From the NCBI GenBank assembly GCA_016788295.1, contig JAEUSY010000049.1, forward strand, positions 44,010 through 108,009: a DNA stretch of 64,000 bases, read 5' to 3'. Of this stretch, positions 1-64,000 are shown one piece after another. The translations under genes and the position numbers were made by a program. The notes beneath the pieces were generated by a model that worked only from the letters and a program-made list of their open reading frames with translations, did not search any database and was not told the origin of the DNA. The DNA comes from Flavobacteriales bacterium. GTDB lineage: Bacteria > Bacteroidota > Bacteroidia > Flavobacteriales_F > PHOS-HE28. The first letter of the stretch is position 1. Each line of letters opens with the position of its first letter.

Positions 1-976
1 CGGTATTGACGCCAGGCATGGTGTGGCTTTGGAAGGCAAAGAGCTTGGTGCCTTCCAAGGTGTAGCACGCCACGTCGGCATGCCATCCGGGACGGTAACG
101 TCCTTCGGCCCACGAGATATCAATGCGCATCAAACTGCCCGCCACCCATTCGCCCGAGGGGTCCAGCGGAACGGCCGAAATGCGGAAACCGTCCATTTCG
201 GTGTCCTTGCCAACGCCGAAGTAAAGGGGCAGCACATCGTTGGTCGGTCCATCGGCGAGCACACGCCCCCGGTCCAGCAGAAGGCACCGGTCGCAGAAGG
301 AGCGGATGGCGCCCATGTTGTGGCTCACGAACAGGATGGTGCGTCCGTGCCCGGTGCTGATATCGCGCATCTTTCCCAGGCACTTGCGTTGGAACTGCGC
401 ATCGCCCACGGCCAGCACTTCATCCACGATCAGGATCTCGGGCTCCAGATGTGCGGCCACGGCAAAGGCCAGGCGCACGTACATGCCACTGCTGTAGCGC
501 TTCACCGGAGTGTCCAGGAATCGCTCCACTTCGGCGAACTCCACGATCTCGTCGAACTTGGAACGGATCTCCGCCCGCCCCATACCGAGTATGGCGCCGT
601 TGAGGAATATGTTCTCGCGCCCGGTCAGTTCCGGGTGGAAGCCCGTGCCTACTTCCAGCAGACTGGCCACGCGACCATCAATGGTAATGCGGCCTTGGGT
701 AGGGTCCACGATCCGGCTCAGGACTTTCAGTAAGGTGCTCTTTCCCGCACCATTGCGGCCGATAACGCCCAGACGATCACCCGCGTTCACGGTGAAGTTC
801 ACATCGTTCAGCGCCATGAACTCATCCCGCGTAACGGATGCCGCGGGGCCACGTCGGAACAGTGAACGGGCCTTGTTCGTCAGCACATCGCGCAGGGCCG
901 TGTAGCGTTCGGCCTGCTGGTGGCGCAGCTCATAACGCTTGCTCAGGTGCTCTACGGTGATGATCGGCGTGCCCAT
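1..976 (-). CDS. wzt: Polysaccharide ABC transporter ATP-binding protein (Wzt/RfbB), runs off the window start
   Basis: Manual translation from ATG at 976: MGTPIITVEHLSKRY...GVIGRNGAGKSTLLK (Walker A), SLLEVGTGFHPELTGRENI, YSSGMYVRLAF (signature), LIVDEVLAVGD (Walker B). Absent from the ORF track because there is no stop in the window. Directly downstream of wzm. Confidence 0.93.
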   Translation of the reverse strand, partial: MGTPIITVEHLSKRYELRHQQAERYTALRDVLTNKARSLFRRGPAASVTRDEFMALNDVNFTVNAGDRLGVIGRNGAGKSTLLKVLSRIVDPTQGRITIDGRVASLLEVGTGFHPELTGRENIFLNGAILGMGRAEIRSKFDEIVEFAEVERFLDTPVKRYSSGMYVRLAFAVAAHLEPEILIVDEVLAVGDAQFQRKCLGKMRDISTGHGRTILFVSHNMGAIRSFCDRCLLLDRGRVLADGPTNDVLPLYFGVGKDTEMDGFRISAVPLDPSGEWVAGSLMRIDISWAEGRYRPGWHADVACYTLEGTKLFAFQSHTMPGVNT

Positions 977-979
977 GGT

Positions 980-1822
980 TCAGATCACATCGGCAAAGCC
1001 GCGTTCAGTATTGCGGAAGTACCGTATACCCACCACCAACAACAGCAGGCTGATGCCTACGGAAAGCAGGAACCCAGGCAGGTGGATGGGCACCTCATCG
1101 CCGAGAATGCACCAACGGAAGCCATCGATGACACCCACCATGGGATTCATGGCGTAGAGGAACTTGATGGCCTGCGGGATGCGGTCGCTGTTCAGGATAT
1201 CGCTGCTGGAAAAGGCTACAGGAGATACGTACAGGCCGAATTGCACAATGAAGGGAACGATGTAGCGGAAGTCGCGGTACTTCACGTTCAGCGCCGCGAT
1301 CAACAGGCCCGAGCCGAGCGCGGTGATCAGGGCCAGCAACAGGAAGAGGGGCAGGGCCAGCAACTGAACACCCGGAACGAATCGGTAGCCGATCATCAGA
1401 ACGACCAGTATGGCGAACGAGATCAGAAAGTCGATGAGGCAGACGATCACCGTGCTCGCCGGAACGATCAGACGTGGGAAATAGACCTTGGTGAGCAGGT
1501 TGCTGTTGGCAATGAGGCTGTTGGCGCTTTCGCTGAAGGCCGTGCTGAAGAAGGTCCACGGCAGAGTGGCCGCCCCCACGAGCAATAGCCTTGGCACATT
1601 ACCGGGCACCGAGCTCTCAAAAAGCCAACCGAGAAAGGCCATGACGCCCAAGGTGAGCAGGGGGCGAAGCACGCTCCACAGCACGCCGATCACGGTCTGC
1701 TTGTAGCGCACCAGAATATCGCGCCAGGCCAGGAACACGAACAGGCCCCGATAGCCCCACAGGTCGCGCCAATAGCGGCGGTCGGCGGTGCCTGGCTCTA
1801 TCACAGTGCGATACTGGCTCAT
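980..1822 (-). CDS. wzm: Polysaccharide ABC-2 transporter permease (Wzm/RfbA)
   Basis: RDLWGYRGLFVFLAWRDILVRYKQTVIGVLW...YFPR...RDFRYIVPF...NPM motifs, about 6 TM segments. Start moved to MSQYRTV; TATGTTTG promoter motif upstream near 1856-1863. Confidence 0.93.
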   Translation of the reverse strand: MSQYRTVIEPGTADRRYWRDLWGYRGLFVFLAWRDILVRYKQTVIGVLWSVLRPLLTLGVMAFLGWLFESSVPGNVPRLLLVGAATLPWTFFSTAFSESANSLIANSNLLTKVYFPRLIVPASTVIVCLIDFLISFAILVVLMIGYRFVPGVQLLALPLFLLLALITALGSGLLIAALNVKYRDFRYIVPFIVQFGLYVSPVAFSSSDILNSDRIPQAIKFLYAMNPMVGVIDGFRWCILGDEVPIHLPGFLLSVGISLLLLVVGIRYFRNTERGFADVI

Positions 1823-1898
1823 GTTCGGTACGGTGGAGTGCAGCCGTAATGCGTGCAAACATACCGCGCAGGCAGCGGGCACCAAGCCCGGGCCCTGT

Positions 1899-2636
1899 TC
1901 ACCGGAGCAACCATACGGCCAACACGGCCGAGAGGATCAGGGAAACCATATAGAGGCTGCACAGCGCAATAGCCTTCAGAAGCTGCCGACCAAGCGTTGC
2001 ACGGTACACGTTCCGCAATGCCATCCACAGGTACCACACCGTATAAAGCAGGAAGAAAGAGATGAGCGCCTGGTTGATACGGACCAGGCCCCAGGTGATG
2101 AACATCCGGGAGAGCAGCCCATAGATGGAGAAGGCCAGGAACACGAAGGCGTGGAAGTGCGCGCTGAAAATGAAGGGCTGGACGTAGGAGGCCCCGCGCT
2201 TGCGATGCAGCACATGCACCAGCACTGCGAACAACGGCAGGAACAGGAAAAAGAGCTTGGGCAGGATGGATGTGAAGAAGTGGTCCCAGAACACTTGGTC
2301 CTGCAATTCCTCCACCGCTGTGCGCCCATCGGTACCGGCACCGGACCAACCAATGACCAGGAAGAACAGGATGCTCAGGAAGATGAACATCCGGAGCGGT
2401 GGTATGTAGCGGGCACGGCGCCCCGCCATGAACTCCAGGGTGAGGAAGCCTGGCCTGAGCATCAGCGGCACCACACTGCGGATGATCTTGGAGTCGAAGG
2501 TGAAGTAGTCGCCGAGGAACTGCTCTACGAATGAGCGTAATGTGCCGTCACCGAACACCTCCTGTCCACAGGTGGAACAGAAGTGATCGGTGCTTCGCAG
2601 CGCAGCGTTGCAATTGGGACAAACGGTGTCTGGCAT
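1899..2636 (-). CDS. DUF3667-type zinc-ribbon membrane protein
   Basis: N-terminal CPNC...FCSTCGQ, then FTFDSKIIRS...LRPGFLTLEFMAGRRARYIPPLRMFIF and TM helices. Start moved to MPDTVCPNC. Confidence 0.8.
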   Translation of the reverse strand: MPDTVCPNCNAALRSTDHFCSTCGQEVFGDGTLRSFVEQFLGDYFTFDSKIIRSVVPLMLRPGFLTLEFMAGRRARYIPPLRMFIFLSILFFLVIGWSGAGTDGRTAVEELQDQVFWDHFFTSILPKLFFLFLPLFAVLVHVLHRKRGASYVQPFIFSAHFHAFVFLAFSIYGLLSRMFITWGLVRINQALISFFLLYTVWYLWMALRNVYRATLGRQLLKAIALCSLYMVSLILSAVLAVWLLR

Positions 2637-2688
2637 GTTCCGGGCGGGTCCAATGATAAGACGTAGGCCAATAGATTTGGCCACCAAC

Positions 2689-3033
2689 ATGGCCAGGCTG
2701 CTCACATCATTGCTCCGAACACTGGTGGTAGCCACTGCGCTGCTACTGGCCGCAGGCGTGAAGGCCCAAACCCCAACCCCGGCCCCGCCCGCACCAAAGA
2801 CCCAGCCCGCTCCTGTTTCACCCAAGATGGAAACCCCGCCTTCCACGCAAGAGTTGGATACCGGCGAGAGCCTTACCTACATGGGCCGAAAGTTGTGGTT
2901 CGAGATGAAGCGCCGACTGAACCTAACGACCGAAGAAGAGGAAAAGGCGCAGAAGGCCGAAGAACGCAATGTGCGCCTGAAGCTCGGGGGCATTCAAGTA
3001 CAAGGCACAGCGCCCGCAACAACAGGAAAGTGA
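2689..3033 (+). CDS. Small secreted hypothetical protein
   Basis: Signal peptide ending AGVKA/Q, Pro-rich linker, charged C-terminus. TAGATTTG -7 motif at 2672-2679. Confidence 0.7.
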   Translation: MARLLTSLLRTLVVATALLLAAGVKAQTPTPAPPAPKTQPAPVSPKMETPPSTQELDTGESLTYMGRKLWFEMKRRLNLTTEEEEKAQKAEERNVRLKLGGIQVQGTAPATTGK

Positions 3034-3034
3034 T

Positions 3035-3934
3035 CTAGGCCGTGGCCCGCTCCAAGGCCTCAATGATCATGCGGTCGATGGCCGCATGATGGTCCTTGCT
3101 GTACTCTTTGCGAAGGCGATTGGCCACCACGGTGCAAACAGTGCAGATCCGGTGACCGAGCATGCCACCGAGACCGTAAAGCGCGCTGGTCTCCATTTCA
3201 AAGTTTGTTGCCCGAAGTCCCTCGTGCTCGAATGCGCTCAATCGTTCGTTCAGCCCATCAACCGAGGGCAACAGGCGCAGTTGTCTGCCTTGTGGTCCAT
3301 AGAATCCGCCAGCAGTAATGGTAATTCCCGTGTGGTTGCCATGACCGAGCAGTTCCACCAATTTACGATCGCCGGCGGCCACATAGGGCAGGGGCAGGTT
3401 GTCAGGCCACTCGGTTTGGGCCAGCAGTTCGTTCAACAGGCGCAGTTCGGCATCGGTGCTCTCGTAGGCGTAGTAGTGCAGCACATTGTCCAGTCCTACG
3501 CCGTAGGTGCTCACTATGCGGCTGTCCACGGGGATGTCCTCGTGCAATGCACCACAGGTGCCCAGGCGGATGATCCGCAATGCCCGGTGTTCCTTGCGCG
3601 GGCTGCGTTTCTCGAGGTCGATGTTGGCGAGCGCATCCAGCTCATTCAGCACGATGTCGATGTTATCCGTGCCAATGCCTGTGCTCAGTGCGGTCACATG
3701 AGTGCCCCGGTATACACCGGTGTGGGCCACGAACTCCCTGTTCTGTACACGGTGCTCAACCCGCTCAAAGTGCCTGCTGATGCGTTCCACACGGCCTTGG
3801 TCGCCCACCACGAACACCAGATCACCGAGCTGCTCAGGGCGCAATGCCAGATGGTACACGGAGCCATCGGGATTAAGGACCAGTTCGCTGGGCTCCAGCA
3901 CGGTGCCGGGCTCGGTATGGGTTATCGCATGCAT
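3035..3934 (-). CDS. udp: Nucleoside (uridine) phosphorylase, PNP/UDP family
   Basis: DGSVYHL, VGDQGRV, STGIGTDNIDIV, IIRLGTCG, GFYGPQGR, NFEMETSA motifs. Confidence 0.88.
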   Translation of the reverse strand: MHAITHTEPGTVLEPSELVLNPDGSVYHLALRPEQLGDLVFVVGDQGRVERISRHFERVEHRVQNREFVAHTGVYRGTHVTALSTGIGTDNIDIVLNELDALANIDLEKRSPRKEHRALRIIRLGTCGALHEDIPVDSRIVSTYGVGLDNVLHYYAYESTDAELRLLNELLAQTEWPDNLPLPYVAAGDRKLVELLGHGNHTGITITAGGFYGPQGRQLRLLPSVDGLNERLSAFEHEGLRATNFEMETSALYGLGGMLGHRICTVCTVVANRLRKEYSKDHHAAIDRMIIEALERATA

Positions 3935-3953
3935 GATGTCGCGAATATCGGGC

Positions 3954-4757
3954 TCAACGTCGGCTCTCGCACGCTTCGGTGGTCACGAACCTGCCGTTCA
4001 CGTAACGTACGACCCCAGTGTACAGGGTGCGTTCCAGGAGCTGGGGTGGTTCATCGCTCGTCCACTCGTCGTAATAGGCATAATGGAAGGAGGCCGTGGC
4101 CGGGTCCAACTCGAAAAGCTCCACATCGAAGAAGCGTCCCTCGTAGTCGTGAACCCCCAGAATGTGCACGGTGGTCCCTTTGAGCCGCAGGCCTATTGCG
4201 CTATACGCACAGCAGGTGGAGCAGGTGGTCACACGTTCGACGGTGAAGTAAGTACTGTCGTCGAGCTGAATGATGTCGTCCCAAGATCCGATCCCCGAAG
4301 CTACGATCTCCACTGTTCCACCATCCAAGGTCGATCCATCTTCTGTCTCAGCGTCCAGTGTGTTCGGTTGACCAGCCCACACCGACCCTTTAGTCCGCAT
4401 ATATAGCAGGGTGTAGTTGGCCCGGAATGTGCCACCCGTGTTCTCCGGCAAATGGAAATGGGCAAGGCGACCATCGGGCGATAGGGTCATCCCGATCCTT
4501 CCCCGGAATTCCTTCTCCAGATCAATGATCACCGACCTCGGATCGCTCAGCAGGACCCTTAGGCGTTCCATGATGCGCGTGCCGAGGGCTTCGATTGTAT
4601 CCGTAGCCCCCGGTTCATCCGAAAATGGGCTCAGCGTATCGTAGCGTGCAAGTTCCGTTTGTAGGGTCTTGATGGTCTTTCGCATGGCGGCCGGGGGCTG
4701 GGCCTGCACAGAACCGCAATACAGCACAAGAAGGATCAGTAGCGCGCGAACGATCAT
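3954..4757 (-). CDS. Secreted hypothetical protein
   Basis: Signal peptide (SVQA/Q), coding-like composition, TTCSTCC Cys cluster, 4-nt overlap with the thioesterase gene. Confidence 0.7.
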   Translation of the reverse strand: MIVRALLILLVLYCGSVQAQPPAAMRKTIKTLQTELARYDTLSPFSDEPGATDTIEALGTRIMERLRVLLSDPRSVIIDLEKEFRGRIGMTLSPDGRLAHFHLPENTGGTFRANYTLLYMRTKGSVWAGQPNTLDAETEDGSTLDGGTVEIVASGIGSWDDIIQLDDSTYFTVERVTTCSTCCAYSAIGLRLKGTTVHILGVHDYEGRFFDVELFELDPATASFHYAYYDEWTSDEPPQLLERTLYTGVVRYVNGRFVTTEACESRR

Positions 4758-5176
4758 GAAAGGACCAGCGTGGACAATACCTCACGCCATGGTGCAGGAA
4801 CGGCGATCGTTCGCTCCGTGGTATAGTCGAAGCACACCATCACACTGCGTCCTACGGCACAAATGCCGGGCGACTTACCACCTGTGCGATGGATCCGGTA
4901 GGAGAGGTCGAAGCTCTTGTTCCTCACGGCGCTGCACCAGGCCTCTGCTTCAATGGTGTCGTTGAGGCGCACAGGCATCTTGTAGTCCACTTCGTTGCGT
5001 GCCAGGATAAGGCCTTGCGCTTTCCAGTCGTGGTCCTTGGGGATGAAGCGTTCCAGGAAGCGCATCCTCGCCAGTTCGAACCAGTGCAGGTACACTCCAT
5101 TGTGCACGTGGTGGGCCATGTCCACATCGGCAAAACGCACCTGTATGGGTACCGTAGTGGAGCGCTCGTTCAACAT
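4754..5176 (-). CDS. Acyl-CoA thioesterase (4HBT/YbgC hotdog family)
   Basis: VRFADVDMAHHVHNGVYLHWFELAR motif. Start moved to MLNERS. Confidence 0.88.
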   Translation of the reverse strand: MLNERSTTVPIQVRFADVDMAHHVHNGVYLHWFELARMRFLERFIPKDHDWKAQGLILARNEVDYKMPVRLNDTIEAEAWCSAVRNKSFDLSYRIHRTGGKSPGICAVGRSVMVCFDYTTERTIAVPAPWREVLSTLVLS

Positions 5177-5242
5177 GGGTGCGAAGGACAGGGTTCCGTG
5201 GTTGACCAAGTAGGCCGCCAATAACTTGCGCTCGGCCGGTCC

Positions 5243-5644
5243 TTAGGTGATCGGGTTCAACATCACACTGAACACCGTGATGCTGTTGGGGTCGCGGTCG
5301 TAGAAGAGCTTATCCAAGGCCTCCAGCACGTTCTTGGCGCGGAAGTACGAGGTCTGCAGGCTGTTGTCGCCACGCGCGCTCCACTGAATGGTGTAGCTGC
5401 TGGTGCGCTCCTTGTAGGTCCGCACATAGTCCAGCATGGCCTTCAGCGCATCCAATTTGTCCACGCCTTCGGTGGTGTGGAAGAGGAAGCTCTGGTTGTG
5501 CCTCGGGTTAAGCGTGATCACACGCAGCTTCGTGTGTTTGCCTTCTTCGTCATAATTGAACATCAGGCTATCGGCGCCCATGCCGATGTAGCCTCCGATC
5601 TCCTTCTGGAGGCGGGCGATCTCCAAGTTGCGGTCCCTGGTCAT
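5243..5644 (-). CDS. Conserved hypothetical protein
   Basis: 133-aa ORF with strong coding bias; no family recognised. Confidence 0.75.
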   Translation of the reverse strand: MTRDRNLEIARLQKEIGGYIGMGADSLMFNYDEEGKHTKLRVITLNPRHNQSFLFHTTEGVDKLDALKAMLDYVRTYKERTSSYTIQWSARGDNSLQTSYFRAKNVLEALDKLFYDRDPNSITVFSVMLNPIT

Positions 5645-5670
5645 GTGCTGGTCCCGCTGTCGCCCTGTGT

Positions 5671-7551
5671 TCAGGCCTTTTCCGGCGGGGAGTCAAAGCT
5701 ACTGAACGCCGAATTATGGCTCCGGTATTCGGGCACCAGGCGCTTCAATACCTTCACCATGGAAGCTCCATCGCCTTGGTGGATCAACTGCTCCAGTTCC
5801 TTGAGCCCGTTGCGCAGGGCCTCCGGATCGTTGTCACGCACTTTGCCGATCAGTATCCGAGGGTGGTGCGTGGGCAGGGTGTTCTCTGCCGTGGCGAGCA
5901 GTTCCTCGTACAATTTCTCCCCCGGACGAAGACCCGTAAAGGCCACTTCGATGTCACGTCCCGGTTCAAGCCCGCTCAGCCTGATCATCTTGTCGGCCAG
6001 TTCAGCGATCCGCACCGGTTCACCCATGTCGAACACATAGATCTCTCCGCCCTTGCCCATGGTGGCTGCTTCAAGCACCAAGCGACAGGCCTCTGGAATG
6101 GTCATGAAGAAGCGTGTCACTTCGGGGTGGGTTACCGTGACCGGTCCGCCCGCTGCGATCTGCTTGCGGAACAAGGGGATGACCGATCCGCTGCTACCGA
6201 GCACGTTGCCAAAGCGGGTGGTAACGAAGGCCGTGGCACACCCCGCGCGCAGGCTGCTGACCACCTGCTCGGCCACGCGTTTGCTGGCTCCCATCACGCT
6301 AGTGGGGTTCACGGCCTTATCAGTGCTGATCAGCACGAACCGCTCGGCACCATGTGCACACGCCAGTTCGGCCACGGTGCGGGTGCCAAGTATGTTGGTG
6401 TGTACAGCCTCGCCGGGCTGGGCTTCCATTAGGGGCACGTGCTTGTATGCCGCCGCATGGAACACCACTTGGGGTAGGTGTGCGGCGAAAACGGTCTTCA
6501 TCCGCTCCCTGTCGCGCACATCGGCGATCAACACACGCAGCTGTTCACCGGCACCCTTGCCGCGGAGCTCCATTTCCACATCATATAGGCCCGACTCGGC
6601 CACGTCAACCAGAACAAGCTCAGCCGCGCCCAACTGGGCCAACTGGCGGGCCAGCTCACTGCCTATGGAACCTGCCGCACCGGTAACGAGCACACGCTTG
6701 CCAGCGAACAGGGCACGCACATCGGCCTGGTCCAAATGGATGACAGGGCGCCCCAAAAGGTCCTCGATACGCACCTCCTGGATCTGGCCTGCGCTGAGCT
6801 GACCGTTGATCCAGTCGCTCACCGGCGGAATGGTGAGCACACGCACCTTGGCGGCCATACAGGCATCCACTACTCGCCTGCGGTTCTCAGGGTCGGGTCG
6901 TTGGATGGCAATGATCACCTGGTCCACGTCACCTTCGGCCAACAAGGCCTCCAAGCGCGTCGTGGGCTGCACCATCACCCCTTCCAGGCTCTTTCCGGTG
7001 CGGCGTTCGTCGTCATCCACGAAGGCCAGCACTTTGTACTTCGCCGAGCCTTCGCGCTCCAACGTGCGCTTGGTGATCAGCCCGGCCTCTCCGGCCCCAT
7101 GGATGACCACCGTGACCACGTTCTTTCCAGCGCCCTTGCTGCGCAGGTAACGTAGCTTGAAAGCGATGCGCGAGGCGATGAGCAACATGGCCGTACCCAG
7201 GAAATCGATCACGATGACCGAAGTGGGCAGGAAGTAGAGTTGGTCGACGGTCCAATAGCGCACCGCACTGGCCACCCCAAAGGCGAACGAGCCGCCCAGC
7301 ACCGTCAGGAAGATCTTCCGGGCATCGTCGGTGTTGGTGTGGCGCACCATTACGCGCTGCGTGCCAGCGACCAGGAACGAACCCAGCCGAATGGCCAGGA
7401 ACAGGGGCAGCACGGGCAATAGCAGCGCCACTTCATGCGCCGGCACCTGGAAGTTGAACCGCAGGAGATAGGCCGCCGCCAGCGCGATCAGGCATTGTAC
7501 CAGATCGATCACCAACACACCCCAGCGGGGGAACAGTCGCTGTTTGGCCAT
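5671..7551 (-). CDS. capD: Nucleoside-diphosphate sugar epimerase/dehydratase (CapD/WbpM/PglF)
   Basis: N-terminal TM helices, GAGEAG, IEDLLGR, VTGAAGSIGSEL, FHAAAYKHVPLME, STDKAVNPTSVMGASKR, RFGNVLGSSGSV, GLRPGEKLYEEL. Start moved to MAKQRLF. Confidence 0.95.
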   Translation of the reverse strand: MAKQRLFPRWGVLVIDLVQCLIALAAAYLLRFNFQVPAHEVALLLPVLPLFLAIRLGSFLVAGTQRVMVRHTNTDDARKIFLTVLGGSFAFGVASAVRYWTVDQLYFLPTSVIVIDFLGTAMLLIASRIAFKLRYLRSKGAGKNVVTVVIHGAGEAGLITKRTLEREGSAKYKVLAFVDDDERRTGKSLEGVMVQPTTRLEALLAEGDVDQVIIAIQRPDPENRRRVVDACMAAKVRVLTIPPVSDWINGQLSAGQIQEVRIEDLLGRPVIHLDQADVRALFAGKRVLVTGAAGSIGSELARQLAQLGAAELVLVDVAESGLYDVEMELRGKGAGEQLRVLIADVRDRERMKTVFAAHLPQVVFHAAAYKHVPLMEAQPGEAVHTNILGTRTVAELACAHGAERFVLISTDKAVNPTSVMGASKRVAEQVVSSLRAGCATAFVTTRFGNVLGSSGSVIPLFRKQIAAGGPVTVTHPEVTRFFMTIPEACRLVLEAATMGKGGEIYVFDMGEPVRIAELADKMIRLSGLEPGRDIEVAFTGLRPGEKLYEELLATAENTLPTHHPRILIGKVRDNDPEALRNGLKELEQLIHQGDGASMVKVLKRLVPEYRSHNSAFSSFDSPPEKA

Positions 7552-7650
7552 AAGTGCCGCAAAGTTGTGAAGTTCGGGATGCGACCGGCACCTTGGTGCA
7601 TTTTCACAGCGGCTTACTTTGGCAGCCACATTCGTTGGCCCTGGCCCAGC

Positions 7651-8736
7651 ATGCCCCGGATCCACCTCATCGTACCGCACCGTCCCGATCGCTCGCCGAG
7701 CCAGCGCTACCGGCTCGAACAGTTCATCGGGCATTTCGAGGCGAACGGATATTCCGTGGTGTATGCCAACCTACTGGGCCGTTTGGGCGACCGTGTGTTG
7801 TACAGCAGGGGGCGCCTGTTCCTGAAACTGCTCTTGCTGGTGAAGGCTTTCTTCCGGCGCCTGCGCGATGTGTGGCGGGTGAAAAAGGACGACATTGTGA
7901 TCATCCACCGCGAGGCCTTCCTTACCCGCGGGACCTTCTTCGAGAAAGCCCTTCGGAGCCGCACCCGGCACCTGGTCTTCGATTTCGATGATGCCATCTG
8001 GCACATGGATGTGAGCGAGGCCAACAAGCGCTTAAGCTGGCTGAAGGACCCGTCCAAAACAGATCGCATCATCGCCATGGCCGATCTGGTGATCGCCGGC
8101 AACGACTACCTGGCCGAGCATGCCCGGGCCTTCAATAGCAAGGTGGTGGTCATTCCAACGGTGATCGATACTGCGCGCTACAGGCCCATGCACCGGCCCC
8201 GTGCGGATGGTCGCATCACCATCGGCTGGACCGGCAGTCTTACCAGCGTGGCCCATTTGGCCTTGGCGGTGCCCACGCTCCGGAAGGTCCAGCAGCGTTT
8301 TGGTGAACGGGTCGTGTTCCGGGTGATCAGTGATCGCGTGTTCGAGGCCGAAGGACTGCACGTGGAGAACGTACGGTGGAACAGTGCGACCGAAGTAGAG
8401 GACCTGGCACCCATCGACATTGGCATCATGCCCTTGCCGGACAATGAATGGAGCCGTGGCAAATGTGGGTTCAAGGGCCTGCAATACATGGGCATGGGCA
8501 AGGCCGTGGTGCTTGCTGACATAGGCGTGAACAAGGTGATCGTTCAGCACGGCGTGAACGGTCTGTTGGCTGCAACCTCCATCGACATTGAGACCCACCT
8601 CGTTCACTTGGTGGAGGATGCCGAACTTCGCACCCGCTTGGGCGCCGAGGCAAGGCGTACAGTTGAAGATCGATATTCCGTGAACGCTTGGAAGGACGTG
8701 TACATCCGACACTTCCAGGAGCTCACTCAACATTAG
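7651..8736 (+). CDS. Glycosyltransferase family 4
   Basis: [49 protein letters not shown]. Start moved to MPRIHL. Confidence 0.9.
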
Positions 8737-8749
8737 AAACCGACCGAAC

Positions 8750-9853
8750 ATGTCCGACCTTAAGAAGACCGCGCTCACCCACGTTCATGAAGCCTTGGGA
8801 GCCAAGATGGTACCCTTTGCCGGCTACCTGATGCCTGTGCAATACACCGGTGTTATCGATGAGCACAATACGGTCCGCAACGCCGTTGGCATGTTCGATG
8901 TTAGCCACATGGGCGAGTTCCTGGTGCGCGGTCCTGGTGCTTTGGACCTTATCCAGAAGGTGACCAGCAATGATGCATCGAAGCTCACGGTGGGCAAAGT
9001 GCAGTACAGCTGCCTGCCGAACGGCAAGGGAGGTATCGTTGATGATCTGCTGGTGTACCGCATGCAGCACGGCGATGACCACCATTATGTGCTCGTGGTG
9101 AACGCCAGTAACATCGACAAGGACTGGGCGTGGATCAATTCCCAGAACACGTTCGATGCGCAGTTGGAGAACATCAGCGACCACATGAGCCTGGTGGCCG
9201 TGCAGGGTCCCAAGGCCACGGACACATTGAAGGGGTTCTTCACGGAGGACATCGGTGCAATGCCCTATTACACGGCCATGTACGCGGAAATGAAAGGCGT
9301 TGGCCTCGTGTTGATCTCCACCACGGGCTACACCGGCGCCGGAGGCTATGAAGTGTACATGCCCAATGCGCTGGCCGAGAAGGCATGGAATGCCATCATG
9401 GAGGCCGGAAAACCGCACGGCATCAAACCGACCGGACTGGCCTGCCGCGATACGCTTCGCTTGGAAATGGGCTTCTGCCTCTACGGCAACGATATCGATG
9501 ACACCACCTCGCCGATCGAGGCGGGCCTGGGCTGGATCACCAAGTTCACCAAGGACTTTGTAGATTCATCCACCTTGAAGGCACAGAAAGACAACGGTAC
9601 GGCCCGCAAACTGGTGGGCTTCGAACTGCTTGATCGCGGCATTCCCCGTCACGACCATGCAGTGCTCGATGCCGCCGGTAACGTGGTGGGCAAGGTGACC
9701 TCGGGCACACAGAGCCCAACCTTGCAGAAGCCCATCGGCATGGCCTACGTGCCGACCGCCATGGCAGCTGAGGGTAGCGACCTGTGGGTGGATATCCGCG
9801 GCAAGGCACTGAAAGGCAAGGTGGTAAAACTGCCCTTCTTGAAACAAGCGTGA
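8750..9853 (+). CDS. gcvT: Glycine cleavage system aminomethyltransferase T
   Basis: KTALTHVH...[52 protein letters not shown]. Confidence 0.97.
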
Positions 9854-9856
9854 TCC

Positions 9857-10603
9857 ATGGAGCAGGTCAGCCGCAACGCCGATTATCCCTACAGGGTGGA
9901 GGTCTGCTTCATGCCGGGCCAGTACCCGCTCTATGCCCAGGACATGGGCATCGTAGTGGTGATCGATGTGTTGCGTGCGACCAGCGCCATGGTGGCCGCC
10001 TTCGAGCACGGTGTGGACCGCATCATACCAGTGAGCACCATTGAAGAGGCCCGGCAATATATCGGGCGGCCTGGTTACATCGCTGCCGCAGAGCGCAACG
10101 GAGAGGTCGTGGATGGCTTTGCGTTCGGCAATTCGCCGCTGGCCTACGTGGGCCAGGACCTCAGTGGTCAGACCATCGTAATGACCACCACCAATGGCAC
10201 CAAGGCGATCAACCTCGCCAAGAACGCTCGCACGTTGGTGATCGGCTCGTTCCTGAACCTCTCGGCGTTGAGCGAGTGGCTTGTCAAACAGAACGACAAC
10301 ATCCTGCTGCTGTGTTCAGGGTGGAAGGACAAATTCAACCTGGAGGATTCGGTGTTCGCAGGCGCCGTTATGGACCGCCTGTTGGAAAGCGGTAAGTTCG
10401 GGGTGGAAGAGGATTCGAGCATCGCGGCCAAGTACATGTACATGGCGGCGCGTGATAACTTCATGAGCATACTGAAGGCCGCACCGCGCCGTCGCCGCAT
10501 TGAGCAACTGCATTTGTTGCCCGACGTAAAGTACTGCCTGACCCCCGACCAAAGCACCAAGATCCCCGTTTTGCGGGAGGGTGAGCTTGTCTGCATGTCA
10601 TGA
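9857..10603 (+). CDS. comB: 2-phosphosulfolactate phosphatase family protein
   Basis: VVVIDVLRATS, AERNG, FGNSP, MTTTNGT, FNLEDSVFAG motifs. Confidence 0.9.
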   Translation: MEQVSRNADYPYRVEVCFMPGQYPLYAQDMGIVVVIDVLRATSAMVAAFEHGVDRIIPVSTIEEARQYIGRPGYIAAAERNGEVVDGFAFGNSPLAYVGQDLSGQTIVMTTTNGTKAINLAKNARTLVIGSFLNLSALSEWLVKQNDNILLLCSGWKDKFNLEDSVFAGAVMDRLLESGKFGVEEDSSIAAKYMYMAARDNFMSILKAAPRRRRIEQLHLLPDVKYCLTPDQSTKIPVLREGELVCMS

Positions 10604-11622
10604 ACCGAACGGGGGCATTGGCGCTGCGTACGGCGGTGGTGGGCATCGGCCTGCTGCTGTTGCTCGCTGTTTCGCCTGTTGAAGTCGTGGAGCCTGCCAA
10701 TGCCTGGGGCTTCTACGGCCACAAACGCATCAATCGGATGGCCTGCTTCACGCTGCCTCCGGAGATGTTCCCCTTCTTCAAGCGCCACATCGATTTCATC
10801 AGCGATCATGCCGTGGATCCCGATCGTAGACGCTATGCGGTGGAAGGGGAGGCCCAGCGCCACTACATCGACATCGATCATTATGCCCATCACGGTCACG
10901 ATCCTTTCGAGTTCGTTCCGCGCCGTTGGAAGGACGCGGTGGCCAAGCTTACCGAGGATACCCTGCAGGCCTACGGCATCGTGCCCTGGCACATCGAGGT
11001 CATGTACTTCAGGTTGGTACAGGCCTTCCAGCGTGGCGATGTGGACCGCATCCTTCGCAATGCCACCGAGTTGGGCCATTACATCGGCGATGCGCATGTG
11101 CCACTGCACACCACCGAGAACTACAATGGCCAGCTCACCAACCAGCATGGTATTCATGCCTTCTGGGAATCGCGCATACCCGAACTGAGCGCCGAGAACT
11201 ATGACCACTTGGTGGGGCGTGCGCTGTACATCACCAAGCCGCTTGATGCCGCGTGGGAGGCTGTACATGCCAGCCATCTGCTGGTGGACAGTGTGCTTGG
11301 CATCGAGCGGGAACTGAGCCTTTCATATCCCGAGGACCGGAAATATGTCTTCGAGGACCGCGGCCGCTCGGGCATGCGCATGTATTCGCGCGAGTTCACC
11401 GCCGCCTACGAAGAGGCCATGAAAGGCATGGTGGAACGTCGCATGAACGCATCCATCATTTCACTGGGTTCGTTCTGGTATTCGGCCTGGGTGGATGCCG
11501 GACAGCCGGACCTTTCACGTATCGAGCAAAAGGAGGTCAGCGACAGCTTGAAGGCCGTGCTCAAGGCAGAGGAAGAGCTGTTCAAGCTGGGGCGTGGTCA
11601 TGGCCGCGACCACCCTGAGTAA
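10600..11622 (+). CDS. Secreted S1/P1 nuclease / zinc-dependent phospholipase C family protein
   Basis: Signal peptide, then WGFYGHKRIN, HYIDID, GHYIGDAHVPLH, GIHAFWES zinc-ligand motifs. Confidence 0.85.
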   Translation: MNRTGALALRTAVVGIGLLLLLAVSPVEVVEPANAWGFYGHKRINRMACFTLPPEMFPFFKRHIDFISDHAVDPDRRRYAVEGEAQRHYIDIDHYAHHGHDPFEFVPRRWKDAVAKLTEDTLQAYGIVPWHIEVMYFRLVQAFQRGDVDRILRNATELGHYIGDAHVPLHTTENYNGQLTNQHGIHAFWESRIPELSAENYDHLVGRALYITKPLDAAWEAVHASHLLVDSVLGIERELSLSYPEDRKYVFEDRGRSGMRMYSREFTAAYEEAMKGMVERRMNASIISLGSFWYSAWVDAGQPDLSRIEQKEVSDSLKAVLKAEEELFKLGRGHGRDHPE

Positions 11623-11628
11623 GTCCAC

Positions 11629-12270
11629 TTAGGACTTGGCCGCCTCAGCCTTCCGACGGGCGACAGGATCTTCGGGCATGGTGCCGAAGATGTGGTCCCA
11701 GAACGGCGAGCTCACACCGAACGCTCCAGTATCACCCACATAATGATGCAGGTTGTGGTGCTTCCAGATCGCGCCAAGGAAATTCTTGGGCGGGTTGTAG
11801 ACGTGGATGGCATAGTGCGCCAGCAGGTAGGTGGCATAGCCCACCATGAAGCCGCCACCGAAAGCCAACCCAGGCATTCCCATCGCCAGGATGTAAAGAC
11901 CAATGAACATGGCCGCTACAAGAGCGCTCATGAGGGGAGGCAGTGCCAGCCGCTTCTTGTCGCGCGGGTGGTCGTGATGCACACCGTGGAAGATGTACTG
12001 GATACGCGCCTTGCGGGGGCTGTCCGTTTCCATGTGATAGAAATATCGATGCACCAGGTATTCCACCAAGGTGAAGAAGAACATGCCCACAACGAACAGC
12101 ACCAGCGAGGTGACCACAGGCTGCTCGAAGCGGGTCAGGGATAACAACAGCGCGGCTGCACCGGTGCCATAGAAAATGGTCAGGGGAAAGGCGATGTGCG
12201 TCTTGGTCATCGCCTCAAGCACCGGGCTCTTGAAAATCCGACCACTATCATTGATGTTCTTAACAGCCAT
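11629..12270 (-). CDS. Fatty acid hydroxylase / sterol desaturase family (FA2H/Scs7-like)
   Basis: His boxes EYLVHRYFYH, FHGVHHDHP, HYAIH, HHNLHH and FGVSSPFWDHIFGT. Start moved to MAVKNI; TACTTTTG -7 motif upstream. Confidence 0.9.
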   Translation of the reverse strand: MAVKNINDSGRIFKSPVLEAMTKTHIAFPLTIFYGTGAAALLLSLTRFEQPVVTSLVLFVVGMFFFTLVEYLVHRYFYHMETDSPRKARIQYIFHGVHHDHPRDKKRLALPPLMSALVAAMFIGLYILAMGMPGLAFGGGFMVGYATYLLAHYAIHVYNPPKNFLGAIWKHHNLHHYVGDTGAFGVSSPFWDHIFGTMPEDPVARRKAEAAKS

Positions 12271-12399
12271 GGACCAATTCTTCGTTTTACGGCCGCAAAA
12301 GTAACGTGGACCGATCACCTGACCACAATGGATCCACCAAGCATATCGGGCGTTGGTGGTGTTGCCATACATTTGCGGCCTCCTGAATAAGGAGCATTC

Positions 12400-12474
12400 G
12401 GGCTATTAGCTCAGCTGGTTCAGAGCACTACCTCGACAAGGTAGGGGTCGCTGGTTCGAATCCGGCATGGCCCA
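12400..12474 (+). tRNA. tRNA-Val(GAC), CCA not encoded
   Basis: Cloverleaf: acceptor GGGCTAT/ATGGCCC, D arm GCTC/GAGC, anticodon stem CTACC/GGTAG with loop TCGACAA, T arm GCTGG-TTCGAAT-CCGGC. TACATTTG promoter at 12368-12375. Confidence 0.95.
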
Positions 12475-12476
12475 CA

Positions 12477-12508
12477 CATCCCGCCCCAACAGGCGGGATG
12501 TTCCATTT
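12477..12508 (+). terminator. Probable terminator hairpin after tRNA-Val
   Basis: CATCCCGCC-N6-GGCGGGATG 9-bp stem followed by TTCCATTT. Confidence 0.6.
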
Positions 12509-12643
12509 CCAGGGATAGGGATATGGGTCTAGGACAACGGTACATCAATTCGCTCATTGGCATCTTCTCCAGGCGAACTTCAACTTGCGTTCTCCGTGAT
12601 CGTGCCATCTTCGCGACTGGTTTGTCCAATCAATCAAAGCGAA

Positions 12644-13603
12644 ATGAAACGACCCTTACTCGCCTTTTTAGCCCTCACTGGTCTGCTGGCATCGGCCAAT
12701 GCCCAAGAGGACATTGATGCAAAGGCCCGCGAAGCGGCAGCTGAAAAAGCCCGCGCACGCCACGTATCCGATTCCACCGATGGTAAGTGGATCAAGAGCG
12801 GCGTGTTCAACATCAACATGACACAGGTGAACCTGACCAACTGGGCCGCTGGTGGTTTCAGTTCCGTTAGTGGTCTCGCCATGTTCAACGGAACCGCCAA
12901 CTGGAAGAAAGGCCGGAAGGCTTGGGACAACAGCCTGATCCTGGCTTTCGGGGGTCAGCACATCCATGATGGAACCGACCCACAGAAGACCGACGACCGT
13001 ATTGAACTGAACACGAAATACGGCTACGAACTGCACAAGGCTTGGTACCTGGCCGCTGTGTTCCAGTTCAAGACCCAGTTCACCGAGGGTTTTAATCCTG
13101 AAGGCTTCCGCATCTCGAACCTGATGGCCCCTGCGTACACCTTGGCGGGTCTCGGTTTCGACTACAAACCTTCGGATAAGTTCACCCTCTTCGTTTCACC
13201 GGTCACGGCCCGTTTGGTGATCGTGAACGACGAAACGCTGTGGTATGGGTCCACTGACCCTGAGCTCCGCGTGTACGGCGTGAAGAATGGCGAGACCACG
13301 GCACTGGAGCTCGGGGGCTATGCCCGTCTGCAATACACCACACAATTGGCCGAGAACATCACGTTCATGACCCGTGCGGACGCGTTCAGCAACTACCTGC
13401 GGAACCCCGAGAATATCGATGTGACCTGGGAGACCTTGTTCACGTTCAAGGTGAACAGCTGGTTCGCGGCCACCCTGAACACGGTGTTGCTGTACGACCA
13501 CGACACCAAGTTCCTCCGCTTCGACGATGCCAACCAGCCCTACTTGGGACCGGCCACGCAGTTCAAGGAGTCCTTGGGCATCGGCCTCACCTTCAAGATC
13601 TGA
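12644..13603 (+). CDS. DUF3078-type outer-membrane beta-barrel protein
   Basis: Signal peptide, W..SG.F.INMTQVNLTNWAAGG, KTDDRIELNTKYG, C-terminal aromatic GIGLTFKI. Start moved to MKRPLL. Confidence 0.85.
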   Translation: MKRPLLAFLALTGLLASANAQEDIDAKAREAAAEKARARHVSDSTDGKWIKSGVFNINMTQVNLTNWAAGGFSSVSGLAMFNGTANWKKGRKAWDNSLILAFGGQHIHDGTDPQKTDDRIELNTKYGYELHKAWYLAAVFQFKTQFTEGFNPEGFRISNLMAPAYTLAGLGFDYKPSDKFTLFVSPVTARLVIVNDETLWYGSTDPELRVYGVKNGETTALELGGYARLQYTTQLAENITFMTRADAFSNYLRNPENIDVTWETLFTFKVNSWFAATLNTVLLYDHDTKFLRFDDANQPYLGPATQFKESLGIGLTFKI

Positions 13604-13622
13604 TCGCGTTAAATGTTCATGG

Positions 13623-13647
13623 AAAGGGCTGCTTCGGCGGCCCTTTT
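13623..13647. terminator. Bidirectional intrinsic terminator
   Basis: AAAGGGCTGC-TTCG-GCGGCCCTTTT between convergent genes. Confidence 0.85.
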
Positions 13648-15575
13648 CATTTTACAGGGAACCGACCAAGTCCAGCGAACGGTTCAACCAGACCGAATTG
13701 CACGGGGTTCTCCCGTCGCACCCTGATCGTAATGCGGTCAACGAACAAAGGTCCGCGGTCACGGACATGGATATAGGTCTTCAATCGCACAGGGCCCTTG
13801 ACCTTGCCAGCATCCCCAAGGCGCGTGGCCACCACAATGCTGGCCGAACGCTGACCGGGTAACAGGCCGGCCACATCCCCCCCCCGATAGAACACCGTGC
13901 TGTCACCAACAAAAAGGTGGGCGATAAGCCCGGCATCGCGCACGGGAGCAGGCGACCAAACATCGGTCACGACCTCGATCTGTTGCTGTGGATGGGTGAC
14001 CAGGGTATCGAAAAGAGCCTCGAACGCTACGCCGAACTCGCGGCCGGTGAGGTCCCAGGAGAATACTCCACTGTCGCGCTCCACCACGGGAATATCGGTG
14101 TGCACATCCCACCCGGAAGGCCATCGGGTGGAGGGAGAGGCCTCGGCCAATACGGAGCGGTCATCCATGGTAAGGTACCCCGGCACTTTGGAGAACAGTG
14201 CCCACTGTCCCTCATTCATATCGCGCCGCTTGATCAAGTAGGGAAAGTGCGTCTGAACCCGGGCCGTTCGCTCCGGCACCGCGCCATTGCTCTGCCCCAG
14301 GAACACGTACTGTCCTTGCCAATTCCTCAACAGGCTGTCCAATTGATCATCGCCCAAGCCTTGCAGTTGCACCATGGGCAACTGCTCCTGCGATATGGCC
14401 AGGTGCTCGGTGTAGAAGCGGACCATGTGGTCTGGAGCGTCCATCAGCACGGCCACCTCTGCCTGCCCCAGTTCGCTGGCAGCGCGAGCTCCGTTCTTCA
14501 CGAAGGCCTCGTACTTGGAGGCGTACATCAGGTCGAAATGGCGCCGTTCATTCACCAAGGTCATCACCGCGGTGAACGCCAATACCCCGGTTATCCCCTT
14601 TGTCCAGAAACGCGGTAGTCGCCTCAAGCCACCAAGCACAAGGAGCGCGAGGTACGGAAAGGAGAAGAGCAGCACCGAGTGTTGGATGACCGGGGCACGC
14701 CAGATGGAATAGCCGAGACCGATGGCCATGGGTAATAGCCCCCACAAAGGCAGGAACCAATTCGCAGGGTCGGCACCGTTCCGGTCCTTCAGTCTTCCAA
14801 ATACTGATAGCACGGCCAGCAGCCCAAGCAGACCGGCCAACGCCCATGAACCATGGGCCACCCACCATAGGTGCTCCAATACCCAGGTACCCGTGGGAGG
14901 GGCCAACCATTCCGACAGGCCACCCAGCCCTAATTGGATGATGAAAATGGGCAGGTTGGGCAGGTACAGAAAAGCTGCAATGCCACAGGCCATGAGGTAG
15001 GCCTTCCTTTGGTCGCGCGCTACCATCATCATACCTGTAGCGGCCATCAGCGCGGCCAACATCAAGGCGAAGTGGTGCGTATAGGCACTGAGCACCATGG
15101 CGAACGCAGCACCGACCAAGGCCTTCTTGTTGTTGAAAGCCAGATAGCGCGTTAGCTGGTCGGCAAGCAGGGCCGTGGTGAAGAGTCCTGCCGAATAGGG
15201 CCGCGCGATCTGACCATAGAGCACGCTGTATTGCAAAGTCCCCAGCAGTGCGGTGAGCAGCAGGGCTGGGGCTGGTCCGGTCCATGCCAAGGCAAAGCGA
15301 TAGAGCAGCAACATGGCCAGAAGGCTCATCACGATGAACGGAAGCTTCACATCAGCCTCGTTCCGTCCGAACACCTTCGTCCATACCCATTCGAACACCT
15401 GTACGCCGGGGGGGTGTGTGTCCAATTCGGCCACGCCGGTGCTGATGGTCTCGCCCAACGAGGGGTAGATCCGCACGAGGGCGCTCAGCTCATCGTGGGT
15501 GTAGGCCAGTTCAGGAAGGTTCCAGAAGCGAAGTACTGCGGCGAGCGCGAGCAGGATCAGAAAGGTGGAGCGCAT
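13647..15575 (-). CDS. GT-C fold glycosyltransferase (ArnT/PMT, GT39/GT83-like)
   Basis: LRFWNL...YTHDELS, DTHPPG, QIARPYS, YTHHFA motifs, multiple TM helices and a soluble C-terminal domain. Start moved to MRSTFL. Confidence 0.82.
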   Translation of the reverse strand: MRSTFLILLALAAVLRFWNLPELAYTHDELSALVRIYPSLGETISTGVAELDTHPPGVQVFEWVWTKVFGRNEADVKLPFIVMSLLAMLLLYRFALAWTGPAPALLLTALLGTLQYSVLYGQIARPYSAGLFTTALLADQLTRYLAFNNKKALVGAAFAMVLSAYTHHFALMLAALMAATGMMMVARDQRKAYLMACGIAAFLYLPNLPIFIIQLGLGGLSEWLAPPTGTWVLEHLWWVAHGSWALAGLLGLLAVLSVFGRLKDRNGADPANWFLPLWGLLPMAIGLGYSIWRAPVIQHSVLLFSFPYLALLVLGGLRRLPRFWTKGITGVLAFTAVMTLVNERRHFDLMYASKYEAFVKNGARAASELGQAEVAVLMDAPDHMVRFYTEHLAISQEQLPMVQLQGLGDDQLDSLLRNWQGQYVFLGQSNGAVPERTARVQTHFPYLIKRRDMNEGQWALFSKVPGYLTMDDRSVLAEASPSTRWPSGWDVHTDIPVVERDSGVFSWDLTGREFGVAFEALFDTLVTHPQQQIEVVTDVWSPAPVRDAGLIAHLFVGDSTVFYRGGDVAGLLPGQRSASIVVATRLGDAGKVKGPVRLKTYIHVRDRGPLFVDRITIRVRRENPVQFGLVEPFAGLGRFPVK

Positions 15576-15638
15576 CCATGGCTCACCGGGCAGGGATGCC
15601 TTACCGTATCGTGCGATGTATTGCCGCCAATGCATGCT

Positions 15639-16085
15639 CTATCCTTCGCGCTCCATGTCGCGCTTCACATCCTTGGCTTTCAGGCTTTCACGCTTATCGA
15701 AGGTCTTCTTGCCCTTGGCCAGCGCGATCTCCATCTTAGCGAAGCCATTGACCGCGAAGAAGAGCCGCACGGGGACGATGGTCATGCCCGCATCCTTCAA
15801 CTTCCGCTTCAGCTTGTCCAATTCCTTGCGCTGCAGCAGGAGCTTGCGGTCGCGCTTGGGCTCATGCACGTAATGCACGTTGGTGCCATAGGGGTTGATC
15901 TGCATGTTGCGCACCACGAGCTCGTCGCCGATGAACGCACAGAACGCTTCGCTGATGCTGGCCCCGCCTGCCCGTATGCTCTTGATCTCGGACCCCATCA
16001 GCACCATGCCGCACGTGTAGGAGTCCAGAAGATGATACTCGTACTCGGCTTTTCGGTTCTTGACCTCGATGGGGCTGGTGGCCAT
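15639..16085 (-). CDS. smpB: SsrA-binding protein
   Basis: KNRKAEYEY...GMVLMGSEIKSIR...RDRKLLL...IALAKGKKTFDKRESLK. Confidence 0.97.
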   Translation of the reverse strand: MATSPIEVKNRKAEYEYHLLDSYTCGMVLMGSEIKSIRAGGASISEAFCAFIGDELVVRNMQINPYGTNVHYVHEPKRDRKLLLQRKELDKLKRKLKDAGMTIVPVRLFFAVNGFAKMEIALAKGKKTFDKRESLKAKDVKRDMEREG

Positions 16086-16167
16086 GGGCTAAAGGACTGC
16101 GCCCGAAAATGCGGGCAAGGCGCGAAGCTACGGGCGATGCACCACCTGAGGAGGCTCGATGTTGTAT

Positions 16168-16989
16168 TCAACCCAAAGCGACGTCCAGCACCATCATCAC
16201 GATGAAGCCTCCGATGAAACCCAACGTGGCAATGTCGGTGTACTTGTCGAGCTGCGTTTCGGGGATCACTTCCTCCACCACTACGTAGATCATGGCACCA
16301 GCGGCGAAGGCCAATGCATAGGGCAGCAGTGGTTGCATGTGCATTACGGCCACCGCACCCACCACTCCGGCCACCGGTTCCACAATCGCGCTGAGCTGGC
16401 CATACCAGAAGCTGCGGAACCTGCTCAGGCCTTGGCGGCGTAGCGGCATGCTCACTGCGAAACCTTCGGGAAAGTTCTGGAGCCCGATACCTATGGCCAG
16501 GGCCACGGCACCACCAATGCTGGCCTCGGGCATTCCGGCCGCCACACCTCCGAACAGTACACCCACCGCCAATCCCTCGGGAATGTTATGCAGGGTGATG
16601 GCCAATACGAGCAAGGTCGTCTTATGCCACTGAGTTGCCGGACCTTCCGTTCGTGCGGGATCGAAGTTGATATGCAGGTGTGGCAGGGCCTTGTCCAAGC
16701 CGAACAGGAAAAGCGCACCTGCCGCGAACCCTAAGGCCGGCGCCAACCAAGGGATGTTGCCCATGCGCTCGCTCATTTCGATACTGGGTGCCAACAGGCT
16801 CCAAAAGCTGGCGGCCACCATCACACCACCGGTGAAGCCGAGCATGCCGTCCAACCACTTGCGAGATGCATGGCCCACAACGAACACTAACGCTGAGCCT
16901 GCTGCCGTGACCAACCAGGTGAAGGTGGTCGCGATGAACGCCCCGGTCACAGGGTCGATCCGTTCGAAGAAACCCAATATGGCTTCCAT
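16168..16989 (-). CDS. ZIP family divalent metal transporter (ZupT/GufA-like)
   Basis: AITLHNIPEGLAVG, IGLQNFPEG, GQLSAIVEP, YVVVEEVIPE. Confidence 0.93.
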   Translation of the reverse strand: MEAILGFFERIDPVTGAFIATTFTWLVTAAGSALVFVVGHASRKWLDGMLGFTGGVMVAASFWSLLAPSIEMSERMGNIPWLAPALGFAAGALFLFGLDKALPHLHINFDPARTEGPATQWHKTTLLVLAITLHNIPEGLAVGVLFGGVAAGMPEASIGGAVALAIGIGLQNFPEGFAVSMPLRRQGLSRFRSFWYGQLSAIVEPVAGVVGAVAVMHMQPLLPYALAFAAGAMIYVVVEEVIPETQLDKYTDIATLGFIGGFIVMMVLDVALG

Positions 16990-16991
16990 GT

Positions 16992-17657
16992 TCAGAGAGG
17001 CTTTACGGTAAGGTTCCGGCTCACTTGTTCGTTCAAGAGCAGACCGTTGCGGAATCGGCTGCTCACCTCTACCGAGTTGTCGTACTCGAACCTGCGATTC
17101 ACGGTCAACTGGGTGCCCAGCTTCAGCCCAAGGCCATCGAGCAGCTTGAGGAAGGCGGGAGAGGAGTCCTTCACCCCGACAATATGGACCAGGGTGTCCT
17201 TGGGCACTTCGGCGAGAGGCAATGCTCCGGCCATATCGATCATGCGACCGTCCTTGTCTGGTATGGGGTCGCCATGAGGATCGAACTTGGGGTGGTCCAT
17301 GAACTTGTCCAACCGATCATGAAGCTCGTCGGAGTCGATGTGCTCCAATTGCTCGGCCAGGTCGTGCACCTCGTCCCAACGAAAGTTCAAGTGGTTCACA
17401 AGGAAGGTTTCCCAGAGCCGATGCCTGCGAATGACCCGTGTGGCGATCCGGTTGCCGGGCTCTGTGAGGAGCACCCCGTGGTAGGGTTTGTGGTCCACCA
17501 ATCCCTTCTCACTAAGGCGCTTCACCATCTCGGTGACCGAGGAGGCCTTGGTGCGCAACTGTGCCGCTATGGCAGTGGTGCTTCCCCCATGTTCCCCTTG
17601 TTCGGTAATGGTGAAGATGGCCTTGAGACAATTCTCCTCAGAACGCGTGTATGTCAT
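16992..17657 (-). CDS. mntR: DtxR/MntR family metal-dependent transcriptional regulator with FeoA-like C-terminal domain
   Basis: EENCLKAIF, HTH ASSVTEMVKRL, RRHRLWETFL, VHDLAEQLEH, PKFDPHGDPIP. Confidence 0.9.
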   Translation of the reverse strand: MTYTRSEENCLKAIFTITEQGEHGGSTTAIAAQLRTKASSVTEMVKRLSEKGLVDHKPYHGVLLTEPGNRIATRVIRRHRLWETFLVNHLNFRWDEVHDLAEQLEHIDSDELHDRLDKFMDHPKFDPHGDPIPDKDGRMIDMAGALPLAEVPKDTLVHIVGVKDSSPAFLKLLDGLGLKLGTQLTVNRRFEYDNSVEVSSRFRNGLLLNEQVSRNLTVKPL

Positions 17658-17677
17658 TGCAGCACAGGAGTATGAGA

Positions 17678-17685
17678 CAAATGTA
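17678..17685 (-). promoter_or_regulatory. Bacteroidota sigma -7 element for mntR-ZIP
   Basis: TACATTTG, an exact TAnnTTTG match, about 20 nt upstream of the mntR ATG. Confidence 0.7.
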
Positions 17686-17692
17686 AGATATA

Positions 17693-17710
17693 ATTTAGCT
17701 ATACCTAAAT
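17693..17710. promoter_or_regulatory. DtxR/MntR-type operator
   Basis: ATTTAG-CTATAC-CTAAAT inverted repeat in the AT-rich spacer between divergent mntR and TonB receptor genes. Confidence 0.8.
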
Positions 17711-17717
17711 ATGGGTG

Positions 17718-17725
17718 TAGTTTTG
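17718..17725 (+). promoter_or_regulatory. Bacteroidota sigma -7 element for the TonB receptor gene
   Basis: TAGTTTTG exact consensus match. Confidence 0.7.
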
Positions 17726-17743
17726 CCGCAGGACGTGATCGAT

Positions 17744-19996
17744 ATGTGGAGGGCGCTCATCATCAGCCTTTTGTGTAGTAGTGCCCTACAGGCTCTCGTG
17801 GCACAGCCTTGTGTTGTAATAGGCGTCGTCCGCGATGCGAATTCACCCTTGCCGGGTGTCAATGTGGCACTGATCGGTTCAATGAATGGTTCCTCTACCG
17901 ACGCCCAAGGAAGGTTCAAATTGGCCATCGCGCAGACAGGGCCTCAAGTGATCCGGTTCTCGTTCCTGGGATACGGAACTGTGGAACGGACCTTCATGTC
18001 AGAACCCGGCCAGACCTTCGACCTGGGCACCATCACGCTGACCCGGAACGCCACCGAACTGGGCGAAGTGGTCGTGAGCGGAACGCTCAGCGCCGTTAGT
18101 CGCGATGCGAGCCCGATACCCGTGGAAGTGATCACCCCGATGCTCTTTCGGCGCAACCCTGAGCCCAGCCTGATAGGCTCCATCGGCATGGTGAACGGCG
18201 TGCGCCCACAGATCAACTGTAGTGTGTGCAACACGGGCGACATCCACATCAACGGCATGGAAGGACCCTATACAATGGTGCTGATCGACGGCATGCCCAT
18301 CGTGAGCTCATTGGGTACGGTGTACGGTCTGAGCGGGATCCCGACCAGCCTGATCGAACGCGTGGAAGTGGTGAAAGGTCCCGGTAGTGCACTCTACGGA
18401 AGTGAGGCCATGGGGGGCATCATCAACGTCATTACAAAAGATCCTGTGCTGGCACCCCGACTCGCGCTTGACCTTTCAGGCACCACCTGGAGCGAATACA
18501 ACGCCGACCTGGGGATCAAGCTGGGCAACGATCGGTTCAGCGACCTGATCGGGGTGAACGTGTTCTCGTACGGAGACCCGCGCGATGACAACGGCGATGG
18601 ATTCACGGACCTTACCCTGCAGCAACGCGTCTCGGTGTTCAACAAGCTCGCCTTGCGAAGGCCGGGGAGAAAGCCCGCCAGCCTTGCCACGCGCTACTTG
18701 ACCGAGGACCGGTGGGGAGGGCAGATGAACTGGACGCCGGAATTCGCAGGAGGCGACAGCATTTATGGAGAGAGCATCAGTACCCACCGCTGGGAGGCGA
18801 TCGGGCAATACCAATTGAACGTGCCGGGTACCGCCATGGTCCAGTTCAGCGCCATTGGCCACCATCAGCGCTCGTTCTATGGCCTGACGCCATACAACGC
18901 GGACCAGGCCGTGTACTTTGGCCAGATATATTGGAACCGGAAGCTCGGTCCGCGCTCGAATTTCCTTGCAGGGTTGGCTTACCGGTACAGCATCTACGAC
19001 GACAACACGCCAGCCACCGAGGTGCGGAACGGACCCGAGGCTACCACGAACGCCCCGGAGATCAGACCCTTGCCGGGGCTCTTCCTTCAGGAGGACTGGA
19101 TGCTGACCGAAGCGCATGAGTTGTTGATGGGCTACCGATTGGACCACGACCAAGACCATGGGCTGGTGCATTCGCCTCGCCTGGCGTACAAATGGGCGCC
19201 CAGTGGCCGGTGGACCCTACGGGTAAGCTTCGGTAGCGGGTTCAGGGTGGTCAACCTCTTCACTGAGGAACACGCGGCACTTACCGGCTCGCGCATCGTT
19301 GTTGTGGCCGAGGACCTTCTCCCCGAACGATCGTGGAACGGAACGCTGAACCTGGTCCGTAAGTGGTCGAACGAGAAACGGTTCATTGGTCTCGATGCTT
19401 CGTTGTTCCACACATGGTTCAGCAACCGGATCATACCGGACTACGCAACGGACCCCGACCTGATCATCTACACCAACCTCAGTGGATACGGCGTGGCGCA
19501 AGGAGCAGCCCTGCAACTGGAGACCCGCTGGGGCAAAGGCTTCAAGGCCTTGGCTGGTGTTACATGGATGAACGTCTACACCGTTGAGCTCGGCGTTCAA
19601 CAGGAACAGCTGTTCGCGCCGCAATGGCAGGGAACCTTCACCCTCAGCCAGGAACTTCCGCATCGGTTCACCGTGGACCTTACCGGTCAATGGTACGGCC
19701 CCATGCTACTGCCCGTGGTGCCGAACGATCCGCGACCGGAATACTCGCCATGGTACGCCTTGGTGAACGTGCAGGCCCGCCATCGGTTCAGCGACCGGTT
19801 CGAGGTGTACGGCGGTGTCCGCAACCTGCTCGACTTCGTGCCCCAAGACCCCTTGCTGCGACCATTCGACCCCTTCGATCGTACGGTGAACGACCCCGTG
19901 GGCAATCCCTATGGGCACAGCTTCGACGCGAGTTACATGTATGCACCGCTTCAAGGCGTTCGAGGTTTCATGGGCATTCGCGTAACGCTCGAATAG
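17744..19996 (+). CDS. TonB-dependent receptor with N-terminal CarboxypepD_reg-like domain, probably for a metal
   Basis: Signal peptide, PLPGVNV...GSSTDAQGRF, LGEVVVSG, plug with IERVEVVKGPGSALYGSEAMGGIINVIT, terminal GIRVTLE. Start moved to MWRALI. Confidence 0.92.
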   Translation: MWRALIISLLCSSALQALVAQPCVVIGVVRDANSPLPGVNVALIGSMNGSSTDAQGRFKLAIAQTGPQVIRFSFLGYGTVERTFMSEPGQTFDLGTITLTRNATELGEVVVSGTLSAVSRDASPIPVEVITPMLFRRNPEPSLIGSIGMVNGVRPQINCSVCNTGDIHINGMEGPYTMVLIDGMPIVSSLGTVYGLSGIPTSLIERVEVVKGPGSALYGSEAMGGIINVITKDPVLAPRLALDLSGTTWSEYNADLGIKLGNDRFSDLIGVNVFSYGDPRDDNGDGFTDLTLQQRVSVFNKLALRRPGRKPASLATRYLTEDRWGGQMNWTPEFAGGDSIYGESISTHRWEAIGQYQLNVPGTAMVQFSAIGHHQRSFYGLTPYNADQAVYFGQIYWNRKLGPRSNFLAGLAYRYSIYDDNTPATEVRNGPEATTNAPEIRPLPGLFLQEDWMLTEAHELLMGYRLDHDQDHGLVHSPRLAYKWAPSGRWTLRVSFGSGFRVVNLFTEEHAALTGSRIVVVAEDLLPERSWNGTLNLVRKWSNEKRFIGLDASLFHTWFSNRIIPDYATDPDLIIYTNLSGYGVAQGAALQLETRWGKGFKALAGVTWMNVYTVELGVQQEQLFAPQWQGTFTLSQELPHRFTVDLTGQWYGPMLLPVVPNDPRPEYSPWYALVNVQARHRFSDRFEVYGGVRNLLDFVPQDPLLRPFDPFDRTVNDPVGNPYGHSFDASYMYAPLQGVRGFMGIRVTLE

Positions 19997-20017
19997 GCGC
20001 GGCTACCTTTGGCGCCG

Positions 20018-21058
20018 ATGTACAAGTTGCTACGACCGTTGCTCTTCAGGCTACCACCAGAACGGGCGCACCACCTCACCTTCAATTTGCTGGAATGGGC
20101 GGCCAATGTCCCCGGGGCATTGGCGCTTGTAAGGGGGAGCAAACCATCAAATAAGGCGGCCATCTCGGTCATGGGCCTCGACTTTCCATCGCCCGTGGGA
20201 CTTGCCGCCGGCATGGACAAGGACGCAAAGCACGTGGACGCCCTGAGCGCGCTCGGCTTCGGTTTCATTGAGATCGGTACGCTGACCCCTGTGGCCCAAC
20301 CCGGCAACGAGCAGCCACGCCTCTTCCGTTTGCCATCAGACCACGCGCTCATCAATCGCATGGGCTTCAACAATGGCGGCGTGCAAGCCGCTGTTGCACG
20401 TTTGCGTAAGCGGAAGACGGGCATCATCGTGGGTGGCAACATCGGGAAGAACAAGGTGACCCCGAATGAGCAGGCCTTGGACGATTATGTGAAGTGCTTC
20501 GAGGCGCTGTACCCCGTGGTGGACTACTTCGTGGTGAACGTGAGCAGTCCGAATACACCGGGTCTTCGCGCCTTGCAGGACAAAGGGCCATTGTTGGCGA
20601 TCCTATCGCAATTGAGCGCCCTGAACACAAAGCGCACCAGTAAGGAGGGGGCCCGCAAGCCCATCCTCCTGAAGATCGCGCCGGACCTCACCAATGACCA
20701 GTTGGATGATGTGGTATCCGTAGTGAAGGAAAGTGGCATTGCCGGTGTGATCGCCACCAACACCACCATTTCGCGCGATGCACTGACCACTCCAAGGAGC
20801 GAGGTGGAAGCCATAGGGGCAGGCGGTGTGAGCGGTGCACCGGTCCGCAAGCGCAGTACCGAAGTGGTGAGTTATCTTCGGGAACGACTGCCGAGACCGA
20901 TCGTGATCATCGGAGTAGGAGGCATCGATTCCGCGGAAGCGGCCCTGGAGAAACTGAAAGCCGGTGCCGATCTCGTACAGGTATACACAGGCCTCATCTA
21001 TGAAGGTCCTTCGCTTATTCGGCGCATCAATCATGCATACGCACAATGGAAGGGCTGA
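20018..21058 (+). CDS. pyrD: Quinone-dependent dihydroorotate dehydrogenase (class 2)
   Basis: PERAH, GLAAGMDK, NRMGFNNGG, NIGKNKVT, NVSSPNTPGLR, KIAPDL, ATNTT, GVGGI. Confidence 0.96.
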   Translation: MYKLLRPLLFRLPPERAHHLTFNLLEWAANVPGALALVRGSKPSNKAAISVMGLDFPSPVGLAAGMDKDAKHVDALSALGFGFIEIGTLTPVAQPGNEQPRLFRLPSDHALINRMGFNNGGVQAAVARLRKRKTGIIVGGNIGKNKVTPNEQALDDYVKCFEALYPVVDYFVVNVSSPNTPGLRALQDKGPLLAILSQLSALNTKRTSKEGARKPILLKIAPDLTNDQLDDVVSVVKESGIAGVIATNTTISRDALTTPRSEVEAIGAGGVSGAPVRKRSTEVVSYLRERLPRPIVIIGVGGIDSAEAALEKLKAGADLVQVYTGLIYEGPSLIRRINHAYAQWKG

Positions 21059-21906
21059 AACTCATCGAGTGCCCCAGGGATGCCATGCAGGGCATCACCA
21101 CCTTCATTCCGACAGACCTGAAGGTGAAGTACCTCAACGAACTGCTGAAGGTCGGCTTCGACACGATCGACATTGGCAGCTTCGTCAGCCCCAAGGCCAT
21201 TCCGCAATTGGCCGATACGGCAGAGGTACTTTCCCGTATCGACCGCTCGGGATCGAAGAGCAAGCTGCTGGTGATCGTGGCCAACGAGCGCGGTGCCGAG
21301 GAAGCCGTGAAGCAGGAAAGCGTCACCTACCTGGGCTATCCGTTCAGCATCAGCGAGACTTTCCAGCAACGCAACACCAACACAAGCATCGAAGGCAGTT
21401 GGGAGCGCACCTCACGAATCGCGGAATTCGCCCGGGCCAACGGCAAGGAACTGGTGGTCTACATCAGCATGGCGTTCGGAAACCCTTATGGCGATCCATG
21501 GAACGCGCAAGTGGCGCTGCACTGGACCGAGCGCTTGGTGAAGGAGTTGGGCGTGCGCATCATCGCCCTTAGCGATACGGTAGGCGTTGCCCGACCGGAG
21601 GACATTACATCCATGTTCAGCGCGTTGATCCCCGCCTTGCCAAATGTGGAGTTCGGCGCACACCTGCACTGTTCACCGGACAACTGGAAGATGAAGACCC
21701 AGGCCGCGTGGGATGGTGGTTGTCGCCGGTTCGATGGGGCGATCAAGGGCTACGGCGGCTGCCCCATGGCCGAGGATGAACTGGTGGGCAACCTGCAAAC
21801 GGAATTGTTCGTGCGCTCCTTGGAGGAACGCGGCATGAACACTGCACTGGACCTCGCGCAATTGGATAGATGCGTGGCCGAGGCTGCGGGAGTGTTCCCG
21901 GCGTGA
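21046..21906 (+). CDS. hmgL: Hydroxymethylglutaryl-CoA lyase
   Basis: IECPRDAMQG, SFVSPKAIPQLAD, LSDTVG, FGAHLH, GYGGCPMA...GN. Confidence 0.9.
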   Translation: MEGLKLIECPRDAMQGITTFIPTDLKVKYLNELLKVGFDTIDIGSFVSPKAIPQLADTAEVLSRIDRSGSKSKLLVIVANERGAEEAVKQESVTYLGYPFSISETFQQRNTNTSIEGSWERTSRIAEFARANGKELVVYISMAFGNPYGDPWNAQVALHWTERLVKELGVRIIALSDTVGVARPEDITSMFSALIPALPNVEFGAHLHCSPDNWKMKTQAAWDGGCRRFDGAIKGYGGCPMAEDELVGNLQTELFVRSLEERGMNTALDLAQLDRCVAEAAGVFPA

Positions 21907-21923
21907 AGGACCTTCGCTTGTGA

Positions 21924-23177
21924 TCAGACCTTCTGGAGTTCCAAAATGGTGATCTCCGGCGGCATGCCGACCCGCCCTGGGAAACCGATGAAGCCAAAGC
22001 CTCGGTTAACGTAGAGCTGTTGATCCCCCTCGGCATAGAGGCCTGCCCAATGCTGATAGACCCATTGTGCCGGGCTGTAAGTGGTGTTGCCCAGTTTCAC
22101 ACCCAACTGGGCACCGTGCGTGTGGCCGCTCAACGTAAGGTCGATACCCGAGCCTTGCACTTGATGTGTCCAGTGTGTGGGATCGTGGCTCAACAGGATC
22201 CGATACGGCAGACCCTCTGAACCAGCAATGGTCTTGGCCAGGTCCCCGTATTGCTGGAACCGGTGCCCCCAGTTCTGCACGCCGAGCAATCCGATACGCT
22301 CGCCTCCGATCTCCAGTTGTTCGTGCTCATCCAACAAGAGCCGGAAGCCCATTTCGGCATGTATGGCCTTCAGGCGTTCGAGGTTGGCAGCTTTGGCCCC
22401 TTGGCTTTCCCACTTGGGGTAATCACTGTAGTCGTGGTTGCCCAGGATCGAAAACTTACCCAAACGCGCTTCCAGACCACGCAGGACCTCCACGAATGGC
22501 TCCGCTTCCTCCGCATAGTCGTTCACCAGGTCCCCGGTGAACACGATCAGGTCGGGCTTCTCGGCATTGATCAACTCCACACCGTGACGCACAATGCTCA
22601 GATCGCCTCCGTAGCTGCCCAAGTGCATGTCGCTTATCTGGACGACACGCAGCCCATTAAATGCGGCGGGTAACTTGGAACTGCGCACCGGGACACGGGC
22701 CAGGTTGAAGTTGCGCCTTCCCTTGGTAACGCCATAAAGTACCCCGGTGAACGGGATCGCGGCCACGATCAATCCCAGTTGGCTCAGGAACCGCATGCGG
22801 TCGATGCCTTCGCCCGAAGCGTCCATGCTGCCGGGCAGCAGTTTGGACCACCCCAAGCGTCCTACATGCAAAAGGTCATCAAGGCCGTGGAAGATGACCA
22901 TGACCAGTTTTGGTAGGAAGAACAGGAGGAAGAGCGCCACCAGCGAGAACATGAAACTGTGGTCACGACGCACTTTCGCATCCTGCATACTGATCATGGA
23001 CCAGACGAGCACCCCAAGGATCCCAATGGAAACGATCCAATACAGGAAGCGGATGATCCGCCGGATGGTCAATGAATGGTTGGCAAGGGCCGTGTTGAGA
23101 CCTTTGTAGGCATAGAGGTCGATAAGCACCAACAGGACCAGGAAAATACCGAAGTTGCGCAGTGCGGTGGGGGACAT
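21924..23177 (-). CDS. Membrane-anchored metallophosphoesterase (YkuE/YaeI-like)
   Basis: N-terminal TM helices, QISDMHLGS, FTGDLVN, LGNHDY, LLSHDP, LSGHTHG, YVNRGFG. Confidence 0.9.
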   Translation of the reverse strand: MSPTALRNFGIFLVLLVLIDLYAYKGLNTALANHSLTIRRIIRFLYWIVSIGILGVLVWSMISMQDAKVRRDHSFMFSLVALFLLFFLPKLVMVIFHGLDDLLHVGRLGWSKLLPGSMDASGEGIDRMRFLSQLGLIVAAIPFTGVLYGVTKGRRNFNLARVPVRSSKLPAAFNGLRVVQISDMHLGSYGGDLSIVRHGVELINAEKPDLIVFTGDLVNDYAEEAEPFVEVLRGLEARLGKFSILGNHDYSDYPKWESQGAKAANLERLKAIHAEMGFRLLLDEHEQLEIGGERIGLLGVQNWGHRFQQYGDLAKTIAGSEGLPYRILLSHDPTHWTHQVQGSGIDLTLSGHTHGAQLGVKLGNTTYSPAQWVYQHWAGLYAEGDQQLYVNRGFGFIGFPGRVGMPPEITILELQKV

Positions 23178-23242
23178 GGTTGGCGAAATTAGCCCCATGG
23201 ACCAGGGCAGATCTTTTTCGTGACCTACTTTAACACCAGATA

Positions 23243-24679
23243 ATGAGCACGGTTCACAAGCGCTGGATCCTCGGGTCGATAGCCTGCACAGTAACTCTTA
23301 TGCTGTGCGGTCAACCAACATGGCGGCGCTCCTACGGCGCATTGGACGACGAGCAGGCACAGTCGGTCAGGCGCATTGATGACAATGACTTCTTGCTCGC
23401 AGGGACCTCAGGCAGTTTCGGTTCCGGTTCCTCAGATATTTACCTGTTGCTGATCAATGAGATCGGCGTCATGCAATGGTCGCGCACCATCGGAGGACCG
23501 GGTGTGGAGAGGCTGGGAGAGATGCGAGTTGGTGATGATGGTGCGGTCTGGTTGGCCGGCTACACGAACAGCTCGGGCGCAGGTGGTTACGATGGTCAGC
23601 TAATGAAGGTCGGACCAGATGGGGAGGTCCTTCTGCAACGTGAATTGGGGGGAGCCGATTGGGACTTCTTTAACGACTTGAGGATCTTGCCGGACGGAGG
23701 GTTGTTGGTGGCCGGTGAAACGTTCAGCTTCGATCGACCTGCTGGTGTGGCCTGGCTGGTCCGCTACAACGCATTGGGCGATACTTTATGGACTCGCTTT
23801 CTCGATGTCGGCCCTGGAAGCAAGGCGCTCGCCGTGGCACTGACCTCCGACGGCGGAGCCATCATAAGTGGTTCAGTCCCCAGCAATGCTGGCGACCTTA
23901 ACGCCTTTCTCTGCAAGACCGATGGAGAAGGCAATATGCAGTGGAGCATGCAATACGGTGGGGAAGGAGATGATATCGGCCAGGACGTGCTTCAGTGTGC
24001 TGATGGTGGTTACTCCTTCATTGGAAGCACCACCAGTTACTCGCAGTGGACAGAGGCCTATCATGTTCGAACAGATGAACAAGGGAATATGGTCTGGGCC
24101 AGGAACTGGGGACAGATAAACGATCAGGAAGCGCGCGAACACGAACTGCTTGATGATGGCGGCTTCATTTCCATCGGCTACACAAAGACCTCCGGTGGCG
24201 GTGGTCGTGACATGTTCCTTATGCGGAGCGCACCAGATGGCGATTTCGTCTTTGGCCGCACGTACGGTGGCGGGAGCGATGATGAAGGTTCTTCCCTGGT
24301 GGTATTACCTGATGGATTCCTGAGCGCAGGCTTCAGCAGGTCATATGGCGCTGGCGGGAGCGATGTTTTTGTTGTACGCGCTGGACTGGACGGCACAACC
24401 GAGACCGAGGACGTGACCTCGAGTTTCGACGCTCTGAACATCGACCAGCAAGGCTACAGTGGAACATTCCTGTTCCCCAATCCCACAACTGGTATGGTAC
24501 GGTTCGAGGCCATTGGCACTGAGCGACTGATACGTTTGTATGACGTATCGGGTCGAACCATTCAGGAAATTGCAGTCCGACCCGGCCAACAAGAAGTTGA
24601 CATCGACGTTCCAAGCGGCATCTATCTGCTTTCGATCGGGTCCTCTGGCGCCATCCGCTTAATCGTTGAGCGACCATGA
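23243..24679 (+). CDS. T9SS-secreted protein with beta-propeller-like repeats
   Basis: About 7 repeats of W.R.YGG...D...DGG...AG.T.S and a C-terminal LFPNPTTG...YDVSGR...PSGIYLL type A sorting domain. Confidence 0.85.
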   Translation: MSTVHKRWILGSIACTVTLMLCGQPTWRRSYGALDDEQAQSVRRIDDNDFLLAGTSGSFGSGSSDIYLLLINEIGVMQWSRTIGGPGVERLGEMRVGDDGAVWLAGYTNSSGAGGYDGQLMKVGPDGEVLLQRELGGADWDFFNDLRILPDGGLLVAGETFSFDRPAGVAWLVRYNALGDTLWTRFLDVGPGSKALAVALTSDGGAIISGSVPSNAGDLNAFLCKTDGEGNMQWSMQYGGEGDDIGQDVLQCADGGYSFIGSTTSYSQWTEAYHVRTDEQGNMVWARNWGQINDQEAREHELLDDGGFISIGYTKTSGGGGRDMFLMRSAPDGDFVFGRTYGGGSDDEGSSLVVLPDGFLSAGFSRSYGAGGSDVFVVRAGLDGTTETEDVTSSFDALNIDQQGYSGTFLFPNPTTGMVRFEAIGTERLIRLYDVSGRTIQEIAVRPGQQEVDIDVPSGIYLLSIGSSGAIRLIVERP

Positions 24680-26103
24680 TCGGTGCGAAGTCTGACAAAG
24701 GCCAAGGCATTCCTATCCTCACCGGCCACATCCTTTTCCTCGGTCTTGCCGTCCTTTCGCTGTTGCACTGGAAGGCGCGTGTGATCCACGTCGATTCGGC
24801 GTACCAGATCTTCAAGTGGGTGCAGTTGGGCGGTGTGGAGGTGGAGGCCTATCGGTTCGCGGCGGTCTTGCCACAATTGCTGGTGAAGGCGTTGAAACCG
24901 CTGGGCCTTTCGCTGGAGCAGCTATTGCAGGTGGCTTCGCTGGGCCATGTGCTTGTGCCATATGCAATCTTCATTGTCATCGCCCACGGGATCAAGCGTC
25001 CCTTGATCGCAGCGGGTACCGCATTGGCAGCGGTCCTGTGCACACGGCTCACGTTCTACGGCATCGTCCTGGAGGCCAACTACCTGCTCTGCTACCCCTT
25101 CCTCTTGGCCGCTTTGCTCGATGTTCCAGATTCCGCAGATAAGCCCTGGTGGCGACTTCCGACTTTGTTCTTCGCACTTTTCCTCGTGGTCACCGTGCAC
25201 CCGGTCGGCGTGCTGATCGCGCTCTTCGTTCTGGCCTATTTCTTCCTCCATCGTCCAGAGGACCGGAGAACACAGATCATTCTGCTCATTTCCGCATTGG
25301 CCTGGGGCCTATTCGGCCGGTTGCTTTTCCCGCCATCGGGCTACGAGGCTGGACTTTACCAGGCCACCACACAAGGCGCACCCACATTGTTGCAGGGTAC
25401 AGAGCAGCCGGCGCTGGGCTTCCTGATCGGGCATACCTGGGCGTACACCACGCACTACGTTCCCTTATGGGCGCTGCTCATCGTGCTGTGCGTTTCCTTG
25501 TTCCGTACTAAACAATACAAGACCCTGCTGCTTGTACTGGCCGGAACGGGCGGCTATGTGGTGCTGAACGTGGTGACCTACCACAGTGGGGAAACCGCCA
25601 TGATGATGGAAAAGAACTTCCTGCCGCTAGCCACCTTGGTCGCGCTGCCCCTGTTGCATCAATTGGCGAGTTGGGCGAGCAGACCACGCACCATCCTGTT
25701 GTTCGGTCTGTTGGTGGTCGCCTTCCTACAATTCAGGGGCATCTCGTTCGCATCACGCCCGGCCACGGAACGCTTGGTCTTGCTGGAGAAGGTTGTGGAA
25801 CAAGTGCGTGCGCAACAGGTTCGGAAAGCCGCTGTGCACGCTGAGGAGCTTGATCGCGCTGGGCTGTACATCCTATGGGCACTCCCTTATGAGACCTTGC
25901 TCATCAGTGCGTTGGACGGTCCGCGAGAGTGTCTCACGGTGGTCGCCATGCCCGATGAGGGAGTGGACGTACTTCCGAAAGGGTTGAAATTCCCGGCAAT
26001 GAACGACGATTGTCCAGCAACTACGCTCGATCAACGCTATTTCAATTTGCCGGAAGGGCCTTATGTCCTAATTTCCGACCTGTACCGATCGGAGCAGCCA
26101 TGA
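24676..26103 (+). CDS. Polytopic membrane protein, possible GT-C or Wzy-like
   Basis: About 11-12 TM helices with an acidic first outer loop (HVDSAYQ); 4-nt overlaps on both sides. Confidence 0.7.
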   Translation: MIGAKSDKGQGIPILTGHILFLGLAVLSLLHWKARVIHVDSAYQIFKWVQLGGVEVEAYRFAAVLPQLLVKALKPLGLSLEQLLQVASLGHVLVPYAIFIVIAHGIKRPLIAAGTALAAVLCTRLTFYGIVLEANYLLCYPFLLAALLDVPDSADKPWWRLPTLFFALFLVVTVHPVGVLIALFVLAYFFLHRPEDRRTQIILLISALAWGLFGRLLFPPSGYEAGLYQATTQGAPTLLQGTEQPALGFLIGHTWAYTTHYVPLWALLIVLCVSLFRTKQYKTLLLVLAGTGGYVVLNVVTYHSGETAMMMEKNFLPLATLVALPLLHQLASWASRPRTILLFGLLVVAFLQFRGISFASRPATERLVLLEKVVEQVRAQQVRKAAVHAEELDRAGLYILWALPYETLLISALDGPRECLTVVAMPDEGVDVLPKGLKFPAMNDDCPATTLDQRYFNLPEGPYVLISDLYRSEQP

Positions 26104-26807
26104 ACCAGGACCCCGTTTTCCTGCGCATTATCCTCGCCACCCACATGGTGAGCGGAGGAGTGGCTTTGGTGGTGGCGCCGCTGGCCATGCTTGTGGCCAA
26201 GGGCGGCAATGCGCATCGCCTATGGGGCAAGGTCTTCTTTTATGCCATGGCCATCGTGGCCATTACGGCCATCATCGCCGGCATCATGCGCCCCAACGTG
26301 TTGATGGCCATGGTCGCGGTCTTCAGCTTCCACATGATCGCTTCGGGCTACCGCGCCTTGCACTTGAAAAAGCTACACCAGGGCCTGCGTCCGACACGGA
26401 CCGACCTGATCATCCATGGCACCGCAGGCGTGGTCAATGGTGGCCTTTTCCTGTGGGGACTTGCGCATCTGCTGATGGGCCACCGCGATTCCGGCAGCAT
26501 CATCTTCCTGATCTTCGGTGCCATCGGTCTCACCTTCGTTTGGCGCGACCTGCAGCGGTTCTACCAGCGCACGCACGACAAACGCGAATGGCTCTACGCG
26601 CACATGACAGGCTTCCTCGGCGGCTACATTGCCACGGTGTCCGCGTTCAGTGCCGTGAACCTTGAGATGATCAAGCCCACGTGGCTCCAATGGCTGTGGC
26701 CCACAATTATTGGTTCTCCGCTGATCGCCTTTTGGGTGCGCAATTACAAGCAGCGATTTGCCAACGGACGCCGCACACGCGACCTATTCGATATCCGCAT
26801 CCGCTGA
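26100..26807 (+). CDS. DUF2306-type membrane protein
   Basis: HMVSG...KGGNAHRLWGKVF...HMTGFLGGYIATVSAF. Start moved to MNQDPV. Confidence 0.82.
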   Translation: MNQDPVFLRIILATHMVSGGVALVVAPLAMLVAKGGNAHRLWGKVFFYAMAIVAITAIIAGIMRPNVLMAMVAVFSFHMIASGYRALHLKKLHQGLRPTRTDLIIHGTAGVVNGGLFLWGLAHLLMGHRDSGSIIFLIFGAIGLTFVWRDLQRFYQRTHDKREWLYAHMTGFLGGYIATVSAFSAVNLEMIKPTWLQWLWPTIIGSPLIAFWVRNYKQRFANGRRTRDLFDIRIR

Positions 26808-26885
26808 CCCTCCCGTTTCCCATGTGGGGAATGATCGCTGTTCATCATGTCCCACGTTGATCGAGGTCGTGCATCTTTGCCCGGC

Positions 26886-27983
26886 ATGTCGGAACAACGC
26901 CCCTTGCGGATACTCGTGCTCTACACCGAACTGGCACCTTACGTACTTGCCGGTCTGGAACGTGCTGTGCGTGAACATGGCGTGAAGGTGGATTTGGTCC
27001 GCTGGCCGGTGAACAGCGAGGCCCCCTTCAAGCTCAGGGTGTCCGAAGGGATCACCCTGCACGAACGCCGCGCACTCTCCACCGCCGAGCTGATCGCACT
27101 GGCCGAACGCGTTCAACCCGACCTCACATTGTGTACGGGCTGGATCGACAAAGGCTATCTGCGTGTATGCCGTCATCTTCGGGGCCGAGGCCATCGGGTG
27201 GTGATGTGCAGCGATACCGCCTGGCGTGGTGATCTGCGCCAATGGGTGGCCGCCCTGGTGGCGCGTTTTTCATTCGGTCGACTGTTCTCGCACGCATGGG
27301 TCACCGGCTACCGGCAGCGTACCTATGCCTTGCGCTTGGGCTTCAGACCAGATCGTGTGCGCACCGGTTTCTATGCGGCCGATACCTCGCTATTCCTACC
27401 CATCGGCGAGCGGTTATTGCGTTCGCGGACCGATGCCTGGCCACATCGCTTCCTCTGTGTGGCGCGCTACATACCGGCCAAGTGCCACCAGTTGCTGTGT
27501 GATGCGTTTGCCGAGCTAAGCGCGAACGGCATGGCAGGCGATTGGGAGCTTTGGTGCGTGGGCACGGGTGAACTGTTCGAAAAAGTGAGCTCGTCCGTCA
27601 CCGGTTCGCACCCCCGGATCAAGCACATGGGCTTCAAGCAGGCCGCGGAAATGGAAACCATTCTGGACCAGAGCGGTGTGTTCGTTCTGGCCAGTAACTA
27701 TGAGCCATGGGGCGTGGTGGTGCAGGAACATGCTTGCGCTGCATTGCCCTTGGTGCTCAGCGATCAGGTGCGGGCCGCAGAGCGCTTCCTGGAACCCGGT
27801 CGCAATGGACTCCAATTCAAAGCGGATGACAAGGAATCCTTGCTGAACGCACTCCGGACCATAGTTGCCGGCACCGATGGCCAACTTCGCGAAATGGGCA
27901 GGCGCAGTCACGAACTGGGTTCCGCATGGGGGCCATCGGAATGGGCAACGACATTGGTCCAATTGGCACAGGAGCGACCATGA
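26886..27983 (+). CDS. Glycosyltransferase family 4
   Basis: FLCVARY, FVLASNYEPWGVVVQEHAC (EX7E motif). Start moved to MSEQRP. Confidence 0.9.
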   Translation: MSEQRPLRILVLYTELAPYVLAGLERAVREHGVKVDLVRWPVNSEAPFKLRVSEGITLHERRALSTAELIALAERVQPDLTLCTGWIDKGYLRVCRHLRGRGHRVVMCSDTAWRGDLRQWVAALVARFSFGRLFSHAWVTGYRQRTYALRLGFRPDRVRTGFYAADTSLFLPIGERLLRSRTDAWPHRFLCVARYIPAKCHQLLCDAFAELSANGMAGDWELWCVGTGELFEKVSSSVTGSHPRIKHMGFKQAAEMETILDQSGVFVLASNYEPWGVVVQEHACAALPLVLSDQVRAAERFLEPGRNGLQFKADDKESLLNALRTIVAGTDGQLREMGRRSHELGSAWGPSEWATTLVQLAQERP

Positions 27984-29125
27984 GCAAGCCGCAAGTGATC
28001 GTGTTCGTGGACTGGTACAAGCCCGGATACAAGGGTGGCGGACCAGTGCGCAGCATGATGAACCTGGTCGATCACATTGGCGACCATGTGGACCTTTGGT
28101 TCGTGACCAGCGATACCGACTACACAGCGGATGCCCCATATCCCGGCATTGTTCCAGACATATGGACACCGTTGCCGAGTGGCGAAATGGTCTGGTATGC
28201 TTCTGCGAAAGGCCGGTCGCGCGCCAACTGGGCGAAGTTGTTGGCGGAGCGCAAGTGGGATGCCGTGTACATCAACGGCATGTTCTCGTGGTGGTATTCG
28301 ATCATGCCTTTGGCCGTGCTGCGCGGAACCACGCAACGGCGCATCGTGGCCGCCAGGGGGATGCTGCTACCCGGTCCCATGGGACAAGGCGGACTGAAGA
28401 AGCGCACATTCCTCACTTTAGCTCGCGCTGCGGGTCTGTACAGAGGGGTCGAGTTCCAATCAACCAGTGCCGATGAGACCTTGAGCATTCAACACTGGAT
28501 CGGTAAAAGCCCTCCCATCCACCTCGTACCGAACCTGCCTCGGAAGCTCGAAGCGACTACGAGACCCGCACGCACGAAGCAGCCAGGAAGCGTGCGGTTG
28601 GTGAACGTGGTGCGGATCGCCACGGAGAAGAACATCCACCTCATTATCGAGAGCCTGCATGGTCTGCGTGGCGAGGTGACCTTCGACCTGTTCGGCCCCG
28701 TACACCATGTCGATTACTGGGCCATGTGCCAGCTGGCCATCGCACAATTACCGCCCAACGTACACTTCGCCTACTACGGGCCTCTACCTTCCGAAGCAGT
28801 GCCTGCAACGCTTGCCGGGAACTACCATGCGCTCTTCATGCCCAACGAGGGCGATAACTTCGGCCACACCATGCTCGAAGCCATGTGTACCGGACTTCCC
28901 TTGCTGATAAGCGACCGCACACCGTGGCGCCACCTGGAGCAACAGCATGTGGGCTGGGACCTGCCCTTGAACGAGCTTTCTGCCTTTACCCGCACCATCC
29001 AGCGCCTTATCGACATGGACCAGACCGAGTTCGATCAGTGGTCAGAAGGGGCGTTCCAATACGGCAGGCGGCAGGCGGAAGACCCCAACGCCGTGGCGCT
29101 CAACCTTCATTTGTTCCGCGCATGA
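27980..29125 (+). CDS. Glycosyltransferase family 4
   Basis: WYKPGYKGGGPVRS, RIATEKNI, PNEGDNFGHTMLEAM...ISDRTPW. Confidence 0.9.
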   Translation: MSKPQVIVFVDWYKPGYKGGGPVRSMMNLVDHIGDHVDLWFVTSDTDYTADAPYPGIVPDIWTPLPSGEMVWYASAKGRSRANWAKLLAERKWDAVYINGMFSWWYSIMPLAVLRGTTQRRIVAARGMLLPGPMGQGGLKKRTFLTLARAAGLYRGVEFQSTSADETLSIQHWIGKSPPIHLVPNLPRKLEATTRPARTKQPGSVRLVNVVRIATEKNIHLIIESLHGLRGEVTFDLFGPVHHVDYWAMCQLAIAQLPPNVHFAYYGPLPSEAVPATLAGNYHALFMPNEGDNFGHTMLEAMCTGLPLLISDRTPWRHLEQQHVGWDLPLNELSAFTRTIQRLIDMDQTEFDQWSEGAFQYGRRQAEDPNAVALNLHLFRA

Positions 29126-29688
29126 GCACCACACGCGCCACTGTGGACCTGAGCCGCTTCAACAACTCCGCGGACTTCGACCCCGGTGCGGGCATCGTGA
29201 AGCGCACGCTGTGGTACTTCACCAATGCCCTGTTCTTCCTGAACCCGTTGTTCCCGTTCCGCTCGCCGAAACCAGCGCTGCTCCGGCTCTTCGGCGCCAA
29301 GGTGGGCAGTGGCGTGGTCATCCATCCCGGCGTCAACATCAAGTTCCCGTGGAAGCTCCGTATCGGTGACCATAGCTGGGTCGGCCAGCGCGCATGGCTC
29401 GATAACCTGGACACGCTGACCATTGGCAGTAACGTGGTCATTAGCCAGGGCGCCATGATCATCCAAGGCAGCCACGACTACAAGAAGATCGATTACCCCA
29501 CCTACACGAAACCGGTCGTGCTCGAGGATGGCAGTTGGGTGGGGGCAGGAGCCATAGTTACCCTGGGCGTCACCCTCAAGAGCCACAGTGTCCTTGCCGT
29601 GGGCAGCGTGGCCACCAAGGACCTGGAGGCATACATGATCTATCAGGGAAATCCGGCGGTGGCGGTGAGGGAAAGGATGATCCAATGA
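29122..29688 (+). CDS. wcaF: WcaF-type polysaccharide O-acetyltransferase (left-handed beta-helix)
   Basis: LRLFGAKVGSGVVIHPGVNIKFPWKLRIGDHSWVG, ISQGA...GSHDY, GNPAVAVRER. Confidence 0.9.
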   Translation: MSTTRATVDLSRFNNSADFDPGAGIVKRTLWYFTNALFFLNPLFPFRSPKPALLRLFGAKVGSGVVIHPGVNIKFPWKLRIGDHSWVGQRAWLDNLDTLTIGSNVVISQGAMIIQGSHDYKKIDYPTYTKPVVLEDGSWVGAGAIVTLGVTLKSHSVLAVGSVATKDLEAYMIYQGNPAVAVRERMIQ

Positions 29689-30545
29689 AAATCTCCCTCA
29701 TCACCGTCTGCCGCAACGTCGCCCCGGTCATTGCCGAGACGCTGGATAGCGTGTTCGCGCAAACGTACCCCGACATCGAGCTGATCGTGATCGATGGTGC
29801 CAGCACCGATGGCACGGTGGAGATACTGGAACGCTACAAGGCACTTCCGCAGGGTCTCCCGACGAAGGAGGGGACACTGAGCGATCCAGTCGCAGGGTCC
29901 CTTGCAGGAGACCCTGCGGAGGAAGCTGAACGATATCGCGCGTCATCCCGCAAACGCGGCATCGACATCCTCGTTAGCGAGCCGGACAAGGGCATCTACG
30001 ACGCCATGAACAAGGGGCTTGCGCGCGCCACTGGCGATATCATCGGTTTCGTGAACGCCGGCGACCTGTTGATGACCCCAAACGTCGTGGCCGATATCGT
30101 GTCCGCTTTTCAACGGTCGCACGCCGAGGCTGTTTATGGCGATATCATCATGGTGGATGAGCGCGACATCTTCAAAGTACACCGCACCTGGCTCAGCGGC
30201 ACCTACCACCGGGAGAACTTCCGCAAGGGCTGGATGCCACCGCACGTGGGCACTTTCATTCGCAAGAGCGTGTACGACCGGCACGGCCATTTCAACACCG
30301 CTCTGCGTATTGGGGCGGACTATGAGATCCTGTTACGTTTCCTGTACAAGCATCACGTACACACCATCCATTTGCGCGAGGTGCTCGTCCGGTTCAGGCT
30401 GGGGGGCATGAGCAACGGTAGCGTTCGCCACATCCTTCGGGCCAACCGCGAGGTGCGCCGCTCGTGGGCGCTGAACGGGCTCAAAGCGCCACCATTGCTC
30501 GTTACCCGCAAGCTGTGGAGCAAGGTAATGCAGTTCTTTCATTGA
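29685..30545 (+). CDS. Glycosyltransferase family 2 (WcaE-like) carrying an in-frame insertion
   Basis: MKISLITVC, IDGASTDGT, SEPDKGIYDAMNKG, FVNAGD, GWMPPH, ADYE. An extra 33-37 aa follows ERYK. Confidence 0.9.
   Translation: MKISLITVCRNVAPVIAETLDSVFAQTYPDIELIVIDGASTDGTVEILERYKALPQGLPTKEGTLSDPVAGSLAGDPAEEAERYRASSRKRGIDILVSEPDKGIYDAMNKGLARATGDIIGFVNAGDLLMTPNVVADIVSAFQRSHAEAVYGDIIMVDERDIFKVHRTWLSGTYHRENFRKGWMPPHVGTFIRKSVYDRHGHFNTALRIGADYEILLRFLYKHHVHTIHLREVLVRFRLGGMSNGSVRHILRANREVRRSWALNGLKAPPLLVTRKLWSKVMQFFH
29846..29920. repeat. Palindromic REP/MITE-like element inside the GT2 CDS
   Basis: Perfect 14-bp inverted repeat TCCGCAGGGTCTCC (29846-29859) / GGAGACCCTGCGGA (29907-29920), plus a partial copy of the left arm CGCAGGGTC at 29891-29899. 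Confidence 0.72.
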
Positions 30546-30597
30546 GCATGGTGCTGCGTCATTAGCCGGAAGCCCGACCCGCACTTACTTTGGGCTC

Positions 30598-31683
30598 ATG
30601 ATGTTTCGTCAGGCGCTATTGTTGTCCATCGTTGTCTTGCTCGCTGCCTGCCAGGAAAAGCGAGTGACCACCAAGCCCACCGTGGGACCGATCACTGCTG
30701 CGGTCTATGCATCGGGGGTGGTGAAGGCCCGCGACCAATACCAGGCCTTTGCAGCATTGAACGGCCTGGTGGCCCATGTGCACGTTGCCGCTGGTGATAG
30801 CGTCCGCAAGGGCGATGCCCTCTTCACCATTGATGACCGCGCCTCGAACCTGGGCAGCGAGCGTGCTGAGCTGACGGTGGACCTCATGCGACAGAACGCC
30901 GGTCCTGATTCACCGGTTTTGGCGCAATTGCGCTTGGCTATGGACCAAGCCCGCACGCGGATGAGCAACGATAGCCTGATGCTGGCGCGCCAACGTGCTT
31001 TGTGGGACAAGCAGGTGGGTAGTAAGGTGGAGCTCGATAACCGCGAACTGGCCTACACCAGTTCGCGCAACGCATTCGGGTCGGCGGTGAAAGCCTACGA
31101 CGAAACGAGGACCCGGCTGCGCAACGAACTGCGTGTGGCCGAGAATGAACTGGCCCTGCGCCGTGCTGCAGAGGGGGACCACACCGTGCGCAGCCTGATC
31201 GATGGGCGGGTGTACGACGTGCTGATCGAGCGCGGTGAACTGGCCACCACTCAACGACCGCTGGCCATTGTCGGTCGCTACGATTCGTTCCTGATCGAAC
31301 TGCAGGTGGACGAGTTCGACATTGTGCGCGTGCTACCCGGACAGAACGTGTGGGTGACCATGGACAGCTACAAACAGCGGGCGTTCGAGGCCACGGTGAC
31401 CCGCGTGGACCCGTTGATGAACGAACGTACGCGCACCTTCACGGTCGAGGCCGTCTTCGTTGAGCCGCCGCCCGTGCTCTACCCGAACCTCACCCTGGAG
31501 GCCAACATCGTTATCGAGCGCAAGGAGAGCGCACTGACCGTTCCTGCCGAATACCTCGTGCAGGATCGATACGTTCTCGTGGCTTCCGATGAGCGTCGGG
31601 AAGTGGTCATCGGACTCCGCGACCTTCAACGCGTGGAAGTGCTGAAAGGCCTGGATACCACGGTCACGCTCTACCATCCCTGA
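30598..31683 (+). CDS. Efflux RND/MacA-type periplasmic adaptor lipoprotein
   Basis: Lipobox LLAAC, lipoyl half-motifs (VAAGDSVRKGD; VRSLIDGRV), coiled coil, VDEFDIVRV.PGQ. Confidence 0.88.
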   Translation: MMFRQALLLSIVVLLAACQEKRVTTKPTVGPITAAVYASGVVKARDQYQAFAALNGLVAHVHVAAGDSVRKGDALFTIDDRASNLGSERAELTVDLMRQNAGPDSPVLAQLRLAMDQARTRMSNDSLMLARQRALWDKQVGSKVELDNRELAYTSSRNAFGSAVKAYDETRTRLRNELRVAENELALRRAAEGDHTVRSLIDGRVYDVLIERGELATTQRPLAIVGRYDSFLIELQVDEFDIVRVLPGQNVWVTMDSYKQRAFEATVTRVDPLMNERTRTFTVEAVFVEPPPVLYPNLTLEANIVIERKESALTVPAEYLVQDRYVLVASDERREVVIGLRDLQRVEVLKGLDTTVTLYHP

Positions 31684-31689
31684 CCGGCC

Positions 31690-32967
31690 ATGGCGTTCCG
31701 GCTGCTCCTCGGGATATCATCAACGCTGCTGCGGGCCAGGTTGCGCCAGAGCATCGTGGCCGCCGTGGGGGTCACCTTCAGCATCGCCATGTACATCGCC
31801 CTCAGCGGTTTCATGAACGGGTTGAACTCGTTGTTGGACGGTCTTATCCTGAACCGCACACCGCATATCAGGCTGTACAACGAGATACGCCCGGCGGACC
31901 AACAACCCTTGGAGCGTGCCTTCGAGTTGCACAGTGCAGCAGGCAACGGGACCGTGCATCACTTCATCAATCGCGTGAAGCCGAAAGGAGAGGAGGCTCG
32001 CGTGCGCAACGCCCTGGGCATCATGGACGCCCTGCGCAAGGACCCGCGCGTGTTGGGCATTGCCCCGAAAGTGGCCGCGCAGGTCATGTTCAACGTGGGC
32101 ACCATTGAAGTGAACGGGGCCGTGAACGGGATCGACCCCAAGGAGGAGGACCGGCTACTCCATTTCAGCGACTACCTGGTGAAGGGTACCGTGGCACAGC
32201 TGGCCAGCACCAACAACGGCATTGTGCTGGGCAAAGGACTGGCGGACAAGATGCAGGTGGGCATCGGCGATGTGGTGCAGGTCACTTCCATCCAAGGCGA
32301 TCGCACCATGCTGAAGGTGGTGGGCTTCTACCAGAGCGGCATGGCCGATTTCGACAACGTGCAGTGCTTTGCCACGGTGTCCACGGTGCAGAACCTCCTG
32401 GTGAAACCGCGGAATTACATCACCGACATACAGGTACGCCTGCACGATCTGGCGCAAGCACCGGCCATGGCACGCGAGTATGCCGCTCGTTTCGGCGTGG
32501 ATGCCATCGACATTCAAACGGCCAACGCCCAGTTCGAGACCGGTAGTGCGGTCCGCAACATCATCTCCTATGTCGTCAGCATCGTATTGCTGGTCGTTGC
32601 GGGCTTCGGTATCTACAACATCTTGAACATGCTTATCTACGAGAAGCTGGACAGCATCGCCATCCTGAAGGCCACCGGCTTCAGTGGGGGGGATGTGCGC
32701 ACCATATTCATCAACCTTTCGCTCATCATCGGGATCTGTGGCGGGCTGGTGGGGCTCCTTTTGGGCTGGCTATTGCAGTTGGCCATCGATCGTATTCCCT
32801 TCAAGTTCGACGCACTGCCCACCGTGACCACCTATCCTGTGGACTACGACCCGTTGTACCCCACCATCGGTATCCTGTTCGCGCTGGCCACCACCTTCAT
32901 AGCGGGTTGGTTCCCGGCACGCAAGGCCAGCCAGGTGGACCCTGTTGAGATCATCCGAGGAAAATGA
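31690..32967 (+). CDS. ABC transporter permease, FtsX/MacB/LolC-E family
   Basis: TM1, large periplasmic domain, VAGFGIYNILNM...AILKATGFSGGD, PARKASQVDPVEIIR. Confidence 0.9.
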   Translation: MAFRLLLGISSTLLRARLRQSIVAAVGVTFSIAMYIALSGFMNGLNSLLDGLILNRTPHIRLYNEIRPADQQPLERAFELHSAAGNGTVHHFINRVKPKGEEARVRNALGIMDALRKDPRVLGIAPKVAAQVMFNVGTIEVNGAVNGIDPKEEDRLLHFSDYLVKGTVAQLASTNNGIVLGKGLADKMQVGIGDVVQVTSIQGDRTMLKVVGFYQSGMADFDNVQCFATVSTVQNLLVKPRNYITDIQVRLHDLAQAPAMAREYAARFGVDAIDIQTANAQFETGSAVRNIISYVVSIVLLVVAGFGIYNILNMLIYEKLDSIAILKATGFSGGDVRTIFINLSLIIGICGGLVGLLLGWLLQLAIDRIPFKFDALPTVTTYPVDYDPLYPTIGILFALATTFIAGWFPARKASQVDPVEIIRGK

Positions 32968-33650
32968 GCAACGGTGATCCGGTAATCGAGACCCGCAAGG
33001 TCAGCAAGTACTTCCACGACCCGGTAACGGCGCAGGTGCTGAAGGAAGTGGACCTTGTGGTGAAGCGCGGAGAGTACGCGAGCATTGTGGGCAAGAGCGG
33101 CTGCGGCAAGAGCACGCTCATGTACATCCTCAGCACCATGGACACCGACTACGAGGGTGAACTCTACCTCGATGGCGAGCGTGTCACAGGCCTGTCGCAC
33201 GATCGATTGAGCCGGATCCGCAACGAGAAGATCGGCTTCGTGTTCCAGTTCCATTACCTGATCTCGGAGTTCAGTGTCTTGGACAACATCATCCTTCCAG
33301 GCCTGAAACTTGGCCGTTTCGAGCGCCCCGAATTGGAGGAACGGGCCATGGGCCACCTGCGCACCATGGGCATCGAACATCAGGCACGTAACATGGCCAA
33401 CCAGATCAGCGGGGGCGAAAAGCAGCGTGTGGCCATTGCACGGGCGCTCATCAACGATCCGCTCATCCTCATGTGCGATGAGCCCACCGGCAACCTCGAC
33501 AGCCGCAACAGCGCCATCGTGGAGGAGATCTTCAAGCGCATCGCAGCAGAACACCATCGCAGCCTTTTGGTGGTCACGCATGATGACGAACTGGCTGCCC
33601 GCACGGACCGCATCATCACCATGGATGATGGCCGCATCGTGGCGCTGTGA
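32964..33650 (+). CDS. ABC transporter ATP-binding protein (LolD/MacB-type)
   Basis: GKSGCGKST, ISGGEKQRVAIARAL, LMCDEPTGNLD, VVTHD. Confidence 0.93.
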   Translation: MSNGDPVIETRKVSKYFHDPVTAQVLKEVDLVVKRGEYASIVGKSGCGKSTLMYILSTMDTDYEGELYLDGERVTGLSHDRLSRIRNEKIGFVFQFHYLISEFSVLDNIILPGLKLGRFERPELEERAMGHLRTMGIEHQARNMANQISGGEKQRVAIARALINDPLILMCDEPTGNLDSRNSAIVEEIFKRIAAEHHRSLLVVTHDDELAARTDRIITMDDGRIVAL

Positions 33651-33798
33651 CCCAACCATCGGAATGGTCATTGAGCGGACGAGAAAGGGATTCGTCGAAG
33701 AAAAACGTGCTTTCGTCTTGACAAAAGTTTGAAACGGGGACATCTTGCGTCACTCTTCAGGGACAACGACCGCAACCCGCTAAACGCAAACGAACCCC

Positions 33799-33966
33799 AT
33801 GTGGCCTGTACAAACCCTGACCCTTCTGCTGTGCCTCACCGACGAGGAGCAACTCTTCGCCCAGCAATTGCCGACCATCCCCGACGCGGTGCGAACGGAA
33901 GTTGCAGCGCCCACCGAGACACCGGCCAACGAAGAGACCGCCTGCGAACCCTGGCCACAGGCCTGA
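33799..33966 (+). CDS. Putative 55-aa small acidic protein, not in the ORF track
   Basis: MWPVQTLTLLLCLTDEEQLFAQQLPTIPDAVRTEVAAPTETPANEETACEPWPQA*, with an A-rich leader, a promoter-like motif upstream and a strong hairpin downstream. Confidence 0.5.
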   Translation: MWPVQTLTLLLCLTDEEQLFAQQLPTIPDAVRTEVAAPTETPANEETACEPWPQA

Positions 33967-34001
33967 TGCGTTTTTGATCCGGTCACTGACCGACCGTAGC
34001 T

Positions 34002-34034
34002 GCACCCCGGCCCTTTGCCCGAAGGCCGGGGTGC
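34002..34034 (+). terminator. GC-rich hairpin closing the small-ORF unit
   Basis: GCACCCCGGCC...GGCCGGGGTGC 11-bp stem, with only a weak U tract. Confidence 0.55.
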
Positions 34035-34107
34035 TCTGCGTTCAGGGGCATTACTGTTCCGCGTTTGCGGGATCATGCTTTCTTTGAAGACCAACCATTA
34101 CCCACAC

Positions 34108-35730
34108 ATGTTCTCTTTCCACAACTACCGCCTTGGTCTGTTGGGGTGCGCATTCGCAGCGTGCCTTGGCTCAGAACAGCTTCTTGCCCAATCGAAGACC
34201 GAGCGCGCGGAAGTGAGCTGGGGTGATGCACGGGACATGAAGAAGCACGGTGCCTTCGGTGATGTCAGGCACAACACGGCCGACAAGGTCTTCATGATCG
34301 TGTATCGAAAGGGCGAGCCCTGGCTCCAGGTATGCAACACCGACCTGGTGATGATCGGCGAAATGGCGCTTCCGCTCAAGATGGGACGCGTGGAGCACGA
34401 CTGGGAGAAGTTGATGTTCCTGAAGGATAGGATCATCCTGTTCACCTCCGTCTATAAAAAGGACAAGAAGACGACCACCCTATATGCCCGGTCATACGAT
34501 GCCTCGGACCTGAGCACCATCAGGCCGACAGAAGAACTCCTGGTCATCCAAGGTGAATCAAAAAAAGACCGGGGCGGATTCCGGATCGAGACCGAAGCGG
34601 ACAGTAGCGGGTTCATGGTATGGGCGATCGGTGCCGGCCAGGGAGAGCATATGACGGTGATGAGCGATGTGAAGCACTATTCGCCCGAGATCGAACTGCT
34701 GCGTGAAGGTGAGGAGTGGTACGAACGACCATATCCGGCCGATGAGTATGACATTGAATCCTCCTATGTGGATAACGATGGCACGCGTTTCTGGGTGGTG
34801 CGCAAATACCCCGAGAAGAAGGAGACGAAGCAACGCAAACGGGAAGGCAAACCGACCTACAACATGGTATTGGTGGTCTACGACAAGGGCGTGGGCAAGC
34901 CGAAGCTGTACACTTTGGATGCAGGCGACCGCTTCCTACAGGACCTGCAAATGGTATTGGACGAGGACCGCAACGAGATCGTGTGCGCCGGTTTCTATGG
35001 CAACAAGGGTTCATGGAGCGTACGGGGAGCCTACGTCATGAAGCTCGACCGCACCACAAGGGCCATCAAACACCAGAACTACAAGGAGTTCGATCGCGAC
35101 TTCATCACCGCGTACATGACCGAGAAGGAAGAACGGAAGGCGACCAAACAGGCCGAGAAAAAAGGCGAGGAGCTAGAGATGTATGAGTACGATCTGGACG
35201 ATATCGTGCTGCGCGATGACGGAGGGGCCGTGCTAGTAGGAGAGATGTACAATTTCTACATCACCACCACCACCTCAACGGATTCCCAAGGCAGGATGGT
35301 CACAAGGTCCGTGTACCACTACGTGTACAACGATATAATCGCCATAAGCATCGATCCGAAGGGCGATATCGATTGGGCCGTGAAGATCCCCAAGCGTCAA
35401 CATACCACGAACGACGGCGGCTACTACAGTTCCTACGGGATGGTCGTGAAGGGCGAGAAGATCTACTTCGTGTTCAACGACAACGGAAAGAACCTCTTCG
35501 TGAAGGACGGGGACAAGATCGAACAGTTCGACCTGAAGGGAAAGGAGGCGCTGATCACCTTGGTCACGGTGGATGTTTCCGGGAGGGTGTTCCGGGAAGC
35601 CCTTTTGGCACCGGACAAACGCGATGCGATACTGCGCCCCAAGGAATGTGTGCAGATGGAGGACGACCGCATGTTCATCTACGCGGAACGGAAGAAGGAG
35701 TACCGTTTCGGCACGATCGCCTTCAAATAG
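34108..35730 (+). CDS. Secreted beta-rich hypothetical protein (propeller-like)
   Basis: Signal peptide, beta-strand-rich, strong coding bias. Start moved to MFSFHN. Confidence 0.8.
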   Translation: MFSFHNYRLGLLGCAFAACLGSEQLLAQSKTERAEVSWGDARDMKKHGAFGDVRHNTADKVFMIVYRKGEPWLQVCNTDLVMIGEMALPLKMGRVEHDWEKLMFLKDRIILFTSVYKKDKKTTTLYARSYDASDLSTIRPTEELLVIQGESKKDRGGFRIETEADSSGFMVWAIGAGQGEHMTVMSDVKHYSPEIELLREGEEWYERPYPADEYDIESSYVDNDGTRFWVVRKYPEKKETKQRKREGKPTYNMVLVVYDKGVGKPKLYTLDAGDRFLQDLQMVLDEDRNEIVCAGFYGNKGSWSVRGAYVMKLDRTTRAIKHQNYKEFDRDFITAYMTEKEERKATKQAEKKGEELEMYEYDLDDIVLRDDGGAVLVGEMYNFYITTTTSTDSQGRMVTRSVYHYVYNDIIAISIDPKGDIDWAVKIPKRQHTTNDGGYYSSYGMVVKGEKIYFVFNDNGKNLFVKDGDKIEQFDLKGKEALITLVTVDVSGRVFREALLAPDKRDAILRPKECVQMEDDRMFIYAERKKEYRFGTIAFK

Positions 35731-35816
35731 CGCGGGAACCCTGAGATAGATCAGGTCCTGTCCCGTTGCGAGAGAGGTACTTTGTGTTGGTCCTAGTAAG
35801 GGACTGCCCATCCGCC

Positions 35817-36275
35817 ATGGAACCCGTAGCGCACAAACGCAGCGTACTGAAAGCTGCCCGCACCCATCTGGAGAACTCCGCCGCCGAACTGCGTGAGCGT
35901 ATCACTGAGCTCAAGGCCGTGACCATCGGCGACGAGAACGCCGAGAGCGCCAGCCAGACCGAGAGCACACGTGGCTCCGATGTGGAACTGATGAACTCCT
36001 TGGGCGAGCAATTGGTGCATGTGCAACAGGAACTGGAGCGCATGAAGGCCGTGGAGGAGGCCGGGCCGATGAACACCGTTCAATATGGCGCCGTGGTGCA
36101 TACCGACCAACGCAATTTCCTCATTGCCACCAGTATCGATGAGTTCGATGCGGGCGGTTTCCGCTACCTCGGGGTAACGCCCAAGGCACCGGTGATCCAG
36201 GCCCTTTACGGCAAGAAGATGGGGGAGCAGGCCACCATCAACGGCGTTACCTACGCCATCATGTCCATCTTCTGA
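35817..36275 (+). CDS. Divergent GreA/GreB-like protein
   Basis: N-terminal coiled coil with acidic tip GDENAES, C-terminal VQYGAVV...TPKAPVIQALYGKKMGE...YAIMSI. Confidence 0.72.
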   Translation: MEPVAHKRSVLKAARTHLENSAAELRERITELKAVTIGDENAESASQTESTRGSDVELMNSLGEQLVHVQQELERMKAVEEAGPMNTVQYGAVVHTDQRNFLIATSIDEFDAGGFRYLGVTPKAPVIQALYGKKMGEQATINGVTYAIMSIF

Positions 36276-36329
36276 CCCTTCGTTCCATTTCCTTTGCAGG
36301 TGCAGGGTACACTAAGGCCCTGGACCAAC

Positions 36330-36872
36330 ATGGAATTGTATGACATCAGTGTCGGGGCGCGCGTGAAGCACCCGACCATGGGCGTTGGCGTGGTGTATGA
36401 CCTTGATGCACGCACCGTCCACGTGTTCTTCAAGGACCAAGGCGAACAGGCCATCAGCCGCAGCTTCGAAGGGTTGGTGGTGATCGCACCCGGTGTTGAG
36501 ATCGGCCAGGAACCGCTGGACCTCGAGCACGTGCGCGATGCCATCCGCGAGGTGCTGGAGGAGATGCAAATGCCCCAGCGCCCCGTTACCATGCACCCGC
36601 GCTACGAAGGCGGCATGCTGGAGATCAAGCCCAAGGATCCTTCGCTCAAGAGCAAGGAGGTACCGGTCGAGGACTTCTTCCACAAGATCGTCATGATCCG
36701 CGACCGTTTCAGGGTGCTGGAGCAGAAGATCAACGCGCACGATAAACTGAGCGAACAGGATAAGGTGGAACTACAGCAGTACATCACCCGCTGCTACGGT
36801 TCGCTCACCACCTTCAACATCCTCTTCGAGGACAAGGAGGACCATTTCGTGGGGCAGAAGGGCGATGCTTGA
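36330..36872 (+). CDS. Conserved hypothetical protein with N-terminal Tudor/SH3-like domain
   Basis: VGARVKHPTMGVGVV resembles the PcrA/UvrD C-terminal Tudor motif. C-terminal FFHKIVMIRDRFRVLEQKINAH...YITRCYGSLTTFN. Confidence 0.78.
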   Translation: MELYDISVGARVKHPTMGVGVVYDLDARTVHVFFKDQGEQAISRSFEGLVVIAPGVEIGQEPLDLEHVRDAIREVLEEMQMPQRPVTMHPRYEGGMLEIKPKDPSLKSKEVPVEDFFHKIVMIRDRFRVLEQKINAHDKLSEQDKVELQQYITRCYGSLTTFNILFEDKEDHFVGQKGDA

Positions 36873-36875
36873 GCC

Positions 36876-37610
36876 ATGAACTCATCCATGGTTTGTCTGG
36901 CGCTCCTTGCTGGGTGTTGGATCACTGGTTGTTCCCCCACTAAGACAGAGAAGGGAACCTCAACTGCTATGCCAGCCAATACCGAACTGTTCGGTCATCG
37001 TTTCCGGATCAAGGCAGATGTGGATGGCGACGGGTTGGCGGACACCTTGACCGAAGTGTACCATTCCCGCAGTCTGGGGCGCGAGGTGGCGAAGTACATA
37101 CAGGACATGCCGTATGACAGCCTGGTGGCCCGCACCTATGATCTGCAAGCGTTGGTGTTGATCCGCCATTCGAACGGCCATGTGGATACGCTGAGTGATC
37201 GTGGCTCCGGTTTCGGACTGGCCTTGCTGGTGAACGAAGGCGACCTGGACGGTGATGGAGGGGACGAGATCGGCTACGTGCTGGACAATGCGGACTGGTC
37301 GAACACCAACACCTACCGCGTGGCCACCTGGAAAAAGGGAGGCATGCTAGTGATGTTCACCTTCCCGATCTGGGATTGGCAATTACCCGACCTGCCCGAC
37401 ACCGAGCGGGAGTACGGGCTTATCGGGCAGACCGGTCGCAAGGTGCATGCCCCCATGGACAGCATGCCCGTGGTCGATCTGGTGATCCCCTTGCGGCCGG
37501 GTGCTGCGATGGTGATGGGCAATGTCGGGGACGCCACCTTGGACACCATGGAAGTGCGTTTCGCCGAAGGGGACTCCGTGCGATACATACGTCCCGTCGT
37601 TGGGCCTTGA
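36876..37610 (+). CDS. Hypothetical lipoprotein with DxDxDG calcium-binding loops
   Basis: Lipobox ITGC, DVDGDGLADT and DLDGDGGDEIG. Confidence 0.72.
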   Translation: MNSSMVCLALLAGCWITGCSPTKTEKGTSTAMPANTELFGHRFRIKADVDGDGLADTLTEVYHSRSLGREVAKYIQDMPYDSLVARTYDLQALVLIRHSNGHVDTLSDRGSGFGLALLVNEGDLDGDGGDEIGYVLDNADWSNTNTYRVATWKKGGMLVMFTFPIWDWQLPDLPDTEREYGLIGQTGRKVHAPMDSMPVVDLVIPLRPGAAMVMGNVGDATLDTMEVRFAEGDSVRYIRPVVGP

Positions 37611-37647
37611 CTTTTCCACCATCCGTTGCAATGCCTGGCGATAGCCT

Positions 37648-37655
37648 TACTTTCG
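37648..37655 (+). promoter_or_regulatory. -7 element upstream of the 6S-like RNA
   Basis: TACTTTCG (TAnnTTYG). Confidence 0.55.
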
Positions 37656-37699
37656 TGCCGTTGCTCCGTTCTTTCTCAGCCGTGTGCTGATCATCGTAC

Positions 37700-37887
37700 A
37701 GCCCACACAGGCCATAAGTCTCAGAACCAACATTTCTTGCTCAGGGTCGGAAGATCCAAAGGGCAAAGGCGGGCCGCGCATCACCTTCGGGCGATGATCC
37801 TTCGGGACAACGCGGATTACTGACCCCTTTCTGTCCGATCCGCTCATGTGATCCATGGGTTCTTTGTACTTCGGTCCTGTGTGGGCT
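37700..37887 (+). ncRNA. ssrS: Probable 6S RNA (rod-shaped ncRNA, 188 nt)
   Basis: Perfect 12-bp closing stem AGCCCACACAGG/CCTGTGTGGGCT. Nested pairings AAGT/ACTT, AGAACC/GGTTCT, a central bubble, TCGGA/TCCGA, AAAGGG/CCCTTT, CCGCG/CGCGG, two cUUCGg apical loops and a 7-T tract at the 3' end. Confidence 0.75.
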
Positions 37888-37901
37888 TTTTTTGTCCTGC
37901 C

Positions 37902-38546
37902 GTGAACCATTCCCCCGCTGCCACCGACCCACTGAACACACTTCCCGGCCACGTACTGCCGGTGATGGAGGCCTTCTACACCGTGCAGGGCGAAGGCCTT
38001 TTCACCGGGCAGGCCGCATACTTCATCCGCCTGGCGGGTTGCGATGTGGGCTGCACCTGGTGCGATGTGAAGGCGAGTTGGGATATGGACCAACATCCAC
38101 GTTACACGGTGGAAGAACTGGTGAAGGAGGCCGAACGCTATCCGGCCCGTATCGCCGTTATCACCGGCGGCGAACCCTTGATGCACGACCTTGGACCACT
38201 GACGACGGAACTGCGCAAGGCCGGCTTCCGAACACACATCGAGACCAGTGGCACGCAACCCATTTCGGGTGATTGGCACCATATCTGCTTCAGCCCGAAG
38301 AAGTTCAAAGCACCATTACCGGAGATCTATCCGGCGGCGCACGAACTGAAGGTCATCGTCTTCAACAAGCACGATCTGCAATGGGCCGAGGAACACGCAG
38401 CGCGGGTAGCATCCGGATGCGTGCTATTCCTACAGCCCGAATGGGAGAAACGCAACGCCATGATGCCCCTGATCGTGGAACATGTGCGCACACATCCCCG
38501 TTGGAGGATCTCGCTTCAGACCCACAAGTACCTGGATATCCCATGA
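37902..38546 (+). CDS. queE: 7-carboxy-7-deazaguanine synthase (radical SAM)
   Basis: MEAFYTVQGEG, FIRLAGCDVGCTWCDVK (CxxxCxxC), ITGGEP, IETSG, SPKK, SLQTHKY. The GTG start at 37902 is inferred. Confidence 0.93.
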   Translation: MNHSPAATDPLNTLPGHVLPVMEAFYTVQGEGLFTGQAAYFIRLAGCDVGCTWCDVKASWDMDQHPRYTVEELVKEAERYPARIAVITGGEPLMHDLGPLTTELRKAGFRTHIETSGTQPISGDWHHICFSPKKFKAPLPEIYPAAHELKVIVFNKHDLQWAEEHAARVASGCVLFLQPEWEKRNAMMPLIVEHVRTHPRWRISLQTHKYLDIP

Positions 38547-40534
38547 CCGGTATTCGTCCCCGATCTATTCGTGGTCCCTTTCATGCGCTCCGGCCCTTCC
38601 TTTCAATGGTCGCCGTGCTGATCATTTGGAGCGCTTCAGCGCAGCCGGGCGGATACTCCACCACCGACAAGAAGGCGATCAAGCAATACGAGAGCGGGGT
38701 GGAGTGCATGCGCCAACAACGCGCAGCCTGCGCCAAGAGCGAGTTCACCAAGGCCGCTGCTGCTGACGACCGCTTCGTGGAACCACGCATCATGTTGGCC
38801 GAGATCGCCGAGCAGGAAGGGGATGATACCGCTGCGATGAAGTACTACCGCGAGGTGATGAGCATTGCGCCGCGCTTCTTCCCCGTGGCCCAGTTGCACC
38901 TGGCCGACCTCGAGTTCCGCAACGGACAATACGCTGAGGCCGAGCGGAACTACAAAGGCTATTTGGAGAAGGAACAGGAACCGCAGCGTAAGGCGCGGGC
39001 AAGGCTCGGGATCGAGAACTGTGCGTTCGCTTCGCGGGCCATACAACAACCCGTTCCCTTCGAGCCCAAGAACCTGGGCCCCGCAGTGAACAGTTCCGAT
39101 CCGGAATACTATCCGTGCATCACGGCCGATGATGCCACACTGATCTACACCCGTCGTGTGAAGGCCCCGGAGATCCCCATCTATGGCATGCAGGAGGACT
39201 TCTACGTGAGCAACCGGGGAACAGATGGAGAGTGGCAGCCCGCAAGGACCATACCCACGGTGAGCACTTCCGCATACAACGAAGGCGCGGGCACCCTTAC
39301 GCCGGACGGGCGCTTCATCATCTTCACCAAATGTGCGCTGGAGGATGGATCGTATGGCGGTGTCCTGCGCGGCCTTGGGAGCTGCGACCTGTTCATTAGC
39401 CGCAGGGTGGGCGAGCGCTGGAGCCCGCCGGAGAACCTTGGTCCGCCGGTGAACAGCATGAACTGGGAAAGTCAGCCCAGCATGGCCAGCGATGGACGCA
39501 CGCTCTATTTTGTTCGTGGTCGTCGCACCGGTAACGGCGTCAGCGACATGGATATCTACACCACCGCATTGCAGGCCGATGGCACATGGAGCAAGCCCGA
39601 GAAGCTGGGCCCCAACGTGAATACGCCCTATCAGGAAGAGAGCGTGCAGATACACCCCGATGGCCGCACGCTGTATTTCAGCAGCAACGGACATCCCGGC
39701 TTTGGAGGGCTCGACATCTTCGTGAGCCGCATGCAGGACGACGGCACCTGGGGGAAGGCCCTGAACCTGGGCTATCCGATCAATAGCGGCGCCGATGAGA
39801 ACAGCCTGTTGGTGGGTGCGGACGGACGTATCGCCTACTTCGCTAGCGACCGGCCCGGCGGCTTGGGCGACCTCGATCTGTACAGCTTCGAACTGTATCC
39901 CGAAGCACGACCGCTGGCAGTTGGTTTCATCCGGGGTAAGGTGACCGACCGCACCAACGGACAGCCCGTGGAGGCCGACGTGGAACTGCTGGACCTCACC
40001 ACCGGCAAATTGGCCACCGCTGCCTACAGCGACCCCAAGACCGGGGAATTCCTCGTCTGCCTACCCACCGGACGTAGCTATGCACTGAACACTGGTGCGG
40101 AAGGCTATCTGTTCTTCTCGGAGAACTACGATGTGGCGGCCAACGCACCCAAGGAAGGCATCACACTGGATGTTCGGTTGAGCCCGCTCACCGCAGGCAG
40201 CTGCATCACCCTCCGCAACATCTTCTTCAATACGGCGAGCTATGAGCTTCTTCCCGCCTCGAACGCGGAATTGGACAAGCTCGTGCAGCTGCTGAGAAGC
40301 AACCCAACGCTTCGTATCGAACTTGGTGGACACACCGACAACGTGGGCAACGATGCCGCCAACCAGAAACTGAGCGAACAACGGGCCAATGCCGTGCGCG
40401 ACCATGTGGAGAGCAAAGGCATCGACGGGGCGCGGGTCACGGCGAAAGGCTACGGCGAGACCGTTCCTGTGGCCACCAACGACACCGAAGAGGGCAGGGC
40501 ACAGAACCGGCGTACCGAAGTGCGCGTGTTGTAG
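38543..40534 (+). CDS. OmpA-family protein with TPR and PD40 repeats (PorE-like architecture)
   Basis: TPR N-terminus, NLGPAVNS...PD40 repeats (SPDG/ASDG), carboxypeptidase-like domain, LRNIFF...IELGGHTDNVG...LSEQRANAV...GYGE.P...NRRTE. Confidence 0.92.
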   Translation: MTGIRPRSIRGPFHALRPFLSMVAVLIIWSASAQPGGYSTTDKKAIKQYESGVECMRQQRAACAKSEFTKAAAADDRFVEPRIMLAEIAEQEGDDTAAMKYYREVMSIAPRFFPVAQLHLADLEFRNGQYAEAERNYKGYLEKEQEPQRKARARLGIENCAFASRAIQQPVPFEPKNLGPAVNSSDPEYYPCITADDATLIYTRRVKAPEIPIYGMQEDFYVSNRGTDGEWQPARTIPTVSTSAYNEGAGTLTPDGRFIIFTKCALEDGSYGGVLRGLGSCDLFISRRVGERWSPPENLGPPVNSMNWESQPSMASDGRTLYFVRGRRTGNGVSDMDIYTTALQADGTWSKPEKLGPNVNTPYQEESVQIHPDGRTLYFSSNGHPGFGGLDIFVSRMQDDGTWGKALNLGYPINSGADENSLLVGADGRIAYFASDRPGGLGDLDLYSFELYPEARPLAVGFIRGKVTDRTNGQPVEADVELLDLTTGKLATAAYSDPKTGEFLVCLPTGRSYALNTGAEGYLFFSENYDVAANAPKEGITLDVRLSPLTAGSCITLRNIFFNTASYELLPASNAELDKLVQLLRSNPTLRIELGGHTDNVGNDAANQKLSEQRANAVRDHVESKGIDGARVTAKGYGETVPVATNDTEEGRAQNRRTEVRVL

Positions 40535-40535
40535 A

Positions 40536-41333
40536 TCAGGACCCTGAAAGCTCTGTAGCCCGCGCACTGGCCGCTATAATGGCGCGCTCCAGCACCTCCT
40601 GTAGACCGCCCTGTGCCATCACCTTGAAGGCAGCCTCGGTGGTGCCTCCCTTGCTCATCACGGCCTTGATCAATTCCTCGGGCGTGCGGTCCGCGTGTTC
40701 CATCAAGTGGAAACTGCCCAGCATGGTCTGCTTCACCAACGCACTGGCCACATGCGATTCCAGTCCAAGGCGAATGCCGGTCTCCACCATCACGCGCACG
40801 AACTCGAAGAAGTAGGCCGGACCACTGCCGCTCAGCGCGGTCACAGGGTCCAGCATGGCCTCATCCGCCAGGTGCATGGCGCGACCTGTGCAGTTCAACA
40901 ATTGCTCCACCATCAAGGTCTGCCGCATGCTCAGTTCGGTACCCGTAGCATAGGCCGTTATGCCCATACCTATCTGCGCGGGCGAGTTGGGCATGGCGCG
41001 CACAACGGTGTCGTGACGAAGGTTCTCGCGCATGCGCTGTAGGGTGATGCCTGCCATGATGGATAGAACCACCTGCTCCGGGCGCAGCACAGCAGCTAAC
41101 GCAGGCGCAATGGTGCCGAAGTCCTGGGGTTTCACGGCCACGATCACGAGATCACTCGTTGACACGCGCTCATCCACAATGTCGGTCACCTGTCCGAACC
41201 GTTCCAGTTCAGCCCGGCGGCCACCACCGCGGATAACAAGTAGGAGGTCATCAGCCTTTACCAGACCGTATTTGCGAAAACTGCGGGCATAGGCGGTGCC
41301 CATGTTGCCACAGCCGACAATGGAGATACGCAT
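40536..41333 (-). CDS. proC: Pyrroline-5-carboxylate reductase
   Basis: IVGCGNMG, AVKPQ, SIMAGIT, VRAMPN, TALSGSGPAY, VMSKGGTT. Confidence 0.95.
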   Translation of the reverse strand: MRISIVGCGNMGTAYARSFRKYGLVKADDLLLVIRGGGRRAELERFGQVTDIVDERVSTSDLVIVAVKPQDFGTIAPALAAVLRPEQVVLSIMAGITLQRMRENLRHDTVVRAMPNSPAQIGMGITAYATGTELSMRQTLMVEQLLNCTGRAMHLADEAMLDPVTALSGSGPAYFFEFVRVMVETGIRLGLESHVASALVKQTMLGSFHLMEHADRTPEELIKAVMSKGGTTEAAFKVMAQGGLQEVLERAIIAASARATELSGS

Positions 41334-41349
41334 GCCGCAAAGGACGCGA

Positions 41350-41676
41350 TCATTTTGCCAGCACCTTCAGGCCGACAATGGACATGATCAACGTGGACAG
41401 GAAGAAGATGCGCCAACCATCGGCCGGTTCCTTGAACAGTGTGACACCCACGATGACAGTGCCTGCCGCGCCGATGCCTGTCCACACCGCGTAGGCCGTT
41501 CCCACCGGAAGGGTCTGCACGGCCTTGTAGAGCAGCGCCATGCTGATGGAGAGGCAAACGATGAAGCCGACCAGCCACCACATGGCCTCGGTGCCTTCGC
41601 TCTGTTTGGCCTTTCCCAGGCACGAAGCAAAGCCGACCTCGAACAGCCCGGCGATCACCAGCAATAACCAGTTCAT
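41350..41676 (-). CDS. SMR family efflux transporter (SugE/Gdx-like)
   Basis: WLLLVIAGLFEVGF, LPVGTAYAVWTGIGAAG, 4 TM helices. Confidence 0.92.
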   Translation of the reverse strand: MNWLLLVIAGLFEVGFASCLGKAKQSEGTEAMWWLVGFIVCLSISMALLYKAVQTLPVGTAYAVWTGIGAAGTVIVGVTLFKEPADGWRIFFLSTLIMSIVGLKVLAK

Positions 41677-41714
41677 GGGCCGAAGCTACCACGTATGGGA
41701 CAGGAGCGTCCTGT

Positions 41715-42968
41715 TCAGAAGCCCACTTGCATGCGGAGCGCAGCGCCCATGCCGCGCATGCTGTCATCCACAAGACCCATCACCTGCGATATGGAAAGGT
41801 CGGCGCTGAAATTGGTGCCAACGCAGATCTGGCCGGCCACACCGAAACGCCAACCACCTGTGCCACCAGCGGCCACATTGGTCGAAACGCGCGCAACATC
41901 GCCCATGCGCCGCGCCATGGTGAAGGTGAGCTGGGGCGCATAGCCGGGCAGGTACTGCTGGTCGATCCGCAAGCCTCCCTGCCAGCGTTCCTCGGGCGAA
42001 GTACACAAGGCCAGCGAGGCGCGGAAGGGCAACGCACGCGTGAAGGCGGTGTGGGTGGGACGGACCCCGAACGTATCCAGCAACTGCGCCTCGCCGAGCA
42101 CCACAGCATCCAGATCGAAGACATCGGCCACGGTGATGCCGTTGTAGGCCACCGTGGTATCCTGGTCCACGCGCAACGAGCGGTCGTTCCAACGAATGAA
42201 GCCGAGATCGCTCACCGAGGCCATCAACCACAATGGCCCCGGCACCGATCCGAGCTGCCAGCTCCATGTCCCGGAGACGGACATCCCGGTGCCGTTCCAT
42301 GCGCCAAGCCCGCTGGTCGCCGTGTCGCTCTGCCAATAACGTGCATTCATTCCCACATCAAGCATACGGCCATCAGCCGCGGTATACAGGCCGGCCTGTT
42401 CAATATCACTTGCGTTAAGGAGCTGGCCTTTCACCAGTGCCACCCGCAGCGATCGGCCATTGCGGTGGTCCACAAGACCGGCGTAGAACGATTGGAACCG
42501 GATGTTCTCATGCGCCGAGCTCGATAGGTCGGCCGTGCGTTCAGCATAGTCGGCATTGCCGAAGAAGGTTAGCGCATAGAGGTCGCGCGAGTAGCGGATG
42601 CCTAGCAGCTCGGTGTGTTCAAGGCCTGCGGTCGGTCGCCATGTGCCCTCAGGCCCGCCCAACAGCTTTCCGGTCCATGAGAGACCTCCGCGTAATTCGT
42701 ATCCGAAGCGATTACCGAACTGGCTGGTTCCCCAGGAACGCTCACGTAATGGGCGGTCCAGATCGCGGCCCAGCCAAAGGCCGAGCATCATTTCATTGCG
42801 GATGGCGCTGGCGTTCTGATCGCCAATGGCCTGCACCGTGATCCATTGATCCCTCGTCCGCATGGCACCAAGCTCCAGCACTGGATCGGGTGCCAGCACG
42901 GGTACTTGTGCAACCGCCGGGCAAGCACAAGCCACGCAAAGAGCAACGACCAAGGACCTATTCATCAC
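41715..42968 (-). CDS. Outer-membrane beta-barrel, DUF5723-like
   Basis: Signal peptide, alternating amphipathic strands, C-terminal F (MQVGF). Confidence 0.65.
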   Translation of the reverse strand: MMNRSLVVALCVACACPAVAQVPVLAPDPVLELGAMRTRDQWITVQAIGDQNASAIRNEMMLGLWLGRDLDRPLRERSWGTSQFGNRFGYELRGGLSWTGKLLGGPEGTWRPTAGLEHTELLGIRYSRDLYALTFFGNADYAERTADLSSSAHENIRFQSFYAGLVDHRNGRSLRVALVKGQLLNASDIEQAGLYTAADGRMLDVGMNARYWQSDTATSGLGAWNGTGMSVSGTWSWQLGSVPGPLWLMASVSDLGFIRWNDRSLRVDQDTTVAYNGITVADVFDLDAVVLGEAQLLDTFGVRPTHTAFTRALPFRASLALCTSPEERWQGGLRIDQQYLPGYAPQLTFTMARRMGDVARVSTNVAAGGTGGWRFGVAGQICVGTNFSADLSISQVMGLVDDSMRGMGAALRMQVGF

Positions 42969-44580
42969 CGTTCACGACGTAGTTGAAGGACCCGGTGATC
43001 TGCACCTGCAATGCGTAGGTGTCAAGAATGCGCAGGTGCATCGATTGGGTGCTGGTGCTGAGGACCACCCGCGACCGCAACCGCGTTCCTTGATAGAGCA
43101 GGTCCACTTGGTGCGGTGCCAGATAGGCGGTAAGCACACTCGAAGCAGGGGAGGTGACCAACCCGTTCGCTCCCAGCGGCCCGGCAGGAATGATGCCTTG
43201 CACAGGCACTTCGCTAAGCACATTCCCTGCGGCATCCACAATGGCCAATTGGAACTGGCCCACCAGGGGGAAACCGTTCGTGGTAAAGAGCTTCAGAGTG
43301 CCTTCGCGCAGCCCGTGTCCCTCGGCCGTCCCGGGCAGATCGGGCGTGGAGAAGGTTTCCAGTGTCAGGCCTTGAGCCCTTATCCGCAGTGGCACCTCCA
43401 ATTCCAGCGAAGCCTTGATCTTGCTCTCGTAGTACAGGAAATCGTTGCCGCTGCTCACATCGCCCAAAGGGTTCAGGCGCATATCCATGGCGTAGGACAC
43501 CTGGTCCGGCATGTTCTCAATGAACTGGTCGATGTTGCTGTTCGCGTTGTTCAGCGTGTTCTGATAGATGCTTGGAACAAAGCCATTGCCCAGGTCCAAC
43601 GCGCGGTTCAGGTTGATGGGACCGTTCATGATGGCGTGCGTCAGGTCCACCGTAACCCCGGTGCGCGTGTTCACCGCTTGGAAACTCCGCATGGCAACCT
43701 GGATGTCCACGCCGATGCCGTTCTCCACACGAAGGCGCAGTGTGGCCTCATCCAGGTCCAGCGTGCCGGCAATGATCGAGTTGAAAAGACCGAGGTCCGA
43801 GACATCCGGACCCACCTCCACCGTGCGCGCACCGAAATAGCCTTTCGCATACTGTGGCACCAGACCGCTGTATTTCGCTTCCAGGATCACACTGTCCTGA
43901 TCGGTCACGGTGGCGCCTTGGCCATTGGGGTCGAGTTGAGCGCCCAGGATGGTCTGTATGGTGTTCACTTGGTTGAACTGGGGGCCGCGCAGATCGAAGG
44001 AGCTACCGGCCAGGTCGCGCATATCGGTGCTGTAGGCCGGCGATTGGGGCGAGCCTGCACCTACGGTGGTGCTCAAAAGAGAACTTCCGTTCGCAAGCAC
44101 AACGCCGGGCAGTTCCAGTTGACCAATGACCGCACTGGCCACCATGTTCTTCATGCGCAGGTCCAATCGTCCTTCGCGCAGCACCAGTCTCCTCAGTGCC
44201 ACATCGCCAAGATCAAAGCGCTGCACATCGTTCTGGCTGAAGAAGTTGATACCGGGCGGGAAATTCAACGGACCGGTGACAGGCAGGGCATAGGGGTAGA
44301 TGAACGACGTGTCCGGTGCTGACAGCAGCGTGTCCAGGTCCACGGTGAACAGGTCGCTCCGGTAGATCAGCGTCACGGCCCCCTCACTGTCCGCGGTGAT
44401 CAGCGAATCGGCCACCAGATCACGAATGGTAAGGGTACTGGTGACCAACGGTGCCAACACGTCCACATCCCACCTTGGGCGGTCACCTTCTTTGCGACAT
44501 GCCGTAAAAAGCAGCGTTGCCACAAGGAGCCGGGAGGCAACCCGAACGAGGGTGGTTACGTTCACCATATAGAGCGGCAA
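42958..44580 (-). CDS. Large beta-rich lipoprotein of unknown function
   Basis: Lipobox LFTAC-RKE, W.VDVLAPL motif, overlaps the barrel gene by 11 nt. Confidence 0.75.
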   Translation of the reverse strand: MPLYMVNVTTLVRVASRLLVATLLFTACRKEGDRPRWDVDVLAPLVTSTLTIRDLVADSLITADSEGAVTLIYRSDLFTVDLDTLLSAPDTSFIYPYALPVTGPLNFPPGINFFSQNDVQRFDLGDVALRRLVLREGRLDLRMKNMVASAVIGQLELPGVVLANGSSLLSTTVGAGSPQSPAYSTDMRDLAGSSFDLRGPQFNQVNTIQTILGAQLDPNGQGATVTDQDSVILEAKYSGLVPQYAKGYFGARTVEVGPDVSDLGLFNSIIAGTLDLDEATLRLRVENGIGVDIQVAMRSFQAVNTRTGVTVDLTHAIMNGPINLNRALDLGNGFVPSIYQNTLNNANSNIDQFIENMPDQVSYAMDMRLNPLGDVSSGNDFLYYESKIKASLELEVPLRIRAQGLTLETFSTPDLPGTAEGHGLREGTLKLFTTNGFPLVGQFQLAIVDAAGNVLSEVPVQGIIPAGPLGANGLVTSPASSVLTAYLAPHQVDLLYQGTRLRSRVVLSTSTQSMHLRILDTYALQVQITGSFNYVVNGDE

Positions 44581-44655
44581 AATACAGCCCGGTTGACACT
44601 GGTCGTGTCACACATTAGGGCGTGAACGTATTATTGCCAACGAGGAGGCCCTCAG

Positions 44656-45108
44656 GTGAACATGCTTTGGTCCCGACATATCCTGCTGCCGTGGCTGCTT
44701 TCGTCGGTATCCATGTACGTCGTCTCCTATTTGTGGCATGGTCTGGCGCTTACCGATCTACAGGAATTGAAAATTCCATTGGGTCTGTATCTGGCGTTGG
44801 CCGGCATGGTCTATCTCGTCATCGGCTTGGCGCTCACCATTGGTACGCACAAGGCTGTTCAATACGAATACTTGTCCCTTAAGGGTCCTTTCCCGCTAAC
44901 GGCCGCATTACTCGGGGCCGCATTGGGCTTCTTTGTCTACCTTGTGATCTTCGTTCTTGGCATGACCTTCACCAAGCACGGCATGATGCACGTGGTGGCG
45001 GACATCGTGTGGCAGATGTTCGAACAGGGCATTGGCGGTCTGGCCGTCAGCTTGGGCATCATTTGGGACATGCACAAGCGGTTCCTGGAACAGGAGCGGG
45101 CCAATTGA
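44656..45108 (+). CDS. 4-TM hypothetical membrane protein
   Basis: Four hydrophobic segments, SYLWHG motif. Confidence 0.72.
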   Translation: MNMLWSRHILLPWLLSSVSMYVVSYLWHGLALTDLQELKIPLGLYLALAGMVYLVIGLALTIGTHKAVQYEYLSLKGPFPLTAALLGAALGFFVYLVIFVLGMTFTKHGMMHVVADIVWQMFEQGIGGLAVSLGIIWDMHKRFLEQERAN

Positions 45109-45111
45109 TCG

Positions 45112-46389
45112 TTAGCTGCGGTACTTGCCTTTCCAGAGCTTTTCCAACAGGGCGGCATGTTCCTGCTCCCGTGGGTTCTTCCCGGGCTCGTAGAACCGGG
45201 TGCCGCTCAGTTGCGCAGGCAGGAACTCCTGGTCGATGAAGTTGCCCTCGCCATCATGGCTGTACTGGTACTCTTTACCATAGCCTATTTCTTTCATCAG
45301 CTTCGTGGGGGCGTTCCGTAACGGGATAGGCACGGCCAGATCGCCGGTCTCTCGCACCTTGGCCTGTGCAGCACCAATGGCCATGTAGCTGGCATTGCTC
45401 TTGGGCGAGCAAGCGAGGTAGACCGCGCATTGGCTCAGGATGATGCGGCTCTCGGGCCAGCCGATCATCTGTGCGGCCTGCATGGTGGTGGTGGCCATCA
45501 ACAGGGCGTTCGGGTTGGCATTGCCAATGTCCTCGCTGGCCAGGATCAGCATGCGCCGGGCAATGAACAAGGGATCCTCGCCTCCTTCCACCATGCGCGC
45601 CAACCAGTAAACGGCCGCGTTGGGATCGCTGCCACGCATGCTCTTGATGAAGGCGCTCACGATGTCGTAATGCTGTTCCCCTTGCTTGTCGTAGCGGGCG
45701 GCGTTGGTCTGCACTACCTGGTGCACCAGTTCATCGGATATGACCACTTCGGCCGTGCTTGACGCCTTCACGCACAGTTCGAAGGTGTTCAGCAGCCTGC
45801 GCGCATCACCACCGCTCGAACGCATCAGGGCATCGGTCTGCTTCAGCGTGATGGAGCGTGTGCGGAGCTGCTCATCACCAGCCATGGCCCGGTGCATCAA
45901 TTGCAGCAGTTCTTCTTCCGTGAGCGGTTGAAGGATATAGACCTGGCAGCGCGAGAGCAACGCACCGATCACCTCGAAACTGGGGTTCTCGGTGGTGGCG
46001 CCAATAAGGGTGATCGTGCCTTTCTCCACTGCACCCAAAAGGCTGTCCTGCTGCGCCTTGCTGAAGCGGTGGATCTCGTCGATGAAGAGCACAGCGCTCC
46101 GCGAGAAGAGTCCACTGCCACCTGCCTTTTCGATCACTTCGCGCACATCCTTCACCCCGCTGCTGATAGCGCTCAGGGTGAAGAAGGGGCGTTTGAGGTC
46201 CTGGGCGATCAAGCGCGCCAAGGTGGTCTTACCAACGCCCGGAGGCCCCCAGAGGATCATGCTGGGCAGCATCCCGCCAGCCAGTGCTTTCCGAAGAACC
46301 CCGTCCGGGCCGATCAGGTGTTGCTGGCCCACCACCTCGTCCAAGGTGTTGGGCCGCATGCGTTCGGCTAAGGGGGAGAACTGATCCAT
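45112..46389 (-). CDS. rarA: Replication-associated recombination protein A
   Basis: PLAERMRP, WGPPGVGKTT, FIDEIHRF.K.QQD, SAFIKSMRGSDP, ASEDIGNA, P..LRNAPT. Confidence 0.96.
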   Translation of the reverse strand: MDQFSPLAERMRPNTLDEVVGQQHLIGPDGVLRKALAGGMLPSMILWGPPGVGKTTLARLIAQDLKRPFFTLSAISSGVKDVREVIEKAGGSGLFSRSAVLFIDEIHRFSKAQQDSLLGAVEKGTITLIGATTENPSFEVIGALLSRCQVYILQPLTEEELLQLMHRAMAGDEQLRTRSITLKQTDALMRSSGGDARRLLNTFELCVKASSTAEVVISDELVHQVVQTNAARYDKQGEQHYDIVSAFIKSMRGSDPNAAVYWLARMVEGGEDPLFIARRMLILASEDIGNANPNALLMATTTMQAAQMIGWPESRIILSQCAVYLACSPKSNASYMAIGAAQAKVRETGDLAVPIPLRNAPTKLMKEIGYGKEYQYSHDGEGNFIDQEFLPAQLSGTRFYEPGKNPREQEHAALLEKLWKGKYRS

Positions 46390-46458
46390 GGCAAGCTGGC
46401 CCGCGAAGGTAGGTCCAGCCCAATGGCCGCGCTTATCAGCACGACCTTATGGCAATGC

Positions 46459-46593
46459 TCAAGGATGCAGGAAGAGCAGAAGACCCAGGACCACAAGCCC
46501 CCAGAGCTCGATGTCGCGCAATTCGTGCTTGCAACGGAGTATGAAAGCGTTGCGCTCGTCGGCTGAGCGCAGGAGAAGGTTAACGGTCTTCAT
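46459..46593 (-). CDS. Putative 44-aa small membrane protein
   Basis: MKTVNLLLRSADERNAFILRCKHELRDIELWGLVVLGLLLFLHP*, with a C-terminal TM helix and CTACTTTG -7 motif at 46647-46654. Confidence 0.5.
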   Translation of the reverse strand: MKTVNLLLRSADERNAFILRCKHELRDIELWGLVVLGLLLFLHP

Positions 46594-46887
46594 GTGCGGC
46601 TGGCTATCTCGTCCAAGTAGCCCGGTCGTCTGAAGCAGAACGGCCGCAAAGTAGTTCGAGCCCGATCCACCTGTCAAGCCCCGTCTTCGGAATAGCCGCA
46701 TTCGACCGACCAATTCAGCCGCTCGTCGACAACAATGAGATCTCTTGTGTAGCCACTACATTGGGCGATGCTCAGCGGCTGCCGGTTCCATCTGTTCAAA
46801 ACTTTTTGCCGGAAAATTTGGCAAACCCGGAGCCGGTCGCTTATTTGCACGTCATCAAGCTGACAGTATTTACGTCAAGCAAAGCCA

Positions 46888-47343
46888 GTGAGCCACCTGC
46901 AGATCGGCGATAAAGCCCCAGCACTAAAAGGTAACGATCAGGATGGACGTCCGATCGACCTGAAGGCGTATGCCGGCAGGAAGGTGGTGCTCTATTTCTA
47001 TCCCAAGGACGACACTCCGGGCTGCACTGCTGAGGCATGCAGCCTGCGTGATGCGCACGAAGAACTACGCGATCAAGGCTATGATGTCATCGGCGTTAGT
47101 CCGGACACCGAGGCCAAGCACCGCAAGTTCGCCGATAAGTATGCGCTGCCCTTCCGGCTGCTGGCGGATACCGAACGCGCCACTATAACCGCATACGGTG
47201 TATGGGGGCCGAAGAAGTTCATGGGACGTAGCTTCGACGGCGTATTACGCACCACCTTTCTCATTGACGAGAAGGGATGCATCGAGCGCATCATTTCCGA
47301 TGTTCGGACTAAGGACCACGCAGCACAGGTGATGAACGGCTGA
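46888..47343 (+). CDS. bcp: Thioredoxin-dependent thiol peroxidase (BCP/PrxQ)
   Basis: [29 protein letters not shown]; GTG start. Confidence 0.95.
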
Positions 47344-47389
47344 GGTCCGGGGAACACATTCAACCGCAACCAACAAACACACATACGAC

Positions 47390-48409
47390 ATGGCCGCAGA
47401 GATCAACAAGGAGAAGCTGAAAGCCCTTCAGCTCACCATGGACAAGATGGAAAAGACCTTCGGCAAGGGGGCCATCATGCGCATGGGCGATGATGCCATC
47501 GAACAAGTGGAGGTCATCTCGTCCGGTTCCATCGGGCTCGACCTCGCCTTGGGCGTGGGAGGCTATCCCAAGGGACGTGTGATCGAGATCTATGGTCCCG
47601 AATCATCGGGTAAGACCACTTTGGCCATCCATGCCATTGCCGAGGTACAGAAGAAGGGTGGCATTGCCGCCATCATCGATGCGGAACATGCCTTCGACCG
47701 CTTCTATGCCGAAGCCTTGGGCGTGGATACCGAGAACCTGCTGATCAGCCAGCCCGACAACGGCGAACAAGCGCTGGAGATCGCCGACAACCTGATCCGT
47801 TCCGGCGCCATCGACCTGCTGGTAGTGGATAGCGTGGCCGCACTGACGCCCCGCGCCGAGATCGAGGGTGAAATGGGGGATAGCGCCGTGGGCATGCAGG
47901 CCCGTCTGATGAGCAAGGCCCTGCGCAAGCTCACCAGCACCATCGGAAAGACCGGCTGCTGCTGCATCTTCATCAACCAGTTGCGCGAGAAGATCGGTGT
48001 GATGTTCGGCAACCCCGAGACCACCACGGGCGGTAATGCGCTCAAGTTCTACGCGACCATCCGCCTCGACATCCGTCGCGCCACACAGATCAAGGAAGGG
48101 GAGAACGCCATCGGTAATCGCACCAAAGTGAAAGTGGTGAAGAACAAGGTCGCTCCTCCGTTCCGCAAGGCCGAGTTCGACATCATGTTCGGCAAGGGCA
48201 TCAGCAAGACCGGCGAGATCATCGACATGGGTGTGGAACTGGGCATCGTGAAGAAGAGCGGAAGCTGGTTCAGCTACGAGGACAACAAGCTGGGACAGGG
48301 CCGCGACATGGTGCGCCAACTGCTCGACGACAACACCGAGCTCTGCGATGAGCTCGAACAAAGGATCAAGGAAGCGGTAGCCAAGACCGAAGCTCCGGTC
48401 ACGGCCTGA
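47390..48409 (+). CDS. recA: Recombinase A
   Basis: [45 protein letters not shown]. Confidence 0.99.
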
Positions 48410-48430
48410 TCACCATCACCCGCTACTTTT

Positions 48431-48473
48431 GGAGGCCCTGGTTCGGAGTTACCCAGGGCCTCCGCCTTTTTTT
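48431..48473 (+). terminator. Intrinsic terminator of bcp-recA
   Basis: GGAGGCCCTGG...CCAGGGCCTCC 11-bp stem followed by GCCTTTTTTT. Confidence 0.8.
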
Positions 48474-48475
48474 AC

Positions 48476-49513
48476 ATGATCCTGAAGAACCTATCGATCT
48501 CCCTTTGCGCTGTGTTGATCGGCGTGGCCTGCAACACCGGTGCCCCTGCCGATGATGCGCAACAGGTGTCCGATCCCGTGCAGGCCGCCATCATCGCGCT
48601 TGAGAAGAAGATCCTGGCCGACCCGAAGAACGCCGAGCTCTATGCCGAACGCGCCAAACTGAATGAGCACCGAGACAGTGTTGAATTGGCCGAAAAGGAC
48701 TGGCAGCGTGCCATTGCAGTGGCGCCTTCGAACCCACGCTGGCACATCGGGCTGGGCGATCTGTACTACCGCAAGATCCGCGTGGATGAGGCCGATGCCC
48801 AGTTCCGCGAGGCCATTGCCGTGGATGCCACCAATGTGGAAGCCCGTTTGAAACGTAGCGAGATCATGCTGCTGCAGCGCAAATACACCGATGCCATGGC
48901 CATGGCCAATGAGGCCCTGCGGCTCGACATGCAGAACCCTCGCGGGTACTTCCTGAAAGGCTGGATCCACATGGAAGCGGGCGATACGGCCTTGGCGATC
49001 AGCAGCTACCGTACGGCCATAGAACAGGACCCTGCGCAGTACGAAGCCTTCATTGCACTCGGCCTTCTGCACGCCGCCAAGCGCGACCCACTGGCGCTGG
49101 AGTATTACAACAGCGCGATCGACCTGAAGCCGAAAAGCGTGGAGGCCTGGTATAACAAAGGCATGTATGCGCAGGAGAACGGGCAGGACAGTCTCGCGAT
49201 GGACTGCTACGCGCACATCAAGGAGATCGACCCGCGCAACGCCACGGCTTGGTATAACACGGGTTATATCCTGCTCGAGCACCAGGGCCGCTATGCCGAT
49301 GCCCGGGAGCAGTTCAGCAAGGCGATCCAGCTGATGCCCACCTATGTGCAGGCCTATTACAACCGCGGATTGTGCTACGAACGCGAGCAACGATTGGACA
49401 GTGCGCTCATCGATTACCAGCGTGCCATCGCACTCGCTCCGGACATGACGCTTGCTGCCGAGGGCTTGGGTCGACTACAGGATAAAGGCCTGAAAGTACT
49501 TCGTCCTCAGTGA
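48476..49513 (+). CDS. TPR-repeat lipoprotein
   Basis: Lipobox GVAC and about 8 TPR motifs (AWYNKG, AYYNRG). Confidence 0.88.
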   Translation: MILKNLSISLCAVLIGVACNTGAPADDAQQVSDPVQAAIIALEKKILADPKNAELYAERAKLNEHRDSVELAEKDWQRAIAVAPSNPRWHIGLGDLYYRKIRVDEADAQFREAIAVDATNVEARLKRSEIMLLQRKYTDAMAMANEALRLDMQNPRGYFLKGWIHMEAGDTALAISSYRTAIEQDPAQYEAFIALGLLHAAKRDPLALEYYNSAIDLKPKSVEAWYNKGMYAQENGQDSLAMDCYAHIKEIDPRNATAWYNTGYILLEHQGRYADAREQFSKAIQLMPTYVQAYYNRGLCYEREQRLDSALIDYQRAIALAPDMTLAAEGLGRLQDKGLKVLRPQ

Positions 49514-49908
49514 GCCCGAACAGTGCGCTGATCGGAAGGGCTCCAGTACATGCTGCTCCGGCCCAGGACCACGAACCTGCGGATCAAAAAACCGTCCGTC
49601 GTTCGTACCCGAATGGTCCAAGTACCCGGCCGTAGACGGTTCAGGTCCAGTCGGTCAAGCTTGTCGCTATCCAGTTCACGCACCACCTTGCCACGGGCGT
49701 TCAGCACGTCCACGCCCAAGGTGCCTGCAGGCAGCGTCAGTTCAACCACGCCCGGGACCGATGTCGGTACCAGTTGGATGGAGGCCACATCAGCGGTACG
49801 CGCTGTTCGTTTGGTCCCTGCCATGGCCAGATCACCGTATTGCGCCACAGCCGAGCTCAGCGAAAAGACCATGAACAGACCAACAACAAGATCGCGCGCT
49901 TGGAACAT
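49507..49908 (-). CDS. Small secreted protein consisting mainly of a T9SS CTD-like domain
   Basis: Signal peptide (AVA/Q), then QLVPTSVPG...DVLNARGKVV...LNRLRPGTWTIRV...RRFVV. Confidence 0.65.
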   Translation of the reverse strand: MFQARDLVVGLFMVFSLSSAVAQYGDLAMAGTKRTARTADVASIQLVPTSVPGVVELTLPAGTLGVDVLNARGKVVRELDSDKLDRLDLNRLRPGTWTIRVRTTDGFLIRRFVVLGRSSMYWSPSDQRTVRAH

Positions 49909-49995
49909 GGACCCTCATACGCAGTGGTTCCAAATGGGGTTCCGAAGGGTGCGGAAATTAGGAACGCAAGCAGGTCGTAGTACGGACCTCGGAGG

Positions 49996-50072
49996 TGGTG
50001 GAGCTGAAGGGAGTCGAACCCTCGACCTCGTCATTGCGAACGACGCGCTCTGGCCAGCTGAGCTACAGCCCC
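49996..50072 (-). tRNA. tRNA-Ala(CGC), CCA encoded
   Basis: Reverse complement GGGGCTGTAGCTCAGCTGGCCAGAGCGCGTCGTTCGCAATGACGAGGTCGAGGGTTCGACTCCCTTCAGCTCCACCA, with G3:U70 alanine identity pair. Confidence 0.97.
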
Positions 50073-50142
50073 GGGGGATGCGAAATTGGGGAAATTCCAT
50101 CCATGCCTGTTCGACCCGAACTTGATCGGCGATCTTTGGAGC

Positions 50143-50817
50143 ATGAGCACGGACCAGATCAACATCCAGGACCCCGAGATAGCGGAAGCACTTAGGACCA
50201 CCTTCAGGGACATCTACGAGCCGGAAGCGCAGGCCGCAGTACTTGCAGTGTCCAAGGTGGTCAAGCTGAAAGCGGGAGAGGCGTGGATGGACATCGGCGC
50301 TTACATCAAGGCCATACCATTGGTGTTGGAAGGTCAATTGAAGCTGTTGCGCGAAGGTCCCGATGGCGATGAGATGCTCCTTTACTTCGTTGGCCCCGGC
50401 GAAACATGCGCCATGAGCCTTACGTGTTGCAGCGGGGACGCACGCAGCACGATCAAAGTGGTGGCCGAGGAGGACACCACCTTGCTGGCCGTGCCCGTTC
50501 GCTACATGGACCAATGGACCGAGCAGTTCCGTTCTTGGAAAAGCTTCGTGATGTTGACCTACCAGCGCCGCTTCGACGAACTGTTGCGCACCATTGATGG
50601 CATCGCCTTCCAGAACCTCGATGCGCGCATCCTCGATCTGTTGCGCGAGCGGTCGCGTCTCACCGGTACCAACGTGATCACAACCACCCACCAGGAGATC
50701 GCCCAGGAACTGCACTCGTCCCGCGAGGTGATCTCCCGGCTCCTGAAACGCATGGAGCGGGGTGGTATGGTGAAGCTCGGCAGGCAGCGGGTGGAACTGG
50801 TGAAGACCGGCGCCTGA
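50143..50817 (+). CDS. Crp/Fnr family transcriptional regulator
   Basis: cNMP-like domain (LYFVGPGETCAMSLTCC) and C-terminal HTH THQEIAQELHSSREVISRLLK. Start moved to MSTDQI. Confidence 0.92.
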   Translation: MSTDQINIQDPEIAEALRTTFRDIYEPEAQAAVLAVSKVVKLKAGEAWMDIGAYIKAIPLVLEGQLKLLREGPDGDEMLLYFVGPGETCAMSLTCCSGDARSTIKVVAEEDTTLLAVPVRYMDQWTEQFRSWKSFVMLTYQRRFDELLRTIDGIAFQNLDARILDLLRERSRLTGTNVITTTHQEIAQELHSSREVISRLLKRMERGGMVKLGRQRVELVKTGA

Positions 50818-50825
50818 GCGGTCCA

Positions 50826-50841
50826 TGTGACTGCGATCACT
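50826..50841. promoter_or_regulatory. CRP/FNR-type operator upstream of the rhodanese operon
   Basis: TGTGA-CTGCGA-TCACT, one mismatch to TGTGA-N6-TCACA; -7 motif GACCTTTG at 50864-50871. Confidence 0.72.
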
Positions 50842-50893
50842 GAACTCGCTGCTCCGCTGGGCGGACCTTTGTGCCAGAAAAACAACCACTCAC

Positions 50894-51175
50894 ATGGATC
50901 TGAGAACACTAGTAAGCACGCCCGGAGCAACCATCGTTGATGTCCGCAGCCCGATGGAATTCATGGGAGGGCATGTGGCCAACTCGATCAACATACCGCT
51001 GAACGAGATCCCTGCACGTATCGATGAGCTCCGTGGTTTCTCTGCACCCTTGATCCTTTGCTGTGCCAGTGGCAACCGCAGTGGACAGGCCGCCTATTTC
51101 CTGGAACAACATGGCTTCGACCAGGTCTACAACGGCGGTGGCTGGATGCAGGTGAACGCCGCGACCGCCAAGTAG
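50894..51175 (+). CDS. Single-domain rhodanese (sulfurtransferase)
   Basis: IVDVRSPMEF..GHV..SINIP, active loop CASGNRS, NGGGW. Confidence 0.92.
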   Translation: MDLRTLVSTPGATIVDVRSPMEFMGGHVANSINIPLNEIPARIDELRGFSAPLILCCASGNRSGQAAYFLEQHGFDQVYNGGGWMQVNAATAK

Positions 51176-51205
51176 GACGGATCCGACCTGATAACGAATC
51201 GCACC

Positions 51206-51637
51206 ATGCAACAACGACACTTCTTCTCCGCATTCGTACTGGGTATCCTTACCCTTACCGCGTGCTCCCAGGCCAACACGGACCAGCCCGCCAACGCAGG
51301 CACCGAACAAGCCACCCAAAAGACCACGGTGAACCTCACCCCACAGGCTTTCAAACAGGCGGTGGACAGGCAGGAAGCCCTGTTGGTGGATGTGCGCACT
51401 CCGGCCGAATATGCCAGTGGCCATCTGGCAGGCAGCATCAACGTGGACTGGACCGCCAGCGGCTACGAGGCCGAGTTTGCCAAGCTGCCCAAGGACAAGC
51501 CCTTGCTGCTTTACTGTCGTTCCGGTGGTCGTAGTGGTCAGGCCTTGGAATACCTGCAGGCCAAAGGCTACCGGGTACAGCACATGGAAGGCGGCATCGG
51601 CGCATGGATGAACGCCGGATTACCGGTCACCAAATAA
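51206..51637 (+). CDS. Rhodanese-like lipoprotein
   Basis: Lipobox LTAC, DVRTPAEYASGHLAGSIN, YCRSGGRS, MEGGIGAW. Confidence 0.92.
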   Translation: MQQRHFFSAFVLGILTLTACSQANTDQPANAGTEQATQKTTVNLTPQAFKQAVDRQEALLVDVRTPAEYASGHLAGSINVDWTASGYEAEFAKLPKDKPLLLYCRSGGRSGQALEYLQAKGYRVQHMEGGIGAWMNAGLPVTK

Positions 51638-51644
51638 CACGCAC

Positions 51645-51947
51645 ATGAGCACGAGCTTTCAGGAACTGATCAATGGCGACAAGCCGGTCCTGGTCGACTT
51701 CTACGCCGACTGGTGCGGTCCCTGCCGTTACCAATCACCCATCATTGCCCAAGTGGCCGAACAAGTGGGGGAGATGGCCCGCGTGATCAAGGTGGATGTG
51801 GACCGCAACCCGTCCGCCGCCCAACAATTCGGCATCCGTGGCATTCCTGCCCTGCTGATCTTCCGCCATGGCAAGGTGGTCTGGCGCGCCAGTGGCGTGC
51901 GACAAGCAAATGAGCTGATCCAGCAGCTACGAACGGCAGCCGCTTAA
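51645..51947 (+). CDS. trxA: Thioredoxin
   Basis: VDFYADWCGPC...IRGIP. Confidence 0.93.
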   Translation: MSTSFQELINGDKPVLVDFYADWCGPCRYQSPIIAQVAEQVGEMARVIKVDVDRNPSAAQQFGIRGIPALLIFRHGKVVWRASGVRQANELIQQLRTAAA

Positions 51948-51965
51948 GCAAAGCAGGTTGATATT

Positions 51966-51999
51966 GCAGAAGCCCCGACCATCAGGCCGGGGCTTCTGC
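51966..51999. terminator. Hairpin terminator between convergent genes
   Basis: GCAGAAGCCCCG...CGGGGCTTCTGC 12-bp stem. Confidence 0.75.
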
Positions 52000-52018
52000 G
52001 TTCTTGGTCGATCGGGGA

Positions 52019-52615
52019 TCAGTCGTCGTTACCGATGTTCAGACCGATCGTAAGGCCGTACGTGATGTAGCGGCTATCGATCTCGCTTAAAATGATCACG
52101 TCCTCGTTGAAAACCCTGCTCAGGCCGAAGCTTACGCTGGGCTCCAGGGTGAACAGGCCCATATCGAAGCCCAAGGCCGCATCAATGTTGAACGAACCCG
52201 AGTTGAAGTCGTCCTTGCCGAAGCTGAGGTCGCCATCATTCACGCTCATCACCACATCGTAGGTGGGTCCGATGGCGAACCGCATATCGAACTGGTAGCT
52301 GTCGATGATGCGGTAACCGGCCATGGCCTTCAGGCGGAAATTGGTGCGTGCAACACCGTCCTCGAACGTGATCGAGTCACCGGTGCTCAGGATCGTCTTG
52401 TTCCGACCGATGAACGCACCGGGCTGGAAGTAGAACCTGTCTCCAATGCGCAGGTCGGCACCCAACTGCCAACCAGCAGCGCCCTGGTACTTGATGCCCT
52501 CGGGCGGCGAGGTCATGTTCTGGTAGGTAAGACCGATCTGGGGGTTCACCTGGAATTGGGCACTGGCGGTGCTCAGCACGGTACCGAGTGCAACAAGGGA
52601 AAGCAGCTTCTTCAT
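52019..52615 (-). CDS. PorT-like / OMP beta-barrel domain protein
   Basis: Signal peptide, about 8 amphipathic strands, YFQPG, YGLTIGLN. Confidence 0.78.
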   Translation of the reverse strand: MKKLLSLVALGTVLSTASAQFQVNPQIGLTYQNMTSPPEGIKYQGAAGWQLGADLRIGDRFYFQPGAFIGRNKTILSTGDSITFEDGVARTNFRLKAMAGYRIIDSYQFDMRFAIGPTYDVVMSVNDGDLSFGKDDFNSGSFNIDAALGFDMGLFTLEPSVSFGLSRVFNEDVIILSEIDSRYITYGLTIGLNIGNDD

Positions 52616-52737
52616 GGTTCAGTCCTTGGTTTCGGACCAAAGAAAGCCAAATGCCGTGCCAGATCAATTTTCATCCTTCCTTGCATTCAACCCAAGTTGC
52701 CTACTTTCAGGCCTCGCATCAACGCTCCCCTTAGCCC

Positions 52738-53961
52738 ATGAAACCACGCTACGCCGGTCTTCTCCTGTTCGCATCGCTCACCATCCGGTCCGCTACGGCA
52801 CAGGACTGTGGCAACGGACGCTACACCACCGAGTTATTCTCCGGAGTTACCGTTACCACGGGAGTGGCCTATGGCAGCAACACGGGTGTATCGGGTGGCA
52901 CACAGACCTTGTACATGGATGTGTATGAACCTACCGGAGATACACAACAAGATCGGCCTGTGGTATTGGCCGCGTTCGGGGGCTCGTTCGTAACGGGATC
53001 ACGTGCTGATATGGCCGACTTCTGCACGGCGCTGGCCAAACGCGGTTACGTGGCCATAGCCCCCGACTACCGCATCGGTTTTTTCCTGCCCAACCAACTG
53101 AGCACCACGCAGGCGGTAATGCGTGGAGCGCACGACATGAAAGCGTGCATCCGTTATCTGCGGAAGTCGGTGGCCGAGCTGGGCGATCCCTATCGTATCG
53201 ATGTGGACCGCATCATAGCAGGTGGTGTTTCCGCCGGGGCCATCAGCGCACTTCATGCCACCTACCTCAATGAAGATGAAGAGATCCCTCAGATACTAGC
53301 TTCACAGAGCGTGGCCTTGGGCGGTGCAGAGGGCACAAGTGGCAATGCCGGATACTCCAGCGAGGTGCTGGCCTGCTACAGCCTTAGCGGTGCCATCGGC
53401 GATACGGCCTGGGTGGTGGCCAATGACAAGCCGTTGTGCAGTGTGCATGAAGTAGGTGATGCCGTAGTGCCATGCTACACCCAGGAGGTCTCGGTGATCG
53501 GCATCCCCACAGGGCTGGTCGCCTCGGGCAGCAACGACATCCACATCCGGCTGCAGAATCTGGACATTCCCAACTGCTTCCTGCGCTATGCCGGCAACGG
53601 GCACGTGGGCTACCTGAGCTCGGACCCCATTGCATCGCTCGGATTCGTGTTCGACTTCCTCGCCGACAAGGTCTGCTCCGGCGACCTTGATTGCGGCACA
53701 GTGATCGCCTCAACGAACGAGATCAGCGCCATGGAACGGCTTCCCATTGCACCCAACCCGACAACGGGTGTTGTTCGTGTGGAGATCGAAGCACCGGCTT
53801 TCGTGCGGGTATTCGATGCCAGTGGCCGCGAGGTGATGGGCCAACAGGCGAACACCGGAACGCTCACCATGGACCTCACGGACCTGCAGGATGGCGTATA
53901 CACGGTGCGCGTTGAAGGTGCCCGCATGCAAGTTGCCCAAGTGGTGAAAGCAGCCTGGTGA
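52738..53961 (+). CDS. T9SS-secreted alpha/beta hydrolase (esterase/lipase)
   Basis: GGSF oxyanion motif, APDYR, GGVSAG nucleophile elbow, D...H triad, C-terminal PNPTTG...FDASGR...GVY.V CTD. Confidence 0.88.
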   Translation: MKPRYAGLLLFASLTIRSATAQDCGNGRYTTELFSGVTVTTGVAYGSNTGVSGGTQTLYMDVYEPTGDTQQDRPVVLAAFGGSFVTGSRADMADFCTALAKRGYVAIAPDYRIGFFLPNQLSTTQAVMRGAHDMKACIRYLRKSVAELGDPYRIDVDRIIAGGVSAGAISALHATYLNEDEEIPQILASQSVALGGAEGTSGNAGYSSEVLACYSLSGAIGDTAWVVANDKPLCSVHEVGDAVVPCYTQEVSVIGIPTGLVASGSNDIHIRLQNLDIPNCFLRYAGNGHVGYLSSDPIASLGFVFDFLADKVCSGDLDCGTVIASTNEISAMERLPIAPNPTTGVVRVEIEAPAFVRVFDASGREVMGQQANTGTLTMDLTDLQDGVYTVRVEGARMQVAQVVKAAW

Positions 53962-53985
53962 TAAAAGCAGCTCACCGCAGGGCAC

Positions 53986-55221
53986 ATGAAGGTGGTGGTG
54001 ATCGGTGGTGGTGCGGCGGGCTTTTTCGCGGCCATTCAGGCGAATCAGGCTGCCCCACTTGCCGATGTCGTCATACTGGAGCGGAGCGATAAGCTGCTGA
54101 GCAAGGTGCGCATCAGCGGTGGCGGAAGGTGCAATGTCACGCACCACTGCTTTGTACCGCGCCAACTAGCAGCCCAATACCCGCGTGGCGAGCGCTTCCT
54201 ACGCAAGGCTTTCACCCGGTTCGGGGCGTCGGATACCGTGGCCTGGTTCGCTGCACGTGGGGTGCAACTGAAGACCGAGGCCGATGGACGCATGTTCCCG
54301 GTCACCGACTCGTCGTCCACGGTCATCGACTGCTTCTTGGAGGCAACACGTACGCTTGGTATATCGATACGAATGCGCACGGATGTCGCCAGCATTGCAC
54401 ACAGCAAGGCTGAACAGTTCCTCCTAAAGCTGGATAATGGCGAACACCTGCGCGCGGACAAGGTCATCGTCACCATTGGTGGGCAGCCCAAGGCCGATGG
54501 CTATTCGTTGCTGAGCGCTACCGGTCACACCATTGTTGCACCGGCGCCATCACTGTTCACTTTCAACATGCCCGACGAACCGGTGCGCGAACTGATGGGC
54601 GTTACCGTGCCCAGTGTGCGGGCCATGATCGCGGGCACCGACCTGGAAAGCACCGGACCGCTGCTGATCACGCATTGGGGCATGAGCGGCCCGGCCATCC
54701 TGCGCCTGAGCGCGTGGGGTGCACGTGTCGTGAAGGCCATGGGCTACCAGTTCACCTTGCGCGTCGATTGGTCGAACGGGGCAGGAGAGGGAGGGGTGCG
54801 TAACGTGCTTGACGAGCAACGTTCGGAACATCCGCGCAAACGCATGGGCACCGACCCTGTTCTGGGCCTGCCCAGACGCCTCTGGGACCACCTCTTGAAC
54901 AAGGCCGAGATCCCATCGGATAAGCCCTGGTCAGAACTTGGCAGCAGGCAGGGAAATCGGTTGACCGACCTGCTCACGAACGACCGCTATGCCGTGCGTG
55001 GCAAGACAACCTTCAAGGAGGAATTCGTGACGGCAGGCGGGGTATCACTGGACGAGGTGGACCCCAACACAATGGAAAGCCGCAAGGTGCCCGGGCTCTA
55101 TTTCGCCGGCGAGGTGCTGGACATTGATGGCATCACCGGCGGATTCAACTTCCAGGCGGCCTGGACCACTGGTTTCCTGGCAGGCAGCGCCGTCGTGCTC
55201 AACGCACCACGCGAAACGTAG
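53986..55221 (+). CDS. HI0933/BaiN/YhiN family flavoprotein
   Basis: IGGGAAG, KVRISGGGRCNVT, GRMFP, LITHWGMSGP, FVTAGGV, GEVLDIDGITGGFNFQAAW. Confidence 0.93.
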   Translation: MKVVVIGGGAAGFFAAIQANQAAPLADVVILERSDKLLSKVRISGGGRCNVTHHCFVPRQLAAQYPRGERFLRKAFTRFGASDTVAWFAARGVQLKTEADGRMFPVTDSSSTVIDCFLEATRTLGISIRMRTDVASIAHSKAEQFLLKLDNGEHLRADKVIVTIGGQPKADGYSLLSATGHTIVAPAPSLFTFNMPDEPVRELMGVTVPSVRAMIAGTDLESTGPLLITHWGMSGPAILRLSAWGARVVKAMGYQFTLRVDWSNGAGEGGVRNVLDEQRSEHPRKRMGTDPVLGLPRRLWDHLLNKAEIPSDKPWSELGSRQGNRLTDLLTNDRYAVRGKTTFKEEFVTAGGVSLDEVDPNTMESRKVPGLYFAGEVLDIDGITGGFNFQAAWTTGFLAGSAVVLNAPRET

Positions 55222-56227
55222 AGCGCTCTGCACCGCGCTCCACCGTGATCAGGTAGGCGCCCTCACCAAGCGGTAGCGGCACTTCGGTGGCATCTGGGCC
55301 CACCGTTATCTGTTGCAGCGTACGCCCTGCCAGATCACGCACCACAATGTTCGCGGTTCCCGTGCTCTGCGAACGCATATGGAGGATGTCGGCCGACCAC
55401 CAGTTCCGTTCAGTTGTGCGCACATGGTCGATCACATTGGCCGTAGGCCCCCAAATGGACTGCACCCACTGCGGGTTGTCGATGTAGGGATTGCGATTGC
55501 CTTGTATGGCGAACACGGAATTGTTGCGGGCCACCTCCTTGGGGCTCACGGGGTCCTGCAAATGCCAATCGATCAGCATCGCCTCGGCCCATGGCAGGAA
55601 CTCGCCATTGGCCATCATGGGGCAGCTCCACGTGGTGAGGTTGGGCAGGTAGCGTGTAAGCATGTAGAAGTAGCCACGTGCCAGATCGCCCTTGTACGCA
55701 TCAATCGGCTCGAACACGGTGCCCGAACAACCGGGATAACTGCACGGCCCCAGTTTGCTGCCATTGTTACTGGTCCACGTTGGGGCCGTCACCTGCCCAT
55801 AGGGCCAGTTGGCGCGCTTCTGGTTCACCCAGGCATCCGTTGGGTAGAGGTGGAACAGTTCCGTGTTCATGGGCAGGGCCCCACTGAACCAGCTCTGCGG
55901 GAAGGAGTGCTCACGATTGAAGCAGTCGCCCTCGCTGTTGTAGGTGCCGCACTGGTCAGAAACGAACTGGAACGAGTAGGGGGGCGTACCTCCCGGAACG
56001 TCAGAGTACATGTCCCACACCGTACCATCCGGCTTACGGTCGGTCTCATAGAACGCTTCCCACAGCATGCTGTATGTGATCACGGTGTGGTCGTTGATGA
56101 TCTCGTACAGGGCTTGCCGCAATGCAGGACCGCTCAATCCTTGCGCTGGATCGTAATACCCGGCCGGCGGTTGGGCCTGGGCCGAGCCTACCAACATTAG
56201 GCAGGCGAACACCACACTTCTGTACAT
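55199..56227 (-). CDS. T9SS-secreted endonuclease I family nuclease (Bsn/YurI-like)
   Basis: NREHSFPQSWF, ELFHLYPTD, N.KR, KGDLARGYFY, QGNRNPYIDNP, C-terminal CTD-like RDLAGR...GAYL. Overlaps the convergent gene by 23 nt. Confidence 0.9.
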   Translation of the reverse strand: MYRSVVFACLMLVGSAQAQPPAGYYDPAQGLSGPALRQALYEIINDHTVITYSMLWEAFYETDRKPDGTVWDMYSDVPGGTPPYSFQFVSDQCGTYNSEGDCFNREHSFPQSWFSGALPMNTELFHLYPTDAWVNQKRANWPYGQVTAPTWTSNNGSKLGPCSYPGCSGTVFEPIDAYKGDLARGYFYMLTRYLPNLTTWSCPMMANGEFLPWAEAMLIDWHLQDPVSPKEVARNNSVFAIQGNRNPYIDNPQWVQSIWGPTANVIDHVRTTERNWWSADILHMRSQSTGTANIVVRDLAGRTLQQITVGPDATEVPLPLGEGAYLITVERGAERSTFRVVR

Positions 56228-56277
56228 GCCGCCAAATGTACACCGGGCCTCAACGCCCCAAGGAACGGCCCGGAACG

Positions 56278-56306
56278 AACAAGGGGACCTTGCGGGTCCC
56301 CTTGTT
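56278..56306 (-). terminator. Terminator of the thrS-infC-rpmI-rplT operon
   Basis: AACAAGGGGACC-TTGCG-GGTCCCCTTGTT 12-bp stem. Confidence 0.8.
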
Positions 56307-56326
56307 GAATGTGAGAGCGGTAACGC

Positions 56327-56671
56327 TTACTTCACCTTGTTCACGATGGCCGTGAAGGCGGTGGCATCGCTGTAGGCGATCTCGGCCAGTGCCTTGCGGT
56401 CCAGACCGATGTTGGCCTTCTTCAGACCGGCGATGAACACGCTGTAGCTCATGTCGTTCAGACGGCAGGCCGCGTTGATACGCTGGATCCACAGGCCGCG
56501 GAACTCGCGTTTCTTCAGCTTGCGACCGTCGTAGGCGTGCTGGAGGCCTTTCTCTACCGTGTTCTTGGCAACGGTGTAAACATTCTTGCGGCGACCGAAG
56601 TTGCCTTTCGCCATATCAAGGACCTTCTTACGCTTGGCCCTGCTGGCTACTTTATTCTTACTGCGTGGCAT
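56327..56671 (-). CDS. rplT: 50S ribosomal protein L20
   Basis: [18 protein letters not shown]...[12 protein letters not shown]...DRKALAE. Confidence 0.98.
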
Positions 56672-56694
56672 GTTCCACTTGGTTTTTGGGCGTG

Positions 56695-56747
56695 AGCGTT
56701 CCGCCTTTCGACGAACTCTTTGGTGCTTGCACGTCCTGGTTAACGCT
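56695..56747 (-). ncRNA. Candidate structured cis-regulatory element in the rpmI-rplT spacer
   Basis: Minus strand: AGCGTT/AACGCT closing stem, GTGC-AA-GCAC hairpin and a TCGTC-GAAA-GGCGG GNRA hairpin whose G.U pairs form only on the sense strand. Confidence 0.4.
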
Positions 56748-56777
56748 ACCTATTGATACCCGGAGCGGTTGGGTTGT

Positions 56778-56969
56778 TTACTTCAGCAGATCAAGGATCG
56801 CCTTCTTGTCGCGGTCGTGGACCAGCGCCATTTTGGTGAGGGCGCGTTTACGCTTGGTCTCCTTCTTGGTGAGGATGTGGCGCTTGAACGCGTGCTTGCG
56901 CTTGATCTCGCCGGTGCCGGTCAGCTTGAACCGCTTCTTGGCTCCGGACTTGGTCTTCATTTTAGGCAT
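56778..56969 (-). CDS. rpmI: 50S ribosomal protein L35
   Basis: [20 protein letters not shown]...HILTKK. Start moved to MPK. Confidence 0.97.
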
Positions 56970-57048
56970 TGCTGTCGTCTTTGTCGTTGTCGTTGTCATT
57001 CCGGGCTTGCCCGGGATCGCCTTGTCTGTTCCTCTTCAAGATCCTGTT

Positions 57049-57068
57049 GGACGCGTCATGACGCGTCC
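57049..57068. repeat. 20-bp perfect palindrome immediately after the infC stop
   Basis: GGACGCGTCATGACGCGTCC. Confidence 0.9.
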
Positions 57069-57677
57069 CTACTTTTTCTTTTTCGGGATCAGGTACATGA
57101 TCATGCGTTTGCCTTCCAGCTTCGGCATGCTCTCCACCAATCCGATGTCCTCCAGGTCCTGTGCGAACTTCAGCAGCAGAATCTCACCGCGTTCCTTGAA
57201 CACGATGCTGCGGCCGCGGAAGAACACAAAGGCCTTCACCTTGTGCCCTTCGGTAAGGAAGGCCCGTGCATGCTTCAGCTTGAAGTTGACGTCGTGTTCG
57301 TCCGTGTTGGGGCCGAACCGGATCTCCTTCATTTCAACCGTGGCCTGCTTGGCCTTGATCTCCTTCTGCTTCTTCTTGAGATCGTAGAGGAACTTCTTGT
57401 AATCCGTGATCCGGCATACCGGCGGCACGGCCGTGGGGCTGATCTCCACCAGGTCCAGCCCTAGGTCCTCGGCCATGCGCAAGGCTTGGCTGAAGGGGTA
57501 AACACCTTGTTCGATGCCCTCGCCGACAACGCGCACTTCGCTTACACCGTAGATCTTGTTGTTGATCCGGTGCGGGTCTTCCTTGATCACACGACCACGG
57601 AAGGGACGACGCGGGCCCGCGCCACCAGCGCCGGGTGGTCGGGGTCCAGGGGGACGATTGAAGGGAGGTCCTGCCAC
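57069..57677 (-). CDS. infC: Translation initiation factor IF-3
   Basis: HRINNKI, LDLVEIS...[24 protein letters not shown]...GHKVK; GTG start with a Pro/Gly/Arg-rich N-terminus. Confidence 0.97.
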
Positions 57678-57703
57678 TTAGGATTGATTGGTTCCAGTAC
57701 TGA

Positions 57704-59647
57704 TCAAAGGCTGCCCAGCTGCTCGCGTACCCGTGCATTCACCAGTTCGGCGAAAGCTTGCGGGGCCATGGTGCCCAGGTCTCCCTGGCCATGTTCCCGC
57801 ACCGATACGTTGCCGTCCGCGGCCTCCTTTTCCCCGACAACGAGCATGAACGGTGTTTTGGCCATCTCCGCATCACGGATCTTGCGGCCAATTTTCTCGT
57901 TCCGTTCGTCAACGGAGGCGCGAATATCGCAACTTTTCAACACACGGGCGATCTCGTTGCACGCATCCACGTATTTGTCGCTGATCGGCAGCAGGATGGC
58001 CTGGTCCGGGGTCAGCCACAAGGGGAAGCGGCCGGCGGTGTGCTCGATCACCACGGCCACAAAGCGCTCCAAGCTTCCGAAGGGTGCCCTGTGGATCATC
58101 ACGGGACGGTGCTTCAGGTTGTCGCTGCCCACGTATTCCAGTTCGAAACGCTCCGGCAGGTTATAGTCCACCTGAATGGTACCCAGCTGCCAACGGCGTC
58201 CGAGAGCGTCCTTCACCATGAAGTCCAGCTTGGGGCCGTAGAAGGCCGCCTCGCCGTATTCCACCACGGTCTTCAGGCCCTTCTCGGCGGCGGCCTCGAT
58301 GATGGCGCTCTCGGCCTTCTCCCAGTTCTCGTCGCTGCCGATGTACTTGCTGCGGTCCTCCTTGTCGCGCAGGCTCACCTGGGCCTCGTAGTCCTTCAGG
58401 TCAAGTGCCTTGAAGACCAACAGCACCAGGTCGATCACCTTCATGAACTCCTCCTTCACCTGGTCCGGGCGGCAGAAGAGGTGGGCGTCGTCCTGCGTAA
58501 AGCCACGCACCCGGGTAAGGCCGTGCAGCTCGCCGCTCTGCTCGTAACGATATACCGTGCCGAACTCGGCATAGCGGATCGGCAGGTCCTTGTAACTGCG
58601 GGGACGGCTCTTGAAGATCTCGCAGTGGTGCGGGCAGTTCATCGGCTTCAGCAGGAACTCCTCGCCCTCATGCGGGGTGAAGATGGGCTGGAAGCTGTCC
58701 TTGCCGTATTTCTCGTAGTGCCCGCTGGTGATGTAGAGGTCCTTGTGGGCGATGTGCGGCGTGGCCACCTGCTCGTAGCCGCTCTCTTCCTGGGCCTTCT
58801 TCATGAAGTTCACCAAGCGCTCGCGCAGGGCGGTACCCTTGGGCAGCCACAGCGGCAGGCCGGCACCCACCTTCTCGCTGAAGGTGAACAGGTCCAGCTC
58901 CTTGCCCAGCTTGCGGTGGTCGCGTTTCTTGGCCTCTTCCAGCAGCACCAGGTACTCGTCCAGCTCCTTCTGCTTGGGGAAGGTGATGGCGTAGAGGCGC
59001 GTTAGCTGTTTGCGCTTCTCGTCGCCACGCCAGTACGCACCGGCCACGCTCATCACCTTGGCGGCCTTGATGAAGGAGGTGTCCGGGATGTGCGGTCCGC
59101 GGCACAGATCGGTGAAGTTGCCCTGGCTGTAGAAGGTGATGTCGCCATCGTTCAACCCTTCCAGCAGTTCCAACTTGTATTCGTCGCCCTTTTCGGTGAA
59201 GTAGGCAATGGCCTCGTCCTTGGGCACCTCGCGGCGCTCATAGACGCTCTTCCTGCCGGCCAGTTCCTTCATCTTGGCCTCAATGGCCGCGAAGTCGCCT
59301 TCGCCTATGGTGCGGTCGCCGAGGTCGATGTCATAGTAGAAACCGTTCTCGATGGGCGGGCCGATACCGAACTTGGTGCCGGGGTACAGCGCTTCAATGG
59401 CCTCGGCCATCAGGTGGGCGCTGCTGTGCCACATGGTCGACTTCCCTTCGGTGTCGTTCCAAGTGAGCAGGGCCAGGGTGCAATCGCCGGGCAGGGGGCG
59501 GGAGGCATCGCGTACCTCGCCGTTCACTTTGGCCGCCAGCACGTTGCGGGCAAGGCCTTCGCTGATGCTCTTGGCCACGTCCATGGCCGTGGTGCCGGCA
59601 TCATAGTTCCGGACGGATCCGTCCGGAAGGGTCACGTTGATCTTCAT
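57704..59647 (-). CDS. thrS: Threonine--tRNA ligase
   Basis: TGS domain ITLPDGS-like, [61 protein letters not shown]. Start may be 59653. Confidence 0.98.
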
Positions 59648-59691
59648 GTGCATTGGCCGAACCCCTACGAACGGGCCGGCAACAGGGCCGC

Positions 59692-59699
59692 AAAGGTAA
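59692..59699 (-). promoter_or_regulatory. -7 element of the thrS operon
   Basis: TACCTTTG exact consensus about 40 nt upstream of the ATG. Confidence 0.65.
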
Positions 59700-59783
59700 C
59701 GGAACCCCTTGAAACGGCTGATGCCCAAGTGGAAATACTCCCTTTACACGGACTTAATGCCGTGTTGCGGAACCCACCATTGA

Positions 59784-60503
59784 TCACTCGCAGAACACCA
59801 GCAGCGATTCCTGCACGCTGTTGTCGCCGGCATCCAGCGCCTGCTGCCAAGCCTGGCAGGCCTCCATGCGGTGGCCCAAGCGGTGGTGGGCCAGGGCCAG
59901 CTGGCCGTGCACCATGTCCAAGGACGGATCCAGGGCAATGGCCTGTTCCAGATCGGCAATGGCGGCCACGTTCTGGCCCAGCGCGATCAGGATGATGCCC
60001 CGGTCCACCAGACCGAGCACGTTGTATGGTGCTATGTGTATCAATCGGTCATAATGGGCCTTGGCCGTGATCAGATCGCCCGCACCAAAGGACAGTTCGC
60101 CCAGGAGCAGCAACGCATGTTCGGCCACGGGACCATCGCCGCGAAGGGCCAGTACTTGCTCCAGGTCCTGTTGGGCCATGGTGCTCCAACCCATGGCCAT
60201 ACAGGCCTCGGCATGGCGGATCAGCACATTGCCATCGTTGGGGGCCAGGCGCAGGGCACGGCCCAGGTCGTTCACAGCGGCCTCGGCATCACCGGCCTGC
60301 AACCGGCTCACGCCGCGGTAATACCAGGCCTTGGCATTGTCCGGCTCGGCAACCACCACCTGGCTGAAGGCCGCCTGGGCCGCAGTGTGGTCGGCAGCGC
60401 GCAGGGCGGTGAGGCCGGCGAGCATACCATTACCTGCATCGTCGGATTGACCGAACAGGGCAGGGGTGCTCAGCACGGCGGCGAGGATCAGACTTTTCTT
60501 CAT
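59784..60503 (-). CDS. Secreted TPR-repeat protein
   Basis: Signal peptide MKKSLILAA..LFG/Q and about 6 TPRs (AWYYRG). Start moved from 60716. Confidence 0.85.
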   Translation of the reverse strand: MKKSLILAAVLSTPALFGQSDDAGNGMLAGLTALRAADHTAAQAAFSQVVVAEPDNAKAWYYRGVSRLQAGDAEAAVNDLGRALRLAPNDGNVLIRHAEACMAMGWSTMAQQDLEQVLALRGDGPVAEHALLLLGELSFGAGDLITAKAHYDRLIHIAPYNVLGLVDRGIILIALGQNVAAIADLEQAIALDPSLDMVHGQLALAHHRLGHRMEACQAWQQALDAGDNSVQESLLVFCE

Positions 60504-60629
60504 GGCGCCGTTCTTACGTGATCGGCCCGCAACATGTTCGCATGGGGTGGTGGAAAAGTCGCGGCGAGCACCCCTCATAGGGCCATGGGCACGGCCGCTA
60601 CTTTCGTCGCGCATCCCATCCCAACCACC

Positions 60630-61028
60630 ATGCTGCTCAATAGTGAACCCTTGTCGGAGGAATTCGGCTACCTCGTCCTGCGGGTCTCTGCGGGCGGCAC
60701 CATGCTGTGGCAGCACGGCTGGCCCAAACTGATGTCCTTCGGCGAACGCATGGACGGCTTCGCTGACCCCTTCGGCCTGGGCGGGGCGTTCTCCCTCGCG
60801 CTCATCGTGTTCGCCGAGGTGGTGTGTTCGGCCTTGGTGATCCTGGGGCTGTGGACGCGCGCTGCACTGGTCCCGCTCATCATCGGCATGGCCGTCATCG
60901 TGTTCATGGTGAAGGGCGATGCCTCGTTCTCCGAGAAGGAACTGGCCATGGTCTACCTCTTCGCTTTTGTCACGTTGCTCTTCACAGGCAGCGGGCGTTT
61001 CGCCATCGACCGCATCTCGTTCAGCTAG
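60630..61028 (+). CDS. DoxX family membrane protein
   Basis: LVLRV..GGTML..HGWPKL, AEVVCS.LVILGL.TR, KELA..YL...G.G.FAID; TACTTTCG promoter at 60599-60606. Confidence 0.9.
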   Translation: MLLNSEPLSEEFGYLVLRVSAGGTMLWQHGWPKLMSFGERMDGFADPFGLGGAFSLALIVFAEVVCSALVILGLWTRAALVPLIIGMAVIVFMVKGDASFSEKELAMVYLFAFVTLLFTGSGRFAIDRISFS

Positions 61029-61093
61029 GTCGCTGGAACGGGACCAACGTTCAAAGCTCGCTCACAGGTCGAACGGTTCGCGTTATTGTCCGT

Positions 61094-61531
61094 TCACGCG
61101 AACGGAACACTGGCAGGCAGGCCCTTCCGGAGCAAGCGGTCCAGCGCCACATGCTGCTCGCGAGCCATACGGAAGTGCAAGTGTGTGCCTTGATTTGTGC
61201 GCACGCGAAAGTCCACGGAAATGGCCGGGCCCACTGGGCTTAGCTTGACTTCCGCGATGGTGCTCCAGGCCAGCGGAATGGCCAGCGCTTCCAGCCGGTT
61301 GCGAAAGCGGAACACCAATCCGCCCTTGCGCAGTTCCAGTGAAGAGAAGCGCCGGTCCTCCAAGCGGTCCACCATCTCCAGCAGTTCGGCCGGACCATCG
61401 ATCAACTCGAAGCGCTGCGATCCCGTGCCTCCCATGCGGATGGACGTCCAGAAGCCGATGGCCCCGCCGCAGATGCCGTTCACGGCGCGTTCCACCTTGG
61501 GGTCGTTATAGCTCACGTTGAAAATGCGCAT
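61094..61531 (-). CDS. Conserved hypothetical protein (PH-like beta domain suspected)
   Basis: MRIFNVSYNDP...IRMGGTGSQR...LELRKGGLVFRFRNRLE. Start moved from 61804. Confidence 0.7.
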   Translation of the reverse strand: MRIFNVSYNDPKVERAVNGICGGAIGFWTSIRMGGTGSQRFELIDGPAELLEMVDRLEDRRFSSLELRKGGLVFRFRNRLEALAIPLAWSTIAEVKLSPVGPAISVDFRVRTNQGTHLHFRMAREQHVALDRLLRKGLPASVPFA

Positions 61532-61604
61532 TGCTCGTTGAACAGCCCATGGTGATGCTTGTTCGTGGCAACAGCGCGTACCTTCACCTCCCAACCCTGA
61601 GAAC

Positions 61605-62039
61605 ATGCTGGACAACCTCCTTCCGCTGCTGAAAGAAAAGGTCGGTGCTGACCTGATGAACAAGGTGGGCCTCGATGCCTCCAAGACCGATGGCGCCCTT
61701 AACGCGGCGTCCTCCACCGTTTCTGAACTGCTCGGTGGCAAGGGCATCGACATGGGCACCGTGCTCAACCTCTTCTCCAATAGTGCCAACACCGCCGGCG
61801 CCAACGACCTGCTGGGCCAGTTGGGCCAGAACTACCTGGGCAAGCTCACCGGCCAGGTGGGCCTCGATGCCGCCAAGGCCAACAGCGTGAAGGACCTGGT
61901 GATGCCCGCGCTCACCAACCTGCTTAGCGATAAGATCGGCGGCAATGCCGGTGCGCTCCAAGGCCTGCTCGGCAACCTGGGCAGTGGCGGAGACATCGCC
62001 GACATGGCCAAGGGCATGCTCGGCAAGCTGTTCAAGTAG
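61605..62039 (+). CDS. Helical Gly-rich hypothetical protein (DUF937/YidB-like)
   Basis: Strong codon bias, C-terminal DMAKGMLGKLFK. Confidence 0.78.
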   Translation: MLDNLLPLLKEKVGADLMNKVGLDASKTDGALNAASSTVSELLGGKGIDMGTVLNLFSNSANTAGANDLLGQLGQNYLGKLTGQVGLDAAKANSVKDLVMPALTNLLSDKIGGNAGALQGLLGNLGSGGDIADMAKGMLGKLFK

Positions 62040-62065
62040 GCCAGATCCCGGTGGGACCTGCTCAG

Positions 62066-62090
62066 GAAGGGGCCTTGCGGCCCCTTCTTC
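62066..62090 (+). terminator. Intrinsic terminator
   Basis: GAAGGGGCC-TTGC-GGCCCCTTC followed by TTC. Confidence 0.75.
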
Positions 62091-62123
62091 GCACGGAGAT
62101 GCGCCGGGCAGCGGGGTTGCCCG

Positions 62124-62197
62124 AACCACCGATCAACGCCGATGGACACGATTGCTGATGCACCTCATGATGGGCATGATCCGTGTACCTCCGTGAT
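62124..62197. repeat. Degenerate REP-like imperfect inverted repeat
   Basis: ACCACCGATCAACGCCGATGGACACGAT ... ATCCGTGTACCTCCGTG: tandem CCGATnnACnC units facing their approximate reverse complements. Confidence 0.45.
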
Positions 62198-62251
62198 TAC
62201 CGCATTCATCTTCATCAGTAGCACCTCGCCGCTACTTTTGGACCCATCACC

Positions 62252-63799
62252 ATGAGCTCCATCACCGACTTCCAGTCCACCATCAGCGCGGGCAACACCT
62301 TCAAGGGCGACAGCATCCTGCTGGGCGGGGCGCTGTACAACGGCGAAGTGCCCGCCGGCTGCCAGGTGCGCGTACCCCTGCGCACCATGAACCGCCACGG
62401 CCTCATCTGCGGCGCCACCGGCAGCGGCAAGACCAAGACCCTGCAGGTCCTGGCCGAGCAGCTCGCGCTCAAAGGTGTGCCCTCGCTGCTCATGGACGTG
62501 AAGGGCGATCTCAGCGGTATTGCGGCGCCTGGCACCACCAACGAGAAGATCGAAGCACGCCATGCCAAGGTGGGCGAGCCGTACGTGCCCCAGGGCATGC
62601 CCGTGGAACTGCTCAGCCTCAGCAAGGAGCCCGGCGCCCGCCTGCGCGCCACCGTCAGCGAGTTCGGCCCCGTGCTGCTGGGCCGCATCCTGGAGCTGAA
62701 CGACACCCAGCAGAGCGTGCTCGCCCTGGTGTTCAAATACTGCGACGACAACGGCCTGCCGCTGTTGGACCTGAAGGACCTGCGCCGCGTGCTGCAGTTC
62801 GTGACCAACGAAGGCAAGGCCGAGATCCAGAAACACTACGGCTCGGTGAGCGGCGCCACCGTCAACATCATCCTGCGCAAGCTCATCGAGATCGAGCAGC
62901 AGGGCGCCGACGCGTTCTTCGGCGAACGCTCCTTCGACGTCAACGACCTGCTGCAAGTTCGTGATGGCAAGGGCGTGGTTCACATTGTCCGCCTCACCGA
63001 CATCCAGGACCGCCCTCGCCTCTTCAGCACCTTCATGCTGTGCCTGCTGGCAGAGATCTACAACACCTTCCCTGAGGTGGGCGACCCCGAGAAGCCCAAG
63101 CTGGTGCTCTTCATCGATGAGGCCCACCTCATCTTTAGCACCGCCTCCAAGGCGCTCTTGGAGCAGATCGAGACCATCATCAAGCTGATCCGCTCCAAGG
63201 GGGTGGGGGTGTACTTCTGCACGCAGGACCCCAGCGATGTGCCCGAAGGCGTGCTGGGCCAGCTGGGCCTCAAGGTGCAGCACGCGCTGCGCGCCTTCAC
63301 CGCCAAGGACCGCACCACTATAAAGAAGACCGCGCAGAACTACCCCATTACACCCTTCTACAATGTGGAGGAACTGATCACCTCCCTGGGCATCGGCGAG
63401 GCACTTGTAACGGCGCTCAGCGAGAAAGGCACGCCCACACCGCTGGCCCATACACTGCTGCGCGCCCCCGCCAGCCGCATGGATGTGCTGAGCCAGCTGG
63501 AGATCGATGGCCTCGTGGCCCGCTCCGAACTGGTGCGCACCTACAACGAGGTGTTGGACCGCGAGAGCGCCTTCGAGATGCTGGAAAAGCGCATGCAGGA
63601 TAGCACCACCGCCGAGGCGGAAGAGGAGAAGAAACCCACCACCCGCAAGACCACCCCGGCCCCCAAGGAAGTGAGCACCATCGAAAAGATGTCCAAGAAC
63701 ACCATGTTGCGCCAGGTGGGCAATACCCTTATGCGCGAATTGGCGCGCGGCCTTCTCGGGGTGCTGGGGCTGAAGAGCACGACCCGGCGGCGGCGGTAG
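62252..63799 (+). CDS. DUF853 / YjgR HerA-FtsK-like ATPase
   Basis: NRHGLICGATGSGKTKT, DVKGDLSG, LRATVSEFGPVLL, FIDEAHL, LIRSKGVG, QHALRAFT; TACTTTTG -7 motif at 62233-62240. Confidence 0.93.
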   Translation: MSSITDFQSTISAGNTFKGDSILLGGALYNGEVPAGCQVRVPLRTMNRHGLICGATGSGKTKTLQVLAEQLALKGVPSLLMDVKGDLSGIAAPGTTNEKIEARHAKVGEPYVPQGMPVELLSLSKEPGARLRATVSEFGPVLLGRILELNDTQQSVLALVFKYCDDNGLPLLDLKDLRRVLQFVTNEGKAEIQKHYGSVSGATVNIILRKLIEIEQQGADAFFGERSFDVNDLLQVRDGKGVVHIVRLTDIQDRPRLFSTFMLCLLAEIYNTFPEVGDPEKPKLVLFIDEAHLIFSTASKALLEQIETIIKLIRSKGVGVYFCTQDPSDVPEGVLGQLGLKVQHALRAFTAKDRTTIKKTAQNYPITPFYNVEELITSLGIGEALVTALSEKGTPTPLAHTLLRAPASRMDVLSQLEIDGLVARSELVRTYNEVLDRESAFEMLEKRMQDSTTAEAEEEKKPTTRKTTPAPKEVSTIEKMSKNTMLRQVGNTLMRELARGLLGVLGLKSTTRRRR

Positions 63800-63951
63800 G
63801 AGGGGCGATCATAGATCGCTTGAGCTGCTCGGTACGTTACGCGTTGTGCAACGTTACCGCGAGTTGCAAACTCGTGGGAGTGAGGTGGCTTACACAGGGC
63901 GAGCTTTAGAGGACGCGCATGGGCCACGAAGTGATCGCGCCCAATTGGAGG

Positions 63952-63999
63952 TCAGGCGGCCAAGGACCATTCAACCGCCATACGCACGTAGCCACGGCC
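63952..63999 (-). CDS. Possible 3' end of a gene entering from beyond the window
   Basis: Open frame ...GRGYVRMAVEWSLAA* only; too short to identify. Confidence 0.3.
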   Translation of the reverse strand, partial: GRGYVRMAVEWSLAA

Positions 64000-64000
64000 C

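Follow-up and report, generated by a model that had tools for sequence, protein, structure and literature searches.

How did the gene for a GT2 glycosyltransferase in an uncultured member of the Flavobacteriales come to contain some 33 additional codons that are built around a DNA palindrome, and could a dispersed repeat have turned into part of a protein here? The gene lies in the window, by which we mean the whole 64,000-nucleotide stretch of DNA that was analysed (C51:44010-108009), within a genome of 3.78 Mb, 61 contigs and 60% GC. An earlier note on this DNA proposed that a REP- or MITE-like element had entered the coding sequence in frame and now codes for a loop, and this proposal is supported by the existence of a repeat family, by empty sites among the orthologues and by the position of the loop in the protein. 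Thus, we consider it very probable that the additional 99 bp are a copy of a palindromic repeat family of the genus that was inserted in frame in the GT2 gene and is translated as a loop. Throughout, gene context was taken from open reading frames (ORFs) and codon usage rather than from annotation, and the genomes compared are metagenome-assembled genomes (MAGs), several of them incomplete.

The host gene and the anatomy of the insert

The host ORF matches PF00535 with 90.4 bits, compared with a Pfam gathering cut-off of 23.3, and the Glycos_transf_2 match falls into two stretches, one on each side of the insert. The gene keeps every column that is invariant across 72 homologues and, judging from its sequence, looks intact. 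Its start overlaps by 4 bp the end of an acetyltransferase ORF that passes a WcaF-family subfamily model (208 bits vs a cut-off of 192). The GT2 itself fails the WcaE equivalog model TIGR04009, with 67 bits vs a curated cut-off of 369, and therefore the label 'WcaE-like' under which it was originally described is a loose one: it holds as a best-hit resemblance, not as membership of the equivalog. The features relevant to the argument are as follows; the anatomy of the insert was drawn from comparison with intact copies in orthologues.

28885-29688, plus strand: ORF for a WcaF-family polysaccharide acetyltransferase, upstream of the GT2 gene (family match, residues 87-266)
29685-30545, plus strand: GT2 glycosyltransferase gene, host of the insert (286 aa, PF00535)
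29829-29836, plus strand: left copy of the direct repeat, GAACGCTA (in the empty site, a single GAACGTTA)
29837-29935, plus strand: the 99 bp absent from the near-isogenic empty site (33 codons, approximately K52-Y84; the gap can equally be placed at 29829-29927)
29837-29848, plus strand: left head, CAAGGCACTTCC (family consensus CCMAAVCCTCC, from comparison of copies)
29849-29880, plus strand: hairpin A, 32-nt type (GCAGGGTC as the left arm, TCCCGACGAAGGAGGG as the apical part and, on the right, an arm decayed to GACACTGA)
29881-29891, plus strand: spacer between hairpins A and B
29892-29917, plus strand: hairpin B, 26-nt type, GCAGGGTCCCTTGCAGGAGACCCTGC (arms intact; translated AGSLAGDPA)
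29918-29927, plus strand: right head, GGAGG then AAGCT, the inverted counterpart of the left head
29928-29935, plus strand: right copy of the direct repeat, GAACGATA (from this point on, ERYRASSRKRGID agrees with the entire sequence of the sister species' empty site)

The elements of symmetry described in the earlier note are all present: the perfect 14-bp inverted repeat (TCCGCAGGGTCTCC at 29846-29859 and GGAGACCCTGCGGA at 29907-29920, arms 100% complementary according to a repeat finder), an internal copy of the arm (CGCAGGGTC at 29891-29899) and a direct repeat GAACGnTA whose two copies are 99 bp apart. Folded as RNA, the 132-nt stretch that comprises the insert reaches -62 kcal/mol (z = -4.56), a stability not attained by any of 200 dinucleotide shuffles. 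What has to be revised is the description of these parts as a single long hairpin with an alternative hairpin, because a better reading of the insert is a doublet that consists of two family hairpins, adjacent to each other, with the same stem (GCAGGGTC…GACCCTGC) and placed between inverted CCTCC/GGAGG heads. Since both hairpins use this stem, the left arm of hairpin A can pair with the right arm of hairpin B; the 14-bp repeat is precisely this pairing, and the supposed internal partial copy is the left arm of hairpin B. In the GT2 frame, the head and hairpin A read (K)ALPQGLPTKEGTLS, hairpin A together with the last codon of the head, CCG, being translated as PQGLPTKEGTLS, and hairpin B reads AGSLAGDPAE; an example of a peptide coded by the insert loop is EGTLSDPVAGSLAGDPAEEAER. 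That the window contains no second copy is true for all of its 64 kb, the family being dispersed in the rest of the genome; the sole other near match to the arm in the window, TGCGCAGGGCCTCC at 5811-5824 with two mismatches, is probably due to chance because 0.74 matches are expected.

Empty and filled sites among GT2 orthologues

The best 120 GT2 homologues, all from MAGs named 'Flavobacteriales bacterium', were aligned, and three classes of length differ in the loop. The 248-aa class reads …RYRPK-LGALVSEPDKG, the 253-aa class reads …RYRSAPGKRGIDILVSEPDKG, and the 277-325-aa class has PQGLP(T/R)xEGTLR…AGSLAGDPAEV at the same place. The 248- and 253-aa orthologues thus bear out the initial expectation that DGASTDGT and SEPDKGIYDAMNKG normally lie only a few residues apart. 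Among the 118 homologues of at least 245 aa, a short empty loop is found in 36, an insert at this spot in 33, and a longer loop with no recognisable hairpin peptide in the other 49.

The most telling of the empty sites sought among the orthologues is a near-isogenic one. In a sister species (genome G018, locus L005), the gene and more than 1.5 kb of DNA upstream of it share approximately 90% identity with the window, and exactly 99 bp are missing. The site there reads TTGGAACGT joined directly to TATCGCGCTTCATCC, where the window has CTGGAACGCTA, then CAAGG…GGAGGAAGCTGAACGA, then TATCGCGCGTCATCC. The octamer GAACGNTA that brackets the 99 bp in the window is present in a single copy in the empty site, and the complete native ERYRASSRKRGID is still present downstream of the insert in the window.

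The filled alleles, in turn, carry the hairpin arms in every DNA sequence examined (loci L002, L003, L004, L044 and L045), with the same loop of the GT2 orthologues holding either no hairpin units or two to four of them. Loci L002 and L003 consist of A and B; L004 has a longer A, one B and an extra half arm; L044 has A, B and a partial third palindrome that codes for PSRAESRG; and L045 (GCA_020635735.1) has A followed by three B units with a 54-bp spacing. The three B units of L045 (JACJZE010000012.1:30862-32439) have perfect arms and recur every 18 codons, that is, they form an in-frame tandem amplification. The additional PSRAESRG(G) segment was observed in the loops of L044 (JGI 3300076002 contig Ga0645779_38147), P0020, P0022, P0061, P0103 and P0105; its coding DNA, CCTTCCCGAGCGGAGTCGAGGGGAGG, is an imperfect palindrome similar to the apical part of hairpin A but devoid of the outer arms, and in P0061 the segment occurs alone.

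A repeat family of the genome and the genus

Does the palindrome exist outside this gene? A combination of blastn, regular expression and nhmmer profile searches detects about 36 element loci in the source genome. The family has a basal stem, GCAGGGTC/GACCCTGC, and a variable apical part that results in two common sizes, 26 nt (for example, GCAGGGTCTCCTTCGGAAGACCCTGC) and 32 nt (for example, GCAGGGTCTCCCGAGGAACGAGGGGACCCTGC), with the head CCMAAVCCTCC on one side of each hairpin. Inverted pairs of units make doublets with the terminal inverted repeats CCTCCGCAGGGTC…GACCCTGCGGAGG, and the elements are 74-111 bp long. The order head-hairpin…hairpin-head is found at C31:45199-45286, at C38:137980-138066 and in the GT2 copy on C51, and the first two doublets (the former as C31:45189-45286) align with the insert at 70-77% over approximately 90 nt.

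The exact pattern GCAGGGTCN{4,24}GACCCTGC occurs 12 times in the source genome and in 23 of the 25 genomes of the same genus, in 1-19 copies each; the 16 other genera of the class gave 0 occurrences, as did the reversed-pattern control. The family is specific to one genus of uncultured, 60%-GC Flavobacteriales. The earlier note had suggested a search for a repeat family in the whole genome, and the outcome is that the arm is not unique to the GT2 gene because the family recurs across both the genome and the genus, and that the filled loops examined at the DNA level carry the palindrome. Furthermore, the insert type is present in independent assemblies from NCBI, JGI, ENA and Logan.

These observations speak to the least credible of the alternatives, an ordinary hypervariable loop that grew by slippage and is palindromic by accident, or else an artefact of the assembly of metagenome bins: the total length of the orthologues does vary widely, from 248 to 325 aa, but we can give this notion next to no credence given that the same DNA recurs at some 35 further loci, most of which are intergenic, and in 23/25 genomes of the genus, and given the independent assemblies, the shuffles that never fold as well, and the near-isogenic empty site.

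The great majority of the loci, 33 of the 36, lie outside coding sequence and three (approximately 8%) lie inside, as scored on the codon usage of the flanks with a model trained on long ORFs, a locus being called coding when both flanks are stop-free and strongly coding in one frame. A profile of the insert peptide, which is blind to insertions read in other frames, had only 8 matches among 1.84 billion representatives, namely fragments of GT2, an unrelated protein of simple repeats, and spurious ORFs that overlie intergenic copies; therefore, the A+B frame combination is specific to GT2.

Several features of the other loci were noted along the way. Four hairpins (C30:14478-14552, C30:19868-19942, C29:39194-39269 and C52:50553-50616) are preceded by a common stretch of approximately 45 nt (GGAAAGGAAC…TGGTG…CTGGGCAGTGCGGCGTTGAGG), which suggests a repeated gene end or a small RNA. 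Clusters of hairpins that resemble variable islands are located at C5:7353-9794, C38:185127-187326 and C43:114490-120650, and one such island includes a 912-aa ORF; at C5:9633-9794, a 120-bp unit with hairpin A inside is duplicated in tandem.

Two other host genes in the source genome

The three coding loci are all doublets and are all in frame. Besides the GT2 copy, the C31 doublet lies inside a 3-hydroxyacyl-CoA dehydrogenase (3HCDH_N + 3HCDH), in the linker …APSSRTSAGSLAEDPAGTRGKTAGSLRASGDPAEVSQ…; a decayed copy is found at the same place in G006, and the insert is absent in 9/9 other same-genus orthologues with a readable linker. The C38 doublet lies, on the minus strand, inside a UDG-superfamily protein and is absent in all 15 same-genus orthologues that could be matched on both flanks, the query being split at residues 132/163. 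In three alignments at the DNA level, the source genome alone has an excess of exactly 90 bp at this site. From the comparison with outgroups, it follows that the insertions are gains in this lineage rather than losses elsewhere. The insert peptide varies between the host genes with the reading frame and, the hairpins being read in different frames in different hosts, the repeated unit is DNA, not protein.

Position of the insert in the protein

An AlphaFold2 model of the GT2, built on the 72-sequence alignment, has a mean pLDDT of 79 and a pTM of 0.76. Up to residue 50 the pLDDT exceeds 90, and it does so once more from about residue 91; over residues 51 to about 90-93, between the helix 44-50 and the strand 95-98, it is approximately 50-68. 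The insert thus falls in a low-confidence surface loop of the model, in line with the idea that the element codes for a loop, and this loop is predicted to be floppy.

Taken together, these data can be accommodated by a simple scenario. The extra 99 bp are a copy of a small non-coding palindromic repeat whose unit is the head CCMAAVCCTCC followed by a hairpin, an inverted pair of units making an 80-90-bp doublet, with most copies intergenic. One such doublet very probably entered the loop that connects helix 2 to strand 3 in the GT-A fold and would now be translated as approximately 33 disordered residues (…PQGLPTKEGTLSDPVAGSLAGDPAEEA…). Because its length is a multiple of three, there is no stop in the frame and the loop is tolerant, the GT2 gene would have stayed functional; we infer that an active protein is produced, and that selection does no more than let harmless insertions pass.

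History of the GT2 site: insertion or recombination?

Did the doublet arrive at this gene as such, or with a piece of another GT2 allele? A tree of the 118 homologues, constructed with the insert columns removed, is poorly resolved (54 of the 115 forks are open). The 33 filled alleles are scattered over it, with 27 state changes, at least five of which are forced by well-supported branches, and the filled label is equally clustered in 112 of 500 shuffles. This tree, poorly resolved as it is, gives no support to a single origin of the insert, which we accordingly do not adopt, and in view of the scatter, some filled alleles may have spread by recombination and not by new insertion. In L004, the insert sits three to four codons downstream of its position in the window, so at least two independent insertions at GT2 are likely. 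At the same time, P0019 (325 aa) and P0081 (248 aa) are near-identical outside the loop and differ by 77 residues within it, and such near-identical pairs with unlike loops imply that exchange of segments by recombination also occurs.

Hence the alternative that has to be taken most seriously: the gene could have recombined with an already filled GT2 allele, via an unequal or illegitimate crossover in a highly exchanged polysaccharide cluster, with no transposition in this lineage and with the ERY…ERY repetition being the scar of the crossover. Beyond the unclustered insert state and the P0019/P0081 pair, it can be invoked in favor of this scenario that the left junction (…ERY-K/RK-head-PQGLPTKEGTL) and the TKE variant of the loop are common to P0010-P0012, the right junction being different, and that the UDG insertion lacks the 8-bp duplication. 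However, for such a crossover the right end of the element would have to be homologous to the sequence that precedes ERY, and no such homology is seen; the duplicated 8-mer is located exactly at both ends of the element and exists in one copy in the empty site; and the family reaches the unrelated HBD and UDG genes, for which the sample of the genus contains no filled donor allele. We therefore regard recombination with a filled allele as rather unlikely, and an insertion of the doublet itself into the GT2 loop remains the reading that we prefer.

Rearrangements at the locus are on record in one relative. In G009, locus L043 (G009:C2:1872300-1877400) has three copies of the 5' part of the GT2 gene, from the start codon through the element, with hairpin B at 840-865, 1998-2023 and 4230-4255 of the locus; unrelated genes, including one for a 559-aa protein, lie between these copies. 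Two of the 5' copies end exactly at GGAGGTTTC, the right end of the element, and the truncated copies are fused to two different points in the 3' end of the upstream WcaF-like acetyltransferase gene. The end of the element is thus a site of DNA breakage and joining.

The same breakpoint can be cited for a different view of the insert, in which the hairpins are kept for a role in DNA or RNA, be it as an intragenic pause or terminator, as an mRNA-stability element, or as a recombination site that shuffles GT2 modules and cassettes within the polysaccharide locus, and the loop is a by-product. The strong predicted structure and the arms that remain perfect in many filled alleles and in the tandem B units are compatible with such a role. 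Yet hairpin A is decayed in the window and one of the six frames of the GT2 copy has acquired a stop (the other five are open); many close orthologues lack the element; nothing in Rfam matches 29500-30200 at E up to 1, and the hairpins are not followed by a T-run in the window sequence; and the arms are equally conserved in the intergenic copies, which recent copying fits as well as function does. All things considered, a role of this kind appears improbable, and we return to the inserted repeat.

Mobility and the search for a transposase

How would such a repeat move? The proposal that a RAYT or IS200-like transposase serves the family did not hold up. A search of the genome and 24 relatives identified a single Y1 (IS200-like, PF01797) gene in the source genome (C38:123159-123503, 72.7 bits), and its flanks contain three copies of a local repeat, GAGGGCTGAAGGCCCG, that is nearly absent elsewhere. 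Within approximately 800 bp of nine Y1 loci from relatives, there is no convincing family hairpin (the best nhmmer hit has an E-value of 0.03 and 9 bits), and the three of these loci that were read in detail are flanked by (C)GACCCYnnnnRGGGTC(G). The genome with the most hairpins, G011 (19), has no full-length Y1 match, this genome being only 78% complete. Given that the Y1 flanks of the source genome and of the nine others carry other repeats, the RAYT link is rejected for now. In addition, no transposase-like ORF was recognised from the ORF listing of four regions of the source genome that are rich in hairpins (C5:7-10 kb, C38:162-165 kb, C38:185-187 kb and C43:113-121 kb).

The Y1 genes themselves are accompanied by what looks like a second family: (C)GACCCYnnnnRGGGTC(G) flanks Y1 in G012, G004 and G015 (loci L046, L048 and L054) in a REPtron-like arrangement, and has 7 copies in the source genome, five of them clustered at C7:1929-2302. 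The GAGGGCTGAAGGCCCG repeats of the source genome are at C38:122700-123100. Near the Y1 gene of this genome, there are also a weak A-like hairpin, 460 bp upstream, and a CCTGCAATGCAGG palindrome, just downstream, neither being significant.

The flanking repeat of the GT2 copy, of the kind that a transposase would leave behind, has 8 bp, 7/8 identical, with one copy in the empty site, and the junction homology of the UDG copy is 3-4 bp at most. A target-site duplication of fixed length thus finds no support so far, because the 8 bp at GT2 are not reproduced at UDG. The copy number is low for a REP family, in the tens and not in the hundreds.

Comparison with known systems

In-frame palindromic insertions are known from the Rickettsia palindromic elements (RPEs) and from several bacterial MITEs (PMC10969869). 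Like the RPEs (Ogata et al. 2000, as reviewed in PMC10969869), the present family consists of dispersed palindromes of about 100 bp that are found both between genes and in frame in unrelated housekeeping genes, with the coded segment at a position compatible with the fold, here in three genes, GT2, 3HCDH and UDG. Unlike the RPEs, whose host is an AT-rich, obligate intracellular alphaproteobacterium, it belongs to 60%-GC Flavobacteriales of the free-living type, and its element is a doublet of two short hairpins; RPE-1 is mostly intragenic, whereas the share of intragenic copies is about 8% here (3/36). The host phylum and base composition differ, and no sequence relation to the RPEs is expected or claimed.

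The REPs and REPINs offer another parallel. GTAG/CGTC-tagged REPs, and REPs inside ORFs in several species, have been described (Di Nocera et al. 2013, PMC3733652), and the common features are GC-rich hairpins of 20-40 nt with a short asymmetric tag at one end that are mainly extragenic, often form inverted dimers and occasionally lie within ORFs. In contrast to the REPs, the tag is CCTCC (in the head CCMAAVCCTCC), with no GTAG/CGTC at the foot of the hairpin, and no REPtron was found for the family, the IS200-like genes of the genus having a different flanking repeat.

MITEs that make in-frame fusions include ERIC, QMITE1 of Coxiella and the Anabaena MITEs (PMC10969869, PMC5896051, PMC2229807). 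The terminal inverted repeats, the small size, the lack of an ORF of its own, the in-frame lengthening of proteins and the direct repeat that flanks the GT2 copy are all reminiscent of these elements, but the ORFs of the four hairpin-rich regions revealed no parental insertion sequence with matching ends, and the flanking duplication is inconsistent (8 bp vs <=3-4 bp). Finally, the BoxC/PIT/TMECO intrastrand-triplex repeats (Holder et al. 2015, PMC4666352) share with the present family a GC-rich dispersed repeat tied to genomic rearrangement, but the structure here is a plain two-arm hairpin; a BoxC/TMECO triplex was rejected because, on reading the sequence, the consensus CCCTCNCCC-N3-6-GGGNGAGGG-N3-GGGNGAGGG is missing in 29829-29960. 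As far as the sequence allows one to classify it, the insert appears to be an intragenic REP, MITE or RPE-like element.

Implications

If the GT2 insert is what it appears to be, it represents a well-controlled case, outside Rickettsia and cyanobacteria, of selfish hairpin DNA joining working proteins, the controls being the near-isogenic empty sites, the three host genes and the genus-wide census. For annotation, it accounts for the odd low-complexity 'PQGLP…AGSLAGDPAEV' loops and the spurious small ORFs in Flavobacteriales MAGs. For biology, the family is a tractable case in which to study the movement of such repeats without an attached RAYT, with one loop of an enzyme in which close relatives have either no hairpin unit or two to four of them and an element end that serves as a rearrangement junction in a sister genome. 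A more daring hypothesis, and in our estimate a long shot, is that the ends of the element (…GACCCTGCGGAGG) are cut and joined by an enzyme other than the IS200-like transposase of the genus, such that the family lands repeatedly in the GT2 loop, amplifies in 54-bp (18-codon) steps and supplies breakpoints for duplicating and re-joining pieces of the polysaccharide locus. Should such active remodelling prove to be the case, the family would be a built-in diversifier of surface-sugar enzymes rather than passive junk.

Follow-up and report, generated by a model that had tools for sequence, protein, structure and literature searches.

In other bacteria, 6S RNA imitates an open promoter and so restrains RNA polymerase. 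In Escherichia coli, the 6S RNA gene ssrS is linked to zapA, and ygfA lies behind ssrS; the polymerase is released from the RNA by a rearrangement in which a hairpin in the 3′ strand of the central bubble is extended. In Bacteroidota, the closest described systems are the Rfam families Bacteroidales-1 (RF01693) and 6S-Flavo (RF01685). Bacteroidales-1 was given no assigned function by Weinberg et al., and its Rfam annotation reads "6S-Bacteroidales RNA suggested". The 6S RNA of Bacteroides thetaiotaomicron, BTnc017, is a Bacteroidales-1 RNA for which antisense pRNAs were detected and which carries a 5′ processing site 8 nt after its transcription start site (PMC7366714). Stationary-phase accumulation has been described for the Bacteroidales-1 RNA of Segatella copri (bioRxiv 10.1101/2024.04.05.588293).

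The window analyzed here is a 64,000-nt stretch of DNA from a genome labelled "Flavobacteriales bacterium". Within it, the spacer 37611-37901 separates a 244-aa ORF, whose stop codon ends at 37610, from queE. The initial annotation placed a long rod-shaped hairpin in this apparently empty spacer and considered it a probable 6S RNA. Our analysis leads, with high confidence, to the reading that positions 37700-37893 of the + strand are the genome's single 6S-type RNA gene, a diverged and relocated orthologue of the Bacteroidota 6S family.

Fold and covariation of the rod RNA

The RNA and its parts are arranged as follows.

37700..37893, + strand: 6S-type rod RNA of about 190 nt, composed of closing stem, P2, central bubble, P3-P6, apical three-way junction and U tract
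37700..37713, + strand: 5′ strand of the closing stem P1, with its partner at 37873-37887 (helix 1: 13 pairs, 5 compensatory, 98.4% paired)
37723..37728, + strand: 5′ strand of P2, AGAACC, with its partner GGUUCU at 37858-37863 (helix 3: 6 pairs, 3 compensatory, 99% paired)
37729..37743, + strand: 5′ strand of the central bubble, AACAUUUCUUGCUCA, 15 nt, unpaired in the consensus structure
37744..37841, + strand: upper arm, with P3-P6, a conserved internal loop and two apical hairpins
37744-51/37834-41, + strand: P3, 5 of 8 pairs compensatory
37758-63/37825-30, + strand: P4, AAAGGG/CCCUUU, 5 of 6 pairs compensatory
37767-68/37820-21, + strand: P5, 1 of 2 pairs compensatory
37774-78/37811-15, + strand: P6, CCGCG/CGCGG, 1 of 4 pairs compensatory
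37768-75/37814-20, + strand: conserved internal loop GGCGGGCC...GGAUUAC, below the apical junction
37779-96 and 37798-807, + strand: two UUCG-capped apical hairpins, seen in the sequence and conserved as structure
37842..37857, + strand: 3′ strand of the central bubble, GCUCAUGUGAUCCAUG, 16 nt, holding an internal hairpin CAUG 37845-48 / CAUG 37854-57
37887..37893, + strand: U tract (7 T), directly 3′ of the closing stem, an arrangement shared with the B. thetaiotaomicron 6S and 6S-Flavo loci

The closing stem contains a perfect 12-bp helix (37700-37711/37876-37887, AGCCCACACAGG/CCUGUGUGGGCU), and UCGGA/UCCGA at 37747-51/37834-38 forms the core of P3, which covariation lengthens to the full span of that helix. 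The CAUG/CAUG hairpin of the 3′ bubble strand (helix 8) could lengthen by 2 bp into the 3′ strand of P2; it is 96% paired, with one compensatory pair only (C-G to U-A in two homologues, L033 and L034). By analogy with E. coli 6S RNA, the 5′ bubble strand is presumed to be the template side for pRNA, and the U tract is presumed to act as an intrinsic terminator and to mark the 3′ end of the RNA.

The GC content of the RNA is 54%, and its + strand folds at -78.9 kcal/mol (z = -3.9), a stability reached by none of 200 shuffles. In the single-sequence minimum free energy fold, the central part of the rod is wrong; the structure supported by covariation is the one drawn in the initial annotation, every listed pairing of which was found in the sequence.

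Homologues were collected by BLAST of relatives and from the regions upstream of queE homologues, yielding 60 distinct sequences, all of them from uncultured MAGs labelled "Flavobacteriales bacterium" that belong to one GTDB genus. Most samples of the lineage bearing this label come from activated sludge and fresh water. Pairs were counted in a MAFFT alignment of 52 distinct trimmed homologues that was not fitted to any structure. Standard pairs occupied 98.0% of the cells in this alignment, versus 31-48% when the partners were slid by 1-3 columns, and both-sided changes were found in 22 of 46 pairs, versus 4-8 in the slid controls. The covariation score was 0.341, compared with 0.036-0.095 for slid partners and 0.148 for shuffles, and it was reached by 0 of 500 shuffles. 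The RNAalifold consensus comprised 44 pairs, 21 of which were compensatory. As MAFFT aligns the apical region poorly, the apex was folded sequence by sequence; the same two apical hairpins formed in nearly all of the 50 distinct versions, with highly varied stems (CCACC/GGUGG, CCACAC/GUGUGG, CCUUAC/GUAAGG, UUGC/GCAA and GUGC/GCAC). The structure is confirmed as conserved at the RNA level, and the relatives carry the covariation for which the initial annotation had suggested searching upstream of queE.

The + strand contains many G-U pairs, whose counterparts on the - strand are A-C mismatches. R1, a covariance model built from the genus alignment of this RNA, scores 196 bits at the locus on the + strand versus 20.7 bits on the - strand. 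Based on the G-U pairs, the UUCG tetraloops and the strand-asymmetric R1 score, the + strand was assigned as the transcribed one. The promoter and the U tract likewise lie on the + strand.

The 3′ arm of the rod borders on queE and is overlapped by its predicted reading frame, and two features of the downstream gene are needed here.

37902..38546, + strand: queE (7-carboxy-7-deazaguanine synthase), recognized by NCBIfam QueE models and Pfam Radical_SAM
GTG 37902, + strand: likely queE start, 7-8 nt after the U tract; ATG 37965 is an alternative

The mechanical ORF extends from GTG 37848 into queE, and the - strand of the rod also folds well (z = -5.1), as would be expected if the spacer held a DNA palindrome, a repeat or QueE coding sequence in place of an RNA gene. 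The stability of the - strand is, however, explained by the rod structure itself, since any rod folds on both strands, while the G-U pairs are confined to the + strand and the covariance-model score is strongly strand-asymmetric. Within 37848-37893, 1- and 2-nt indels occur among relatives and the segment covaries as RNA, so that 37848 is an artefactual start of the ORF. Alignment to the QueE family models begins no earlier than about 20 residues beyond GTG 37902. The element is, moreover, present in a single copy in this genome and is not a dispersed repeat. The indels, the G-U pairs, the start of the QueE alignment and the covariation effectively refute the palindrome or coding explanation, which retains practically no probability against that of an RNA gene.

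The GTG located 7 nt after the U tract is kept in most of this subclade, and among the members compared there the distances from the GTG to the QGEG motif differ by multiples of 3, despite length variation. From the conserved GTG and the in-frame distance to QGEG, queE probably begins at 37902, downstream of the RNA, where the initial annotation had also expected its true start.

Family membership, copy number and genomic address

Although the initial annotation pointed to the Rfam 6S and 6S-Flavo models, Rfam 15 families at their gathering scores matched nothing in the window except two tRNAs, and none of RF00013 (6S), RF01685 (6S-Flavo) and RF01693 passed its threshold anywhere in the assembly, which is 96% complete. 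RF00013 and RF01685 had no match at this locus; the best RF00013 scores in the genome, 12 bits, lie elsewhere. The best match at relaxed threshold was to Bacteroidales-1, with 20.6 bits against a gathering score of 60, and it spans model positions 60-123 only, corresponding to the apical junction (GGCGGGCC, the two hairpins and GGAUUAC). The low score is attributable to divergence of the basal half of the RNA.

Across 401 class-level genomes, R1 gave one match in every genus member and full-length matches in nine other families (E 1e-15 to 3e-7). All 12 RF01693 loci, ten of which are above the gathering score, were matched by R1 (E 6e-11 to 1e-3), as were all ten RF01685 loci (E 3e-10 to 8e-5), in both cases at full length and with identical coordinates and strand; each 6S-Flavo locus was lengthened by about 26 nt per side, reaching the closing stem and the U tract. 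In the opposite direction, RF01693 was full-length but sub-threshold (38-51 bits) on 7 of 17 scanned R1 matches in other families, and further RF01693 matches fell at the same coordinates as those of R1 in the class-wide search. Pairs of the models R1, RF01693 and RF01685 coincide on single loci, for example in genomes G326, G137 and G314. Because the models match the same loci, Bacteroidales-1, 6S-Flavo and the window RNA constitute one superfamily, and the covariance models show full-length homology of the window RNA to both Rfam families. These reciprocal matches bear out the earlier suggestion of a probable 6S RNA.

A unified model, R2, was built from the MAFFT alignment A4; its RNAalifold consensus kept 23 pairs, so R2 is mostly a sequence profile. 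A CM-fitted superfamily alignment, A3, spanned 435 columns and included antisense matches of genus members as contaminants, and it was discarded. R2 found exactly one match each in 161 of the 401 Bacteroidia genomes, distributed over 81 of 199 genera, and, with strict filters, no match in 240 of the 401; the two Rfam models at gathering score annotate 15 of these genomes (RF01693 10, RF01685 5). Conservation across the superfamily includes the closing stem with the U tract, P2, the GGCGGGCC/GGAUUAC loop and, within the bubble, CAACA opening the 5′ strand and CAUGU in the 3′ strand. P2 covaries across the superfamily (AAACUC/GGAGUUU).

Membership in this superfamily would also be compatible with a real, abundant and structured sRNA that does not act as a 6S RNA and serves instead as a protein scaffold or base-pairing regulator. 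The canonical model RF00013 has no match, the branched apex and the GGCGGGCC/GGAUUAC loop are foreign to proteobacterial 6S RNA, and the function of Bacteroidales-1 was left unassigned by Weinberg et al.; furthermore, the evidence for a 6S role in Bacteroidota consists of pRNA reads and profiles over growth phases from two Bacteroidales species, not of RNAP-binding assays. Against this stand the antisense pRNAs of the B. thetaiotaomicron member, the stationary-phase accumulation in Segatella and the presence of one copy per genome. The ZapA linkage of the family parallels zapA-ssrS in E. coli, and the rod, the 15/16-nt bubble and the putative hairpin in the 3′ bubble strand fit 6S architecture. 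We consider a non-6S role very unlikely, and from the homology we infer that the window RNA functions as a 6S RNA.

This genome contains one R1 match and one R2 match. The usual address of the superfamily is a coiled-coil ORF followed by ZapA, the RNA and RNase Y, all co-oriented. The order ZapA-RNA-rny was found in all five loci of family f14, in all ten 6S-Flavo loci and in 21 of 40 further loci (13 families), with ZapA only in one more. In the genome under study, ZapA (Pfam PF05164) and rny are separated by 67 nt, and no RNA was detected in this spacer either by R1 with filters off or by Rfam at E <= 5. Since the single copy adjoins queE and the ZapA-rny spacer is without the RNA, the 6S gene has moved. 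The initial annotation had remarked that a queE context is unusual, which the common address confirms, and had allowed for a relocated 6S gene, a second one or a different RNA: relocation stands, while a second gene is contradicted by the single copy, and the other 6S RNA envisaged in the ZapA-rny spacer was not found there. Structure, homology, single copy and relocation can be taken as the demonstrated part of our reading.

In the genus, the gene order is Gre-like ORF, Tudor-like ORF, RNA, queE and OmpA/TPR protein; at the window locus, a 244-aa ORF, inserted only in the closest relatives, lies between the Tudor-like ORF and the RNA, which is followed by queE. One genus member lacks the adjacency of the Tudor-like gene and the RNA. 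Outside the genus, queE adjoins the RNA in one family only (f82, locus L138), and among about a dozen outside-genus genomes with both coordinates, the Tudor-like gene adjoins the RNA only in G178 (family f20). A functional pair of the Tudor protein and the 6S RNA was considered and rejected, the protein being a widespread single-copy gene (112 of 331 genomes). PDB sequence searches with the Tudor-like and Gre-like neighbours returned no match.

Promoter, predicted leader and probable expression of queE

Upstream of the rod, the spacer carries the following elements.

37613..37621, + strand: conserved upstream element TTTTCCACC, about 5 nt before the -33 box
37626..37655, + strand: sigma-A-type Bacteroidota promoter, with -33 TTGCA at 37626-30, a 19-nt gap after TTG, and the -7 box TACTTTCG at 37648-55
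37667..37675, + strand: conserved CGTTCTTTC box, near-invariant in genus homologues, 9-11 nt after the -7 box
37676..37690, + strand: leader hairpin P0, UCAGC-CGUGU-GCUGA, 9 nt before the rod

Both the promoter that had been proposed to precede the RNA (TACTTTCG) and the 7-T tract proposed to follow it (T 37887-93) were recovered. The promoter pattern TTG..N19..T(T)ACnTTCG is present in about 45 of 52 relatives, and the upstream element occurs in the form TTTTC(C/A)ACC in nearly all genus homologues of both subclades. The -7 box reads TAnnTTcG, with one mismatch to TAnnTTTG. It lies 52 nt upstream of the rod, so that the RNA has either a long leader or another start. In Flavobacterium psychrophilum, the -7 box TAnnTTTG occupies -12 to -5 (PMC9723704); on the same spacing, transcription is predicted to start near 37660, with a leader of about 40 nt.

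At the P0 site, 42 of 43 distinct leader sequences are predicted to form a hairpin of 4 bp or more, with varied stems. The CGTTCTTTC box may mark either a processing site or an alternative start. The RNA of several other families is likewise preceded by GTTCTTT or a close (one-letter) variant. The position of the box in 6S-Flavo loci is -23 to -27, where Bacteroidales 6S genes carry TAnnTTTG, and no canonical -7 box is visible at that position in the 6S-Flavo loci. The CGTTCTTT box accompanies the RNA and is present also at the queE address. The move from ZapA-rny to queE represents a clear case of a 6S gene relocating with its upstream CGTTCTTT box.

Two further roles of the leader were considered and rejected. 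Mimicry of the 5′ bubble strand by the leader (the two share the ending CUCAG or CCAUC) is contradicted by the variation of the bubble within a subclade in which the leader is constant, and competition of the leader GUUCU for P2 by the box remaining GTTCTTT where P2 is AAACUC/GAGUUU.

No promoter box was found between the U tract and the GTG in this subclade, and as 8 nt are too short for a promoter, queE is probably expressed by read-through from the promoter of the RNA or from a promoter inside the RNA gene. Read-through of the terminator, as for ygfA downstream of ssrS in E. coli, is the probable route. In the sister subclade, a -7-like box, TTCnTTTG, lies 5-6 nt before the queE ATG and downstream of the RNA, which suggests a leaderless queE mRNA.

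The close association with queE raises the question of a cis-regulatory queE leader, i.e., a riboswitch or attenuator whose terminator would regulate queuosine-precursor synthesis. Genus members and one other family invariably have the RNA immediately 5′ of queE and in the same orientation, and in this subclade the U tract lies 8 nt from the conserved queE GTG with no promoter box between. However, queE is not the neighbour in 16 of 17 other-family loci or in 40 of 40 further loci, most of which precede rny or unrelated genes, and in the sister subclade queE has its own -7-like box downstream of the RNA. Models of preQ1 riboswitches have no match in the region, the supposed terminator is the closing stem that joins the 5′ and 3′ ends of a 190-nt rod, with no conserved alternative pairing seen, and the homology extends over the full length to a trans-acting 6S RNA. 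Given the varied neighbours, the lack of a preQ1 match and the -7-like box of the sister subclade, we conclude that the RNA is not a queE leader, an explanation that keeps only a very slight probability.

With the locus read as a 6S-type gene, the CGTTCTTT box, together in this genus with P0, could conceivably form a non-canonical start or processing signal, with queE being coupled to 6S transcription and read-through; we regard this combined proposal as speculative and rather unlikely. In Flavobacteriaceae the box coincides exactly with the place, -23 to -16, of the Bacteroidales TAnnTTTG box. If the proposal were true, this lineage would tie synthesis of its tRNA-queuosine precursor to transcription of the 6S gene and read-through of the terminator, and nothing but the closing stem with its U tract would separate 6S from queE.

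Proposed action and comparison with known 6S RNAs

We infer that this RNA is transcribed (together with queE), binds the polymerase and serves as template for pRNA, and we hypothesize the following course. Transcription would begin from the sigma-A -33/-7 promoter (37626-37655), produce a leader of about 40 nt that contains the CGTTCTTTC box and P0 and is probably trimmed, and stop at the closing stem and U tract (37873-37893). The rod with its 15/16-nt central bubble would imitate an open promoter and occupy the housekeeping sigma-A RNA polymerase. On the return of nucleotides, a short pRNA would be synthesized by the polymerase with the 5′ bubble strand as template and extend into P2; this synthesis would free GGUUCU, allowing the CAUG/CAUG hairpin in the 3′ strand to gain two pairs, and the polymerase would be released.

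The RNA adds a diverged member, overlooked by standard databases, to a Bacteroidota family already known and does not constitute a new kind of element; it leaves the knowledge of how 6S RNA works unchanged. For annotation, it supplies the missing housekeeping 6S RNA of an uncultured lineage and corrects an over-extended queE ORF. In addition, Bacteroidales-1 and 6S-Flavo of Rfam emerge as one superfamily, which makes a case for merging both families.

The window RNA resembles Bacteroidales-1 (RF01693; BTnc017, Segatella copri) in its length of about 180-195 nt and single copy, in the closing stem of both ends followed by a U tract, and in the position of P2 beside a large central bubble. The two also share the GGCGGGCC/GGAUUAC loop and a three-way-junction apex with two short hairpins, the first capped by CUUCGG, and their covariance-model matches are reciprocal and of full length. 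They differ in GC content, which is 54% here and 43-49% in Bacteroidales-1, and in address, which here is upstream of queE. Whereas in B. thetaiotaomicron 8 nt separate the transcription start site from the processing site, the leader predicted for the window RNA is about 40 nt long and includes a covarying hairpin.

The 6S-Flavo RNAs of Flavobacteriaceae (RF01685) belong to the same superfamily and likewise have a CGTTCTTT-type box upstream; the Rfam model covers their inner 108 nt only. In contrast to the window RNA, they have a reduced apex, with GCAAGCC/GGAUCCUUGA replacing GGCGGGCC/GGAUUAC, and are located between ZapA and rny.

Compared with canonical 6S RNA (SsrS, RF00013; E. coli, B. 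subtilis), the window RNA shows no detectable sequence or covariance-model similarity, its apex is branched, and the promoters that it would mimic are of the -33/-7 rather than the -35/-10 type. Maturation of the E. coli RNA proceeds by nuclease processing, whereas the 3′ end here is a presumed intrinsic terminator. Nevertheless, the rod, the similar length and the similar-sized central bubble are common to both, and the hairpin potential of the 3′ bubble strand may be so too. As in E. coli ssrS-ygfA, a co-oriented protein gene lies directly downstream, and the ancestral zapA linkage of the family matches that of E. coli.

Genes on the 5' side of the RNA

The 6S-type RNA gene directly upstream of queE is preceded by three open reading frames (ORFs) and a short conserved element, all in the same orientation:

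35766-36275, + strand: 169-aa ORF, labelled Gre-like
36294-36872, + strand: gene for a Tudor-like protein of 192 aa
36876-37610, + strand: 244-aa ORF, after the Tudor-like gene and before the RNA promoter
37613-37621, + strand: TTTTCCACC, roughly 5 nt ahead of the -33 TTG

The Tudor-like protein owes its label to a weak, sub-threshold N-terminal match to RapA Tudor_1, and its C-terminal half is highly conserved. The gene is widespread and single-copy: of 331 Bacteroidia genomes, 112 carry it. It adjoins the 6S gene on the 5' side in the genus of uncultured MAGs that holds the closest RNA homologues and also, at 44% identity, in a single genome of family f20. In about 12 other genomes for which coordinates of both are available, and in the genus member G261, it is located away from the 6S gene. 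Upstream of it, the 169-aa ORF is conserved in many members of the genus. This ORF has no Pfam match, and the sole model that matches it, NCBIfam NF004548 (nucleoside diphosphate kinase regulator, Rnk type), does so far below threshold (28 bits vs a cut-off of 126). The 244-aa ORF, for which Pfam likewise gives no match, is an insertion; of the loci searched, 9 have it, all from the closest relatives.

Promoter-proximal element and queE start

TTTTCCACC is kept in nearly all homologues of the RNA promoter within the genus, and could be a site for a regulator or form part of an extended promoter. On the queE side, the sister subclade of the genus (L022, L028, L037, L038, L048, L056 and others) carries a conserved box, TTCnTTTG(C), 5-6 nt ahead of the ATG of queE and immediately 5' of a start that reads ATGTCC; this looks like a -7 box from which queE would be transcribed as a leaderless mRNA. 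In the subclade to which the window belongs the box is absent, and there is instead a conserved GTG 7 nt past the U tract of the RNA.

Rfam matches and the box upstream of the RNA in other families

Within the window, Rfam matches at gathering score are limited to two tRNA genes. At L132, a locus in an f14 genome, a Flavo-1 RNA closely precedes the coiled-coil/ZapA/6S/rny cluster.

window 12400-12474, + strand: tRNA gene
window 49999-50072, - strand: tRNA gene
L132 681-758, + strand: Flavo-1 RNA (RF01705), 51 bits, above gathering score

At the 6S-Flavo loci L158-L167 the RNA is ~160-190 nt long, and the 108 positions of the Rfam model span just its interior; neither the closing stem (GCCUGUAU.../...AUACAGGC) nor the U tract falls within the model. 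Upstream of the 6S-type RNA, several families carry CGTTCTTT or a one-letter variant. At L158-L167 this motif is located at -23 to -27, counted from the closing stem, and it is also found at L128, L132, L134, L136, L139, L140, L142, L144 and L157. In many cases the stop codon of zapA comes directly before the motif, and no canonical TAnnTTTG box separates the two. Bacteroidales members have TAnnTTTG at the distance where the other families carry CGTTCTTT.
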